The notes below the pieces were generated by a model that ran no database searches, was not told the DNA's origin, and was given only the letters and a program-made list of their open reading frames with translations. Shown here piece by piece: positions 1 through 21,791 of a stretch of 21,791 nt of DNA (positions are counted from its first letter, which is position 1; every line of letters starts with the position of its first letter). This DNA is from a virus. Its lineage: Duplodnaviria; Heunggongvirae; Uroviricota; Caudoviricetes. Made by a program: the position numbers and the translations under genes. The stretch lies in the IMG/VR virus record IMGVR_UViG_3300029107_000019. The stretch is one strand, 5' to 3'.

Positions 1-123
1 CCTGAAGCAAACAAAGAAAAGAGTGACATTACTGAATTGCTCAGAAAACAGGTCAGACCAGATTGAAGCAATTTAGATAATCGTGCAGACTACGCCCCAT
101 CATATCACATGGAAGGTACTACA

Positions 124-534
124 ATGGCTCAGGTTGCCATTTTTAAACAAATATTCGATAAAGTGCGAAATAATTTAAACTATCACTGGTTTTATTCTGA
201 ACTAAAACGTCACAATGTCTCACATTACATTTACTATTTAGCCACAGAGAATATTCATCTTGTTCTTGAAAACGATAATACGGTTTTAATAAAAGGACAG
301 GGTAAGGTTGTAAATGTAAGATTTTCAAAAAATAAATGCCTTATAGAAGCCACCTTAAAAGGATTCAAATCAGGAGAGTTATCATTTTACGAATACAGGA
401 AAAATCTTGCTACAGCAGGGGTTTTCAGATGGATTACAAATATCCACGAAAACAAAAGGTATTACTATACCTTTGATAATTCATTACTATTTACTGAGAA
501 CATTCAGAACACTACACAAATATTTCCGCACTAA
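124..534 (+). CDS. DUF1398 family protein (YdfO/YbcV-like prophage protein)
   Basis: ORF 109-534; product from the second Met is 136 aa and matches my memory of E. coli YdfO/YbcV ([11 protein letters not shown]...[13 protein letters not shown]...TTQIFP). Start at 124 vs 109 uncertain. Not verified by search. Confidence 0.55.
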
Positions 535-1109
535 ATCATAACGTCCGGTTTCTTCCGCGCCAGAACCGGACTCGCTGGCATGATGAAATATGTGTACCCG
601 GTAACCCCGGTGTGCATCGTTTTTGATTATTCCCGCACACTCACGCAGAAGGAATTCCCCGTCGGGCTACGGTCTCTGTTAATACGGGAATACGGCGACG
701 ATACAGCGCATGATGTGTCAGGCTTGAATACCTTTATCCTTTAAAAGGGATATCAGTTAAGTTATCCCGTGTAGGGTATAAGCCATTATCAAAGCCACTC
801 TGTAGGGAATGGCCTCTGCAATAACCGATGTCTTTCCATCAGTCCGCCACCACAAAGAATCTTTTTTGCCATAAGGCAGGAGGTTCATCTTTCAGTGGCT
901 GCCGGTGTTATTTCCCCACTTACTGGCTTGGGTTGTTTCGTGGTACTGCCGTTAACTGGTGGCGCACAGATTTAGTTAAATCCGTTCTCGCCTGAACTAT
1001 CTTTTACATACCCGGATTGTGGGGATGTAAATCACGGTTTCATTATCAAGCCCACCAGTAGATGGGCTTTGTAATGAAGAGTTGTTATGAAAATTGCTCT
1101 AAACAAGCA

Positions 1110-1598
1110 TTAATAGCCATCAGAAGTAATCGCTACAGATTTCAATCCCTCAATGTCATCCTTGGACAGGGCGAACCATTCACCGTGCTTTCTCTTTGCG
1201 GCAAATTTGCGATGAAGCATGTTTTCAGTTTCTCTTCCACCAGGGATCAGGCACTCAAGCTTCAAGCAGTCTGGTCCAGAGTTGCCAAGCGATTTGATGC
1301 GTTGTGGAATGTTGGATGAATACCCAATTTTGGTTAGCCCAGTTTTCTTCGATGACAAAACGTATACCTGAGGAGGTTCTTTTCTCTGGTCTTCCATTAC
1401 ACGTCTCATTGTTGCCATAAGTCCGCCGTGCATCAGCATTTCAACAAAGAACGCTGACCGAACACCTGACGACTTAAGCATGCCAGAAAATTCACTTGCC
1501 AATTCCATTAACTCTGCGATGTTTTCAGGAACTTTTTGGCAGTTATCTTCCTTGTATAAGGAAATCATTCTTTGAAGCTTTTCTTCTAATTGGTTCAT
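1110..1598 (-). CDS. T5orf172/GIY-YIG-like domain protein (moron at the bor position downstream of the spanins)
   Basis: ORF 1110-1634 starts at GTG; first ATG at 1598 gives 162 aa. C-terminal half (YVLSSKKTGLTKIGYS...LHRKF...GEWFALS) resembles the T5orf172/MUG113 motif pattern. Family call from memory. Confidence 0.45.
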   Translation of the reverse strand: MNQLEEKLQRMISLYKEDNCQKVPENIAELMELASEFSGMLKSSGVRSAFFVEMLMHGGLMATMRRVMEDQRKEPPQVYVLSSKKTGLTKIGYSSNIPQRIKSLGNSGPDCLKLECLIPGGRETENMLHRKFAAKRKHGEWFALSKDDIEGLKSVAITSDGY

Positions 1599-1803
1599 AG
1601 CGTCTTTACCTTTTAGAAAGTGAGCCTGTCTCACAGAAAAGCCGCCCCGAGATGGTCGCCACCATATACGGCAGTTCTCAGGCTCAACTTTCTGAAAGGC
1701 TCGGGTGATGTAATATGCGCGTGAGATGCGCTGTGAAATTCAGATGTAAAAAAAGCCCCGCATCGCGAGGCTCATTAAATGGACTTTGTGATTTGCAAAA
1801 AAA

Positions 1804-2262
1804 TTATTTCAGGCATTGCGTCCTGATGTATTCCTGCAGGTAGTTAACCTGCGCGGTTATCTTGTCGATTCCACTTCGGAGACGGTAATAATTGAGTTCA
1901 GCATCTGCTGTAAGTCCTGGGCTTTCTCCATCGCCCATGCCGCTGGCTCCGGTCGTTGACTTTGCACAGGTGGCGGCGACTTGCAGGCGCTTACGCCCAG
2001 CAGAAACATCAGCACGGAGACTTTCGATAGTCGCGTTAGCATCAGCAAGCTCCTTTGTGTATCTTGCGTCGAGTTCTGCTACATCACGTTGACGCTTCCG
2101 CATGTCAGCGATGGTGGCGTTCGCCTTCTCCAGTTCACTGGCCTTGTTATCGCGCTGCTCTTTGTAGGCGATTGCGTTATCACGGTAATGATTAACAGCC
2201 AATGACAGGCAGACGATGATGCAGATAACCAGAGCGGAGATAATCGCGGTTACTCTGTTCAT
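1804..2262 (-). CDS. Rz: Rz-type i-spanin (N-terminal TM helix plus coiled coil)
   Basis: ATG at 2262 overlaps the endolysin stop (ATGA); N-terminal hydrophobic segment [18 protein letters not shown] followed by charged coiled-coil region; position immediately after the endolysin. Confidence 0.75.
1857..2042 (-). CDS. Rz1: Rz1-type o-spanin lipoprotein, embedded in the +1 frame of Rz
   Basis: ORF wholly inside Rz in another frame; signal peptide [20 protein letters not shown] with lipobox-like VSAC, then proline-rich stretch ([13 protein letters not shown]), as in lambda Rz1. Start (2042 vs 2009) uncertain. Confidence 0.6.
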
Positions 2263-2756
2263 TGCTGACCCCACAAACAGATTTCACGCTCAATCTCACG
2301 ACGAGTCATGAGACCTTTCCATTGCTTACCGCCAGCATATGTCCAGCGACGTAGCTGATCACATGCGCCTTTGATATCGCCCTGGTTTATTTTGCGAAGA
2401 AGCGTCGATGTTCTGAAATTGCCAGCACCCACGTTGTAAACGAATGAGTAAAGAGCGCCGCGCGTTGTTTCCGGTATATCGACTTTGATGTACGGGTTAA
2501 TTTGTCTGGCGACAGTGGCAAGGTCTTTATTCAAGAGTGCTTTGCATTCTGCTTTGGTATACGTTTTACCGAGCATGATGTCTTTTCCTGTATGCCCGTG
2601 ACATACAGTCCATACACCAACAATATCTTTGTATGGTATGTAGCTGACACCTTCCAGACCATCGTTACCACTTGGGCCAGTGATTAACACTGATGCTATA
2701 GCAATTGCTCCGCCACCAATAGCAGCAGCAACGGCTTTTCGTAATGATGGAGGCAT
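2259..2756 (-). CDS. R: SAR endolysin (phage 21 R-type lysozyme with N-terminal signal-anchor-release domain)
   Basis: 165 aa; N-terminal Gly/Ala-rich weakly hydrophobic SAR segment ([20 protein letters not shown]) followed by a lysozyme domain; near-identical to phage 21 R as I recall it; ATGA overlap with the holin stop. Confidence 0.9.
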
Positions 2757-2971
2757 TATTCACCTCTCGCAGCCTTGCGCTTATCTTCTTTAATCTTGAA
2801 ATAAAGGTTTGTCAGGTACGTCAGCAGGCCAAATACCAGGCTACCCAGCACACCTATTGCTGCCCACTGTGAGGGCGTGACTTTATCGAGCAGCTGTAAA
2901 AACCAGTAACCGGCACTACCTGCTGAGGTGCCATAGGCGACACCCGTTGTTAACTTATCCATGGATTTCAT
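2756..2971 (-). CDS. S: Class II pinholin, phage 21 S-type, with dual-start motif (MKSM: antiholin from Met1, holin from Met4)
   Basis: Product [26 protein letters not shown]...[20 protein letters not shown] (71 aa) closely matches S21; two TM segments; the ORF-track extension to 3016 begins at TTG and is probably not translated. Confidence 0.85.
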
Positions 2972-3559
2972 AACCCCACCTCGCAGACAAAGCGGGTGTA
3001 AATTGAGGGAATACAACGTATCGCAAAAAAGCAGAAACGTAACAGACTCGGAGTCAGTGAATAACTCAGGTATTGAGTTATCAGCTAATATCGAGACTCA
3101 AAAAATGGAAAAACCAGCTCGACGGCGGGTTTAAGCTGTGTGACGAAGTAACCACTCTTAACAGCATAACCAATTTTTTACGTACGTAAACCACTGAATG
3201 ATATTTATGAGAATGCTACCGAGTGTTCAAAACACCACCACAAATACATAAGAAAACCTCAACAAATAACCAATAAATAATTTCCGGCGTTATTTTTAGT
3301 TAATTTAAATTAAACCACCGAATTATAGACTCCCCATAAATAACAGCCATTAATATAAATTAGCTAATAGGTTTATTTTTGTTCAAATAAGAGCCATAAA
3401 TAGGTTTCGATAGAAAAAGTTCAGATAAAAATAGAGATCTACTTCACAAATTAAATGAGAAACTAAAACTTACATCTTGAAATAATCACATTGATTAGAT
3501 GAATATTTATCGCGCAGTGACATCATTTTTTAATAATAGTTCAAAAAAAAGGGCTCACG

Positions 3560-4657
3560 ATGAAAAAATTAACAGTGGCAATTTCTGCTGTAGCTGCATC
3601 AGTACTGATGGCGATGTCTGCTCAGGCAGCTGAAATTTATAATAAAGACAGTAACAAGCTGGATCTGTACGGAAAAGTTAATGCCAAGCACTACTTTTCC
3701 TCTAACGATGCAGATGATGGTGATACTACTTATGTTCGTCTGGGCTTCAAAGGCGAAACCCAAATCAACGATCAGCTGACTGGTTTCGGTCAGTGGGAAT
3801 ATGAATTCAAAGGCAACCGCGCTGAATCTCAAGGTTCCTCCAAAGACAAAACCCGTCTTGCATTTGCAGGCCTGAAATTCGGTGACTACGGCTCAATCGA
3901 TTACGGCCGTAACTACGGTGTAGCATACGACATCGGTGCGTGGACTGACGTTCTGCCAGAATTCGGTGGCGATACCTGGACCCAAACAGATGTGTTCATG
4001 ACTGGTCGCACCACTGGTGTTGCAACCTATCGTAACAACGACTTCTTTGGTCTGGTTGATGGTCTGAACTTTGCTGCTCAGTACCAAGGCAAAAACGATC
4101 GTAGCGATTTCGATAACTACACCGAAGGTAACGGTGATGGCTTCGGTTTCTCTGCTACCTATGAATACGAAGGGTTCGGTATCGGTGCAACTTATGCGAA
4201 ATCTGATCGTACCGACACTCAAGTTAATGCAGGGAAAGTTCTTCCTGAAGTATTTGCTTCCGGTAAAAATGCAGAAGTTTGGGCCGCAGGTCTGAAATAT
4301 GATGCTAACAACATTTACCTGGCCACTACCTATTCTGAAACCCAGAATATGACTGTATTTGCTGATCACTTCGTTGCTAATAAAGCTCAAAACTTCGAAG
4401 CTGTTGCACAATATCAGTTCGATTTCGGTCTGCGTCCGTCCGTTGCTTACCTGCAATCTAAAGGTAAGGATCTTGGAGTATGGGGCGATCAGGACTTAGT
4501 CAAATATGTTGATGTAGGTGCAACCTATTACTTCAACAAAAATATGTCTACTTTCGTTGATTACAAAATCAACCTGCTTGACAAAAATGACTTCACTAAA
4601 GCACTCGGTGTAAGCACTGATGACATCGTTGCTGTAGGTCTGGTTTACCAGTTCTAA
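3560..4657 (+). CDS. Phage-encoded general outer-membrane porin (OmpC/OmpF/NmpC/Lc family), lysogenic-conversion gene
   Basis: 365 aa; signal peptide ending [10 protein letters not shown]; mature N-terminus ([17 protein letters not shown]), internal motifs ([40 protein letters not shown]) and C-terminal ...VGLVYQF typical of enterobacterial trimeric porins; AAGGG RBS before ATG; sits between Q and S in opposite orientation as nmpC does in DLP12. Confidence 0.9.
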
Positions 4658-4675
4658 TCTGATTACGAAAAAGAT

Positions 4676-4707
4676 ATGTTGCGGGAGGCTTTGCCTCCCC
4701 AACATAT
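4676..4707 (-). terminator. Hairpin terminator: candidate tR' for the short late-promoter transcript (also the 3' end of the porin gene)
   Basis: Perfect inverted repeat atatgttg-cgggaggc-ttt-gcctccc-caacatat; on the minus strand it is followed by a U-run (cuuuuucg). Seen in sequence. Confidence 0.5.
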
Positions 4708-4795
4708 AAGTGGCTCCCTCAAGCCACTTCCTTTAGGAGCACAACCTTGCTTCTAACTATATAAACCTTCTGTTATATATTACCCTTTATTTTTG

Positions 4796-4830
4796 GGGGC
4801 GTTGCAACGCCCCATTTTTAATAATTTTTA
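4796..4830 (+). terminator. Intrinsic terminator-like GC hairpin plus T-tract downstream of the porin gene; overlaps the candidate late-promoter region on the opposite strand
   Basis: ggggcgttgcaacgcccc hairpin followed by atttttaataattttta on the + strand. Confidence 0.5.
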
Positions 4831-4846
4831 GTAAACAATTGGCATA

Positions 4847-5230
4847 TTAATTAGAGTTATTAACAACGATATCCATCTCTAACCGGATATCTAATGCCAT
4901 TAACATCCCTTCAATTATGCCCTCAGCCTTCTGTAACCTTTTCCCGATATAACCATCAGAGCAGCAATGCTTACCTGCCAGTGACATGAATGTCATACCG
5001 ACTACATAATAATCTACTAATAAATCGTGCAAATCGCTGTTGTTCTTTTTCAGACGGGCCATGCACCCGCAAATGATCATCGCGTCATCGTCACAACATT
5101 GCGGGCGAGATTTTACTTTTGAAGGAATTAATCCCTTAAAACCGGCGGCAATGGACGACCAGGTCACATCTTCATGATTATTAGCCGCCCACGCTCCCCA
5201 ACGCTCAAGAACCATCTGAATATCACGCAT
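4847..5230 (-). CDS. Q: Late-gene antiterminator Q (phage 82/DLP12 QuuD type)
   Basis: 127 aa from the ATG at 5230 (ORF-track start at 5245 is TTG); matches my memory of DLP12 QuuD ([21 protein letters not shown]...); Cys-rich zinc-binding region ([12 protein letters not shown]). Confidence 0.85.
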
Positions 5231-5315
5231 CAACTTACTCCACAAAACTCAGACCAGAACGCCAATTACAAGCAAAAATCAACAAAACAGTATTAGTTGA
5301 TTGTTATCTCTGACT

Positions 5316-5453
5316 TCATACTCCTGCTCCTGTCAGTGTTTTGGCGTAATTCTTCAGTATTCGGTAATCGGTCAAAACAGAGCCGGGGAAACGATATAAG
5401 CGCAGACGCCCCCAGCGGTGGCGAAGAAGTTCTGCCATATTAAACTCAAACAT
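5316..5453 (-). CDS. ylcG: YlcG-like small nin-region protein (45 aa)
   Basis: Translated by hand: [45 protein letters not shown]; start overlaps the rusA stop (TGATG); below the ORF-track size cutoff. Confidence 0.65.
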   Translation of the reverse strand: MFEFNMAELLRHRWGRLRLYRFPGSVLTDYRILKNYAKTLTGAGV

Positions 5454-5815
5454 CATTCATTCCCCATTTCGGTGATGGTCAGTTCCAGCCTCCCACCTTT
5501 GGTAACAGGCATCTTCACAACGCGGTAATCAACGACCTGAGCATCATCCAGCCAGAAACCTGCTTTAGTGAGTGCGTCAAAAGCGGCTTTTTGCAGATTA
5601 TCCAGGTCACGGCTACGGCGATCCGGCATGTGGCACTCAATGCGGATTTTCACAGGCATAGCCAGGCCGATATCCAGCATTGCGTTTTTAATGATTCGGG
5701 CGACGTTATCGCGGTATGCCTGCCCCTCTGCACTGACGTGCGTGCGCCCGCGATTATGGCGGTAATAGCGATTATTGCTCGGAGGCCAGGGTAATGTGAT
5801 ACTGTAGGTATTCAC
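5453..5815 (-). CDS. rusA: RusA Holliday-junction resolvase
   Basis: 120 aa; matches RusA of DLP12 as I recall it ([35 protein letters not shown]...); GTG start overlapping the upstream gene's stop. Confidence 0.9.
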
Positions 5816-6102
5816 GCCTTAATAACCCCCTCTTTCAGCCAGATAACCTGTGTTCTCGCCATACCTTCCAGCGCGCATTCTTTTGCATATGCAGCATCGA
5901 CAAAATGTGTGCGGCGGTCGATTTCGTCGTGGCAGGCAGAACATGCAATGGTGGCAATCAGGTCTGGCGGTTTGATACCGGTACCGCACAATCCAGCCAG
6001 CCGGATATGTGCCAGTACAGACGTTTCAGAATTGCCATTACATACGCCAGGGATTCTTACCTGGCATTCCCGACCACGCGCTGCTTTTCTCAAATCAGCC
6101 AT
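5812..6102 (-). CDS. ybcO: YbcO-like nin-region protein (DUF1364, putative nuclease), 96 aa
   Basis: From [23 protein letters not shown]... with Cys-rich motif; the ORF-track N-terminal extension to 6141 is probably not translated. Confidence 0.75.
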
Positions 6103-6265
6103 GATTCCTCCTTGCTGCCAGTCGCAACCATTTTTTATCAACCAGGCTAGCGGTATATCCGAGCAGTGTTGGTATTTCGGATGGCTTCAGCTCAGGCTTA
6201 CGCTTACGACGATTTGATACTCTGTAGATGTGTCCGTTCATGACACGAATAAGCGGTGTAGCCAT
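6095..6265 (-). CDS. ninE: NinE-like protein (56 aa)
   Basis: Translated by hand: [56 protein letters not shown]; the YTA.L.D..WLR motif resembles lambda NinE; ATG overlaps the ybcN stop (TAATG). Confidence 0.6.
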   Translation of the reverse strand: MATPLIRVMNGHIYRVSNRRKRKPELKPSEIPTLLGYTASLVDKKWLRLAARRNHG

Positions 6266-6720
6266 TACGCCTCCTGCTTGTCGCGGAGCAGCTGGAACTC
6301 GCAGCTCTGCGGAATAGTCAGGTGGCAGCCAATATTCACCGCCCAGGCTTCAACCTTACACAGGAAGACATACATCTCTCCGGTATCAAGATCGGAGGTA
6401 TGGCGTAACGACTGGATAGTGGTGATATCACCGGTTACGACATCAACCAGGTCTTTGGTTTCATAACCGAGATATGTGTGTTTGAGAGCATCTTTTACCC
6501 AAGCTGGAGTGGCGAACGTTTTACCCCTGCTGATGAGGTATTCACTGATTTCGCTGTACCACATGTGGCTGAGTGCATTCTGGGAAAGACTGCGTTTCTC
6601 ACGCCACGGTTTAAGCACCATGCGAAAGCATTTTCCGTTCTCCAGATAAGGCTGGATCTGCTGGCCGATAGCGATGAAGTTACCGCGATGCAGTTTGATG
6701 CCATCTTGTGGTAGGTTCAC
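6265..6720 (-). CDS. ybcN: YbcN-like nin-region protein (DLP12 YbcN family, reported DNA base-flipping protein)
   Basis: 151 aa; matches DLP12 YbcN as I recall it ([15 protein letters not shown]...[14 protein letters not shown]); GTG start. Confidence 0.8.
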
Positions 6721-6907
6721 GCTTCACCTCCGTAGAGGTGAAACGCTGGATACAATATATCGCAGGTGCATTTCTGCATCTGTGGAGGGAGAAGAGAGTT
6801 TGGATTGTGTGTGCGCATAAACGTCCCCGTTTAGCGCAGAAGTCACCGGAGTTGTTCAGGCTCCGATGACATGATTATGGCGAGTTGATTATCGCAAATC
6901 AAAGGTT

Positions 6908-7264
6908 TTAATTGTGCTTTATTCCTTCAAGCATTGCCTTCATACCAACCAAAGAAATGTTTAGCTCTTCAACTTTCTCAGGGCTATATAATTCAGAATG
7001 AAGCCAATATTCTGATTTATCTAAACATCTTTTAGCCAGCTCTCGATCAAAGTCTACGACTTGGGAAGACGCTTCATACCAAAGCCTATAAAGTTTTTCT
7101 TCTTCGTTTGGGTTATTAGGCTCACCACGTTTTAATTTTTCAGTATATAAAATTGTTGAACAAATCGCAGGAGTTAATCCAGTGATTGCCCTCTGCCGCA
7201 GATCGGATTTGTTTGTTATCCACCCCAACAGACGATCTCCCATCCATGTGATAATTGTATCCAT
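6908..7264 (-). CDS. Hypothetical protein, 118 aa (AT-rich accessory gene in the nin region)
   Basis: ATG at 7264 preceded by AAGAAGGG Shine-Dalgarno; no family recognised; lower GC than flanking phage genes. Confidence 0.6.
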   Translation of the reverse strand: MDTIITWMGDRLLGWITNKSDLRQRAITGLTPAICSTILYTEKLKRGEPNNPNEEEKLYRLWYEASSQVVDFDRELAKRCLDKSEYWLHSELYSPEKVEELNISLVGMKAMLEGIKHN

Positions 7265-7710
7265 GCTTTAGCCCTTCTTAGTAAATAGTGTGTAGGGCGA
7301 CTGAAGGACCGAGTTTATGCTTTTTCGCATTGCTTTCAGTTAGTACACCGGTATCGCACCGGAAACAATCCTACGGCAAATTGGTTGTCTGACCTCTCGG
7401 TTTTTCGTGCATTAACCGATACCCACTACAGTCTCGGCGAAAGCTGCACACCCCCAGGGTGTACTGGTAGCACTCGGCACAGCCTAGCACGCCACTTTCT
7501 TCTCACTATCCAGTCTAATTTTATCCCCTAGTCAGACACTCAGATGTAGTGCTCCGCAGCGGCATGCGGGGGAATACAAAAACTCGGACAAAATTGGGTC
7601 CTCCTTTTTGAATCACTCGCGGGGATGTAGTTATTAATGTAGTGGCATAGTGAATTTGGCCACCTGAATAGAGGTGATATCATCACCTCATAGTCAAAAC
7701 AGGTGACATT

Positions 7711-8885
<1,175 letters not shown>

Positions 8886-8984
8886 CCACTACATAATACA
8901 TGGAAAAAGATCTGTTTTCAAATCCAACATTATATGGTTTCAATACCACGGGGTGGCTATGTGTTTCTCATTGTTAATTGGAAT

Positions 8985-9653
8985 CTACTGTAATCGATCC
9001 GAACGTAAATGCGGCAAAACTCGACTCCACTTATCATCCTGCCACGGCCGGAATTTTACATGTGCCGTTTCTCTGGCAAGGATTGCCTGTGCCTTATTGA
9101 GTATCTGGGGATATTCTTGCTCGATAGAAGTGAAGCGACCAGCTTCACGATGCTCCGCAACCTGAAGAAGAGGAGTAACGTTCTGGCAGGCGGTTAACAT
9201 CGCATCCCCAGCTCGCCACAACCAAGCAAGTGTGCAAAGTTCGTTATCAGTGAATTGTTTTATGATTGGGGATTGTTGAACTTCTCGATCGAGAATATCC
9301 AGAACCCAACGGCGGAACTCTTTGGCTACAGGAGTGCGGGCGAACATGGCGATCAAATGGGCTCCGCGGAGAGAGAAAACGCGTACTTTCTTCTTCAAGT
9401 TTCGAGTACTTTTCGAGGTACTCAGATCAAGTACCTCGACATCATTCTCTAAGGTACTGACTTCAAGCACTCTAGTCATACTACTGGAAAATTCGTCAGC
9501 ATATTTGTTGTAAATCATCGTGACTGCGCGACTATTCGAATACTTCAGTGCTCTTGCTAGGTTGGATGAAGTTAGCCATATTCCGGCAATATTTGCCACT
9601 GGCACTAGTGCTTCACCTTGGAAGTTCAGATCTGATGTTGCTACAATACTCAT
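8985..9653 (-). CDS. ant: Antirepressor-like protein (Bro-N/Ant-type), immI-like module
   Basis: N-terminal Bro-N-like motif (FQGEALVPVANIAGIWLTSSNLARAL) and a VRVFSLRGAHLIAMFA...EFRRWVLDIL segment; sits directly downstream of an Arc-like gene as in P22 immI. ATG at 9653 has an AAGGAA RBS; the alternative upstream ATG at 9734 would overlap arc. Confidence 0.6.
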   Translation of the reverse strand: MSIVATSDLNFQGEALVPVANIAGIWLTSSNLARALKYSNSRAVTMIYNKYADEFSSSMTRVLEVSTLENDVEVLDLSTSKSTRNLKKKVRVFSLRGAHLIAMFARTPVAKEFRRWVLDILDREVQQSPIIKQFTDNELCTLAWLWRAGDAMLTACQNVTPLLQVAEHREAGRFTSIEQEYPQILNKAQAILARETAHVKFRPWQDDKWSRVLPHLRSDRLQ

Positions 9654-9723
9654 GTCGATATTTCCTTCGCGGTTATTTTCGATAGAAGCCCCTAAGGTTG
9701 CCGCCAGTGGGGCTTCGCTGTTT

Positions 9724-9882
9724 CTAGCGAGCATGTATCCGTGTTCTAAATTTCAATGCCCATACAAGCGCCTGAACAATAGCTGCGTTCTCAGACATCC
9801 CTTCCTCCTGAGCAATTCGCTTGAATTCATCCTTCACTTTTTGCGGATAGCGAAGGGTAATTTTTACCTCTTTCTTTTCCAT
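9724..9882 (-). CDS. arc: Arc-like ribbon-helix-helix repressor (52 aa)
   Basis: MEKKEVKITLRYPQKVKDEFKRIAQEEGMSENAAIVQALV resembles P22 Arc (N-terminal beta-strand FNLR-type motif plus SxNSxI-type helix); GAGG RBS. Confidence 0.6.
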   Translation of the reverse strand: MEKKEVKITLRYPQKVKDEFKRIAQEEGMSENAAIVQALVWALKFRTRIHAR

Positions 9883-9981
9883 TGACATAACCTCATGAGG
9901 CCACAATGACACCATGAGGCCATAATGCCACCATTGAATTGATGTGGCAATATGGCACCATTCATTTTTTTGGGGGGTTCA
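9883..9981. promoter_or_regulatory. Divergent promoter/operator region between the arc-ant and mnt-like genes (Pant/Pmnt analogue)
   Basis: Perfect 10-bp palindrome CCTCATGAGG (9891-9900) and direct repeats CATGAGGCCA(C/T)AATG(A/C)CACCAT; divergent gene arrangement. Confidence 0.5.
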
Positions 9982-10299
9982 ATGGCTGACAAACAAGTAA
10001 AAGACTACGATAAGTTTAACCTCCGTTTCCCTGATGGGATGCGTGAAGCTATAGCTGAACGAGCCAAACGAAACGGGCGCTCAATGAATTCAGAAATCAT
10101 TCAAATACTCCAAGATGCCATAGAAGGAAGTTCTGAACTATCTAAACGTTTAAATTTAGTTGGGTTTATTCGAGGTGACAGAGAGATACGTGACCTGGAA
10201 GATAATGCAAGCAAACTTGCGTTGTATATCGATCATAGAACACAAGAGTTTAAACAAATTTTATTGGAAGATTTAAAATTACTCCTTAATCATGATTAA
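9982..10299 (+). CDS. mnt: Mnt-like ribbon-helix-helix repressor
   Basis: FNLRFPDGMREAIAERAKRNGRSMNSEIIQILQDAI matches the Arc/Mnt RHH signature; divergent from arc-ant. Start 9982 vs 9952 uncertain. Confidence 0.6.
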   Translation: MADKQVKDYDKFNLRFPDGMREAIAERAKRNGRSMNSEIIQILQDAIEGSSELSKRLNLVGFIRGDREIRDLEDNASKLALYIDHRTQEFKQILLEDLKLLLNHD

Positions 10300-10343
10300 T
10301 GTTAACATTTTCCCAAAATCCAATTGATAGAGGAGTTATTTAT

Positions 10344-10697
10344 ATGCGTATTAAAATCATGCCTCTCCCAAGTACTATCCAAATGAGCCAAAAAAAACGG
10401 ACAACAAGTGCAGCAGTATCCACAACGTTTTTTGGCCCAAATAGTCTTAAACCACAAGGAGATAGCCTTGAAAATACAGCAAAGAAAAACTCTTCAATTT
10501 TGCGAGAAAAAAACTACAGAAAAATTGCTGAAACACTATATAAAACTGGGGTCATAACTATGGCAACATTTGATAGAGAATGTAATTTAGGAGGTAAAGA
10601 CAGAAAGTACTTGCGACATATTTTTTCCCTACTTTTGTCAGAAAAAATCAAATCAAAACAAATCAGAATAACCCGCAAGAAAAAACAGAAGAAATAA
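10344..10697 (+). CDS. Hypothetical lysine-rich basic protein (117 aa), AT-rich accessory gene downstream of mnt
   Basis: ATG at 10344 with GAGGAG Shine-Dalgarno 8 nt upstream; an alternative ATG at 10299 overlaps the mnt stop (TAATG); strongly basic C-terminus (RITRKKKQKK); no family recognised. Confidence 0.5.
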   Translation: MRIKIMPLPSTIQMSQKKRTTSAAVSTTFFGPNSLKPQGDSLENTAKKNSSILREKNYRKIAETLYKTGVITMATFDRECNLGGKDRKYLRHIFSLLLSEKIKSKQIRITRKKKQKK

Positions 10698-10776
10698 AAC
10701 GCCAGCGAAAACTTCTCTTTATTTTCATAAGAAAAGAGCATAATTACCAGTTTTCCATATAATCCATAAGTTATGC

Positions 10777-11070
10777 TTATGCTGTAGTCCTCCCATATAC
10801 CGCCAACACCCGCTTCATCGCGGCACTCTGGCGACACTCCTTAAAAATCAGGTTCGTGCCCACCTTCCCTTCCCGTTCTTCCCTGGTAGCGAACCGGTAA
10901 TACACCGTTCGCCAGACCTTACCATCAATGACTAAGATTCCTGCCCGCGCCATTTTAGCCGCAGCCTGATTTATGCTGGTTACTGTTGCGCCTGTTACCG
11001 CAGCAACGTCCGGCGCACAGAAGCTCTTATACATCCCCAGGTAATGAATAATTGCCTCTTTGCCCGTCAT
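10777..11070 (-). CDS. ren: Ren-like protein
   Basis: 97 aa; matches lambda Ren as I recall it (MTGKEAIIHYLG...); start overlaps the P stop (ATGA). Confidence 0.7.
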   Translation of the reverse strand: MTGKEAIIHYLGMYKSFCAPDVAAVTGATVTSINQAAAKMARAGILVIDGKVWRTVYYRFATREEREGKVGTNLIFKECRQSAAMKRVLAVYGRTTA

Positions 11071-11768
11071 ACACTTGCTCCTTTCAGTCCGAACTTAGCT
11101 TTGATTTCTGCGATCTTCGCCAAAGCCTGTGCACGGTTTAGAGGTCTACCGCCCATGACAGGAAGTTGTTTCACCGGTTCAGGGATCGCTTCACCACGGT
11201 TAATTCGCGCGGTCATACAGGACAGTTCATCGGCAGCCATGCGCCGTAATTCCGCGTCAGTCAACGCATTGGCCCGCATGTTCTGGTACAGGTTGGTAAC
11301 CAGCCAGTAGTGCGCGTTTGATTTCCATGGATAAGACTCTGCATCTGGATACAGGCCACGCTTCCGACAATACTCATAGACCATATCAACCAGCTCGCTG
11401 ACGTTTGGCAGTCCGGCGATAACGGATGCTTCTTCCCGGCACCATGCAACAAACTGCCCGGGTGATGGCAGAAATGGTCGATTCTGCCGACGGGCTACGC
11501 GCATTCCTGCGTTAACCTGTTCCATTGTGGTGATCCCGTTTTCCCGGAAAGCCAGAACCCACTGGCGGCGGATTTCGTTCAGTTCGTTCTGGTCACGGTT
11601 AGCCAGACTCGCCGGGAAAGTTGCCAGTAACTGGCTGAACACACCGTTGATGATCTGCGCTACCTGCTGTACCTGCGGCTTTTCGTCGTACTGTTCCGGC
11701 ATGTTGTTGGCGATCCGGCGCATCTGCTCACGGTCAAAGTTAACCATCTGTGCGGCGATGTTTTTCAT
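11067..11768 (-). CDS. P: Replication protein P (DnaB helicase loader), lambda type
   Basis: 233 aa, essentially identical to lambda P as I recall it (MKNIAAQMVNFDREQMRRIANNMPEQYDEKPQ...AKFGLKGASV). Confidence 0.95.
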   Translation of the reverse strand: MKNIAAQMVNFDREQMRRIANNMPEQYDEKPQVQQVAQIINGVFSQLLATFPASLANRDQNELNEIRRQWVLAFRENGITTMEQVNAGMRVARRQNRPFLPSPGQFVAWCREEASVIAGLPNVSELVDMVYEYCRKRGLYPDAESYPWKSNAHYWLVTNLYQNMRANALTDAELRRMAADELSCMTARINRGEAIPEPVKQLPVMGGRPLNRAQALAKIAEIKAKFGLKGASV

Positions 11769-12694
11769 AGCTCCACCCCGTAAATCCAGTCAGTGTTCGT
11801 CAGGTCGAATTTTGGTTTGCCGGCTGTCACGCCAGCCTGTTGCTTGTTACGGTTGATTTCGAGTTGGGTCCACTTGTCGCGGAGTTTGGCCGGACTTAGC
11901 ACGTTACCGGACCAGAAGTTGTCCTGGCATGCCCAGCGGAACAGCACGCACATGTCGCGGTGGTTACGTCCGTCACGTTCACGCATCAGGCGGATATCGT
12001 TAGCCCACCCTGCAAAATTCGGTTTTCTGGCTGATGGCGCGATGGTCTTCACCATGTCAAACATCCACTCTGCGGCGGTCAGGTCTTCTGCTGTCCCCCA
12101 CTTTCTGCCGCTCTGAATTGCAGCATCTGGTTTCACCACAGGAAGATCCTTTTCTGGTTGGTCAGAGGATTCTCCAGAATTCTCGGACGAAAAAGGTTTT
12201 ATATTGTCTTTTGTTAGTTTGTCTTTTGTGTTTACCTGATTCGGGTAAACGCCTTTACCTGATTTGGGTAAACTTTTCTTACCTGATTCAGGTAAATTTA
12301 CCTCTTTCAGGTAAACTTTATTTTTCTTACCTGATTCGGGTAATGTTGACCATTCACTGACCACATTATTAATACCGATATTCCGCCCGCTCTGAATCAA
12401 AATCCCACGCTTTACCAGAACACTTTTTGTAGCAGAACACTTGTGCGGCAATATCCCGGTCAATTCGGACAGTTGCTCGTTGCTCACCCAATCCAGTTTT
12501 TTATTAAAGCCATATGTTTTGCGCATGACAGCCAGGAAGACCAGAAGCTGGTGCTGTGTTAATCCGGCCAGCATCACAGCTTCCAGCAACTCATTTGCAA
12601 TGCGCGTATAACCATCATCGAGATCTGCCACGCGCGGCTCCTTTTGTGCCGCATCCGGCACAGGAAAATTGAATATCTCAGCAGTGTTTGCCAT
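11765..12694 (-). CDS. O: Replication initiator O (lambdoid O family) containing ori iterons
   Basis: N-terminus MANTAEIFNF...VADLDDGYTRIANELLEA and C-terminus ...WTQLEINRNKQQAGVTAGKPKFDLTNTDWIYGVEL match lambda O domains; GGGAGGA RBS before the ATG at 12694; the ORF-track extension to 12784 is probably untranslated. Confidence 0.9.
   Translation of the reverse strand: MANTAEIFNFPVPDAAQKEPRVADLDDGYTRIANELLEAVMLAGLTQHQLLVFLAVMRKTYGFNKKLDWVSNEQLSELTGILPHKCSATKSVLVKRGILIQSGRNIGINNVVSEWSTLPESGKKNKVYLKEVNLPESGKKSLPKSGKGVYPNQVNTKDKLTKDNIKPFSSENSGESSDQPEKDLPVVKPDAAIQSGRKWGTAEDLTAAEWMFDMVKTIAPSARKPNFAGWANDIRLMRERDGRNHRDMCVLFRWACQDNFWSGNVLSPAKLRDKWTQLEINRNKQQAGVTAGKPKFDLTNTDWIYGVEL
12232..12343. repeat. 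Origin of replication: four ~18-bp iterons (TTACCTGATTYRGGTAAA) within the O gene, with an adjacent AT-rich region at 12195-12230
   Basis: Direct repeats read in the sequence; each iteron is internally palindromic (TACC...GGTA); reflected in the protein as repeated LPESGKK; arrangement as in lambda ori. Confidence 0.85.
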
Positions 12695-12780
12695 AATTCC
12701 TCCCGCAATGAGTGTGTTACGATTTGCACCTGAAAGTCGGTTCTGTTCCCGCAGACCGACTTTCGCCATTTTTGAACCTG

Positions 12781-13320
12781 TCATATTGCCCCCAGCATGG
12801 TGGTTACCATCGCCATCAATGGACCAGCCAGATCCGGGTCCACTCGAAACATCGACACAATGCCTTCACTCATCTCCTTCAGTTTCTGGTGGCGTGGTGC
12901 GTTGAGAATGACCGCCTGCTTTGCCTCACAGAGTTCCTTTTCCATTTCAGCCAGCCGAGCCATGAAGCTATCCTGCTCAACCAGGTGGCCGCGATATTCC
13001 AGCGGTAGTACCGCCAGAATTGCCGGGGTCAGTTCACGCACGTTATTTCGGTATTTTTCAGAATCGAATTTGTTATCGAGGAAGCGGAACAGCTTCTGGC
13101 GTGCACGGCTGACATCATCAGGGAAATCGATAGTGCCGCCGCCCTGCTCCCGATACTCATTCACAATGAGTGTGGCAACGACATCCTGATTATCTTCAGC
13201 CGACCAGGCGCGGACGGCATCACGGATTTTTTCGTGGCCTGGCACCTGTTTTGTTTGAGAACGATTTATCACCGCAGTCGGGCTAAATCCGCTAGTCTGT
13301 TGGTATGTAAGTGGTTGCAT
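12781..13320 (-). CDS. Hypothetical early regulatory protein in the cII position (possibly YdaT-like)
   Basis: 179 aa; AAGGAG RBS; located between cro-like and O; not similar to lambda CII; YdaT-like assignment is from memory and weak. Confidence 0.4.
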   Translation of the reverse strand: MQPLTYQQTSGFSPTAVINRSQTKQVPGHEKIRDAVRAWSAEDNQDVVATLIVNEYREQGGGTIDFPDDVSRARQKLFRFLDNKFDSEKYRNNVRELTPAILAVLPLEYRGHLVEQDSFMARLAEMEKELCEAKQAVILNAPRHQKLKEMSEGIVSMFRVDPDLAGPLMAMVTTMLGAI

Positions 13321-13389
13321 AATTGACTCCTTTAGTTTGAATTGACTGTTAAGTTGATTGCTTATTGTTAAAGAGCGTGAAATGGAAAT

Positions 13390-13620
13390 TTAAGCTGCGT
13401 TCTTTTCGGTGTGTGGAAACAACTTCGGAAGATCCGGGCGAATCTGGTATGCCTTCACTACTCCACCAGTAGCCGTAACAATGCTGCCGACATGTTCAGG
13501 GGATACCTTTGCTTTGTTGTGAAGCCACTTATAGACGGCCTGCTGTGAAACTTCGCAGGCAGCGCCCAGTTTCTTTTGTGAACCAACGATATTGATCGCT
13601 GTTTTGATAGCTGGATTCAT
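13390..13620 (-). CDS. cro: Cro-like HTH regulator (YdaS/Cro family)
   Basis: 76 aa; HTH (KKLGAACEVSQQAVYKWLHN); GGAGG RBS; divergent from the CI-like repressor across an operator region. Confidence 0.75.
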   Translation of the reverse strand: MNPAIKTAINIVGSQKKLGAACEVSQQAVYKWLHNKAKVSPEHVGSIVTATGGVVKAYQIRPDLPKLFPHTEKNAA

Positions 13621-13724
13621 AACAACCTCCGTGGTTAATTTGAATCAAGATTAAAACTATGGTTGTTTTTAGTCAACAACCATTTTCGTTTGATGGAATA
13701 AAACCTTGGTTGTACATTTGGACT
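13621..13724. promoter_or_regulatory. OR-like operator with divergent pR/pRM-type promoters
   Basis: Palindrome ATGGTTGTT-N7-AACAACCAT (13659-13683) and further GGTTGT/ACAACC half-sites; the same half-site recurs near the pL-like promoter; cI has no SD, consistent with a leaderless pRM transcript as in lambda. Confidence 0.6.
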
Positions 13725-14414
13725 ATGAAAACAACACTCTCAGAAAGACTTAAAGAAGCCAGATTAGCGCGAGGCCTTACACAAAAGGCGCTTGGGGATT
13801 TGGTCGGGGTTAGCCAAGCTGCTATTCAGAAAATCGAAACAGGGAAAGCTAACCAAACAACTAAAATCGTGGAGATCGCGAACGCTTTGGGTGTGCGCGC
13901 AGAATGGTTATCTTCTGGCGTTGGAAATATGTCAGACAGTACAGTGCAACCAATACAATCAACTGTCAGCCATTCCAAATACTTTAAGATTGACGTTCTT
14001 GATATAGAAGTGAGTGCCGGGCCGGGAGTCATCAACCGTGAATTTGTAGAAGTTCTACGCTCGGTTGAGTACTCGTTTGACGATGCTCGTCACATGTTCG
14101 ATGGCAGGAAGGCGGAAAATATCCGCATCATTAACGTGCGTGGTGACAGCATGTCAGGAACGATCGAACCAGGTGATCTGCTGTTCGTTGATATCACGGT
14201 TAAATCTTTCGACGGTGATGGTATCTATGCGTTTCTGTACGACGACACAGCCCATGTAAAGCGCCTGCAAATGATGAAAGATAAGCTACTGGTTATCTCT
14301 GATAACAAGAGCTACTCACCGTGGGACCCGATCGAGAAAGACGAGATGAACCGGGTGTTCATTTTCGGGAAGGTTATTGGCAGTATGCCGCAGACGTATA
14401 GGAAACACGGATAA
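13725..14414 (+). CDS. cI: CI-type prophage repressor (HTH_XRE N-domain plus LexA-like S24 peptidase C-domain)
   Basis: HTH LTQKALGDLVGVSQAAIQKIETGK; Ala-Gly autocleavage site (EVSAGPG); catalytic Ser (GDSMSGT) and Lys (HVKRLQ). The upstream ATG at 13659 lies in the operator region and is rejected. Confidence 0.85.
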   Translation: MKTTLSERLKEARLARGLTQKALGDLVGVSQAAIQKIETGKANQTTKIVEIANALGVRAEWLSSGVGNMSDSTVQPIQSTVSHSKYFKIDVLDIEVSAGPGVINREFVEVLRSVEYSFDDARHMFDGRKAENIRIINVRGDSMSGTIEPGDLLFVDITVKSFDGDGIYAFLYDDTAHVKRLQMMKDKLLVISDNKSYSPWDPIEKDEMNRVFIFGKVIGSMPQTYRKHG

Positions 14415-14493
14415 TCAGCTGCGTGCTGATGAGGCTTTTGGGTAATGCGCTGAAAGAATTCTTTATAAAAATAACATTACGGGAAAGGCAAAA

Positions 14494-14763
14494 ATGAGTG
14501 ATAAAAAACTTATAAAAAAATCAAATAACTGTGTAGATGCATATGCTGATGCATTTGGATATTCATCTTTTGGGGAAGATGACGATCGCTTAGGCTCCAT
14601 ATCTTTCTTTCAGCATGTTACAGAATGGGGCGCTGATGGTAGTAATGACACTGAAAACGTAAAGTACAACATTGCAACAATTCGCATGACGGAAGATTTA
14701 ATGCTTAAACTCGCTGACTTTATTCGCGATCAGCATGATAGAGCTAAAACCAATAAGTCATAA
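14494..14763 (+). CDS. Hypothetical acidic protein, 89 aa (first gene of the rex-position operon)
   Basis: ATG with AAAGG RBS about 80 nt downstream of cI, same strand; Asp-rich; AT-rich relative to neighbours; no family recognised. Confidence 0.55.
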   Translation: MSDKKLIKKSNNCVDAYADAFGYSSFGEDDDRLGSISFFQHVTEWGADGSNDTENVKYNIATIRMTEDLMLKLADFIRDQHDRAKTNKS

Positions 14764-14771
14764 TATTAACA

Positions 14772-15212
14772 ATGAAACACGGTTATTACGAAGCTCCAAA
14801 CCTAACTGAAAAGCTTGAACAAGCGGCAAGATCATCATCTTTGCACACTGCAGCATTTTCTCAATCAGCTGGTATGTCTGGCGGTAATGTACCTATGCTA
14901 CAATCAAGTGGTAGCGGTGGCTCTGGGAGTAATAATGTGCTTGAATCGAAAGTTGCAAAGCTTGAGTCTGATGTGTCCTATATCCGACGTGACGTTGATG
15001 AGCTTAAGACAGATGTCAAATCTATCGACAGAAACATGATCGCTGTTCTGGAGCGACTCGATTCAATAAAAGATTCACTAGCCAAAAAACCCTCCATCGA
15101 TGCTGTCGATAGAAAGATTTCAGACGCAAAGCTTGCGGTATTGCTTGGTGTTCCAGCAATCATCGCTGCAGGAACAGGTCTTTATAAGCTATCAATGTAC
15201 TTTTTTCTTTAG
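14772..15212 (+). CDS. Hypothetical tail-anchored membrane protein, 146 aa (Ser/Gly-rich N-region, central coiled coil, C-terminal TM helix)
   Basis: Begins 8 nt after the upstream stop; heptad-like KLESDVSYIRRDVDELKTDVKSIDRNMIAVLERLDSIKDSL; C-terminal hydrophobic LAVLLGVPAIIAAGTGLYKL; followed by a strong terminator. Confidence 0.55.
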   Translation: MKHGYYEAPNLTEKLEQAARSSSLHTAAFSQSAGMSGGNVPMLQSSGSGGSGSNNVLESKVAKLESDVSYIRRDVDELKTDVKSIDRNMIAVLERLDSIKDSLAKKPSIDAVDRKISDAKLAVLLGVPAIIAAGTGLYKLSMYFFL

Positions 15213-15287
15213 TGCTTAAGAAACTGCTCGCCACCTTGCATTACGCAAAGCGATTTTTCATTCCCTATTACCCTTTCTTATCCATAT

Positions 15288-15318
15288 AAACCCGGCCCCA
15301 GTGCCGGGTTTTCTTTTG
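15288..15318 (+). terminator. Intrinsic terminator closing the cI / rex-position operon
   Basis: aaacccggc-cccagt-gccgggttt hairpin followed by TTTTCTTTT. Confidence 0.8.
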
Positions 15319-15439
15319 CCTCCCCTCATCACACAAACCGTTCAAAAAACCACCACGACCTCGCTTCAGTTATCGCTATGCGATGCAAGTCACAAAATAA
15401 ATCCATCTTAAATACAACCAGTTATATCTAAAACAACCA

Positions 15440-15490
15440 ATAAAACAACTTTTGTTGTTGACGATAAAACAACTATGGTTTTAAATGAAT
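15440..15490 (+). promoter_or_regulatory. pL-like early promoter with overlapping OL-like operator
   Basis: TTGACG (15458-15463), 17-bp spacer, TTAAAT (15481-15486); palindrome AACAAC-TTTT-GTTGTT (15444-15459) carrying the same half-sites as OR. Confidence 0.5.
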
Positions 15491-15559
15491 TCATCGCAAC
15501 AACACAACGATACGGCAATCACCTGATTCACCGTTGCGATGACCGCTTAGATCCGCAGC

Positions 15560-15970
15560 TTGAATTTCAGCAGGCTCCGGGGAGTGCGAGGGGTGAAGCG
15601 GACGCGTGAACGTCGGTGTGACCAGCTGAAATCAACTCAACACTTCATACCTCAGTCGCTTCAACGAGGCGACTTAGTTATGACAACCGGCGGCCATCCA
15701 CCGCCTGAATACGCGCAGAAGTCTCTATATGTTCAGCAGCCCAGCTTACGGGCAGGAGTTTTTATGGTTCATCAACATTACGGAACGCAGACCGTTAATC
15801 GAGGTGCGGTCATGCCAGGAATGCTGGTCAAACACAAAGATGGTACCTGGACTGCATCAGCTAATTTACGCGGACGGCTTTATCTGCATCGCGGCATCGA
15901 GCGCACTTATACCCGTGACTTGCTCGTGGAAGTTTTTCTCGACGGGCGCGGCAACGGTCTGAATCACTAA
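15560..15970 (+). CDS. Hypothetical pL-proximal early protein in the N position; start uncertain (TTG 15560, or ATG 15680 giving 96 aa)
   Basis: Only ORF between the pL-like promoter and gam; the N-terminal extension encodes an Arg-rich stretch (GVKRTRERR) reminiscent of an N-type arginine-rich motif, but it lies in a highly structured GC-rich region without a clear RBS; the ATG at 15680 has a GAGG upstream. Confidence 0.4.
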   Translation: MNFSRLRGVRGVKRTRERRCDQLKSTQHFIPQSLQRGDLVMTTGGHPPPEYAQKSLYVQQPSLRAGVFMVHQHYGTQTVNRGAVMPGMLVKHKDGTWTASANLRGRLYLHRGIERTYTRDLLVEVFLDGRGNGLNH

Positions 15971-16045
15971 TCCCCTTTCCTGTTTACCTAATCAGCCTGG
16001 CATTTCGCGGGCGATATTTTCACAGCCATTTTCAGGAGTTCAGCC

Positions 16046-16342
16046 ATGAACGCTTATTACATTCAGGATCGTCTTGAGGCTCAGAGCTGGGCGCGTCACT
16101 ACCAGCAGATCGCCCATGAAGAGAAAGAGGCAGAACTGGCAGACGACATGGAAAAAGGCCTGCCCCAGCACCTGTTTGAATCGCTATGCATCGATCATTT
16201 GCAACGCCACGGGGCCAGCAAAAAAGCCATTACCCGTGCGTTTGATGACGATGTTGAGTTTCAGGAGCGCATGGCAGAACACATCCGGTACATGGTTGAA
16301 ACCATTGCTCACCACCAGGTTGATATTGATTCAGAGGTATAA
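16046..16342 (+). CDS. gam: Gam (RecBCD inhibitor), short form
   Basis: 98 aa, matching lambda Gam as I recall it ([21 protein letters not shown]...[10 protein letters not shown]); the upstream frame is closed by a stop at 15989-15991, so the long form is absent. Confidence 0.9.
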
Positions 16343-16347
16343 AACGG

Positions 16348-17133
16348 ATGAGTACAGCACTCGCAACGCTGGCTGGGAAGCTGGCTGAACGTGTCGGCAT
16401 GGATTCTGTCGACCCACAGGAACTGATCACCACTCTTCGCCAGACAGCATTTAAAGGCGATGCCAGCGATGCGCAGTTCATCGCATTGCTGATCGTCGCC
16501 AACCAATACGGCCTTAATCCGTGGACGAAAGAAATTTACGCCTTCCCTGATAAGCAGAACGGCATCGTTCCGGTGGTGGGCGTTGATGGCTGGTCCCGCA
16601 TCATCAATGAAAACCAGCAGTTTGATGGCATGGACTTTGAGCAGGACAATGAATCCTGTACATGCCGGATTTACCGCAAAGACCGTAATCATCCGATCTG
16701 CGTTACCGAGTGGATGGATGAATGCCGCCGCGAACCATTCAAAACCCGCGAAGGCAGAGAAATCACCGGACCGTGGCAGTCGCATCCCAAACGGATGTTA
16801 CGGCATAAAGCCATGATTCAGTGTGCCCGTCTGGCCTTCGGATTTGCGGGTATCTATGACAAGGATGAAGCCGAGCGCATTGTCGAAAATACCGCATACA
16901 CTGCAGAACGTCAGCCGGAACGCGACATCACTCCGGTTAACGATGAAACCATGCAGGAGATTAACACTCTGCTGATCGCCCTGGATAAAACATGGGATGA
17001 CGACTTATTGCCGCTCTGTTCCCAGATATTTCGCCGCGACATTCGCGCATCGTCAGAACTGACACAGGCCGAAGCAGTGAAAGCTCTTGGATTCCTGAAA
17101 CAGAAAGCCACTGAGCAGAAGGTGGCAGCATGA
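16348..17133 (+). CDS. bet: Bet (Red-beta single-strand annealing recombinase)
   Basis: 261 aa, essentially identical to lambda Bet as I recall it ([26 protein letters not shown]...). Confidence 0.95.
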
Positions 17134-17810
17134 CACCAGACATTATCCTGCAGCGTACCGGGATCGACGTGAGAGCTGTCGAGCAGGGGGATGATGCGTG
17201 GCACAAATTACGGCTCGGCGTCATCACAGCTTCAGAAGTTCACAACGTGATAGCAAAACCCCGCTCCGGAAAGAACTGGCCTGACATGAAAATGTCCTAC
17301 TTCCACACCCTGCTTGCCGAGGTTTGCACCGGTGTGGCTCCGGAAGTTAATGCTAAGGCGCTGGCCTGGGGAAAACAGTACGAGAACGACGCCAGAACCC
17401 TGTTTGAATTCACTTCCGGCGTGAATGTTACTGAATCCCCGATCATCTATCGCGACGAAAGTATGCGCACCGCCTGCTCTCCCGATGGTTTATGCAGTGA
17501 CGGCAACGGCCTTGAACTGAAATGCCCGTTTACCTCCCGGGATTTCATGAAATTCCGGCTCGGTGGTTTCGAGGCCATAAAGTCGGCTTACATGGCCCAG
17601 GTGCAGTACAGCATGTGGGTGACGCGAAAAGATGCCTGGTACTTTGCAAACTATGACCCACGAATGAAGCGTGAAGGCCTGCATTATGTCGTGGTTGAGC
17701 GGGATGAAAATTACATGGCGAGTTTTGACGAGATGGTGCCGGAGTTCATCGAAAAAATGGACGAGGCACTGGCTGAAATTGGTTTTGTATTTGGGGAGCA
17801 ATGGCGATGA
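17130..17810 (+). CDS. exo: Exo (lambda exonuclease, Red-alpha)
   Basis: 226 aa, matching lambda Exo as I recall it ([43 protein letters not shown]...); ATGA overlap with bet. Confidence 0.95.
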
Positions 17811-17989
17811 AGCATCCTCACGATAATATCCGGGGAGGTGCGATCACTTTCGTCTACTCCGTTACAAAGCGAGGCTGGGTATTTCCCGGCCTTTCTGTTA
17901 TCCAAAATCCACTGAAAGCCCAGCGGCTGGCTGAGGAGATAAATAATAAACGAGGGGCTGTATGCACAAAGCATCTCCTGTTGAGTTAA
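17801..17989 (+). CDS. Lambda orf60a-like small early protein
   Basis: 62 aa ([30 protein letters not shown]...), similar to the lambda ORF downstream of exo as I recall it; overlaps the exo 3' end. Confidence 0.6.
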
Positions 17990-18153
17990 GAACGAGCATT
18001 GAGATGGCACATAGCCTTGCTCAAATTGGAGTCAGGTTTGTGCCAATACCAGCAGAAACAGACGAAGAGTTTCATACGTTAGCCACATCCCTTTCACAAA
18101 AGCTGGAAATGATGGTGGCGAAAGCAGAAGCAGATGAGAGAGACCAGGTATGA
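17962..18153 (+). CDS. Lambda orf63-like small early protein
   Basis: 63 aa ([23 protein letters not shown]...); coupled to neighbours by overlaps. Confidence 0.55.
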   Translation: MHKASPVELRTSIEMAHSLAQIGVRFVPIPAETDEEFHTLATSLSQKLEMMVAKAEADERDQV

Positions 18154-18233
18154 CAACCACTGAATGCATTTTTCTGGCAGCGGGCTTCATATTCTGTGTG
18201 CTTATGCTTGCCGACATGGGACTTGTTCAATGA
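18150..18233 (+). CDS. Possible 27-aa hydrophobic peptide (MTTTECIFLAAGFIFCVLMLADMGLVQ)
   Basis: ATG overlaps the upstream stop (ATGA) and its own stop overlaps the next ATG (ATGA); single predicted TM helix; below the ORF-track cutoff; translated by hand. Confidence 0.35.
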   Translation: MTTTECIFLAAGFIFCVLMLADMGLVQ

Positions 18234-18445
18234 CACCTCAGCAAGAAAACGCCCTTCGCAGTATTGCCCGTCAGGCTAATTCTGAAATCAAAAAAGCCAG
18301 ACAGCAGTTTCCGGATAAAAACGTCGATGACATTTGCCGTAGCGTACTGAAGAAGCACCGCGAAACGGTAACGCTGATGGGATTCACACCGACTCATTTA
18401 AGCCTGGCGATCGGCATGTTAAACGGCGTCTTTAAGGAACGGTGA
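18230..18445 (+). CDS. Small early protein, 71 aa (lambda ea-region orf-like)
   Basis: MTPQQENALRSIARQANSEIKKARQQF...; ATG coupled to the upstream micro-ORF; the ORF-track start at 18164 is in the same frame but is probably an N-terminal extension. Confidence 0.5.
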   Translation: MTPQQENALRSIARQANSEIKKARQQFPDKNVDDICRSVLKKHRETVTLMGFTPTHLSLAIGMLNGVFKER

Positions 18446-18543
18446 ACATGAAAAGCAAAATCATCAGGGAGCTACAGGCTCCTTTTTTATTGTTCGCATT
18501 CACCCTCAAGCGTATTAACCAACAATTCAGGGATTAATGAAAG

Positions 18544-18762
18544 ATGGCAGACATCATTGATTCAGCATCAGAAATCGAAGAATTACAGCGCAATACAGCA
18601 ATAAAAATGCGTCGTCTGAACTACCAGACTGTATCCGCAACTCATTGTTGTGAATGTGGCGATCCGATAGATGAGCGAAGACGCCTGGCTGTTCAGGGTT
18701 GTCGGACTTGTGCAAGTTGCCAGGAGGAGATCGAACTTAAGAACAAACAATGGGGACTGTGA
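18544..18762 (+). CDS. TraR/DksA-family C4 zinc-finger protein
   Basis: 72 aa with CxxC...CxxC (CCECGDPIDERRRLAVQGCRTCASC), typical of phage TraR-like proteins (lambda orf73-like). Confidence 0.75.
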   Translation: MADIIDSASEIEELQRNTAIKMRRLNYQTVSATHCCECGDPIDERRRLAVQGCRTCASCQEEIELKNKQWGL

Positions 18763-18809
18763 TGGCCTCAAAGCAGTAAATTTCAACATCGTCCAACTGA
18801 GGTGTAAAA

Positions 18810-19049
18810 ATGTTCAGAATCATTTTTCCTAACACCTGGTACGTCGACCACCACGGCACTCCCTGCAGAATCCTGCGTTCTACCCACAACAAAGTTCACT
18901 ACATCCGAAAAGGCAGAACATGTATCGCCAGCATGTTCCGCTTTAATCATGACTTTGAACCTGTGAATAAAGCTGATGCAGATCGGATAGCAGAAGAGAT
19001 CGAAACGGCAGAACACATTAAGAAGTTACGTGCCATACGCAGGAAATAG
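18810..19049 (+). CDS. Hypothetical protein, 79 aa
   Basis: ATG with GAGG RBS; no family recognised; sits between the TraR-like gene and xis. Confidence 0.45.
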   Translation: MFRIIFPNTWYVDHHGTPCRILRSTHNKVHYIRKGRTCIASMFRFNHDFEPVNKADADRIAEEIETAEHIKKLRAIRRK

Positions 19050-19188
19050 AAAAATTGATAAATTCAATACTGCATTTCTCAGCATTAAATTTATCTCTAT
19101 GACCAGTCAAGAGATGTACCTGCCATGAGCTTAATATCATGTCAGATATATCGGTCACAAACTCCCTCAGCAGCTAAGAGGAGGACAA

Positions 19189-19425
19189 ATGTCTCGACTA
19201 ATCACTTTACAGGACTGGGCTAAAGAAGAATTTGGGGACTTAGCACCAAGTGAGCGAGTTCTGAAAAAATACGCGCAAGGGAAAATGATGGCCCCACCCG
19301 CTATAAAAGTTGGTCGCTACTGGATGATTGACCGAAATTCCCGTTTTGTAGGAACGCTTGCAGAACCGCAACTCCCAATAAACGCAAACCCAAAACTCCA
19401 ACGGATAATCGCTGATGGCTGCTAG
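19189..19425 (+). CDS. xis: Excisionase (Xis)
   Basis: 78 aa; N-terminus LITLQDWA resembles lambda Xis LTLQEWNA; strong AAGAGGAGG RBS; 3' end overlaps int. Confidence 0.75.
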   Translation: MSRLITLQDWAKEEFGDLAPSERVLKKYAQGKMMAPPAIKVGRYWMIDRNSRFVGTLAEPQLPINANPKLQRIIADGC

Positions 19426-20557
19426 ACCCCGATCTCACAAAATCTCTATACCCAATTTATATTGCAAATTAGATAAGCGAACCGGAAAGGTATATTGGCA
19501 ATACAAACATCCACTATCCGGTCGTTTTCATAGCTTAGGAACTGATGAGAATGAAGCAAAACAAGTTGCTACTGAAGCAAATACCATTATTGCTGAACAA
19601 CGTACCCGACAAATATTAAGCGTCAATGAGCGTCTAGAAAGAATGAAAGGCAGGCGCTCAGACATTACGGTGACAGAATGGCTTGATAAATATATTTCTA
19701 TCCAGGAGGACAGGCTGCAACATAATGAACTAAAACCCAACTCCTATCGGCAAAAAGGTAAACCCATTCGTCTTTTCCGTGAGCATTGTGGAATGCAACA
19801 CCTCAAGGATATTACCGCACTTGATATTGCCGAAATAATTGATGCTGTAAAGGCTGAAGGTCATAACAGGATGGCGCAAGTCGTGAGAATGGTGTTGATC
19901 GACGTCTTCAAAGAAGCACAACACGCAGGACATGTTCCGCCAGGATTTAACCCAGCGCAGGCAACAAAACAACCGCGAAATCGAGTAAACCGCCAAAGAT
20001 TATCACTGCCCGAATGGCAGGCAATATTTGAAAGCATAAGCAGACGGCAGCCCTATTTAAAATGCGGCATGCTACTTGCTCTTGTTACTGGACAACGTTT
20101 AGGCGATATCTGCAATTTGAAATTCTCTGATATATGGGACGACATGTTGCACATTACTCAGGAAAAAACCGGTTCAAAACTTGCTATTCCGCTTAGCCTG
20201 AAATGCGATGCTCTGAATATTACCCTTCGTGAAGTTATATCTCAGTGCAGGGATGCTGTTGTTAGTAAATATCTGGTCCATTACCGTCACACTACCTCTC
20301 AAGCAAACAGAGGAGACCAGGTTTCTGCAAATACTCTTACAACGGCTTTTAAAAAGGCCAGGGAAAAATGTGGCATAAAATGGGAGCCAGGAACTGCGCC
20401 CACATTTCATGAGCAGCGATCTCTGTCAGAACGGTTATATCGGGAACAGGGTCTGGATACGCAAAAGTTGTTAGGTCATAAATCCAGAAAAATGACCGAC
20501 CGATACAATGATGATCGTGGTAAAGACTGGATTATCGTAGATATCAAAACAGCATAG
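19415..20557 (+). CDS. int: Tyrosine integrase (phage 21/e14-type, icd-targeting)
   Basis: 380 aa; C-terminal catalytic region with HxxR...Y (LGHKSRKMTDRY); adjacent to the icd 3' end. Confidence 0.9.
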   Translation: MAARPRSHKISIPNLYCKLDKRTGKVYWQYKHPLSGRFHSLGTDENEAKQVATEANTIIAEQRTRQILSVNERLERMKGRRSDITVTEWLDKYISIQEDRLQHNELKPNSYRQKGKPIRLFREHCGMQHLKDITALDIAEIIDAVKAEGHNRMAQVVRMVLIDVFKEAQHAGHVPPGFNPAQATKQPRNRVNRQRLSLPEWQAIFESISRRQPYLKCGMLLALVTGQRLGDICNLKFSDIWDDMLHITQEKTGSKLAIPLSLKCDALNITLREVISQCRDAVVSKYLVHYRHTTSQANRGDQVSANTLTTAFKKAREKCGIKWEPGTAPTFHEQRSLSERLYREQGLDTQKLLGHKSRKMTDRYNDDRGKDWIIVDIKTA

Positions 20558-20568
20558 AAAATAGCCAG

Positions 20569-20604
20569 TTTTGGGGAAGGGTTTTGGGGAAAGTTTTGGG
20601 GAAG
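20569..20604. repeat. Three tandem 12-bp direct repeats (GTTTTGGGGAAR) between int and icd; candidate arm-type Int binding sites within attL
   Basis: agttttggggaag-ggttttggggaaa-gttttggggaag read directly from the sequence. Confidence 0.45.
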
Positions 20605-20624
20605 ATTTTACATCATCATAAAAC

Positions 20625-20647
20625 AACGGGCGTGTTATACGCCCGTT
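20625..20647. terminator. Bidirectional hairpin terminator between int (+) and icd (-)
   Basis: aacgggcg-tgttata-cgcccgtt hairpin; U-rich flank on the minus strand (icd) and T-rich flank on the plus strand. Confidence 0.7.
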
Positions 20648-20670
20648 TCAATATTTAACACATGTAGTGA

Positions 20671-21789
20671 TTACATATTCTTGATGATCGCGTCACCAAA
20701 CTCTGAACATTTCAGCAGTTTAGCGCCTTCCATCAGACGTTCGAAGTCATAGGTTACAGTCTTGGCGTTGATCGCGCCTTCCATACCTTTAACAATCAGG
20801 TCTGCGGCTTCAGTCCAGCCCATATGGCGCAGCATCATCTCCGCGGAGAGAATGATAGAGCCTGGGTTTACTTTGTCCTGACCGGCATATTTCGGTGCTG
20901 TACCGTGGGTGGCTTCAAACAGTGCGCATTCGTCACCGATGTTTGCACCAGGGGCGATACCGATACCGCCAACCTGTGCTGCCAGTGCGTCAGAAATGTA
21001 GTCACCGTTGAGGTTCATACAGGCGATAACGTCGTATTCAGCCGGACGCAGCAGGATCTGTTGCAGGAATGCGTCAGCAATCACGTCTTTAATGACGATC
21101 TCTTTGCCGGTGTTCGGGTTTTTGACTTTCAGCCACGGGCCGCCGTCGATCAGTTCACCGCCAAACTCTTCACGCGCCAACTGGTAACCCCAGTCTTTAA
21201 ACGCGCCTTCGGTGAACTTCATGATATTGCCTTTGTGCACCAGGGTCACTGAGTCACGGTCGTTGGCAATTGCGTATTCTATTGCTGCTCGTACCAGACG
21301 TTTGGTGCCTTCTTCAGAACACGGCTTAATGCCGATACCGCAATGTTCCGGAAAGCGAATTTTCTTCACCCCCATCTCTTCACGCAGGAATTTGATCACT
21401 TTCTCAGCGTCAGCAGAGTCAGCTTTCCATTCGATACCTGCATAAATGTCTTCCGAGTTTTCACGGAAGATGACCATATCAGTCAATTCAGGGTGTTTAA
21501 CCGGGCTTGGAGTGCCCTGGTAGTAACGAACCGGGCGCAGGCAGATGTAGAGATCCAGTTCCTGGCGCAGTGCTACGTTCAGAGAACGAATACCGCCACC
21601 AACCGGAGTAGTCAGCGGGCCTTTGATGGCAACGCGATATTCACGAATCAGATCAAGGGTTTCAGCAGGTAGCCAGACGTCCTGACCATAAACCTGGGTG
21701 GATTTTTCACCGGTGTAAATTTCCATCCAGGAGATTTTACGCTCGCCTTTATAGGCTTTCTCGACTGCAGCGTCGACCACTTTCAGCAT
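20671..21789 (-). CDS. icd: Isocitrate dehydrogenase (NADP-dependent), 5'-truncated by the window edge; 3' end supplied by the prophage
   Basis: 372 aa of Icd in the window; the C-terminus (...[23 protein letters not shown]) differs at two positions from the K-12 Icd terminus I recall (D to E, E to K), as expected when an icd-integrating phage replaces the gene's 3' end. Confidence 0.95.
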
Positions 21790-21791
21790 GG

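What the first reader, a model, noticed from the sequence alone, without database searches (positions are those of the whole stretch)
6908..7637. Accessory unit in the nin region: 118-aa unknown protein preceded by a 370-bp GC-rich structured non-coding region
Between ybcN and the IS element lies an AT-rich gene (6908-7264, -) with a strong RBS and no recognisable family. Its upstream 370 bp (7265-7637) is free of ORFs of 60 aa or more, is conspicuously more GC-rich than the gene, and carries several inverted repeats: acaccc/gggtgt at 7448-7463, ggtatcg...cgatacc enclosing about 60 nt at 7350-7423, and a ccgcagcgg-like near-palindrome around 7554. This looks like a cis-regulatory RNA or small non-coding RNA joined to a cargo gene, an arrangement seen in type III toxin-antitoxin and other phage-defence or regulatory morons.
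Basis: inference. Interest (0 to 1): 0.5.

Follow-up and report, generated by a model that had tools for sequence, protein, structure and literature searches.

The report
New folded RNA gene in prophages
The "non-coding spacer" upstream of the 118-aa gene is a conserved, intricately folded 332-nucleotide RNA found in lambda-like prophages of E. coli and related bacteria; it matches no catalogued RNA family, its function is unknown, and in this window an insertion sequence has cut it off from its own promoter-like region.

Summary
Window 7295-7626 (minus strand) is a 332-nt RNA element. I found 32 distinct variants, all at least 78% identical, in lambdoid prophages of Escherichia, Klebsiella, Enterobacter, Kosakonia and Obesumbacterium. 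It occurs in 159 of 5426 complete E. coli genomes.

- **Structure.** A 19-helix fold is 97.6% base-paired across 29 variants, against 34-43% when partners are slid. Eighteen pairs changed on both sides. A loop-loop contact with exception-free covariation joins the two domains.
- **Family.** No Rfam family matches it.
- **Flanks.** Relatives carry a promoter-like TTGAAA-17/18-TTNAAT at a fixed distance upstream, and 21 of 87 loci carry an intrinsic terminator directly downstream.
- **Cargo.** The downstream gene is interchangeable: the 118-aa family (no terminator), a 178-aa two-transmembrane-segment (2-TM) protein, a 176-aa protein, a 95-aa protein, or none.
- **This window.** An IS3-family element (7638-8893) sits 11 nt upstream and replaces the -35 region.
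- **Type III toxin-antitoxin.** Not supported: no tandem repeats, no ToxN-like protein, no obligate pairing.

My best reading is an autonomous folded RNA gene with passenger cargo. Its molecular function is unknown.

The parts
7295..7626 (-). Conserved structured RNA element, 332 nt, running from 5' AUCCCCGCGAG to CAGUCGCCC 3'
   Evidence: 32 distinct variants at least 78% identical. The 19-helix structure is 97.6% paired against 34-43% when slid, with 18 pairs changed on both sides. No Rfam match. No conserved ORF on either strand.
7523..7626 (-). 5' domain (alignment columns 1-104), almost invariant in sequence. Contains AAAGGAGG and a 19-codon TTG micro-ORF (7532-7591).
   Evidence: The helices here are nearly invariant, so covariation does not prove them, apart from pair 73-84. 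Third codon positions of the micro-ORF are invariant, which points to an RNA-level constraint (inference).
7299..7515 (-). 3' domain (columns 112-328): a multi-branched fold closed by helix 7510-7515 with 7299-7304
   Evidence: Helices 128-133/183-188, 134-145/149-161, 189-197/204-212, 226-231/314-319 and 265-269/275-279 all show changes on both sides.
7546..7551 (-). Kissing-loop arm 1 (columns 76-81, the loop of the 5'-domain hairpin). Pairs with 7424-7429.
   Evidence: 100% paired in 29 sequences. Pair 77-202 is AU in 19 and GC in 10. Pair 79-200 is UA in 14, AU in 10 and CG in 5. No exceptions. First seen as inverted repeat I11 and in the helix scan.
7424..7429 (-). Kissing-loop arm 2 (columns 198-203, the loop of helix 189-197/204-212)
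7530..7536 (-). Candidate pseudoknot arm (columns 91-97, UCUGAC(C/U)). Pairs with 7388-7394 (columns 233-239, GGUCAGA).
   Evidence: 100% paired, but 6 of 7 pairs are invariant, so it is conserved complementarity and not proven pairing (I9, 104, 106).
7388..7394 (-). Second arm of the candidate pseudoknot, inside the invariant block GAGAGGUCAGACAACC
7633..7638 (-). -10-like hexamer ATTAAT, 6 nt upstream of the conserved 5' end. Its first base is now supplied by the IS end.
   Evidence: Every uninterrupted upstream context carries (A/T)T(T/A)AAT here, one of them TTGAAT. The tool's sigma-70 scan does not call it because position 2 is T, not A. I treat it as promoter-like, by inference.
7638..8893 (+). 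IS3-family insertion sequence (IS911-like by my recollection). Ends are TGTAGTGG...CCACTACA. orfA is 7711-8022 and orfB 8058-8885. The 3-bp target duplication TAA is at 7635-7637 and 8894-8896.
   Evidence: Break-point mapped against the uninterrupted relative L002. ORFs. The same junction occurs only in metagenome contig L089.
8897..8984 (-). Native upstream region of the RNA, displaced 1.26 kb by the IS. Includes the -35-like TTGAAA at 8916-8921 and an AT-rich palindrome next to it.
7265..7294 (-). 30-nt spacer with AAGAAGGG (7272-7279). There is no terminator between the RNA and the gene.
6908..7264 (-). 118-aa cargo gene (PHROG 12412, unknown function), a predicted five-helix bundle
   Evidence: All 61 loci that have this family downstream of the RNA lack a terminator between them.

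Best explanation
Window 7295-7626 (minus strand) encodes a previously uncatalogued, compactly folded 332-nt non-coding RNA. It forms a self-contained cassette of promoter-like element, RNA and, in some lineages, an intrinsic terminator. The cassette sits at the upstream edge of an accessory-gene slot in the nin region of lambdoid prophages. Shown: the family is conserved, it has a covarying secondary structure plus a covarying loop-loop contact that joins its two domains, the structure favours the minus strand, its flanks are as described, and the gene behind it is interchangeable. Inferred: the RNA is transcribed from its own promoter in the lysogen and works as a folded RNA in its own right, binding a protein or ligand as a scaffold or decoy. 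It probably does not work as a base-pairing small RNA. The 118-aa gene is then a passenger that, lacking a terminator, is co-transcribed behind it. In this window an IS3-family element inserted 11 nt upstream has replaced the -35 region. Native expression of both the RNA and the 118-aa gene is therefore probably lost or rewired.
For: - **Structure.** 97.6% of cells are paired against 34-43% when partners are slid. Eighteen pairs changed on both sides, and 0 of 500 shuffles reached the covariation score.
- **Tertiary contact.** The kissing loop 76-81 with 198-203 has three pair types at one position and no exception.
- **Strand.** 10.6% of cells are G-U. Pairing falls to 87.0% on the other strand. 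Terminators lie on the same strand.
- **Promoter-like element.** TTG(A/T)(A/T)(A/T), 17-18 nt, a TTNAAT-like hexamer, then 6 nt to the conserved 5' end, in all 24 uninterrupted distinct upstream contexts, although the spacers differ.
- **Terminator.** 21 of 87 loci, spread over five RNA clades, carry a terminator starting 5-12 nt after the RNA. No conserved antiterminator partner exists.
- **Independence from cargo.** Five different downstream arrangements occur, including a core nin gene. Distant homologues of both main cargo families lack the RNA. About 61 E. coli genomes keep the RNA at about 98% identity while the 118-aa gene carries an internal deletion.
- **Not catalogued.** Not in Rfam 15.
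Against: - No expression data were available to me. The promoter is inferred, and its -10 lacks the canonical A at position 2, so the tool's scan does not call it.
- Single-sequence folding energy is unremarkable, z = -1.41.
- In 61 of 87 loci there is no terminator and the RNA is simply the 5' leader of the 118-aa gene. All 118-aa homologues of at least 69% identity that I looked up have the RNA about 33 nt upstream. That fits a cis role equally well.
- The 5' domain is too invariant for covariation to prove its helices.
- No binding partner or target was identified.
- All variants are at least 78% identical, so phylogenetic signal inflates some covariation counts.
Confidence: 0.45

Rival explanations
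1. The RNA is a cis-acting sensor or leader. It would be a large riboswitch-like or T-box-like 5' element that senses a ligand, protein or RNA and sets how much transcription or translation reaches the cargo gene behind it. That gene may be toxic.
For: - Every one of 87 loci has a same-strand gene 30-110 nt behind the RNA or its terminator.
- Terminator presence correlates perfectly with cargo type: never with the 118-aa family, always with the 178-aa and 176-aa genes.
- The order promoter, folded RNA, terminator, gene is the classic leader layout.
- An invariant 8-bp complementarity (columns 40-47 with 311-318) competes with helices 3 and 4 and with 226-231/314-319. The single-sequence minimum-free-energy fold uses it, which would suit a switch.
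- The compact tertiary fold resembles an aptamer.
- Most 118-aa clades have only a weak Shine-Dalgarno motif.
Against: - Downstream genes are unrelated orphans with no common function. One locus has only a core nin gene, DUF1367, behind the RNA.
- Same-strand packing is the rule in nin regions anyway.
- No conserved or covarying antiterminator partner for the terminators. Three terminator-bearing clades have no GG(C/U)GG in the RNA at all.
- Both cargo families also occur without the RNA.
- The competing 8-bp helix is broken without compensation in the L008/L011/L101 clade.
Confidence: 0.25
2. The RNA is the antitoxin or regulator half of a toxin-antitoxin or abortive-infection module with interchangeable protein effectors.
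For: - The layout matches ToxIN: promoter, RNA, terminator, protein gene.
- The cargo genes are small AT-rich orphans. One is a two-transmembrane-segment protein with a 38%-identical homologue that UniRef names 'SMODS and SLOG-associating 2TM effector'.
Against: - No tandem repeats in the RNA.
- No ToxN, AbiQ or any PADLOC or Pfam hit for any cargo. The SLATT (the effector family that UniRef name refers to) label was not reproduced by a Pfam scan of 21 family members.
- The RNA occurs without cargo (L011) and the cargo families occur without the RNA.
- Many genomes keep the RNA with a deleted 118-aa gene.
Confidence: 0.1
3. The RNA is a catalytic or self-processing RNA, that is, a new ribozyme class.
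For: It has long invariant blocks in junctions and loops and a compact fold held by long-range contacts. Its size is typical of mid-sized ribozymes. Prophages are a known home of self-cleaving ribozymes (my own knowledge).
Against: No match to any ribozyme family in Rfam, even at E up to 10. Nothing in the sequence points to a cleavage site or substrate. This reading is pure inference.
Confidence: 0.05
4. The element is not an RNA at all. It would be a protein-coding gene on the plus strand, or a DNA-level site such as an operator, origin or recombination site.
For: In several variants the whole 330 nt is open on the opposite strand, 110 codons without a stop. The element marks a recombination junction between modules.
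Against: - The opposite-strand frame has stops in the window and in at least four other clades. It has no start codon, and 1-nt and 2-nt indels shift it.
- Compensatory changes and G-U asymmetry indicate single-strand pairing on the minus strand.
- No iterons or repeats.
Confidence: 0.03
5. The RNA is a CRISPR type I-E repeat mimic, an RNA anti-CRISPR (Racr- or Cracr-like).
For: GGGGAU(A/G)AACC at columns 99-109 and its helix-1 partner (GUUU)AUCCCCGC at the 5' end resemble the 3' part of the E. coli I-E repeat GAGUUCCCCGCGCCAGCGGGGAUAAACCG. Such mimics are described in phages (PMC10651486; bioRxiv 10.1101/2024.10.29.618823).
Against: The similarity amounts to one stretch of 11-12 nt and its own complement. 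Scores are 18-24 against 14.5 +/- 2 for shuffles, and 0-20 of 300 shuffles reach them depending on the variant. There is no second pseudo-repeat and no spacer-sized spacing. The other 300 nt would be left unexplained.
Confidence: 0.02

Closest known systems
ToxIN-type (type III) toxin-antitoxin loci
   Same: The order is promoter, non-coding RNA, intrinsic terminator, protein gene. Read-through sets the RNA-to-protein ratio. These loci are carried on mobile elements and linked to phage defence.
   Different: The ToxI antitoxin is a tandem array of 34-36-nt repeats that the toxin processes. Here there is one non-repetitive 332-nt fold. The downstream proteins are not ToxN, AbiQ or CptN. The RNA and the protein are separable. 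In this window there is no terminator.
IsrK-orf45-anrP of Salmonella Gifsy-1 (dual small RNA and mRNA in the nin-to-Q region; Rfam RF01394). Comparison from my own knowledge.
   Same: It is a lambdoid prophage RNA gene with its own promoter and a leaky terminator. A read-through transcript carries the downstream prophage genes.
   Different: IsrK is about 77 nt and acts by base pairing. There is no sequence or covariance-model similarity. The present RNA is four times larger and has a tertiary fold.
Large structured non-coding RNAs of unknown function often found in prophages (ROOL, GOLLD; in Rfam)
   Same: They are large, intricately folded, often prophage-borne, frequently sit beside variable genes, and have no known function.
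   Different: They are about 580-800 nt and occur mainly in Firmicutes and other phyla. No covariance-model match here. This family is confined, as far as I could see, to Enterobacterales lambdoid prophages.
put RNAs of phages HK022 and HK639 (cis-acting antitermination RNAs). Comparison from my own knowledge.
   Same: They are promoter-proximal folded RNAs in lambdoid phages that lie upstream of terminators.
   Different: put elements are about 65-75 nt, form two stem-loops, and sit just downstream of PL and PR. I did not compare them directly, because their sequences were not retrieved. The size and architecture differ greatly.
Riboswitch and T-box leaders
   Same: They have a conserved compact aptamer-like fold between a promoter and a terminator or ribosome-binding site.
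   Different: The downstream genes here share no function. No antiterminator alternative was found. There is no Rfam hit. At 332 nt the element exceeds the riboswitch and T-box leaders I know of (my own knowledge).

Membership tests
Type III toxin-antitoxin (ToxIN, CptIN, TenpIN) | The antitoxin RNA is a tandem array of short direct repeats | tested here: not met
   Tandem Repeats Finder finds nothing in 6850-7700 at a minimum score of 30. The only direct repeats are two chance-sized pairs of 7-8 nt.
Type III toxin-antitoxin (ToxIN, CptIN, TenpIN) | The toxin is a ToxN/AbiQ-type endoribonuclease | tested here: not met
   No Pfam or PADLOC family for the 118-aa protein at E up to 1. The AlphaFold2 model is an all-helical five-helix bundle.
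Type III toxin-antitoxin (ToxIN, CptIN, TenpIN) | A terminator lies between the RNA and the toxin gene | tested here: not met
   No terminator in 7265-7294. None of the 61 loci with the 118-aa family has one. Terminators occur only with other cargo genes.
Type III toxin-antitoxin (ToxIN, CptIN, TenpIN) | The RNA and the protein always occur together | tested here: not met
   The RNA occurs with four other downstream genes or none. A 50%-identical 118-aa homologue has no RNA.
Any Rfam 15 family | The covariance model reaches its gathering score, or any E up to 10 | tested here: not met
   No hits in the whole window. None at E up to 10 in 7200-7700. Nothing at the RNA in 12 relatives.
Independent small-RNA-type transcription unit | Has its own promoter | tested here: inconclusive
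   TTGAAA-like and TTNAAT-like hexamers sit at a fixed position in all 24 uninterrupted upstream contexts. The -10 lacks A at position 2, and the consensus scan does not call it. There are no transcript data. In the window the IS has replaced the -35.
Independent small-RNA-type transcription unit | An intrinsic terminator at the 3' end | tested here: not met
   Absent in the window. Present in 21 of 87 related loci, for example L053 with a 7-bp stem and a run of eight T.
Riboswitch or attenuator leader | The expression platform has mutually exclusive terminator and antiterminator pairings | tested here: not met
   No conserved complement to the terminator arm in the RNA. Three terminator-bearing clades have no GG(C/U)GG at all.
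Riboswitch or attenuator leader | The downstream genes are functionally coherent | tested here: not met
   Five unrelated downstream arrangements, all orphans except the core nin gene DUF1367 (Pfam PF07105, as in L108).
RNA anti-CRISPR (repeat mimic) | A near-complete CRISPR repeat with its hairpin and handle | tested here: not met
   Only 11-12 nt are shared with the I-E repeat, marginal against shuffles.
IS3 family insertion sequence (the neighbour at 7638-8893) | Two overlapping transposase ORFs, TG...CA inverted ends and a 3-bp target duplication | tested here: met
   orfA 7711-8022 and orfB 8058-8885. Ends are TGTAGTGG...CCACTACA, and TAA is duplicated at 7635-7637 and 8894-8896 by comparison with the empty site in L002.

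The most novel reading that the evidence does not exclude
The RNA is a new class of compactly folded sensor or catalytic RNA in E. coli prophages. It would detect an infection- or stress-derived signal and gate expression of interchangeable membrane-active or otherwise toxic effectors placed behind it (the 118-aa bundle, the 178-aa two-transmembrane-segment protein and the 176-aa protein). That would make it a riboregulated abortive-infection or superinfection-exclusion cassette with no protein sensor.
Probability: 0.12. Interest if true: 0.85.

Novelty: new variant of a known kind. Interest (0 to 1): 0.65.

Why it matters
Large RNAs with covariation-supported tertiary contacts are rare. Most known ones turned out to be ribozymes, riboswitches or ribonucleoprotein scaffolds.

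This one sits in prophages of E. coli, in about 3% of complete genomes, and of Klebsiella and Enterobacter. Genetics, lysogens and isolated phages (Escherichia phages Turner and IdasGreatGrand) are available, so its function can be tested directly.

It also marks the upstream edge of a slot that swaps orphan accessory genes. That is a typical signature of phage-host conflict loci.

For this particular window the practical message is more modest. The element is real, but an IS insertion has separated it from its promoter-like region.

Tried and rejected
- **Rfam.** I ran gathering and E up to 10 scans on the window and a gathering scan on 12 relatives. Nothing matched at the element.
- **tRNA or tmRNA.** ARAGORN found none.
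- **More distant relatives.**
  - Four different conserved-block scans of IMG/VR returned the same set of about 62 loci.
  - The species-representative genome scan gave only a chance hit in a Bacteroidetes coding region.
  - The metagenome scan added six variants, all still at least 78% identical.
- **Coding potential.** The open antisense frame in some variants was rejected. The 19-codon micro-ORF behind AAAGGAGG has invariant third positions, and a compensatory change falls inside it, so I treat it as an RNA-level constraint.
- **CRISPR I-E repeat resemblance.** Marginal, so dropped.
- **Trans targets inside the window.** Only one 12-nt complementarity, to ybcN mRNA at 6410-6421, which is about what chance gives.
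- **Isolated column-pair covariation for pseudoknots.** Swamped by clade structure. Only contiguous helices were trusted.
- **SLATT identity of the 178-aa cargo.** Not reproduced by Pfam or by a PDB profile search.
- **Literature.**
  - No sequence-string match.
  - svsR (77 nt, at the 3' end of cI; PMC12803456) and the Pas small RNAs (about 84 nt; bioRxiv 10.64898/2026.05.13.724894) are different elements.
  - The bulk catalogue of 10,006 candidate structured RNAs from IMG/VR (PMC10690425) may contain this element. I could not check, because no supplements are held.
- **Antiterminator search.** Negative.
Full report
**Setting.**
The window is a DLP12-like lambdoid prophage read on the minus strand. 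From higher to lower coordinates it carries:
- an arc/ant (P22 immI-like) module, with ant at 8985-9734;
- an insertion sequence;
- the non-coding region;
- the 118-aa ORF at 6908-7264;
- a small ORF, then ybcN (6265-6720), ninE, a DUF1364 gene and rusA.

Uninterrupted relatives sit at the argU tRNA site next to intD.

**The observation.**
The ORF, its AAGAAGGG ribosome-binding motif and the GC contrast (about 37% against about 50%) are as described. The three inverted repeats exist in the sequence.

The IS is an IS3-family element at 7638-8893. Its ends are TGTAGTGG...CCACTACA. The 3-bp duplication TAA is at 7635-7637 and 8894-8896. I mapped the break-point against the empty site in E. coli 99COLEC.

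**The non-coding region is a conserved element that moves on its own.**
- *Occurrence in complete genomes and phages.*
  - The 374 bp occur in 159 of 5426 complete E. coli genomes, almost all above 95% identical.
  - They also occur in Escherichia phages Turner and IdasGreatGrand.
  - Two Klebsiella phages and one E. coli prophage carry them at 79-82% identity, with entirely different flanking genes.
- *Occurrence in IMG/VR and metagenomes.* Block scans of IMG/VR and metagenomes, plus look-ups of cargo homologues, brought the total to 32 distinct variants. They come from Escherichia, Klebsiella, Enterobacter, Kosakonia and Obesumbacterium prophages, and all are at least 78% identical.
- *Boundaries.* The conserved block is sharp: 332 nt, window 7295-7626, from AUCCCCGCGAG to CAGUCGCCC on the minus strand.
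- *A closed family.* Four different conserved-block scans returned the same loci. One genome per species contained none except a chance hit.

**It is a folded RNA on the minus strand.**
RNAalifold gives a two-domain structure. The final model, including two long-range contacts, has 104 pairs in 19 helices. I counted it on 29 distinct sequences:
- 97.6% of cells form standard pairs, against 34-43% when the 3' partners are slid by 1-3 columns.
- 18 pairs changed on both sides.
- The covariation score is 0.217, against 0.04-0.06 when slid.
- No shuffle of 500 reached the observed score.

The strongest helices are 128-133/183-188, 134-145/149-161, 189-197/204-212 (five pair types at one position), 226-231/314-319 and 265-269/275-279.

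A six-base loop-loop contact joins the 5' hairpin loop (columns 76-81, window 7546-7551) to the loop of helix 189-197/204-212 (columns 198-203, window 7424-7429). It is paired in every sequence. Pair 77-202 is AU in 19 and GC in 10. Pair 79-200 is UA in 14, AU in 10 and CG in 5.

A second, invariant 7-bp complementarity links columns 91-97 to the invariant block GGUCAGA at columns 233-239. It is conserved but cannot be proven by covariation.

G-U pairs make up 10.6% of cells, so the same structure read on the other strand drops to 87.0%. This control is biased, because the structure was derived on the minus strand. The terminators in relatives lie on the same strand, which is independent support.

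Single-sequence folding is not exceptional, with z = -1.41. The case therefore rests on comparative evidence.

**It is not a gene for a protein.**
No frame is conserved. A stop-free antisense frame in some variants has stops in the window and in several clades. It also has no start codon, and 1-nt and 2-nt indels shift it.

A 19-codon TTG micro-ORF follows AAAGGAGG. Its third codon positions are invariant and a compensatory pair falls inside it. That points to an RNA-level constraint, although translation is not excluded.

**It matches no catalogued family.**
- Rfam 15 gives nothing for the window, nothing at E up to 10 for 7200-7700, and nothing at the element in 12 relatives.
- ARAGORN finds no tRNA or tmRNA.
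- A full-text search for its invariant strings finds nothing relevant.
- Prophage small RNAs described recently (svsR, the Pas RNAs) are different, much smaller elements.
- A bulk catalogue of candidate structured RNAs from IMG/VR may include it, but I could not check.

**Flanks.**
*Upstream.* There are 25 distinct upstream contexts and 24 are uninterrupted. All 24 share the same layout, although the spacers and everything further upstream differ:
- TTG(A/T)(A/T)(A/T);
- 17-18 nt of spacer;
- a TTNAAT-like hexamer, (A/T)T(T/A)AAT in all but one context (TTGAAT);
- 6 nt to the conserved A.

This looks like a sigma-70 promoter that places the transcript start at the conserved 5' end. The -10 has T at the normally invariant position 2, and the consensus scan does not call it. 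The promoter is therefore an inference.

*Downstream.* I classified 87 loci:

| Loci | Terminator after the RNA | Gene behind it |
|---|---|---|
| 61 | none | 118-aa family, ATG about 33 nt downstream |
| 13 | strong intrinsic terminator | 178-aa protein with two transmembrane segments |
| 7 | terminator | 176-aa protein (phrog_27260) |
| 4 | none (no T-run; a degenerate terminator-like hairpin in L003) | 95-aa protein |
| 1 | terminator | core nin gene DUF1367 |
| 1 | none | something else |

The terminator in L053, for example, has a 7-bp stem and a run of eight T. Within one RNA clade both the 118-aa and the terminator-plus-178-aa arrangements occur (L024 against L037). The 3' end of the RNA is therefore a recombination junction. 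I found no conserved antiterminator partner for the terminators.

**Relation to the 118-aa gene.**
- *Co-occurrence.* In E. coli the two co-occur, the gene in 160 genomes and the RNA in 159. Homologues at 69-78% identity from Obesumbacterium, Enterobacter and another lineage all have the RNA directly upstream, in different phage backbones. The pair therefore travels as a unit.
- *Not obligate.* A 50%-identical homologue sits next to an integrase with no RNA. About 61 E. coli genomes keep the RNA at about 98% identity while the gene carries an internal deletion.
- *The 178-aa family behaves the same way.* The RNA is present with a 79%-identical member and absent with 51%, 38% and 33% members.
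- *The protein itself.* It is a confident five-helix bundle (pLDDT 83.6) with only generic structural neighbours. It has no Pfam or PADLOC hit and belongs to PHROG 12412 of unknown function.

**Interpretation.**
A 332-nt RNA with long invariant junction and loop blocks, whose domains are joined by a covarying kissing loop, is built like a protein- or ligand-binding RNA or a ribozyme. It is not built like a base-pairing small RNA.

Its promoter-like element, its plain terminator in several clades, its survival when the cargo decays, and its occurrence with unrelated cargo or none all favour an autonomous RNA gene with passenger cargo (confidence 0.45).

A cis-acting sensor that gates the cargo is the main rival (0.25). 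That reading draws on the perfect link between cargo type and terminator, and on an invariant alternative 8-bp pairing (columns 40-47 with 311-318) that competes with two helices.

A type III-like toxin-antitoxin reading fails its defining tests. It survives only in a loose form (0.10).

**State in this window.**
The IS inserted 11 nt upstream of the RNA 5' end. The -10-like hexamer is preserved, with its first base now supplied by the IS end. The -35-like TTGAAA and the adjacent palindrome now lie 1.26 kb away at 8916-8921 and beyond.

The same junction occurs only in one metagenome contig (L089) and in none of the complete E. coli genomes. Native expression of the RNA and of the co-transcribed 118-aa gene is therefore probably lost or changed here. 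This is an inference.

**Verdict.**
The finding is real. Its most interesting part is the RNA, not the 118-aa gene. It is a new, well-supported structured-RNA family of unknown function in a very accessible experimental system.

Noticed in passing
window 7638-8893, with target duplications at 7635-7637 and 8894-8896: An IS3-family element (IS911-like) with a 3-bp TAA duplication sits between ant and the RNA. The identical junction was seen only in metagenome contig L089 and in none of the 5426 complete E. coli genomes.
   Followed up: yes
window 8985-10299: A P22 immI-like module lies here: an antirepressor (P22AR C-terminal domain, 8985-9734, -), an Arc-family gene (9724-9915, -) and a divergent Arc/Mnt-like gene (9952-10299, +). 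It occupies the position where K-12 DLP12 has ybcL and ybcM (K-12 layout from my own knowledge). In Turner-type phages only a 107-aa C-terminal remnant of ant remains next to the RNA.
   Followed up: partly
window 6850-6907: The short stretch just downstream of the 118-aa gene is far more widespread than the cassette. It occurs in 419 E. coli genomes and in phages HK639, CobraSix and KO-TP1. It contains a promoter-like TTGATT-17-CATAAT at 6902-6874 (-), called by the scan. It looks like the conserved downstream edge of the accessory-gene slot.
   Followed up: partly
RNA columns 40-47 (window 7580-7587) and 311-318 (window 7309-7316): There is an invariant 8-bp complementarity, CCGAGUUU with AAACUCGG, that excludes helices 3 and 4 and helix 226-231/314-319. 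The single-sequence minimum-free-energy fold uses it. It is broken without compensation in the L008/L011/L101 clade. It could be an alternative conformer.
   Followed up: partly
window 6410-6421 (ybcN mRNA) and RNA columns 112-123 (window 7504-7515): A 12-nt perfect complementarity links the RNA block GACUGGAUAGUG to the ybcN coding region. About one such match is expected by chance in a window of this size.
   Followed up: partly
window 7532-7591 (-): A 19-codon micro-ORF (TTG start, product MSEFLYSPACRCGALHLSV) lies 8 nt behind a strong AAAGGAGG. The arrangement is kept even in the clade with a 2-nt deletion between them. Substitutions are not coding-like.
   Followed up: partly
E. coli genomes H97-H106; loci L013, L015, L007 and others: About 61 complete E. 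coli genomes carry an internally deleted copy of the 118-aa gene (66 or 60 aa) behind an intact RNA. Several single-base RNA variants occur in that clade. Some preserve pairs by wobble and some break them.
   Followed up: partly
L069, L054, L037, L106 and L101, 40-60 nt upstream of the RNA start: An AT-rich inverted repeat abuts the -35-like hexamer (ACCATAT-N-TGTATGGT type, or ATCGAAAGA...TCTTTCGAT in L101). Its sequence differs between clades but its position is shared. It could be an operator. The L053/L004-type upstream region lacks it.
   Followed up: no
P0043 and relatives; loci L108-L114: The 178-aa two-transmembrane-segment cargo belongs to a family that is widespread in nin regions of Enterobacterales prophages. 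UniRef names one member a 'SMODS and SLOG-associating 2TM effector'. A Pfam scan of 21 members did not reproduce the SLATT hit.
   Followed up: partly
L101 2796-3637 and L108 1820-2618: Gene-free stretches of about 800 nt lie upstream of the RNA in the Obesumbacterium and Kosakonia prophages. I did not examine them.
   Followed up: no
L004 156-351, L024 8201-8401, L106 7110-7183, L101 7437-7512: Known prophage small RNAs (STnc100, and isrJ after the Q gene) occur elsewhere in the same prophages. They are unrelated in position to the new RNA.
   Followed up: no

What the first reader, a model, noticed from the sequence alone, without database searches (positions are those of the whole stretch)
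8985..10299. P22 immI-like mnt/arc/ant module inside a lambda-type early operon
An Arc-like RHH gene followed by a Bro-N antirepressor-like gene is transcribed divergently from an Mnt-like RHH gene, and a perfect 10-bp palindrome CCTCATGAGG plus direct repeats sit in the intergenic region. This is the P22 immunity-I architecture, here placed between ren and the nin genes of a phage whose P, bet, exo and gam look lambda-identical. A second immunity circuit in this position would add antirepressor-based control of induction, or anti-immunity against co-resident prophages.
Basis: partly seen in the sequence, partly recalled or inferred. Interest (0 to 1): 0.45.

Follow-up and report, generated by a model that had tools for sequence, protein, structure and literature searches.

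The report
Portable P22-type antirepressor cassette in lambdoid prophage
This lambda-like E. coli prophage carries, between its replication and nin genes, a complete relative of the classic phage P22 "immunity I" switch (two small repressors, an antisense RNA and an antirepressor); it is a real module of an already known kind, not a new mechanism.

Summary
The three genes exist and are homologous to P22 immI. The Mnt-like N-domain is 47% identical to P22 Mnt and the Arc-like protein 36% identical to P22 Arc. The antirepressor-like protein is Bro-N + P22_AR_C. It recurs at the same position in every related locus searched, with strong covariation. It moves the likely ant start from 9734 to 9653 (222 aa).

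The 10-bp palindrome is chance-level and not conserved; its left half is the arc ribosome-binding site. The conserved repeat is a 17-bp unit, GRGGCCAYAATGMCACC. Three copies overlap the Pant-like promoter and its leader, and repeat sequences track the Mnt-like DNA-reading residues across relatives.

The cassette is portable. It occurs at ren/ninB, between tail genes L and K of Stx2 phages, upstream of tail gene M, after Q, and at the P22 position. arc-ant always runs with the host operon, and the cargo is swapped among Bro-network domains.

Function is inferred, not shown: Mnt-like keeps ant off in lysogens, Arc-like and sar limit an Ant pulse, and Ant inactivates CI-type repressors. Verdict: new member of a known kind, modest interest.

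The parts
8985..9653 (-). ant-like gene, 222 aa from ATG 9653 (MSIVATSDLNF...). Domains Bro-N + P22_AR_C.
   Evidence: Pfam on the 222-aa form: P22_AR_C 1.2e-16, Bro-N 5.9e-9. PHROG Ant 2e-61. SD GAAGGAAA (9661-9668) lies 7 nt before the ATG. An ATG within 2 nt of the sar 5' end is seen in 25 of 27 further loci with a sar-like hit abutting arc. The upstream frame is closed in P22 and 4 other loci but open in 23 of 28.
9618..9647 (+). Psar-like promoter inside the first codons of ant: TTGGAA-18-TACAAT with TG extension.
   Evidence: Promoter scan. An extended -10 TGcTAYAMT lies 6-8 nt before the sar 5' end in most of 28 loci, P22 included.
9655..9722 (+). sar-like antisense RNA. Hairpin I carries the anti-SD UUUCCUUC in its loop. 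Hairpin II is a GC-rich terminator that abuts the arc stop codon.
   Evidence: Rfam RF00262: 34 bits (gathering 43), E=1.7e-4. Five of 8 diverse relatives hit RF00262 at the same position. Own model R1 hits all 41 sources searched. 13 of 17 pairs show compensatory changes; 94.7% of cells are paired against 34-52% with slid partners. Fold z-score -2.7.
9724..9882 (-). arc-like RHH repressor gene, 52 aa (MEKKEVKITLRYP...), first gene of the ant operon.
   Evidence: Pfam Arc 1.4e-4. 36% identity to P22 Arc, E=4e-9. Most PDB hits are P22 Arc repressor entries. SD GAGG is 8 nt upstream of ATG 9882.
9891..9900 (.). The 10-bp palindrome CCTCATGAGG. It is the junction of the arc SD (CCTC = reverse complement of GAGG) and the edge of operator unit U1. 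Not a conserved element.
   Evidence: chance level; not conserved in L004, L016, L018, L005.
9897..9913 (+). Operator-like unit U1, GAGGCCACAATGACACC, in the Pant-like leader (about +2 to +18).
   Evidence: 0 mismatches to the unit. Conserved in five sequence variants of this Mnt class.
9916..9932 (+). Operator-like unit U2, GAGGCCATAATGCCACC. It covers the Pant-like -10.
   Evidence: Nearly unchanged in Stx2 phage WGPS8, which has a different Arc type but the same Mnt N-domain.
9943..9959 (-). Operator-like unit U3, inverted: GGTGCCATATTGCCACA. It covers the Pant-like -35.
   Evidence: 3 mismatches. Inverted repeat I2, 83% complementary. Unchanged from 9945 to 9959 across the five variants; 9943-9944 vary.
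9922..9950 (-). Pant-like promoter: -35 TTGCCA (9950..9945), 17 nt, TG-extended -10 CATTAT (9927..9922). Predicted start near 9915.
   Evidence: Promoter scan, 9 of 12 with TG. The equivalent promoters score 10-11 of 12 in L022 and L027.
9925..9953 (+). Putative Pmnt-like promoter: ATGCCA-17-CAATAT with TG extension. Weak and placed by analogy.
   Evidence: Only 7 of 12 by my own count, with rivals of equal score. Overlapping divergent partners are found by the scan in L022 and L027, and P22's annotated pair is recovered by the same scan.
9982..10299 (+). mnt-like gene, 105 aa. N-terminal RHH with DNA-reading strand K-F-N-L-R-F-P, and an unrelated C-terminal tail.
   Evidence: Pfam Arc 6.3e-20, no Repressor_Mnt domain. 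47% identity to P22 Mnt residues 2-50, E=1e-14. Best PDB hit 1mnt, 1.7e-8.

Best explanation
Window 8985-10299 is a complete, portable immunity-I ('ant moron') cassette of the P22 kind: mnt-like repressor, then divergently arc-like repressor, sar-like antisense RNA and antirepressor. It is inserted at the ren/ninB junction with arc-ant pointing the same way as the pR early-right operon.

Proposed working; every step below is inferred from homology and anatomy, none is shown experimentally here:
1. In the lysogen, Mnt-like protein made from a weak promoter binds the 17-bp units. U1 and U2 cover the Pant-like -10 and leader; U3 covers the -35. This keeps arc-ant silent.
2. When the cassette enters a cell without matching Mnt, Pant fires. 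After derepression of pR, N-antiterminated transcripts also read through it. Either way ant mRNA is made.
3. Arc-like protein, the first product of the operon, shuts Pant down again.
4. sar-like RNA, made from a promoter inside the first codons of ant, pairs with the ant ribosome-binding site. It limits translation, including from read-through transcripts, so Ant comes as a pulse.
5. Ant (Bro-N + P22_AR_C) binds CI-type repressors without cleaving them. This reinforces commitment to lytic growth of its own prophage, whose CI is of the RecA-cleavable S24 type, and could derepress co-resident lambdoid prophages.
For: Homology of all four parts:
- Mnt N-domain 47% identical to P22 Mnt, E=1e-14, best PDB hit 1mnt.
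- Arc 36% identical, E=4e-9.
- Ant shares P22_AR_C with P22 Ant.
- sar: Rfam RF00262 at E=1.7e-4 exactly between arc and ant on the antisense strand, with a conserved extended -10 promoter.

Conserved synteny:
- In nearly all of 50 viral loci that encode a Mnt-like relative, a divergent arc-like gene and a downstream Bro-network gene follow.
- A sar-like element abuts the arc stop in 36 of 40 sources besides P22.
- 13 of 17 sar base pairs covary.

Control region:
- Three copies of a 17-bp unit, 0.28 expected, overlap a TG-extended promoter that points at arc.
- Repeat pentamers follow the Mnt-like beta-strand residues whatever the Arc type: KNR/RNR with CACCA/TGCCA, KMR with TGACA, RTR with CATCA, PGR with TATCA, KTR with AGGCA.
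- Overlapping divergent promoters are found in relatives by the scan that also recovers P22's annotated Pant and Pmnt.

Context and precedent:
- arc-ant is co-directional with the flanking operon at all five insertion positions seen, as in P22, where late transcripts read through the ant moron (PMC2629481).
- The cassette is 98% identical in Escherichia phage PhiR5_1, a complete phage genome record whose host is given as E. coli C.
- Knocking out a nin-region ant with a P22_AR_C domain in Stx phage Phi24B lowered pR'-lux after norfloxacin to 27-56% of wild type (PMC3064807).
Against: - No experiment bears on this cassette.
- The Ant N-domain is Bro-N, not P22_AR_N. The shared C-domain is only 21% identical to P22 Ant, E=8e-4. 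Which domain contacts repressor is not known to me.
- The Mnt-like C-terminal tail is not homologous to the P22 tetramerisation domain, and its AlphaFold model is unreliable (pLDDT 50).
- No separate Arc operator could be identified. The P22 operator half-sites are absent.
- The Pmnt-like promoter in this window is only 7 of 12, with equally good rivals.
- The Rfam sar score (34) is below the gathering score (43).
- The ant frame is open through sar in 23 of 28 loci, with a start codon overlapping the arc stop. A long, arc-coupled Ant isoform is therefore not excluded.
- An IS element sits 91 bp downstream, and near-identical copies lie in truncated DLP12-like remnants that lack a repressor. 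Some copies may be relics.
Confidence: 0.7

Rival explanations
1. The regulatory cassette is immI-like, but its cargo is not an antirepressor of CI. The Bro-N + P22_AR_C protein would instead be a DNA-binding regulator or an inter-phage or anti-defence effector of the 'Bro network', and mnt/arc/sar merely time its expression.
For: Cargo downstream of arc-sar is swapped among very different architectures: Bro-N+P22_AR_C, P22_AR_N+P22_AR_C, P22_AR_N+other, KilA-N+ANT, Rha+KilA-N. Bro-N and KilA-N are described as DNA-interacting, domain-swapping modules (PMC10111431). Identity to P22 Ant is confined to 97 residues at 21%. The Phi24B ant knockout had no effect on superinfection and only a partial effect on induction (PMC3064807).
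Against: P22_AR_C is the domain shared with the one biochemically defined antirepressor of this group and with Phi24B Ant. The cassette that controls it is the one that evolved around P22 Ant. The best PHROG family is 'anti-repressor Ant', 2e-61. There is no significant PADLOC or NCBIfam hit (one PADLOC match, PDC-S05, at E=0.0063) pointing to another function.
Confidence: 0.2
2. The cassette here is a non-functional relic carried in a decaying prophage. At most, the Mnt-like repressor is still useful, giving immI-type immunity against incoming phages of the same operator class.
For: An IS3-family element is inserted 91 bp downstream of ant, opposite to the early operon. The 99.8%-identical copies in E. 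coli chromosomes lie in DLP12-like remnants truncated at ren, with no O, P or CI. In P22-like phages, ant morons reduced to mnt alone, or with degraded ant or arc, are documented (PMC2629481).
Against: All three ORFs, the sar-like element, its promoter and the three operator units are intact. They are 98-99.8% conserved between chromosomal copies and phage PhiR5_1. The IS has an intact 3-bp target duplication and lies outside the cassette.
Confidence: 0.08
3. The two RHH genes form a toxin-antitoxin or partition-type pair unrelated to antirepression.
For: PHROG families labelled 'partition protein ATPase' and Pfam FitA-like_RHH and HicB match the RHH domains weakly.
Against: The same PHROG label is attached to P22 Mnt itself in the P22 record, so it is an annotation artefact. 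No toxin or ATPase partner is present. The best matches are P22 Mnt and Arc. Synteny with sar and ant is conserved in nearly all loci.
Confidence: 0.02

Closest known systems
Phage P22 immunity I region (immI, the 'ant moron': mnt, arc, sar, ant)
   Same: Same four components in the same order and orientation:
- Mnt-type RHH gene divergent from the arc-sar-ant unit.
- sar antisense to the arc-ant spacer, with the anti-SD in hairpin I, a terminator abutting the arc stop, and a promoter inside the first ant codons.
- Ant with a P22_AR_C domain.
- arc-ant co-directional with the surrounding operon, so read-through can occur.
(PMC2629481)
   Different: - Ant N-domain is Bro-N instead of P22_AR_N.
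- The Mnt C-terminal tail is unrelated (no PF11423).
- P22 Oarc and Omnt sequences are absent. There are instead three copies of one 17-bp unit, and no separate Arc site is recognisable.
- The location is the early-right (nin) operon of a lambda-like prophage, not the late operon next to the tailspike gene.
- The ant frame is open through sar up to a start codon that overlaps the arc stop.
ant of Stx2 phage Phi24B / 933W group (nin-region antirepressor)
   Same: An ant gene with a P22_AR_C domain inside the nin region of the early-right operon, expressed after derepression. Experimental evidence shows that it speeds relief of CI repression (PMC3064807).
   Different: Phi24B ant has no mnt, arc or sar (no hit with model R1; annotation). 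Its N-domain is different. Identity to the window protein is 18% over 71 residues.
mnt/arc/ant cassette between tail genes L and K of Stx phages (e.g. Stx2a_WGPS8, 2851, YYZ-2008)
   Same: Same Mnt N-domain class, and operator units U2 and U3 are almost unchanged: 85% DNA identity over window ~9900-10119. Same cassette layout, including a sar-like element.
   Different: Cargo is the P22-type Ant (P22_AR_N + P22_AR_C). The Arc is of another type, the Mnt C-terminal tail is different, and the cassette is inserted in the tail operon.
LexA-controlled antirepressors (Gifsy-1/3, N15 AntC, SPC32H Ant, 186 Tum)
   Same: Same proposed output: a small protein that inactivates a prophage repressor non-proteolytically and can act in trans on other prophages (PMC3121763, listed but not read; otherwise my own knowledge).
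   Different: No LexA box is present in the control region. Control is by phage-encoded RHH repressors plus an antisense RNA, and the resident CI here has an S24 autocleavage domain.

Membership tests
P22 immI / ant moron | Mnt-type ribbon-helix-helix repressor gene transcribed divergently from the ant operon | tested here: met
   Pfam Arc 6.3e-20. 47% identity to the P22 Mnt N-domain, E=1e-14. Best PDB hit 1mnt. Divergent orientation with a 99-bp spacer.
P22 immI / ant moron | Mnt C-terminal tetramerisation domain (Pfam Repressor_Mnt, PF11423) | tested here: not met
   P22 Mnt hits PF11423 at 1.6e-20; the window protein does not. The tail is hypervariable among relatives. The AlphaFold model shows helices but at pLDDT 50, so oligomerisation by another tail remains possible but untested.
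P22 immI / ant moron | Arc-type RHH repressor as the first gene of the ant operon | tested here: met
   Pfam Arc 22.0 bits against a cut-off of 20.4. 36% identity to P22 Arc, E=4e-9. Most PDB hits are P22 Arc repressor entries.
P22 immI / ant moron | sar antisense RNA across the arc-ant spacer, covering the ant ribosome-binding site | tested here: met
   RF00262 at 34 bits, below gathering 43, E=1.7e-4, full-length match on the antisense strand. Conserved at this position in relatives. Covariation in 13 of 17 pairs. Conserved extended -10 promoter. Expression not tested.
P22 immI / ant moron | Antirepressor with P22_AR_N + P22_AR_C architecture | tested here: not met
   The C-domain is present (1.2e-16), but the N-domain is Bro-N. 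P22 Ant is P22_AR_N + P22_AR_C. Both architectures occur behind the same regulators in relatives.
P22 immI / ant moron | Overlapping divergent promoters Pant and Pmnt sharing one control region | tested here: inconclusive
   The Pant-like promoter is found by scan. The Pmnt-like candidate scores only 7 of 12, with rivals of equal score. Clear overlapping pairs occur in relatives L022 and L027, and in P22 with the same scan.
P22 immI / ant moron | Distinct Arc and Mnt operators (P22 Oarc and Omnt sequences) | tested here: not met
   P22 half-sites are absent from 9883-9981. Instead there are three copies of one 17-bp unit, and repeats covary with the Mnt-like beta-strand residues. No Arc-specific site was found.
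P22 immI / ant moron | Location in the late operon between gene 16/sieA and the tailspike gene | tested here: not met
   Here the cassette lies between ren and ninB in the early-right operon. Other family members sit at the P22 position (L028, L029, L036, L048).
P22 immI / ant moron | Ant binds and inactivates the prophage repressor | not testable with these tools
   Needs protein-protein and operator-binding assays. No solved structure is related by sequence, and the model is too poor for a fold search (pLDDT 42).
LexA (SOS)-controlled antirepressor modules | LexA box overlapping the antirepressor promoter | tested here: not met
   No CTG-N10-CAG motif in 9883-9981. The best match to the 20-bp consensus in 8900-10400 is 12 of 20, inside ant.
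Unregulated nin-region ant (Phi24B/933W type) | ant expressed only as part of the pR operon, with no dedicated repressors or antisense RNA | tested here: not met
   The window has mnt-like, arc-like and sar-like elements. Phi24B has none.

The most novel reading that the evidence does not exclude
The mnt/arc/sar unit may be a self-contained, portable expression controller. On this reading it has been recombined onto many different Bro-network cargo proteins, with the junction just after the ~13 codons that carry Psar, and dropped co-directionally into at least five operons of lambdoid phages.

Its Mnt N-domain and operator classes (KNR, KMR, RTR, PGR, KTR) would then define cross-immunity groups shared by otherwise unrelated prophages. 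This prophage and many Stx phages share one class with near-identical operator units. A resident prophage could therefore police, or fail to police, the antirepressor of another, and so influence Stx-phage induction in polylysogens. A second element of this reading is an Ant long isoform translationally coupled to arc through the sar target.
Probability: 0.3. Interest if true: 0.55.

Novelty: new member of a known kind. Interest (0 to 1): 0.3.

Why it matters
Antirepressors let prophages be induced without repressor cleavage, and let one phage wake another. In E. coli that bears on Shiga-toxin phage induction and on competition among co-resident prophages.

- Part of this cassette matches in 906 of 5,426 complete E. 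coli genomes. It is a full immI homologue, including the antisense RNA that annotation pipelines miss.
- Its Mnt/operator class is shared with Stx phages. That gives concrete, testable predictions about cross-immunity between prophages.
- The analysis corrects the likely ant start codon.

It does not reveal a new mechanism.

Tried and rejected
- Palindrome CCTCATGAGG as operator: rejected. It is chance-level, not conserved, and its left half is the arc SD.
- LexA/SOS control of ant: no box found.
- Toxin-antitoxin or partition reading of the RHH pair: rejected. The 'partition' label also sits on P22 Mnt itself.
- A separate Arc-like operator: I compared loci with the same Mnt class but different Arc types, and the reverse. 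No Arc-specific motif emerged. One coordinated change, GGCC to ATTA in both arms in L025, hints at a composite site but is anecdotal.
- Pmnt in the window: no candidate scores above 8 of 12, and the one placed by analogy scores 7.
- Intrinsic terminators after ant, after mnt-like/orfX or after ren: none convincing.
- AlphaFold2 single-sequence models of Mnt-like (pLDDT 50) and Ant (pLDDT 42) were too poor, so no fold search was run.
- PDB sequence search for Ant: no hit at E<=1.
- NCBIfam and PADLOC added nothing significant for Ant, Arc-like, orfX or the 118-aa ORF; Ant has one weak PADLOC match, PDC-S05, at E=0.0063.
- orfX as part of the cassette: rejected. Its homologues sit alone at the same junction in Hafnia prophages.
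- Literature searches for an mnt/arc/ant cassette in E. coli lambda-like phages found only P22-like cases and gene-level 'Ant' counts in Stx phages.
Full report
**Context.** The window is a lambdoid prophage whose early-right operon runs on the minus strand.
- Immunity and replication genes: a CI-like repressor (13659-14414, HTH_3 + Peptidase_S24), a YdaS-family cro, a YdaT-domain gene in the cII slot, then O, P and ren (10777-11070).
- Next comes the region in question, followed by an IS element, a 118-aa ORF, ninB (6265-6720), rusA and Q.
- DNA identity to lambda is 94.0% over the O C-terminus, P and ren, and 96.9% over kil-gam-bet-exo. That is close but not identical.

**Observation.** The three genes exist.
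- The Mnt-like protein (9982-10299, +) hits Pfam Arc at 6.3e-20.
- The Arc-like protein (9724-9882, -) hits Arc just above the curated cut-off (22.0 against 20.4 bits).
- The large ORF hits Bro-N (7.6e-9) and P22_AR_C (1.8e-16), and the PHROG family 'anti-repressor Ant' at 2e-61.
- The palindrome is at 9891-9900. It is not unusual: the window has 31 perfect 10-bp palindromes against 21 expected, and 9% of shuffled spacers contain one.
- The palindrome is absent from the nearest sequence variants. Its left half is the reverse complement of the arc Shine-Dalgarno.
- The direct repeats are real.

**Homology to P22 immI.** I fetched the annotated P22 genome and compared directly.
- The Mnt-like N-domain is 47% identical to P22 Mnt residues 2-50 (E=1e-14). 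Its best solved relative is 1mnt.
- It lacks the Repressor_Mnt tetramerisation domain that P22 Mnt has.
- The Arc-like protein is 36% identical to Arc (E=4e-9).
- The antirepressor-like protein shares only the C-terminal P22_AR_C domain with P22 Ant (21% identity, E=8e-4). P22 Ant has P22_AR_N where the window has Bro-N.

**A fourth component: a sar-like antisense RNA.** An Rfam scan of 8700-10900 gave a single hit, to sar RNA (RF00262).
- It is a full-length match at 9655-9719 on the plus strand, antisense to arc-ant: 34 bits (gathering 43), E=1.7e-4.
- It has both sar hairpins. The first carries UUUCCUUC in its loop, complementary to a strong SD (GAAGGAAA, 9661-9668). The second is a GC-rich terminator ending 2 nt from the arc stop codon.
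- A promoter-like site with a TG-extended -10 (TTGGAA-18-TACAAT, 9618-9647) ends 7 nt before it.
- Five of eight diverse relatives gave RF00262 hits at the same place.
- A covariance model built from seven sequences including P22 found the element in all 41 sources searched. In 36 of 40 non-P22 sources it abuts the arc stop; in four it follows an extra ORF.
- On the resulting alignment, 13 of 17 pairs show compensatory changes, and 94.7% of cells pair against 34-52% when partners are slid. The alignment is fitted to the model, which inflates these numbers somewhat.
- An extended -10 of the form TGcTAYAMT lies 6-8 nt upstream of the RNA in most of the 28 loci examined, P22 included.

**Start of ant.**
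- In P22 the ant ATG directly follows the sar 5' end. Here ATG 9653 does the same, with the strong SD 7 nt upstream.
- An ATG lies within 2 nt of the sar 5' end in 25 of 27 further loci whose sar-like hit abuts arc, and the N-termini are conserved (MNIVAKSDLNF...).
- Caveat: the ant frame stays open across sar in 23 of 28 loci. A start codon overlaps the arc stop by 11 nt in three different Arc C-terminus classes, while the frame is closed in P22 and four others. A long, arc-coupled isoform is not excluded.

**Control region (9883-9981).**
- The conserved repeat is a 17-bp unit, GRGGCCAYAATGMCACC. U1 is at 9897-9913, U2 at 9916-9932, and U3 is inverted at 9943-9959. These are the only three matches in the window, with 0.28 expected.
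- The units are kept in five sequence variants of this Mnt class.
- A TG-extended promoter pointing at arc (-35 at 9950..9945, -10 at 9927..9922) has its -35 inside U3 and its -10 inside U2. U1 lies in the leader.
- A plus-strand Pmnt is only weakly recognisable here. In relatives L022 and L027 the scan finds overlapping divergent promoter pairs, and the same scan recovers P22's annotated Pant and Pmnt exactly.
- Across 40 spacers, the repeated pentamers follow the three DNA-facing residues of the Mnt-like beta-strand, whatever the Arc type. The units are therefore most likely Mnt-like operators.
- No separate Arc site could be found. P22 operator half-sites are absent, and there is no LexA box.

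**The cassette is a mobile moron.**
- Of 50 viral loci with a Mnt-like relative, virtually all have the divergent arc-like gene and a downstream Bro-network gene.
- Positions seen: ren/ninB (this window, PhiR5_1, E. coli SCU-113 and others), between tail genes L and K (Stx2a_WGPS8, L015), upstream of tail gene M (L037), after gene 16 as in P22 (L028, L029, L036, L048), and between Q and the lysis genes (L040).
- In each case the recognisable flanking genes are on the arc-ant strand. The same holds in P22, where late transcripts read through the ant moron (PMC2629481).
- Cargo varies: Bro-N+P22_AR_C, P22_AR_N+P22_AR_C, P22_AR_N alone, KilA-N+ANT, Rha+KilA-N.
- Part of the query matches in 906 of 5,426 complete E. 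coli genomes, but only five carry this exact version.
- Stx phages share the Mnt N-domain and units U2 and U3 at 85% DNA identity.

**Mechanism (inferred).** By homology with P22, and from the anatomy:
1. Mnt-like protein holds Pant off in the lysogen.
2. Pant firing in a cell without matching Mnt, or N-antiterminated pR read-through after derepression, yields arc-ant mRNA.
3. Arc-like protein then shuts Pant down, and sar-like RNA blocks the ant ribosome-binding site, so Ant comes as a pulse.
4. Ant would bind CI-type repressors.

The resident CI has an S24 domain, so Ant would be an additional route to induction, not the only one. The nearest experimental precedent for an early-operon ant is Phi24B. 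There, deleting a nin-region ant with a P22_AR_C domain cut late-promoter activity after norfloxacin to 27-56% of wild type (PMC3064807). That gene has no mnt, arc or sar.

**Rivals.**
- The cargo may not be a CI antirepressor, given the domain shuffling and low identity to P22 Ant.
- This copy may be a relic. An IS lies 91 bp downstream, and near-identical copies lie in truncated DLP12-like remnants.
- The TA or partition reading rests on an annotation artefact.

**Verdict.** It is a new member of a known kind. The useful additions are the sar-like RNA, the corrected start codon, the 17-bp operator units and the shared Mnt/operator classes. Interest is modest.

Noticed in passing
window 7638-8893: An IS3-family (IS911-like) element: orfA 7711-8022, orfB 8058-8885, with an intact 3-bp target duplication TAA. 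It is inserted 91 bp downstream of the ant stop, opposite to the early-right operon, and is absent from the otherwise 96-99.8% identical E. coli locus L001. It is probably polar on ninB..Q.
   Followed up: partly
window 10344-10697 (+): orfX is a 117-aa, lysine-rich, 32-35% GC gene with a good SD, just downstream of mnt-like. It has no Pfam, PHROG, NCBIfam or PADLOC hit, and only 12 protein clusters exist. In Hafnia paralvei lambdoid prophages it sits alone, antisense, at the same replication/ninB junction without the cassette. It is therefore an independent moron of unknown function.
   Followed up: partly
window 9654-9734, and 27 related loci: The ant reading frame is free of stops across the whole sar region in 23 of 28 loci. 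A start codon (ATG or GTG) overlaps the arc stop by 11 nt in three different Arc C-terminus classes. This may mean a long Ant isoform or translational coupling, or it may be a by-product of RNA-level constraint.
   Followed up: partly
window 9615-9653, and related loci: The first ~13 codons of ant (M-x-I-V-A ... N-F-Q/H-G) are conserved even between cargo proteins with unrelated N-domains. The likely reason is that they encode the sar promoter on the other strand. The recombination junction of the cassette therefore lies inside ant.
   Followed up: partly
L025 (IMGVR_UViG_2839585306_000004), 1588-6333: Five plus-strand sar-like hits and several RHH gene pairs with two Ant-type genes lie in one 8-kb locus. 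This looks like a tandem array of antirepressor cassettes.
   Followed up: no
window 12781-14414: The immunity region is of the YdaS/YdaT type. cro hits YdaS_toxin (4e-17), the 179-aa gene in the cII slot hits YdaT_toxin (2.6e-29), and the repressor has HTH_3 + Peptidase_S24.
   Followed up: no
window 3560-4657 (+): A full-length porin gene (Porin_1, 1.8e-156) lies downstream of the Q-like antiterminator gene, on the opposite strand, in the position where I recall nmpC in DLP12-type prophages (comparison from memory, not tested).
   Followed up: no
window 6908-7264 (-): A 118-aa ORF, 37-41% GC, between the IS and ninB. It has no hit in Pfam, NCBIfam or PADLOC and is conserved in L001, L008 and L010.
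   Followed up: no
PDB 9pio chain G: A recently deposited 79-aa 'Arc family DNA-binding protein', chain G of a multi-chain entry, is hit by both RHH proteins (E about 1e-3). I did not find out what complex it belongs to.
   Followed up: no
Mnt-like proteins of L004, L005, L016 compared with window 10130-10299: One N-terminal RHH class (MA(D/E)KQVKDYDKFNLRFPDGMREAIAERAKRNGRSMN) is joined to at least four unrelated C-terminal tails. This indicates domain shuffling at about residue 50, the same boundary as between the two domains of P22 Mnt.
   Followed up: partly

What the first reader, a model, noticed from the sequence alone, without database searches (positions are those of the whole stretch)
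10299..10697. Lysine-rich basic small protein of unknown function coupled to the mnt-like gene
Directly after the mnt-like stop (an ATG overlaps it as TAATG, and a second ATG at 10344 has a GAGGAG RBS) lies an AT-rich ORF encoding a very basic protein ending RITRKKKQKK, with no recognisable domain. Its composition differs from the surrounding phage core, and it is co-oriented with the immunity repressor, which suggests a lysogen-expressed moron. It could be a nucleic-acid binding effector or a membrane-active toxin-like peptide.
Basis: inference. Interest (0 to 1): 0.45.

Follow-up and report, generated by a model that had tools for sequence, protein, structure and literature searches.

The report
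Orphan basic prophage accessory gene
A real, conserved 117-residue, very basic protein of unknown family sits behind the mnt-like repressor of an antirepressor control module in an E. coli lambdoid prophage; it is an ordinary prophage accessory gene ("moron") whose function is still unknown.

Summary
The ORF is there as described and is a real gene. Comparison with homologues sets its start at the second ATG (10344), giving 117 aa, pI 10.6, net charge +20 and 34% GC.

Homologues 51-63% identical occur in Hafnia and Enterobacter prophages. Against them dN/dS is 0.07-0.12, with synonymous sites saturated.

No Pfam, PHROG, NCBIfam or PADLOC family matches. An exhaustive HMMER search of 1.84 billion representative proteins finds only the protein's own family. 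AlphaFold gives a disordered N-terminal 41 residues, then three helices ending in a polybasic tail. No structural neighbour is significant.

- **In E. coli:** the gene always follows an identical mnt-like gene inside an ant-arc-mnt module between ren and ninB, with no terminator in between.
- **In Hafnia and Enterobacter:** it stands alone, antisense to the lytic genes, at two other prophage positions, behind a positionally conserved promoter-like site.

So it is a mobile accessory cassette that, in E. coli, has been captured into the lysogen-expressed mnt operon.

My best guess is a soluble nucleic-acid-binding protein, probably a truncated helix-turn-helix, that acts in the lysogen. The membrane-toxin and toxin-antitoxin readings are not supported. 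Interest is modest.

The parts
10344..10697 (+). Coding sequence of the 117-aa basic orphan protein (stop included). Residues 1-41 are disordered and carry a conserved FGPxSxxPxGD motif. Helices lie at about 42-67, 73-79 and 85-116, ending in a polybasic tail.
   Evidence: ORF list. Homologues all start MRIK. RefSeq WP_021550620.1 uses the same start. dN/dS is 0.07-0.12. Two AlphaFold models agree.
10330..10335 (+). Shine-Dalgarno GAGGAG, 8 nt before the 10344 ATG.
   Evidence: Sequence. An AGGAG is conserved at the same place in the Hafnia and Enterobacter cassettes.
10299..10343 (+). In-frame 15-codon extension from the TAATG start. Most likely it is the untranslated 44-nt mnt-target spacer (10300-10343).
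   Evidence: It is not conserved outside E. coli. It has no SD. It stays open in the two E. coli haplotypes seen.
9982..10299 (+). mnt-like Arc-family ribbon-helix-helix repressor (105 aa). It is the first gene of the presumed mnt-target operon.
   Evidence: PF03869 Arc, E=6e-20. RefSeq calls it 'Arc family DNA-binding protein'. It is 100% identical in all E. coli loci that carry the target. The N-terminal 46 residues are nearly invariant and the C-terminal half is variable across lineages.
10251..10279 (+). Weak sigma-70-like site (TAAACA-17-TAAAAT, 9/12) inside the mnt 3' end. It could be an internal promoter for the target.
   Evidence: Consensus scan only. The total number of sites does not exceed the shuffles.
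9883..9981 (.). Divergent control region between arc and mnt. It holds tandem 19-nt repeats and an 18-nt inverted repeat (candidate operators) and a Pant-like extended -10 promoter on the minus strand.
   Evidence: Repeats. Promoter-like site at 9950-9922 on the minus strand.
9724..9915 (-). arc-like small ribbon-helix-helix repressor. RefSeq uses the internal start at 9882, giving 52 aa.
   Evidence: PF03869 E=1.4e-4 and phrog_582 'Arc-like repressor'.
8985..9734 (-). Antirepressor (Bro-N plus P22 AR C-terminal domains).
   Evidence: PF10548 E=1.8e-16, PF02498 E=7.6e-9, phrog_245 'anti-repressor Ant' E=2e-61.
10698..10776 (.). AT-rich 79-nt spacer between the convergent stops of the target and ren. 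No canonical intrinsic terminator.
   Evidence: The terminator scan found none here. The fold gives -14 kcal/mol, z=-1.6, which is not significant.
10777..11070 (-). ren, the right-hand boundary of the inserted module. It is followed by P and O on the same strand.
   Evidence: phrog_142 'Ren-like exclusion protein' E=4e-40. RefSeq annotation.

Best explanation
This is a genuine accessory ('moron') gene. It encodes a soluble, extremely basic 117-aa protein that belongs to a tiny orphan family confined to lambdoid prophages of Enterobacterales.

In other genera the gene is a self-contained cassette (promoter, SD, ORF) inserted antisense to lytic genes. In the E. coli lineage that cassette has lost its own promoter region. 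It now sits 44 nt behind an mnt-like repressor gene in an ant-arc-mnt (P22 immI-like, 'ant moron') module between ren and ninB. So it is most likely transcribed with mnt in the lysogen and translated from its own GAGGAG/ATG at 10344.

The protein has a disordered N-terminal tail with a conserved FGPxSxxPxGD motif, which may be a docking peptide. This is followed by a three-helix domain whose last helix runs into a polybasic tail. The most likely activity is binding nucleic acid, through a truncated helix-turn-helix plus the basic tail, to the benefit of the lysogen. That benefit could be interference with incoming phages or modulation of host or prophage gene expression.

Shown: the gene is real, it is under selection, it is mobile, its context is as described, and it has no membrane segment or known domain.

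Inferred: lysogenic expression from Pmnt, nucleic-acid binding, and the biological role.
For: Real gene:
- dN/dS is 0.07-0.12 against Hafnia and Enterobacter, with synonymous sites saturated. The core, residues 46-105, has dN 0.05-0.15.
- Length is conserved at 117-118 aa and the start MRIK is conserved.
- The gene is intact in 33 E. coli sequence variants seen on hundreds of contigs, and in the isolated phage PhiR5_1.

Mobile cassette, three contexts:
- E. coli: ant-arc | mnt-target | ren-P-O.
- Hafnia: alone between the replication genes and ninB, antisense.
- Enterobacter: alone next to xis/int, antisense.

Promoter and operon structure:
- The stand-alone copies share a positionally conserved promoter-like site, xTGAAA-17-TATT(A/C)T, ending 24 nt before the ATG.
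- The window lacks that site and has no terminator between mnt and the target.

Composition and orientation:
- GC is 34% against 50-57% in the flanks.
- Being antisense to lytic genes is described as characteristic of prophage accessory loci (PMC7067206).
- 'Ant morons' of P22-like phages are known to carry mnt plus variable genes of unknown function, and sieA (PMC2629481; PMC10461980).

Protein properties:
- Net charge is +20 to +21 in all three lineages, although the tail sequence itself varies.
- Two independent AlphaFold runs give the same layout: disordered 1-41, then helices at about 42-67, 73-80 and 85/88-116.
- The only recurring sequence resemblance is to the winged-HTH domain of a DtxR-like repressor. 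It is in register with the three predicted helices, at E=0.12 and E=0.96 without the tail.
Against: There are no expression data.

The plus-strand mnt promoter was not picked up by the consensus scan. It is assumed by analogy with P22.

High positive charge is also compatible with RNA or ribosome binding, or with a purely protein-binding role through the conserved N-terminal motif.

Nothing indicates which process is targeted. PADLOC finds no defence-family match.
Confidence: 0.55

Rival explanations
1. A protein-protein effector. The conserved N-terminal FGPxSxxPxGD peptide docks on a host or phage protein, and the helical domain merely scaffolds or oligomerises. Nucleic-acid binding is then incidental.
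For: F30, G31, P32, S34, P37, G39 and D40 are invariant within an otherwise variable, low-pLDDT region. That pattern is typical of short linear motifs. Small soluble prophage proteins that inhibit host machines are well known (own knowledge).
Against: Net charge of +20 and a polybasic tail, conserved in charge but not in sequence, argue for a polyanion ligand. No partner can be named. The motif does not match the clamp-binding or SSB-tip motifs I know (own knowledge, not tested).
Confidence: 0.22
2. The toxin of a toxin-antitoxin-like pair. The upstream ribbon-helix-helix Mnt-like protein serves as antitoxin through its variable C-terminal half.
For: An RHH gene followed closely by a small ORF is the classical type II layout. 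Homology to other E. coli mnt genes breaks inside mnt at about 10119, so the C-terminal half and the target travel together.
Against: Homologues in Hafnia and Enterobacter stand alone. There is only about 90 nt to the next divergent gene and no RHH partner. The Mnt C-terminal half is variable in all lineages, including those with nothing downstream. No toxin or antitoxin family matches in Pfam or PADLOC. The RHH gene is clearly the mnt of a complete ant-arc-mnt module.
Confidence: 0.07
3. A regulator of the immI module itself, for example a cofactor of Mnt or a modulator of antirepressor expression.
For: In E. coli the gene is strictly linked to one identical mnt allele and the ant-arc genes.
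Against: The family exists without any mnt, arc or ant next to it in two other genera. 286 of 291 complete genomes with this type of module lack the gene.
Confidence: 0.08
4. A membrane-active or lytic small peptide.
For: It is small, cationic and prophage-encoded.
Against: No segment approaches transmembrane hydrophobicity: the best 19-residue Kyte-Doolittle mean is 0.19-0.72. There is no signal peptide and GRAVY is -0.75. The amphipathic moment over the long C-terminal helix is low (0.17).
Confidence: 0.03
5. Not a protein gene. On this view it is an AT-rich spacer with a chance ORF, or the function resides in an antisense RNA opposing read-through from ren into arc-ant.
For: The region is AT-rich and antisense to the pR-type operon. 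In P22 the ant moron is reported to affect read-through transcription (PMC2629481).
Against: There is strong purifying selection on the amino-acid sequence while synonymous sites are saturated. The ORF length is improbable by chance (20 of 5000 shuffles). No Rfam family matches.
Confidence: 0.03

Closest known systems
The 'ant moron' / immunity I (immI) region of P22-like phages (mnt, arc, ant, plus sieA, hkcC, orf59a or other unknown genes)
   Same: It has the same three regulators: an Mnt-like and an Arc-like ribbon-helix-helix gene transcribed divergently, with ant behind arc. It is inserted as a block into a phage operon. It also carries a variable extra gene of unknown function on the mnt side, as described for P22, epsilon34 and ST64T (PMC2629481). 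In P22 the mnt-side neighbours include the lysogen-expressed exclusion gene sieA (PMC10461980).
   Different: Here the module lies between ren and ninB of a lambda-like early operon, not in the late operon before the tailspike gene. The extra gene has no similarity to sieA, hkcC or orf59a. It encodes a soluble basic protein, whereas sieA is described as blocking DNA injection. The sar antisense RNA was not looked for.
Morons as defined for lambdoid phages (an autonomous promoter-gene-terminator unit of deviant composition inserted between conserved neighbours)
   Same: It shows deviant GC, antisense orientation and presence/absence polymorphism at three insertion points. The stand-alone copies have a conserved promoter-like site.
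   Different: In this window the cassette has no promoter-like site of its own at the conserved position and no recognisable terminator. It seems to have been absorbed into the mnt transcription unit.
Winged helix-turn-helix repressors of the DtxR/MarR/ArsR type
   Same: The three predicted helices align in register with H1-H2-H3 of the wHTH of PDB 4o5v. The protein is strongly basic.
   Different: The match is not significant (E 0.12-0.96). No beta-wing is predicted, because the third helix continues into a polybasic tail. Fold searches do not retrieve wHTH proteins preferentially.

Membership tests
Phage moron (accessory cassette) | Present or absent between genes that are adjacent in related phages | tested here: met
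   The same mnt-arc-ant module occurs without the gene in O157, O111 and other prophages. Different cargo sits in the same slot in SCU-113. The gene is found at three unrelated prophage positions.
Phage moron (accessory cassette) | Nucleotide composition unlike the surrounding phage genes | tested here: met
   GC is 34% against 50-57% in ren/P/O and 46% for the window.
Phage moron (accessory cassette) | Own promoter and terminator | tested here: inconclusive
   A promoter-like site is conserved in position in the Hafnia and Enterobacter copies, but these are consensus matches only. It is absent at that position in the window. No canonical terminator follows the gene.
Phage moron (accessory cassette) | Expressed from the repressed prophage | not testable with these tools
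   This needs RNA-seq or proteomics of a lysogen. Orientation (same as cI and mnt, antisense to the lytic operon) is only suggestive.
P22 immI-type 'ant moron' | Divergent mnt and arc ribbon-helix-helix genes with ant downstream of arc | tested here: met
   Pfam Arc matches both small genes, and Bro-N plus P22_AR_C match the 249-aa protein. The layout is shown.
P22 immI-type 'ant moron' | Operators in the arc-mnt intergenic region and the sar antisense RNA | tested here: inconclusive
   Tandem and inverted repeats are present at 9887-9961, but binding was not tested. sar was not searched for, and Rfam found nothing in the window.
Type II toxin-antitoxin toxin | Obligate adjacent antitoxin partner across homologues, and a recognisable toxin fold or family | tested here: not met
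   Stand-alone homologues have no partner. There are no Pfam or PADLOC toxin matches.
Helix-turn-helix DNA-binding proteins | Significant sequence or structure match to an HTH family | tested here: inconclusive
SieA-type or other membrane superinfection-exclusion proteins | Membrane-spanning segments or a signal peptide; homology to known Sie proteins | tested here: not met
   The maximum 19-residue hydropathy is 0.19-0.72. There is no PHROG or PADLOC match.
Ribosomal proteins eS17 / bS21 (phage-encoded ribosomal protein idea) | Profile-level similarity | tested here: not met

The most novel reading that the evidence does not exclude
The family could be a new single-gene, cytoplasmic prophage function. 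On this reading it is a small polycationic nucleic-acid-binding protein, delivered as a mobile promoter-ORF cassette, that protects the lysogen against other phages or rewires host transcription. It would have no relationship to any described defence or regulator family. In E. coli it would be placed under the Mnt-controlled lysogenic promoter, so that its dose follows the immI circuit.
Probability: 0.2. Interest if true: 0.55.

Novelty: new member of a known kind. Interest (0 to 1): 0.3.

Why it matters
If the protein proves to have a lysogen phenotype, such as phage exclusion or host regulation, it would add a new, very small orphan family to the catalogue of prophage accessory functions.

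It would also give a clean natural example of a free-standing moron cassette being captured into the Mnt-controlled arm of an antirepressor module.

As it stands, it is one more conserved 'hypothetical protein' in a known hot spot for variable cargo. It is useful mainly as a candidate for functional screens. It also corrects annotation: the start is at 10344, and the phage PhiR5_1 record splits the ORF wrongly.

Tried and rejected
Searches that found no family:
- Pfam, PHROGs, NCBIfam and PADLOC scans of the protein, of all family members and of the helical core alone gave nothing below E about 0.003. Nothing was consistent across members.
- An exhaustive HMMER profile search of 1.84 billion representatives found only its own family. 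The one other hit (E=2.9e-4) matched a low-complexity stretch.
- A scan of GTDB species-representative genomes gave only a 20-residue chance match in a Pirellula MAG.
- A plasmid collection search found no match.
- Rfam on the whole window found nothing.

Structure searches:
- Foldseek against PDB and BFVD gave nothing at E <= 0.001.
- AFDB50 was not available on the machine.

Ideas tested and dropped:
- The bS21 and eS17 ribosomal-protein ideas were rejected by hhalign.
- A search for an intrinsic terminator after the gene found none.

Literature:
- Searches for the protein accession and for phage PhiR5_1 found nothing relevant.

Considered but not pursued:
- Phase variation at the A8, A7 and T6 runs. 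Frameshifted database entries P0012 and P0004 exist, but they are as easily sequencing errors.

Full report
**What is in the sequence.**
The window is a lambdoid prophage of E. coli integrated next to icd.

On the minus strand lie, in order:
- O (11765-12784), P (11067-11768) and ren (10777-11070).
- arc (9724-9915) and an antirepressor (8985-9734).
- An IS3-family element.
- The ninB-ninE-rusA-Q region.

Between ren and arc, two genes lie on the plus strand, the same strand as the S24 cI-like repressor at 13659-14414:
- An Arc/Mnt-family ribbon-helix-helix gene at 9982-10299 (PF03869, E=6e-20).
- The ORF in question.

- The mnt-like stop is TAA at 10297-10299.
- An ATG overlaps it as TAATG at 10299.
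- There is an in-frame ATG at 10344 behind GAGGAG (10330-10335).
- The stop is at 10695-10697.
- The C-terminus reads RITRKKKQKK.

The 117-aa product has pI 10.6 and net charge +20. Its GC is 34%, against 46% for the window and 50-57% for ren/P/O. An open stretch of this length arises in only 20 of 5000 shuffles of the AT-rich interval.

**It is a real gene, and it starts at 10344.**
A word-indexed search of 5.8 billion proteins returned twelve hits:
- Near-identical E. coli sequences.
- Proteins of 117-118 aa from Hafnia paralvei, Enterobacter and metagenomes, 51-63% identical.

All of them start MRIK, which corresponds to the 10344 ATG. RefSeq annotates the same start (WP_021550620.1).

Nei-Gojobori estimates against the Hafnia and Enterobacter genes give dN/dS of 0.07-0.12, with synonymous sites saturated. 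The core, residues 46-105, has dN of only 0.05-0.15.

Within E. coli and E. ruysiae there are 33 sequence variants, almost all 117 aa, on hundreds of contigs. The 15-codon extension from the TAATG start remains open in the two E. coli haplotypes seen. However, it has no SD and no counterpart in other genera.

The isolated phage PhiR5_1 carries the intact gene, although its record splits it into two spurious small ORFs.

**No known family.**
The following searches found nothing:
- Pfam, PHROGs, NCBIfam and PADLOC give no match.
- An exhaustive HMMER profile search of 1.84 billion cluster representatives finds only the family itself.
- GTDB species-representative genomes hold none.
- Plasmids hold none.

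Two AlphaFold2 runs, with the E. coli or the Hafnia protein as target, agree on the layout (mean pLDDT 71 and 72):
- Residues 1-41 are disordered.
- A long helix spans about 42-67.
- A short helix spans 73-80.
- A long helix spans 85/88-116 and ends in the basic tail.

The only recurring lead is the winged helix-turn-helix of a DtxR-like repressor (PDB 4o5v). It aligns in register with the three predicted helices, but at E=0.12, or 0.96 once the basic tail is removed.

Marginal hits to ribosomal protein eS17 and my own idea of bS21 were rejected by profile comparison.

The protein has no hydrophobic segment.

Invariant residues cluster in two places:
- The helical core: LRExN, IAExLYKxGVI, TFDREC, GKDRxYLRHIFSLLLxEK.
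- A short motif in the disordered tail: F30, G31, P32, S34, P37, G39, D40.

**Context: a mobile cassette captured by the mnt operon.**
In every E. coli locus examined the order is ant-arc | mnt-target | ren-P-O. This covers 5 complete genomes, PhiR5_1, 8 IMG/VR contigs and 8 further contigs. The Mnt-like protein is 100% identical in all loci compared by tblastn (L001, L012, L014-L021), while the neighbours further out vary. The module occurs both in this icd-site prophage and in a DLP12-like prophage at argU.

In Hafnia prophages the gene stands alone, antisense, between the replication genes and ninB. Only about 90 nt separate it from the divergent ninB start.

In Enterobacter it stands alone, antisense, next to xis/int or at a prophage edge.

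The stand-alone copies share a promoter-like site at a conserved position, (A/T/G)TGAAA-17-TATT(A/C)T, ending 24 nt before the ATG.

In the window, DNA similarity to those cassettes begins only at the SD. The equivalent upstream position is occupied by the 3' end of mnt. Only 44 nt separate the mnt stop from the target ATG, and no terminator lies between them. A weak internal promoter-like site lies at 10251-10279. No canonical terminator follows the gene.

Conversely, the mnt-arc-ant module is itself mobile and usually has no cargo:
- 291 complete E. coli genomes match its control region and the mnt 5' half. Only 5 of them continue past about 10119 into this mnt allele and the target.
- In O157 and O111 prophages the module sits between tail genes, and in a third strain beside tail/baseplate genes. 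In none of the three does anything follow mnt.
- In SCU-113-like prophages the same slot holds an unrelated 160-aa protein and a GNAT.
- The Mnt N-terminal DNA-binding half is nearly invariant, while the C-terminal half varies in all lineages. The homology break inside mnt is therefore not evidence of a special Mnt-target partnership.

**Interpretation.**
The evidence fits the published picture in two respects:
- The 'ant moron' of P22-like phages is an inserted block carrying mnt, arc and ant plus variable genes of unknown function and, in P22, the exclusion gene sieA (PMC2629481; PMC10461980).
- Accessory loci in general are typically antisense to lytic genes and expressed in lysogeny (PMC7067206).

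I therefore read the ORF as a moron gene that in E. coli is transcribed with mnt in the lysogen. Expression is inferred, not shown.

For mechanism I commit to nucleic-acid binding by a truncated HTH-like three-helix domain plus a polybasic tail. The conserved N-terminal peptide is a possible docking motif. The protein would act on competitors or on host or prophage gene expression. I put about 0.5 on nucleic-acid binding and about 0.9 on 'real accessory gene'.

The rivals are:
- A pure protein-protein effector.
- A toxin-antitoxin toxin. This is disfavoured by partner-less homologues.
- An immI co-regulator. This is disfavoured by homologues without immI.
- A membrane peptide. This is disfavoured because there is no hydrophobic segment.
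- A non-coding or chance ORF. This is refuted by dN/dS.

**Verdict.**
The 'lysogen-expressed moron' interpretation is supported by context. The 'coupled to mnt' feature is lineage-specific. The 'membrane-active toxin' alternative is not supported.

This is a new member of a known kind, an orphan accessory gene in a known variable slot. It is of modest interest until a phenotype is found.

Noticed in passing
window 7637-8894: An IS3-family insertion sequence (about 1258 bp, 27-nt imperfect terminal inverted repeats, orfA 7711-8022 with HTH_Tnp_1, orfB 8058-8885) is inserted just downstream of the antirepressor gene. It is absent at the equivalent place in strain 2017.02.03CC.
   Followed up: partly
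window 9883-9981: The arc-mnt intergenic region contains two tandem 19-nt repeats (9887-9905 and 9906-9924) and an 18-nt inverted repeat (9914-9931 / 9944-9961). It also holds a perfect TTGACA at 9882-9887 on the plus strand and a Pant-like extended -10 promoter on the minus strand (9950-9922). These are candidate Arc/Mnt operators and divergent promoters.
   Followed up: partly
window 9982-10299; L026 3586-3906; L028 3559-3879; L002 5284-5586: The mnt-arc-ant module is itself a mobile block. In O157:H7 and O111 prophages it sits between tail genes L and K, and in strain FDAARGOS_1288 it sits among tail/baseplate genes. The Mnt N-terminal 46 residues are almost invariant, while the C-terminal half (the presumed oligomerisation domain) is hypervariable between lineages.
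   Followed up: partly
L002 5626-6676 (E. coli SCU-113): In otherwise 97%-identical prophages, the slot behind mnt carries a different cargo. It is a 160-aa protein with no Pfam match followed by a convergent GNAT acetyltransferase, with ren truncated.
   Followed up: partly
L012 6001-6354 (Escherichia phage PhiR5_1, PV340545.1): The GenBank record annotates two small ORFs (50 and 46 aa) in other frames or segments instead of the intact 117-aa gene. The DNA is colinear with the window and shows no frameshift.
   Followed up: yes
window 10392-10399, 10505-10511, 10429-10434: Homopolymer runs (A8, A7, T6) lie inside the gene. Frameshifted or truncated database entries exist (P0012 at the T6 run, P0004 near residue 80). 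They may be sequencing errors or occasional pseudogenisation, and phase variation was not tested.
   Followed up: no
window 12781-13320 (-) and 13659-14414 (+): The immunity region uses a YdaT-domain protein in the cII position and an S24/HTH cI-like repressor. Related E. coli loci carry HipA-like kinase genes just beyond cI, which is another lysogen-side cargo slot.
   Followed up: no
L030 and L032 1549-2345: In some E. coli relatives the interval between ant and ninB carries a two-gene insert that includes a weak HEPN-domain protein. It may be a defence or toxin-antitoxin cargo next to the same module.
   Followed up: no

What the first reader, a model, noticed from the sequence alone, without database searches (positions are those of the whole stretch)
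14494..15318. Two-gene operon in the rexAB position: acidic 89-aa protein plus tail-anchored coiled-coil membrane protein (top candidate for a novel exclusion/abortive-infection module)
Immediately downstream of cI and on the same strand, which is the position of lambda's RexAB abortive-infection system, lie two tightly spaced AT-rich genes closed by a strong intrinsic terminator. Neither resembles RexA or RexB. The second protein has a Ser/Gly-rich N-region, a heptad-repeat coiled coil and a single C-terminal TM helix, an architecture reminiscent of XhlA-like membrane-disrupting proteins. The first is a small acidic soluble protein that could be a partner, sensor or antidote. Lysogen-expressed membrane effectors at this locus typically cause superinfection exclusion or abortive infection.
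Basis: inference. Interest (0 to 1): 0.7.

Follow-up and report, generated by a model that had tools for sequence, protein, structure and literature searches.

The report
Repressor-linked two-gene prophage membrane cassette
Just after the repressor gene of an E. coli lambda-like prophage sit two real but uncharacterised genes, a small acidic protein and a membrane-anchored coiled-coil protein, which belong to a widespread family of prophage cassettes that probably protects the lysogen from other phages, though nobody has tested this.

Summary
orfA (14494-14763, 89 aa, pI 5.0) and orfB (14772-15212, 146 aa) follow cI on the same strand. orfB has a Ser/Gly linker, a heptad coiled coil and one C-terminal TM helix. 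Both genes are AT-rich. They end at a strong terminator (15288-15311) and lie between the oR and oL operator clusters, which is lambda's rexAB slot.

Neither protein matches RexA, RexB, SieA, SieB or any Pfam, NCBIfam or PADLOC family. The XhlA resemblance is below threshold.

orfB belongs to a family found in 121 loci across Gammaproteobacteria and beyond. It is always the second gene of a pair. The upstream partner falls into 16 BLAST families, and the four largest are unrelated by profile comparison; orfA is a rare type. The pair sits in prophage accessory-gene slots: directly behind a CI-type repressor in 26 of 59 dereplicated cassettes, behind mnt in P22-like phages, or inside tail clusters.

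Partner and orfB N-terminus travel together, while the coiled-coil/TM core swaps independently.

A conserved GGAGG-ATG inside the Gly linker suggests a second, shorter isoform.

My best reading is a lysogen-expressed sensor/adaptor plus membrane-effector exclusion module (confidence about 0.4). Function is untested. Relatives (epsilon34 gp44/45) were noted as rexAB-like in position in 2008.

The parts
13621..13714 (.). oR-like operator cluster between cro (-) and cI (+): half-sites TGGTTGTT, including the palindrome ATGGTTGTT-N7-AACAACCAT at 13659-13683
   Evidence: Exact TGGTTGTT only at 13660, 13675 and 15432; one-mismatch copies at 13621 and 13707. Palindrome seen.
13725..14414 (+). CI-type prophage repressor (HTH_3 + Peptidase_S24). 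The longest ORF starts at 13659; RefSeq starts at 13725. It is the likely source of transcription into the cassette.
   Evidence: Pfam S24 1.5e-18 and HTH_3 6.5e-13; phrog_4 transcriptional repressor 5e-73; RefSeq 'S24 family peptidase'.
14415..14493 (+). cI-orfA spacer with no terminator; SD-like GGGAAAGG at 14481-14488, 5 nt before the orfA ATG
   Evidence: No terminator-like site. Fold is not different from shuffles, z -0.72. Sequence read.
14494..14763 (+). orfA: 89-aa acidic soluble protein (partner family F4 / phrog_4231). Predicted three long beta strands (17-26, 33-46, 53-66) plus a C-terminal helix (67-88).
   Evidence: pLDDT 78. Only 8 representatives besides chance hits among 1.84 billion proteins. 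dN/dS 0.05-0.16.
14772..15212 (+). orfB: 146-aa tail-anchored membrane protein (phrog_3556). It comprises an N-terminal partner-linked region, a Ser/Gly linker, a conserved coiled-coil core and a C-terminal TM helix.
14772..14936 (+). orfB residues 1-55: variable N-terminal region (predicted helix 11-31) and Ser/Gly-rich disordered linker (32-53). This part co-segregates with orfA across relatives.
   Evidence: Window vs UPF_BP1: A 76%, B N-terminus 74%, B core 32% identity. Lowest nucleotide identity (63%) between otherwise 97-100% identical prophages falls here. AF2.
14925..14939 (+). Candidate internal ribosome-binding site and start: GGGAG (14925-14929), 7 nt, then in-frame GTG (14937-14939, codon V56). 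This is a weaker version of the GGAGG-N(4-12)-ATG conserved in relatives.
   Evidence: ATG at this position in 47 of 51 representatives. GGAGG upstream in 41 of 50, against 23.8 +/- 3.3 under synonymous codon resampling. Gene callers pick the internal start in many assemblies.
14937..15083 (+). orfB residues 56-104: conserved coiled-coil core. The family motif is (M)LEARVAKLESDVSYIRRD; here it reads VLESKVAKLESDVSYIRRD.
   Evidence: Alignment A1. Motif found in 121 loci. Heptad 14 of 18. AF2 helix 54-104.
15126..15182 (+). orfB residues 119-137: the single C-terminal transmembrane helix. It is preceded by a basic stretch (KKPSIDAVDRKISDAK) and followed by only 9 residues, which implies N-in tail-anchored topology.
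   Evidence: Kyte-Doolittle 19-residue mean 1.8 at residue 119. Nucleotide identity 99% here between alleles that differ elsewhere. Topology is inferred from the positive-inside rule.
15288..15318 (+). Intrinsic terminator closing the cassette (stem 15288-15311, T tract to 15318). A homologous terminator follows the orfB relative in Pantoea (L030 6385-6402).
15413..15475 (.). oL-like operator cluster / presumed pL, downstream of the terminator and upstream of kil, gam and bet
   Evidence: TGGTTGTT exact at 15432; one-mismatch copies at 15413, 15452 and 15468. Kil, Gam and Bet lie downstream.

Best explanation
orfA and orfB form a two-gene accessory cassette ('moron') carried in the immunity region of a lambdoid prophage. 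It is transcribed in the lysogen by read-through from the repressor gene and closed by its own terminator.

orfB is a tail-anchored inner-membrane protein whose bulk faces the cytoplasm. Its conserved coiled-coil plus TM core is the constant working part. I propose that this core is an XhlA-like, membrane-perturbing effector.

The variable N-terminal ~50 residues of orfB, joined to the core by a flexible Gly/Ser linker, are a docking site for the cognate small soluble protein orfA.

I propose that orfA, one of many interchangeable partner types, senses or is titrated by a component of a superinfecting phage. This would release or activate the orfB core, which oligomerises and compromises the membrane, so the infection is aborted or excluded. 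That is functionally parallel to RexA/RexB.

A conserved internal ribosome-binding site and start codon in the linker probably yields a short core-only isoform. It would tune the activity or give self-immunity, as lambda S107/S105 or P22 SieB/Esc do (the latter two recalled from the literature, not checked here).

Shown: gene reality, architecture, position, operon structure, family-wide linkage to repressor genes, modular exchange, and the internal SD-ATG signal. Inferred: expression in lysogens, A-B binding, membrane damage, and any anti-phage phenotype.
For: Position and operon structure
- The cassette lies between the oR and oL operator clusters, directly after cI, with no terminator in between and a strong terminator after orfB.
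- In epsilon34 the partner gene starts at the repressor's stop codon. In UPF_BP1 it overlaps the end of mnt.

Conserved genomic context
- 121 loci carry an orfB-like gene with the same architecture.
- After dereplication to 62 cassettes, 26 of 59 with enough upstream sequence have a CI-type HTH/S24 repressor directly upstream on the same strand. These come from Escherichia, Citrobacter, Enterobacter, Edwardsiella, Xenorhabdus, Vibrio, Pseudoalteromonas and Pseudomonas.
- All five clusters with the window's partner type follow a lysogeny repressor, either cI or Mnt.
- One cassette type occurs behind several different repressors.
- Other sites are classic moron slots: opposite-strand between tail genes K and I, and a prophage edge.

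Modularity typical of conflict systems
- There are 16 partner families by BLAST. The four largest (F1-F4) are unrelated by hhalign; two Zn-ribbon groups, F2 and F5, are related to each other.
- The partner and the orfB N-terminus co-segregate, while the core swaps independently.
- The cassette is a divergence hotspot (63-83% identity) in prophages whose flanks are 97-100% identical.

Other support
- Both genes are under purifying selection.
- The internal start signal is conserved.
- Precedents for the slot: rexAB and BstA (PMC8585504); a P. putida RexAB-type system (PMC12894663); sieA between genes 16 and 9 of P22 (PMC10883804).
- PBSX XhlA is described as a membrane protein predicted to act synergistically with the holin XhlB (PMC5589764).
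Against: - There is no functional datum of any kind.
- No match to any known defence protein: PADLOC gives only coiled-coil noise, and the accessions are absent from the DefensePredictor supplements.
- XhlA similarity is below Pfam's threshold, so a membrane-damaging activity is only an analogy.
- Expression in the lysogen is inferred, not measured. No convincing own promoter was found.
- In this window the internal start is GTG with a weaker GGGAG, so the short isoform may be made poorly or not at all here.
- Lysogen-expressed genes in this slot are not always defence genes.
- The context survey used loci retrieved with a motif pattern and a home-made repressor profile, so the percentages are approximate.
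Confidence: 0.4

Rival explanations
1. Membrane tether plus variable warhead. orfB is only a coiled-coil stalk that anchors the variable partner (orfA) at the cytoplasmic face of the inner membrane. There orfA blocks an early step of superinfection, such as genome entry or a membrane-associated host factor, without killing the cell. This would be non-abortive superinfection exclusion of the SieA or HK97 gp15 kind.
For: The same cassette occupies the sieA slot of three P22-like phages. SieA is an inner-membrane injection blocker (PMC10883804). Partner diversity with a constant anchor fits a variable-warhead design. orfB has no enzymatic domain.
Against: A mere tether would not need the roughly 20-residue core motif that is conserved from Enterobacteriaceae to Desulfobacter and Deferribacteraceae. 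It would also not need a conserved internal start that makes a partner-less core. The bulk of the protein is predicted to be cytoplasmic, away from the periplasmic injection conduit.
Confidence: 0.2
2. Prophage self-service. The pair is a toxin-antitoxin-like addiction module, or a regulator of the prophage's own induction and lysis. For example, an XhlA-like holin helper pre-loaded in the membrane, with orfA as its antidote, or a modulator of the lysis-lysogeny switch as reported for RexA.
For: The layout is small acidic upstream protein plus tightly coupled downstream membrane protein. PBSX XhlA is described as predicted to act with a holin (PMC5589764). RexA modulates the lambda switch (cited in PMC12894663). 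There is tight linkage to repressor genes.
Against: The prophage has its own complete lysis cassette elsewhere: holin, GH24 endolysin and Rz. The cassette also occurs far from repressors, in tail-gene clusters and at prophage edges. orfA has no DNA-binding antitoxin-type domain. Swapping partners among unrelated folds is hard to reconcile with a conserved regulatory role.
Confidence: 0.15
3. Lysogenic-conversion genes unrelated to phage conflict. The pair would change envelope physiology, stress tolerance or virulence of the host, as bor and lom of lambda do.
For: Lysogen-expressed morons often serve the host. Some relatives are named 'hemolysin XhlA' by NCBI. The Citrobacter variant adds a lipoprotein gene.
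Against: The 'hemolysin' name comes from sub-threshold similarity to a family whose Pfam description refers to a cell-surface haemolysin. There is no signal peptide or secretion signal. The family is found in soil, marine and insect-associated bacteria as well as enterics, so a host-specific virulence role is unlikely. Modular partner exchange and allele replacement resemble conflict systems more than housekeeping.
Confidence: 0.15
4. The ORFs are decaying or non-functional passengers.
For: There is no functional annotation anywhere, and orfA is a very small family.
Against: dN/dS is well below 1 for both genes. About 198 complete E. coli genomes carry most of the cassette region, 14415-15420. 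The architecture is conserved across classes.
Confidence: 0.03

Closest known systems
Lambda RexA/RexB (abortive infection, cI-rexA-rexB operon)
   Same: Same slot (between cI and oL/pL, same strand, closed by a terminator). Two genes, with a soluble first protein and a membrane second protein. The proposed logic is also the same: a cytoplasmic sensor activates a membrane effector.
   Different: No sequence similarity (no Pfam or PADLOC hit). RexB is reported as a multi-pass ion channel, whereas orfB has one C-terminal TM helix and a long coiled coil. orfA (89 aa) is much smaller than RexA. The partner here is interchangeable among unrelated folds.
Salmonella phage epsilon34 gp45/gp44 (and g341c, NM-3 homologues)
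   Same: Same family of cassette: repressor gp46, then gp45 (partner), then gp44 (N-terminal region, Gly run, Met, coiled coil, C-terminal TM), then OL/PL and N. The phage's authors noted it as rexAB-like in position (PMC2629481).
   Different: The partner gp45 belongs to the large 134-167-aa family F1, which is unrelated to orfA. The gp44 core is more divergent. Function is equally unknown.
XhlA of Bacillus prophage PBSX (Pfam PF10779)
   Same: A small protein with an N-terminal coiled coil and a single C-terminal TM helix. The short isoform of orfB would have just this layout. Some relatives are named 'hemolysin XhlA' by NCBI.
   Different: The score is below Pfam's cut-off (11.5 bits here, at best 25.2 in relatives, against 34.7). 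XhlA sits in a lysis cassette with a holin and an endolysin. This cassette sits in lysogeny-expressed slots and has an N-terminal adaptor and a partner gene.
P22 SieA and SieB superinfection exclusion proteins
   Same: The cassette replaces sieA downstream of mnt in three P22-like phages. All are prophage-expressed. From memory, SieB also makes an in-frame internal-start product (Esc) that restrains it, which would be a precedent for the dual start.
   Different: SieA has three or four TM helices and a FxRYPxEAxxFNK motif (PMC10883804), neither of which is present here. There is no Pfam hit to SieB.
BstA and other single-gene defences downstream of prophage repressors
   Same: Conserved placement behind diverse prophage repressors, presumably sharing the repressor promoter (PMC8585504).
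   Different: BstA is a single large soluble protein that acts at phage DNA replication sites. There is no similarity in sequence or architecture.

Membership tests
RexAB (lambda) | Sequence membership in the RexA and RexB protein families | tested here: not met
   The Pfam scan at E<=1 gave no family for orfA and only coiled-coil families for orfB. PADLOC gave no Rex hit.
RexAB (lambda) | Multi-pass membrane channel as the second protein | tested here: not met
   orfB has a single hydrophobic segment, residues 119-137 (AF2).
RexAB (lambda) | Located downstream of cI in the same transcription unit, inside the immunity region | tested here: met
   Co-transcription is inferred from the absence of a terminator.
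RexAB (lambda) | Abortive-infection phenotype with membrane depolarisation | not testable with these tools
   Needs phage challenge and membrane-potential assays.
XhlA (Pfam PF10779) | Score at or above Pfam's gathering threshold (34.7 bits) | tested here: not met
   orfB scores 11.5 bits, E 0.34. The best relative, P0103, scores 25.2 bits.
XhlA (Pfam PF10779) | N-terminal coiled coil followed by one C-terminal TM helix in a protein of about 70-120 aa | tested here: met
   This holds for residues 56-146, the candidate short isoform. The full-length protein has an extra 55-residue N-terminal part.
XhlA (Pfam PF10779) | Encoded in a lysis cassette next to a holin and an endolysin | tested here: not met
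   The prophage's holin, GH24 endolysin and Rz genes lie about 10 kb away. None of the surveyed cassettes is next to lysis genes.
P22 SieA | Three to four TM helices and the FxRYPxEAxxFNK motif (PMC10883804) | tested here: not met
   orfB has one TM helix, and the motif is in neither protein.
P22 SieA | Located between the gene 16 and gene 9 homologues of P22-like phages | tested here: met
   This holds for relatives of the cassette in UPF_BP1, L043 and L059. It does not apply to this lambdoid window.
Phage moron (accessory transcription unit) | Lower GC than the flanks, own terminator, and presence or absence between otherwise similar phages | tested here: met
   GC 36-43% against 46-52%. Terminator. 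Allele replacement in a 97-100% identical backbone. The same pair occurs in four kinds of slot.
Phage moron (accessory transcription unit) | Own promoter active in the lysogen | tested here: inconclusive
   Only chance-level sigma-70 matches were found. In the cI and mnt contexts, read-through would suffice.
Type II toxin-antitoxin | Upstream antitoxin with a DNA-binding domain that neutralises a downstream toxin of a known toxin fold | tested here: not met
   orfA has no HTH, RHH or AbrB-type hit and only weak generic fold matches. orfB matches no toxin family. Neutralisation itself is not testable here.
orfB family (phrog_3556 and relatives), as defined here | Variable N-terminus, Gly run, Met, (L)E-x-R-V-A-K-L-E-S-D-V motif, coiled coil, C-terminal TM; second gene of a same-strand pair | tested here: met
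   phrog_3556 4.3e-54; alignment A1; survey. The window differs in having Val (GTG) instead of Met.

The most novel reading that the evidence does not exclude
The pair is the E. coli representative of a large, undescribed class of prophage immunity-region defence systems spread across Gammaproteobacteria and beyond. In this class a universal tail-anchored XhlA-like effector is made in two isoforms from a conserved internal start hidden in a poly-glycine linker. It is armed by plug-in sensor proteins of unrelated folds (beta-rich, zinc-ribbon, and the orfA type) that dock on a co-varying N-terminal adaptor. That would amount to a modular, RexAB-like abortive-infection platform with built-in self-control.
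Probability: 0.3. Interest if true: 0.8.

Novelty: new variant of a known kind. Interest (0 to 1): 0.62.

Why it matters
The cI-to-pL slot of lambdoid phages holds RexAB, the oldest known abortive-infection system, whose mechanism is still debated. It also holds newer defences such as BstA.

A second, unrelated two-protein module (soluble protein plus membrane protein) sits in the same slot. It is conserved behind many different repressors and in many genera, with swappable partners. This would give a tractable comparative system for asking how prophages couple a cytoplasmic sensor to a membrane effector, and how they avoid killing themselves.

The conserved SD-ATG inside a glycine linker is a directly testable case of programmed dual-isoform expression.

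If the module is defensive, it is missing from the 2023 PADLOC detection library searched here (PADLOC-DB 2.0.0). About 4% of complete E. coli genomes (198 of 5,426) carry most of this cassette region.

Tried and rejected
- Pfam, NCBIfam, PADLOC and PHROGs scans of both proteins and of ten alternative partners gave no named family. orfB hits are coiled-coil noise.
- PDB sequence searches with profiles of both proteins found nothing significant.
- An exhaustive profile search for orfA found only 8 relatives, plus WD40-type chance hits.
- hhalign found no link between orfA and the other partner families.
- Promoter scans for an autonomous cassette promoter were at chance level.
- A terminator-like hairpin on the antisense strand inside orfB (15116-15090) is only patchily conserved. 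It can be explained by the palindromic coding of the PS-x-D-x-VD motif, so I rejected it as a feature.
- An Rfam search of 13300-16100 found nothing.
- Literature: the accession numbers appear in no searchable paper and not in the DefensePredictor supplements. Brenes & Laub 2025 (E. coli prophage defence screen) could not be opened, so a prior functional test there cannot be excluded.
- A global correlation of partner identity with orfB N-terminus identity across unrelated families is uninformative (rho 0.05). The linkage shows only within families and in specific recombinant pairs.
Full report
**1. What is in the window**

The window is a lambdoid prophage read in the reverse of the usual lambda map. 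Over the finding it is 100% identical to the chromosome of E. coli strain 7CC, where the prophage sits next to icd.

The gene order is:
- replication O (11765-12784, -)
- a YdaT/cII-position gene (12781-13320, -)
- cro (13390-13620, -)
- the CI-type HTH/S24 repressor (13659 or 13725 to 14414, +)
- orfA (14494-14763, +) and orfB (14772-15212, +)
- a terminator (15288-15311)
- kil, gam, bet and exo on the + strand

Exact copies of the operator half-site TGGTTGTT occur only at 13660 and 13675 and at 15432, with one-mismatch copies clustered around them. The two genes therefore lie inside the immunity region between oR and oL, exactly where lambda has rexA-rexB.

**2. Check of the observation**

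Every descriptive element holds.
- The cI-orfA spacer (79 nt) has no terminator and folds no better than shuffles.
- orfA and orfB are 8 nt apart.
- The terminator has a 9-bp GC-rich stem and a T tract, dG -15.1 kcal/mol, z -4.1.
- GC is 36% (orfA) and 43% (orfB), against 46-52% in the flanks.
- orfA is acidic (pI 4.98) and has no hydrophobic segment.
- orfB has a Ser/Gly-rich stretch, a heptad pattern (14 of 18 a/d positions hydrophobic) and one C-terminal hydrophobic helix at residues 119-137.
- AF2 models agree. orfA has three long beta strands and a C-terminal helix (pLDDT 78). orfB has helix 11-31, a disordered 32-53, a long helix 54-104, a break at KKPS, and helix 109-145 (pLDDT 61).
- dN/dS between alleles is 0.05-0.16 for orfA, 0.1-0.3 for the orfB core and 0.1-0.6 for the orfB N-terminus. 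All parts are translated and constrained.

**3. No known family**

Pfam, NCBIfam and PADLOC give nothing for orfA and only sub-threshold coiled-coil hits for orfB (FlaC 2e-4, XhlA 0.34). PHROGs place them in phrog_4231 and phrog_3556, both of unknown function. RefSeq calls both 'hypothetical protein'.

orfA is a tiny family. It has 15 clusters in a 5.8-billion-protein index. A profile search of 1.84 billion representatives found only 8 relatives.

**4. The wider family of orfB**

orfB has about 108 cluster relatives. Only residues ~55-146 are conserved and the N-terminus varies.

Pattern scans of one genome per species and of IMG/VR, plus look-ups of individual relatives, gave 121 loci with the same layout. 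The layout is:
- a variable N-terminal 30-80 residues
- a glycine run
- a Met
- the motif (L)E-A-R-V-A-K-L-E-S-D-V-x-Y/H-I-K/R-R-D
- a coiled coil of variable length
- a C-terminal TM helix

Hosts include Escherichia, Salmonella, Citrobacter, Enterobacter, Klebsiella, Pantoea, Erwinia, Serratia, Yersinia, Xenorhabdus, Photorhabdus, Vibrio, Pseudoalteromonas and Pseudomonas. A few loci come from outside the Gammaproteobacteria.

Some relatives are named 'hemolysin XhlA' by NCBI. The best Pfam XhlA score is 25.2 bits against a 34.7-bit cut-off, so I treat XhlA as an architectural analogue, not a family assignment.

**5. Always a pair, with interchangeable partners**

In nearly all loci a same-strand gene ends at or overlaps the start of the orfB-like gene. 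These partners fall into 16 BLAST families:
- a beta-rich 134-167-aa family (25 of 62 dereplicated cassettes)
- CxxC...CxxCG zinc-ribbon proteins (about 15)
- a 93-99-aa family (3)
- the orfA type (5: the window, a second E. coli allele, and three P22-like phages)

Profile-profile comparison links only the two zinc-ribbon groups to each other. orfA is unrelated to the other large families. None of the partners has a Pfam or PADLOC hit.

**6. Where the pair sits**

Among 59 dereplicated cassettes with enough upstream sequence, 26 have a CI-type HTH or HTH-S24 repressor directly upstream on the same strand. I detected these with a home-made profile and confirmed ten by Pfam.

Three more cassettes, all of the orfA type, lie directly after mnt in the immI region of P22-like phages, between genes 9/ant/arc/mnt and gene 16. 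This is the sieA slot (PMC10883804). So all five orfA-type cassettes follow a lysogeny repressor.

One cassette type can follow several different repressors. The Citrobacter type follows a 251-aa S24 repressor, a 232-240-aa S24 repressor and a 155-aa CI_repr-type repressor.

The remaining sites are also accessory-gene slots. One is an opposite-strand insertion between lambda-like tail genes K and I. Another is a prophage edge next to the chromosomal ivy gene. Others lie after an antirepressor or a DUF6246 gene.

In the curated genome of Salmonella phage epsilon34 the order is OR, repressor gp46, gp45, gp44, OL/PL, N. gp45 starts at the repressor's stop codon. [quoted passage not shown]

**7. 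Modular exchange**

The partner and the orfB N-terminus move together, while the core moves independently.

| Comparison | Partner identity | orfB N-terminus identity | orfB core identity |
|---|---|---|---|
| Window vs UPF_BP1 | 76% | 74% | 32% |
| L069 vs L114 | 98% | 100% | 44% |
| Window vs Pantoea L030 | 24% (unrelated) | 24% (chance level) | 79% |

Within partner families, partner identity correlates with N-terminus identity (rho 0.36) more than with core identity (rho 0.13). The break point is the Gly linker. This is the main basis for proposing that the N-terminus docks the partner.

Between two E. coli prophages whose flanks are 97-100% identical, the cassette drops to 63-83% identity. 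The minimum falls over the orfB N-terminus, and the TM-coding part is 99% identical. With dS above 1 in orfA, this is replacement by an old allele, as is common at conflict loci.

**8. A hidden internal start**

In 47 of 51 representatives a Met follows the Gly run.

The Gly codons are chosen so that GGAGG lies 4-12 nt upstream of that ATG in 41 of 50 representatives. Synonymous codon resampling gives 23.8 +/- 3.3, with a maximum of 34 in 2000 trials. This holds even in proteins with only two glycines there (GAT GGA GGC GAC GAC ATG).

Gene callers pick this start in many assemblies. There are about twenty 90-93-aa clusters, and the same locus is called as 90 aa or as 131 aa. Because the N-terminal part is also under purifying selection, both a long and a short, core-only product are likely.

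In this window the signal is weaker: GGGAG, 7 nt, then GTG at 14937.

**9. Mechanism proposed**

Shown:
- a constrained two-gene unit in a lysogeny-expressed slot
- a cytoplasm-facing tail-anchored coiled-coil protein (topology inferred from the basic stretch before the TM helix and the 9-residue tail after it)
- partner/N-terminus linkage
- the dual-start signal

Inferred:
- orfA binds the orfB N-terminus.
- A phage cue acts through orfA.
- The conserved core then perturbs the membrane, as XhlA-like holin helpers do (PMC5589764) and as RexB is reported to do.
- The short isoform tunes or restrains this activity. Precedents recalled from the literature, not checked here, are lambda S107/S105 and P22 SieB/Esc.

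I put this at about 0.4. Rivals are a membrane tether for a non-abortive exclusion factor (0.2), a prophage self-service or TA-like module (0.15), host-directed lysogenic conversion (0.15) and junk (0.03).

**10. Comparison with what is known, and novelty**

The cassette works like RexAB in layout and position but fails every sequence and architecture test for RexAB, SieA, SieB and (by threshold) XhlA. The slot is a recognised mosaic hotspot that also holds BstA and a Pseudomonas RexAB-type system (PMC8585504; PMC12894663).

The family has been seen before (epsilon34 gp44/45; PHROGs) but I found no functional study. I could not open Brenes & Laub 2025, a screen of E. coli prophage defences, so prior testing there cannot be excluded.

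I rate it a new variant of a known kind (a prophage immunity-region two-component module), with real but unproven potential.

**Caveats**

- Loci were retrieved with a peptide pattern, which favours the conserved motif.
- Dereplicated cassettes are not phylogenetically independent.
- Repressor detection used my own profile.
- All function is inferred.

Noticed in passing
window 15321-15763 (and ORF 15560-15970): About 440 nt lie between the cassette terminator and the annotated kil gene (15764-15970), with no annotated gene and no recognisable N gene. The long ORF in frame with kil (TTG at 15560) begins with an arginine-rich stretch (RGVRGVKRTRERR) reminiscent of N-type RNA-binding motifs. Pfam gave no hit for it.
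   Followed up: no
window 15090-15116 (- strand), inside orfB: There is a terminator-like hairpin plus T run on the antisense strand (11 pairs, dG about -18). It is present in some relatives (L030, L003, L048) but absent in others. It probably follows from the palindromic coding of the KKPS-x-D-x-VD motif.
   Followed up: partly
L034-L037 6474-6854 (Citrobacter prophages): The Citrobacter version of the cassette has a third same-strand gene encoding a 126-aa predicted lipoprotein (signal peptide with LTGC lipobox). The P22-like versions L043 and L002 have a small TM protein gene after the pair. The window has no third gene.
   Followed up: no
L030 and L038 6038-6066; window 14735-14764: A sigma-70-like match (TTGAAG-17-CATAAT) sits at the same place inside the orfB N-terminal coding region of two relatives, upstream of the internal start. 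In the window a weaker match lies at the end of orfA. It could drive a core-only transcript, like pLit for rexB, but the matches are at chance level.
   Followed up: partly
L030 6385-6402 vs window 15288-15311: The terminator after the Pantoea orfB relative (CCCGGC...GCCGGGTTTTCTTT) resembles the window's terminator. The terminator seems to travel with this type of orfB core.
   Followed up: no
window 1-21791 / L001: The prophage is integrated next to icd and carries DLP12-like cargo (emrE, ybcK recombinase, ybcL, ybcM, bor, nohD), according to the RefSeq annotation of strain 7CC.
   Followed up: no
L010 7947-8426 (Pseudoalteromonas): This orfB relative passes the Pfam threshold for CCDC90-like (PF07798; 43.6 bits against 33.5), a family of coiled-coil proteins. 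This hints at a broader superfamily link that I did not explore.
   Followed up: no

What the first reader, a model, noticed from the sequence alone, without database searches (positions are those of the whole stretch)
15476..15970. No recognisable N gene: structured 200-nt pL leader and an ORF of uncertain start carrying an Arg-rich motif
Downstream of the pL-like promoter the transcript begins with a GC-rich leader containing a perfect 10-bp inverted repeat (tcatcgcaac...gttgcgatga, 15491-15542) and a second long-range repeat (atttcagc...gctgaaat, 15564-15632). The only ORF before gam either starts at an SD-less TTG within this structure, giving an N-terminal GVKRTRERR stretch resembling an N-type arginine-rich motif, or at the ATG at 15680, giving a 96-aa protein with no similarity to N, cIII or Kil. 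The early antitermination mechanism is therefore unclear. It may be a divergent N, or an RNA-based put-like element as in HK022.
Basis: inference. Interest (0 to 1): 0.5.

Follow-up and report, generated by a model that had tools for sequence, protein, structure and literature searches.

The report
N-less phage leader before kil
This is the start of the early-left operon of a very common E. coli lambda-like prophage that has no N gene and no HK022-type put RNA: a structured non-coding leader runs into a conserved RNA hairpin and the cell-division inhibitor gene kil, so how these phages read through terminators remains open.

Summary
The ORF's last 68 codons (15764-15970) are Kil, an FtsZ inhibitor related to Rac KilR and phi80 Kil. 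The Arg-rich stretch is not part of a conserved protein: in 31 of 81 related loci that frame is broken by a stop or a frameshift before 15680, including in an isolated phage.

No N homologue, no boxB and no pL-side boxA were found. A put covariance model that recovers untrained put sites finds nothing here. The predicted transcript start is A15493.

The leader has three predicted hairpins (P1-P3). P3 is the stretch that reads as the Arg-rich codons.

Positions 15640-15712 belong to a conserved element found in many Enterobacteriaceae prophages: a hairpin with strong covariation, then an invariant 26 nt that opens a short Pro-rich upstream ORF. In most relatives this element directly follows an intrinsic terminator, which is missing here.

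Best reading, about 50% likely: a non-coding 5' UTR of an N-independent operon, with the conserved element gating kil. A new antiterminator RNA is not excluded, because a lambda-like terminator lies 3 kb downstream. The module occurs in 2295 of 5426 complete E. coli genomes.

The parts
15288..15311 (+). Intrinsic terminator ending the cI plus two-ORF transcription unit, upstream of pL
   Evidence: 9-bp stem with 6 GC pairs, followed by a T-run.
15440..15486 (+). oL operators and the pL promoter: -35 TTGACG 15458-15463, -10 TTAAAT 15481-15486, predicted start A15493
   Evidence: Direct repeats ATAAAACAAC... The same sequences occur as inverted copies at oR, 13651-13669 and 13699-13713. The promoter is homologous to the pL of UPF_BP1 and phiEt88, which drives putL. 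The start site is inferred, not measured.
15493..15511 (+). 5'-terminal leader segment AUCGCAACAACACAACGAU, shared with pL transcripts of other phages
   Evidence: Local alignments to the S9-5, HK639, Klebsiella phi6.1 and phi80 leaders; two of them score above all 200 shuffles. Heteroimmune relatives become homologous to the window exactly from 15493/15494.
15492..15541 (+). P1: 5' hairpin built on the 10-bp inverted repeat
   Evidence: Frequent polymorphisms at 15492 and 15493 are wobble-compatible. The apical part is highly variable.
15544..15588 (+). P2: hairpin with core 15557-15562/15571-15576. It is mutually exclusive with the long-range repeat 15564-15574/15622-15632
   Evidence: C15559U keeps a G.U pair. 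The single-base deletion at 15563 lies in the loop.
15593..15622 (+). P3: imperfect G-rich hairpin (GACG/CGUC with hexaloop CGUGAA). In one frame it reads GTG-KRTRERRCD, the 'arginine-rich motif'
   Evidence: G15598A turns a G.U pair into A-U; the frame is broken in 31 of 81 loci; no protein relatives outside the family.
15554..15568 (+). Motif CGCAGCTTGAATTTC, shared with the pR transcript just after cro (13385-13399, minus strand)
   Evidence: 14 of 15 bases match. Function unknown. It is polymorphic in relatives.
15630..15642 (+). Motif AATCAACTCAACA, shared with the pR transcript (13347-13359, minus strand); part of a C-rich, G-poor tract
   Evidence: A 5-nt duplication occurs here in 4 variants.
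15640..15712 (+). Conserved element (CE): CAUACCU, then a hairpin at 15654-15662/15666-15674, then the invariant AUGACAACCGGCGGCCAUCCACCGCC (ATG 15680; second hairpin 15689-15693/15701-15705)
   Evidence: Alignment of 18 loci from many genera. In the hairpin, 6 of 9 pairs change on both sides and 96.9% of cells are paired, against 35-54% paired over the whole structure in slid controls. The covariance model finds one copy per locus.
15680..15763 (+). Upstream ORF (MTTGGHPPP...). It stops before the next gene in relatives but here runs in frame into kil, which gives the 96-aa reading
   Evidence: open in all 81 loci. NCBIfam aligns the Kil profile from codon 29, which is ATG 15764.
15764..15970 (+). 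kil: 68-aa FtsZ-inhibitor homologue, with an AGGAG Shine-Dalgarno 5 nt upstream
   Evidence: phrog_294 E=1e-37. 40% identity to phi80 Kil. 36% identity to Rac KilR, E=9e-13. PGAP calls exactly this CDS in a genome that is collinear here.
13365..13377 (-). Consensus boxA CGCUCUUUAACAA on the pR transcript, 12 nt after the cro stop codon
   Evidence: The only zero-mismatch match in the window. Nothing in the pL leader matches with 3 or fewer mismatches (sequence).
18466..18484 (+). First strong intrinsic terminator of the pL operon, before the TraR-like gene, xis and int
   Evidence: 8-bp stem plus a T-run. The surrounding 181 nt are 97.8% identical to lambda 30597-30777.

Best explanation
The region is the promoter-proximal part of the early-left (pL) operon of a mosaic lambdoid prophage that carries neither an N gene, nor nut sites at pL, nor a put RNA.

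Transcription most likely starts at A15493. The RNA is a non-coding 5' UTR with three hairpins (P1-P3). It runs without any intervening terminator into a widely conserved RNA element (CE) and then into kil (15764-15970), gam, bet and exo. The CE is a covarying hairpin that holds the Shine-Dalgarno sequence of a short Pro-rich upstream ORF.

The 'arginine-rich motif' is what the G/C-rich P3 hairpin reads as in one frame. It is not a conserved protein.

Proposed mechanism (inferred). In most relatives an intrinsic terminator directly precedes the CE, and those relatives carry N or put. That terminator is absent here, so kil, gam, bet and exo can be transcribed without a phage antiterminator. The CE hairpin and upstream ORF set how much of the toxic Kil is made, by translational gating and possibly by Rho access to the C-rich tracts. 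On the pR side the consensus boxA after cro could recruit host NusB/NusE to resist Rho.

Shown: the identity of the parts, the absence of N and put, the CE structure, and the missing terminator. Inferred: the start site, the gating role of the CE, and N-independence.
For: Kil identity.

The Arg-rich frame is not conserved. A stop at 15653 occurs in 27 loci and a 5-nt insertion in 4 loci, out of 81. Phage IdasGreatGrand carries the stop.

No N-like family was found among the pL-operon ORFs, and the Arg-rich peptide has no relatives elsewhere.

The put model is negative here although it is sensitive. Rfam is negative.

The CE shows strong covariation, and its G.U pairs place the structure on the pL-transcript strand. 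In 15 of the 17 other loci aligned, the CE follows a GC hairpin plus T-run, which the window lacks.

No strong intrinsic terminator lies between pL and 18466, or between cro and Q.

A consensus boxA follows cro. BoxA works without N in other contexts (PMC7665894).

Phages with this module are viable: Perceval produces virions, and about 15 phage genome records (several listed with E. coli C or K-12 as host) carry it.
Against: A lambda-identical terminator at 18466-18484 sits before xis and int. In lambda itself, to my recollection, a terminator in this region is crossed with N's help, so some read-through device may still be needed.

The stretch just after the pL start is where relatives carry put, nutL or another covarying RNA.

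All six frequent polymorphisms in the predicted stems preserve pairing, and indels fall in loops and junctions. This hints that P1-P3 are under structural selection. A passive UTR does not predict that.

The origin of 15512-15643 is unknown.

Relatives with the Perceval type of immunity region have no boxA after cro, so the boxA cannot be the general solution.
Confidence: 0.5

Rival explanations
1. The leader RNA (P1-P3, perhaps with the CE) is a new cis-acting processive antiterminator. It would be a functional analogue of HK022 put with unrelated sequence, modifying RNA polymerase as it leaves pL.
For: It occupies the position put holds behind the same promoter type in UPF_BP1 and phiEt88. 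A different covarying RNA sits at that position in six other species. The phages are viable without N or put yet keep a lambda-type terminator before xis and int. P1 is non-random, and the frequent stem polymorphisms are all pair-preserving.
Against: There are no double-sided compensatory changes and no homologue outside E. coli. The whole-leader fold has z = -1.9 only. There is no counterpart on the pR transcript in Perceval-type phages, and only two short, polymorphic motifs in the window. The family has lost the terminator that in most relatives directly precedes the CE; the put-bearing relatives keep it, and an efficient antiterminator would not require its loss.
Confidence: 0.22
2. The leader is a Rho-dependent attenuator or insulator. 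Its C-rich, G-poor tracts (15493-15532 and 15613-15672) load Rho and keep the toxic kil silent unless transcription from pL is strong or the upstream ORF is translated.
For: Base composition. The phi80 record annotates a Rho-dependent tL1B about 140 nt downstream of its CE. The upstream ORF carries a PPP motif, which could couple translation to termination.
Against: The C-rich tracts are short (30-40 nt) and flanked by stable hairpins. There is no sequence similarity to the Rac kilR leader or to KilS. No direct evidence.
Confidence: 0.18
3. A short Arg-rich peptide (20-29 aa) or an N-terminally extended Kil is translated from GTG 15593. It acts like N, or is the decaying 5' remnant of a deleted N gene, with P2 or P3 as its RNA target.
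For: A GGGGAG Shine-Dalgarno lies 8 nt before the GTG. The Arg-rich stretch sits at the very N-terminus, as in lambda N. One variant has ATG at this position. Four of the six common substitutions fall at third codon positions (P about 0.1).
Against: The frame ends after 20 or 29 codons in 31 of 81 loci, and the start codon or Shine-Dalgarno is mutated in some. No matching hairpin exists on the pR transcript. No homologous N protein was found in 50,697 phage records or in the word-seeded search of 5.8 billion proteins. By established knowledge, the arginine-rich motif of N alone does not antiterminate.
Confidence: 0.05

Closest known systems
Kil / KilR FtsZ inhibitors of phi80 and the Rac prophage (PHROG 294, NCBIfam NF008465)
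   Same: The 68-aa product of 15764-15970 is 40% identical to phi80 Kil and 36% to Rac KilR. It sits early in the leftward operon, upstream of the recombination genes.
   Different: An upstream ORF is fused in frame to it here, giving a possible 96-aa form. Its leader is unrelated to the Rac kilR leader and to the KilS sRNA.
HK022 put antiterminator RNAs (putL/putR)
   Same: An N-less lambdoid phage with a structured RNA starting at or near +1 of pL. The same pL promoter type drives put in UPF_BP1 and phiEt88.
   Different: No match to a put covariance model (best window hit 9.3 bits, and not in the leader). No second copy downstream of pR. The only shared string is an ACGGCAAT octamer, and most relatives do not keep it.
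Lambda N / nut (boxA-boxB) antitermination
   Same: The position immediately downstream of pL; an N-terminal Arg-rich stretch in one frame; a consensus boxA after cro.
   Different: No conserved N ORF, no boxB-type hairpin shared by the two operons, and no boxA at pL.
The phi80/HK225/HK639 region downstream of the first leftward terminator (phi80 tL1A-tL1B interval)
   Same: Window 15640-15712 is homologous to it, with the same hairpin architecture and the same invariant 26-nt core.
   Different: In those phages the element follows cassette genes (N in phi80) and an intrinsic terminator, and its upstream ORF stops before the next gene. Here there is no terminator, and the upstream ORF runs into kil.
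Host BoxA/Nus (rrn-type) antitermination
   Same: CGCUCUUUAACAA after cro differs from my recollection of the E. coli rrn boxA (UGCUCUUUAACAA) only at the first base. N-independent BoxA action is documented for CRISPR arrays.
   Different: It is present only on the pR side and only in this immunity type. Untested.

Membership tests
Lambda-type N antiterminator protein | A conserved protein-coding gene immediately downstream of pL | tested here: not met
   The frame from TTG 15560 or GTG 15593 is cut by a stop or a frameshift in 31-33 of 81 related loci. The conserved gene is kil, from 15764.
Lambda-type N antiterminator protein | Sequence similarity to known N families | tested here: not met
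   No Pfam, PHROG or NCBIfam match for residues encoded by 15560-15763. No relatives outside the family by tblastn of 50,697 phage records or by the word-seeded 5.8-billion-protein search.
Lambda-type N antiterminator protein | N-terminal arginine-rich motif | tested here: inconclusive
   KRTRERR follows GTG 15593, but it coincides with a G/C-rich hairpin and the frame is not conserved.
Lambda-type N antiterminator protein | Matching boxA-boxB nut sites on both the pL and pR transcripts | tested here: not met
   boxA occurs only after cro. No hairpin follows it. The two transcripts share only two unstructured motifs.
HK022 put RNA | Sequence and structure match to put (invariant GAACGGC, GUCGG, GGCAAU blocks in two stem-loops) | tested here: not met
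   Model R1 scores 55-102 bits on put sites, including untrained ones, but gives no hit in the leader of the window or of its relatives L001, L002, L012, L018, L041, L075.
HK022 put RNA | A second copy downstream of pR | tested here: not met
   No put hit anywhere in the window with filters off.
HK022 put RNA | Read-through activity that depends on the beta' zinc-binding domain | not testable with these tools
   Needs reporter or in vitro assays in rpoC zinc-binding-domain mutants (properties described in PMC9378689).
Kil/KilR FtsZ inhibitor | Sequence similarity across the whole protein | tested here: met
   phrog_294 E=1.3e-37 over residues 1-68. BLASTP E=8e-15 to phi80 Kil and E=9e-13 to Rac KilR. 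NF008465 E=4e-17, though at 61.9 bits it is below the curated cut-off of 92.
Kil/KilR FtsZ inhibitor | Inhibition of FtsZ and cell division | not testable with these tools
   Requires expression experiments.
BoxA (NusB/NusE binding site) | Match to the E. coli consensus GCUCUUUAACAA on a nascent transcript | tested here: met
   13365-13377 minus strand, zero mismatches, 12 nt after the cro stop. There is none in the pL leader.
BoxA (NusB/NusE binding site) | Nus-factor-dependent suppression of Rho termination | not testable with these tools
   Needs nusB, nusE or suhB mutants, or bicyclomycin, with reporter fusions.
Conserved post-terminator element (CE) of phi80/HK225/HK639-type leftward operons | CAUACCU, a 9-bp hairpin with apical UUC-loop-GAG, then the AUGACAACCGGCGGCCAUCCACCGCC core | tested here: met
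   Window 15640-15712 scores 84.6 bits with model R2. Note that the window is a row of the alignment R2 was built from, so this score is partly circular. Covariation across the 18 loci supports the hairpin.
Conserved post-terminator element (CE) of phi80/HK225/HK639-type leftward operons | Located directly after an intrinsic terminator | tested here: not met
   The window has ...GACCAGCTGAAATCAACTCAACACTT before CATACCT, with no GC hairpin plus T-run.

The most novel reading that the evidence does not exclude
The P1-P3 leader is a previously unrecognised class of cis-acting antiterminator RNA. It would let a very common family of N-less, put-less E. coli lambdoid phages read through the lambda-type terminator before xis and int. 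The stretch just after the pL start would then be an exchangeable slot that holds put, nutL, the 'ACCACC...GGUGG' RNA seen in six other species, or this leader.
Probability: 0.2. Interest if true: 0.8.

Novelty: new variant of a known kind. Interest (0 to 1): 0.4.

Why it matters
Lambdoid early gene expression is a standard model of processive antitermination, with N/nut and HK022 put as the two known solutions. This pL-kil module has neither. It is found in 42% of complete E. coli genomes, in an active prophage (Perceval) and in about 15 phage genome records.

Showing either that these phages need no early antiterminator, or that the leader is a third kind of device, would settle how a large share of E. 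coli prophages switch on.

The conserved hairpin and upstream-ORF element ahead of kil is also an undescribed, well-supported RNA structure. It probably controls a toxic cell-division inhibitor.

For annotation: the gene is kil, 68 aa. The longer 96-139 aa calls in several phage records are probably over-extended.

Tried and rejected
- **Rfam.** Searched at E<=10 over 13200-16400, at gathering score over the whole window, and on eight related loci. Nothing was found in any pL leader.
- **put membership.** Rejected with a covariance model.
- **Divergent N.** Rejected on frame conservation and on homology searches.
- **Relic of a deleted N gene.** No donor N with this N-terminus was found, so this stays possible but unsupported.
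- **Homology of 15512-15643 to other leaders.** Only the first ~25 nt match the phi80, HK225, HK639, phiEt88, S9-5 or Klebsiella phage leaders. Nothing matched in 35 species-representative loci.
- **Similarity to the Rac kilR leader or the KilS sRNA.** None beyond a chance 9-mer.
- **The CE as a nut-type site.** There is only one copy per locus and none on the pR side.
- **RfaH ops site in the CE.** Checked by eye only: GGCGG is followed by CCAT, not TAGC.
- **The 61-nt G-rich insert as a repeated mobile element.** There is about one copy per genome.
- **Literature search for the invariant strings.** No papers found.
- **Relatives of the post-cro region.** Only six same-immunity phages, all identical, so uninformative.

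Full report
**Context.** The window is a lambdoid prophage in which the + strand corresponds to lambda's leftward direction. The parts, with window coordinates, are:
- a cI-type repressor (13659-14414, + strand; HTH plus S24 peptidase domains);
- a YdaS-type Cro (13390-13620, - strand), a YdaT-type CII-like protein and O on the - strand;
- two unknown ORFs in the rex position (14494-15212);
- a strong terminator (15288-15311);
- Gam, Bet (RecT family) and Exo (YqaJ family) from 16046;
- further left, lambda orf60a/63/61 homologues, a TraR-like gene, xis and int.

A 100% match to positions 15440-15990 lies in E. coli strain 7CC, in a prophage beside icd. Its gene calls are collinear with the window from ren/O to int. 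In the nin region the two sequences differ. The late region has a Q antiterminator (4847-5245, - strand), an nmpC-like porin and lysis genes, and there is an IS3-family insertion.

**Promoter and transcript start.** Repeats of ATAAAACAAC.. at 15440-15484 recur as inverted copies at oR. They bracket a -35 TTGACG (15458-15463) and a -10 TTAAAT (15481-15486). The same promoter type, with the same spacing, drives putL in Salmonella phage UPF_BP1, whose put aligns with HK022 putL. A related promoter in Erwinia phage phiEt88 also precedes a putL. Carrying over the HK022 transcript start that I reconstructed from the residue numbering in PMC9378689 puts +1 at A15493. This is an inference. Relatives with a different immunity region become homologous to the window exactly from 15493/15494, so the module boundary coincides with the predicted start.

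**The ORF is kil.**
- The last 68 codons (ATG 15764, AGGAG 5 nt upstream) match PHROG 294 'Kil' at E=1e-37.
- They are 40% identical to phi80 Kil and 36% to Rac KilR.
- NCBIfam's FtsZ-inhibitor profile aligns from exactly that ATG.
- PGAP calls exactly this CDS.

**The Arg-rich stretch.** I compared 80 IMG/VR loci that carry an identical Kil with the window, setting aside one locus with an unrelated upstream region and one with too little upstream sequence. That leaves 81 loci, counting the window, and 56 distinct upstream variants.
- The frame from GTG 15593 is open into kil in only 50 of the 81 loci.
- A C-to-T change at 15653 makes a TAG in 27 loci. These include the isolated phage IdasGreatGrand.
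- A 5-nt duplication at 15631 shifts the frame in 4 loci.
- Single-base indels at 15563 and 15589 break the TTG frame.
- The peptide has no Pfam, PHROG or NCBIfam match.
- It has no relatives outside this family in 50,697 phage records at E<=10, or in the word-seeded 5.8-billion-protein search.
- The codons coincide with a G/C-rich imperfect hairpin, P3 (15593-15622).

A conserved N-like protein is excluded. A 20-29 aa leader peptide is not formally excluded.

**No N and no nut at pL.** No ORF of the pL operon matches an antiterminator family. A boxA scan finds one perfect site, CGCTCTTTAACAA, at 13365-13377 on the - strand, 12 nt after cro. Nothing in the pL leader matches with 3 or fewer mismatches. 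No hairpin follows that boxA.

**Not put.** I built a covariance model from eight put sequences. It recovers an untrained putR in phiEt88 at 55 bits and five further put sites in species-representative loci at 95-102 bits. It gives nothing in the leaders of the window, Perceval, IdasGreatGrand or four other variants. The best window hit is 9.3 bits, E=0.7, and lies elsewhere. Rfam has nothing either.

**What the leader is.**
- The first ~20 nt (AUCGCAACAACACAACGAU) resemble the 5' ends of the pL transcripts of S9-5, HK639, a Klebsiella phage and phi80, and by eye that of phiEt88. Those phages carry put or nutL directly downstream.
- The next ~130 nt (15512-15643) have no homologue outside this E. 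coli family.
- The 10-bp inverted repeat (P1) is non-random: 0.6% of shuffles reach it.
- The whole-leader fold is only mildly better than shuffles (z = -1.9).
- Within the family, all six frequent polymorphisms that fall in predicted stems are one-sided and wobble-compatible. Indels fall in loops or junctions. No pair changes on both sides. This suggests structural constraint but is not proof.

**The conserved element (CE).** From 15640 the sequence joins an element found in phi80, HK225, HK639 and many Enterobacter, Citrobacter, Lelliottia, Leclercia and other loci. It consists of CAUACCU, a 9-bp hairpin, UAGUU, and then the almost invariant AUGACAACCGGCGGCCAUCCACCGCC.
- The hairpin has at least five different stems with full compensation. 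Six of nine pairs change on both sides. 96.9% of hairpin cells are paired, against 35-54% paired over the whole structure in slid controls.
- Its apical UUC-loop-GAG is conserved.
- Its G.U pairs place the structure on the pL transcript.
- The substitutions in the first nine codons of the core are all non-synonymous, and the next conserved block (GCGCAGAAGUCU) is read in different frames in different loci. Conservation is therefore at the nucleotide level, not the peptide level.
- In relatives the short ORF that opens at this AUG (MTTGGHPP[P/T/S]...) ends before the next gene. Here it happens to run in frame into kil, which produces the '96-aa' reading.
- In 15 of the 17 other loci aligned, the CE directly follows a GC hairpin plus T-run (phi80's annotated tL1A). 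That terminator ends a set of variable cassette genes, which include N only in phi80.
- The window has no such terminator.
- There is one CE per locus and none on the pR side, so it is not a nut-type pair.

**Need for antitermination.** On the + strand no strong intrinsic terminator lies between pL and 18466-18484. That terminator sits in a segment 97.8% identical to lambda 30597-30777. From memory this is lambda's tL3 region, which I could not verify here. On the - strand nothing strong lies between cro and Q. So kil, gam, bet and exo, and the rightward genes, could be expressed without a phage factor. Expression of xis and int from pL would still meet a terminator.

**Distribution.** The leader-kil module is found in 2295 of 5426 complete E. 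coli genomes and in about 15 phage genome records. One of these is Perceval, shown to be an active prophage of LF82 (PMC9928086).

**Judgement.** The most likely reading (about 0.5) is a non-coding, structured 5' UTR of an N-independent operon. The first terminator has been lost along with any N, and the CE hairpin and upstream ORF gate kil. The main rival (about 0.2) is that P1-P3 are a new antiterminator RNA. Three observations support this rival:
- the leader's position in the 'slot' just after the pL start;
- the retained downstream terminator;
- a second, covarying, undescribed RNA in that same slot in six other species.

Rho-dependent attenuation (about 0.18) and an Arg-rich leader peptide (about 0.05) remain possible.

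Noticed in passing
L098:2353-2462, L100:1700-1809, L103:2260-2369, L105:1881-1990, L116:2361-2470, L117:1728-1837: An undescribed structured RNA of about 75 nt sits directly after the pL-like promoter in prophages of six other Enterobacteriaceae species. It has an ACCACC...GGUGG closing helix, a GGC/GCC hairpin, and an inner hairpin with loop GCAUAUGAAGA whose stem covaries at 4 pairs. This is the position where put sits in other phages. It has no Rfam match and no put-model match.
   Followed up: partly
window 13347-13399 (-) and 15554-15642 (+): The pR transcript just after cro and the pL leader share two collinear motifs, CGCAGCUURAAUUUC and AAUCAACUYAACA. They are separated by 25 nt holding boxA on the pR side and by a 61-nt G-rich hairpin on the pL side. 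Chance is unlikely for the pair, but both are polymorphic in relatives and absent from Perceval's pR side. They could instead mark a CII-type promoter on the opposite strand.
   Followed up: partly
window 13365-13377 (-): A perfect consensus boxA lies 12 nt after the cro stop with no boxB-like hairpin behind it, in a phage without N. It may be a host-Nus-only antitermination site.
   Followed up: partly
L094:1755-1800 and 1985-2020; L006:3105-3153; many of L107-L129: A repeated intergenic 'cassette boundary' sequence, AAAGCATTTCTCCCGCATCAGCGGGTAACGACAGAGG, containing a CCCGC/GCGGG hairpin, precedes successive variable genes in phi80/HK225-type leftward operons.
   Followed up: no
L094:3412-3509 (-), L101:2888-2984 (-), L116:2716-2811 (-), L097:2882-2978 (-): Matches to the Rfam isrB Hfq-binding sRNA family (31-38 bits; gathering score 35) lie antisense, just downstream of kil, in several related prophages. 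There is no such match in the window.
   Followed up: no
window 15512-15519: The octamer ACGGCAAT is identical to the invariant block of put stem II. It could be a relic of a deleted put, but most relatives have C at 15519, and the put model sees nothing.
   Followed up: yes
window 7711-8885; 3560-4657: An IS3-family element (orfA/orfB, rve domain) is inserted in the nin region. An nmpC-like porin gene lies between Q (4847-5245, -) and the lysis genes, as in prophage DLP12. The window differs from strain 7CC in this part (171-nt coordinate offset; emrE/ybcK region replaced), although it is identical at the pL-kil region (15440-15990) and its gene coordinates are collinear from ren/O to int.
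   Followed up: partly
P0001, P0002: In some E. coli genomes the leader and the first codons of the upstream ORF (MTTGGH..) are fused to unrelated downstream sequence. These are deletion derivatives that have lost kil.
   Followed up: no
L087:3688-3716: The HK639 record annotates the second CE hairpin (GGCGG CCATCCA CCGCC) as a terminator. Only in HK639 is it followed by a T-run. In the other loci, including the window, it is not.
   Followed up: partly
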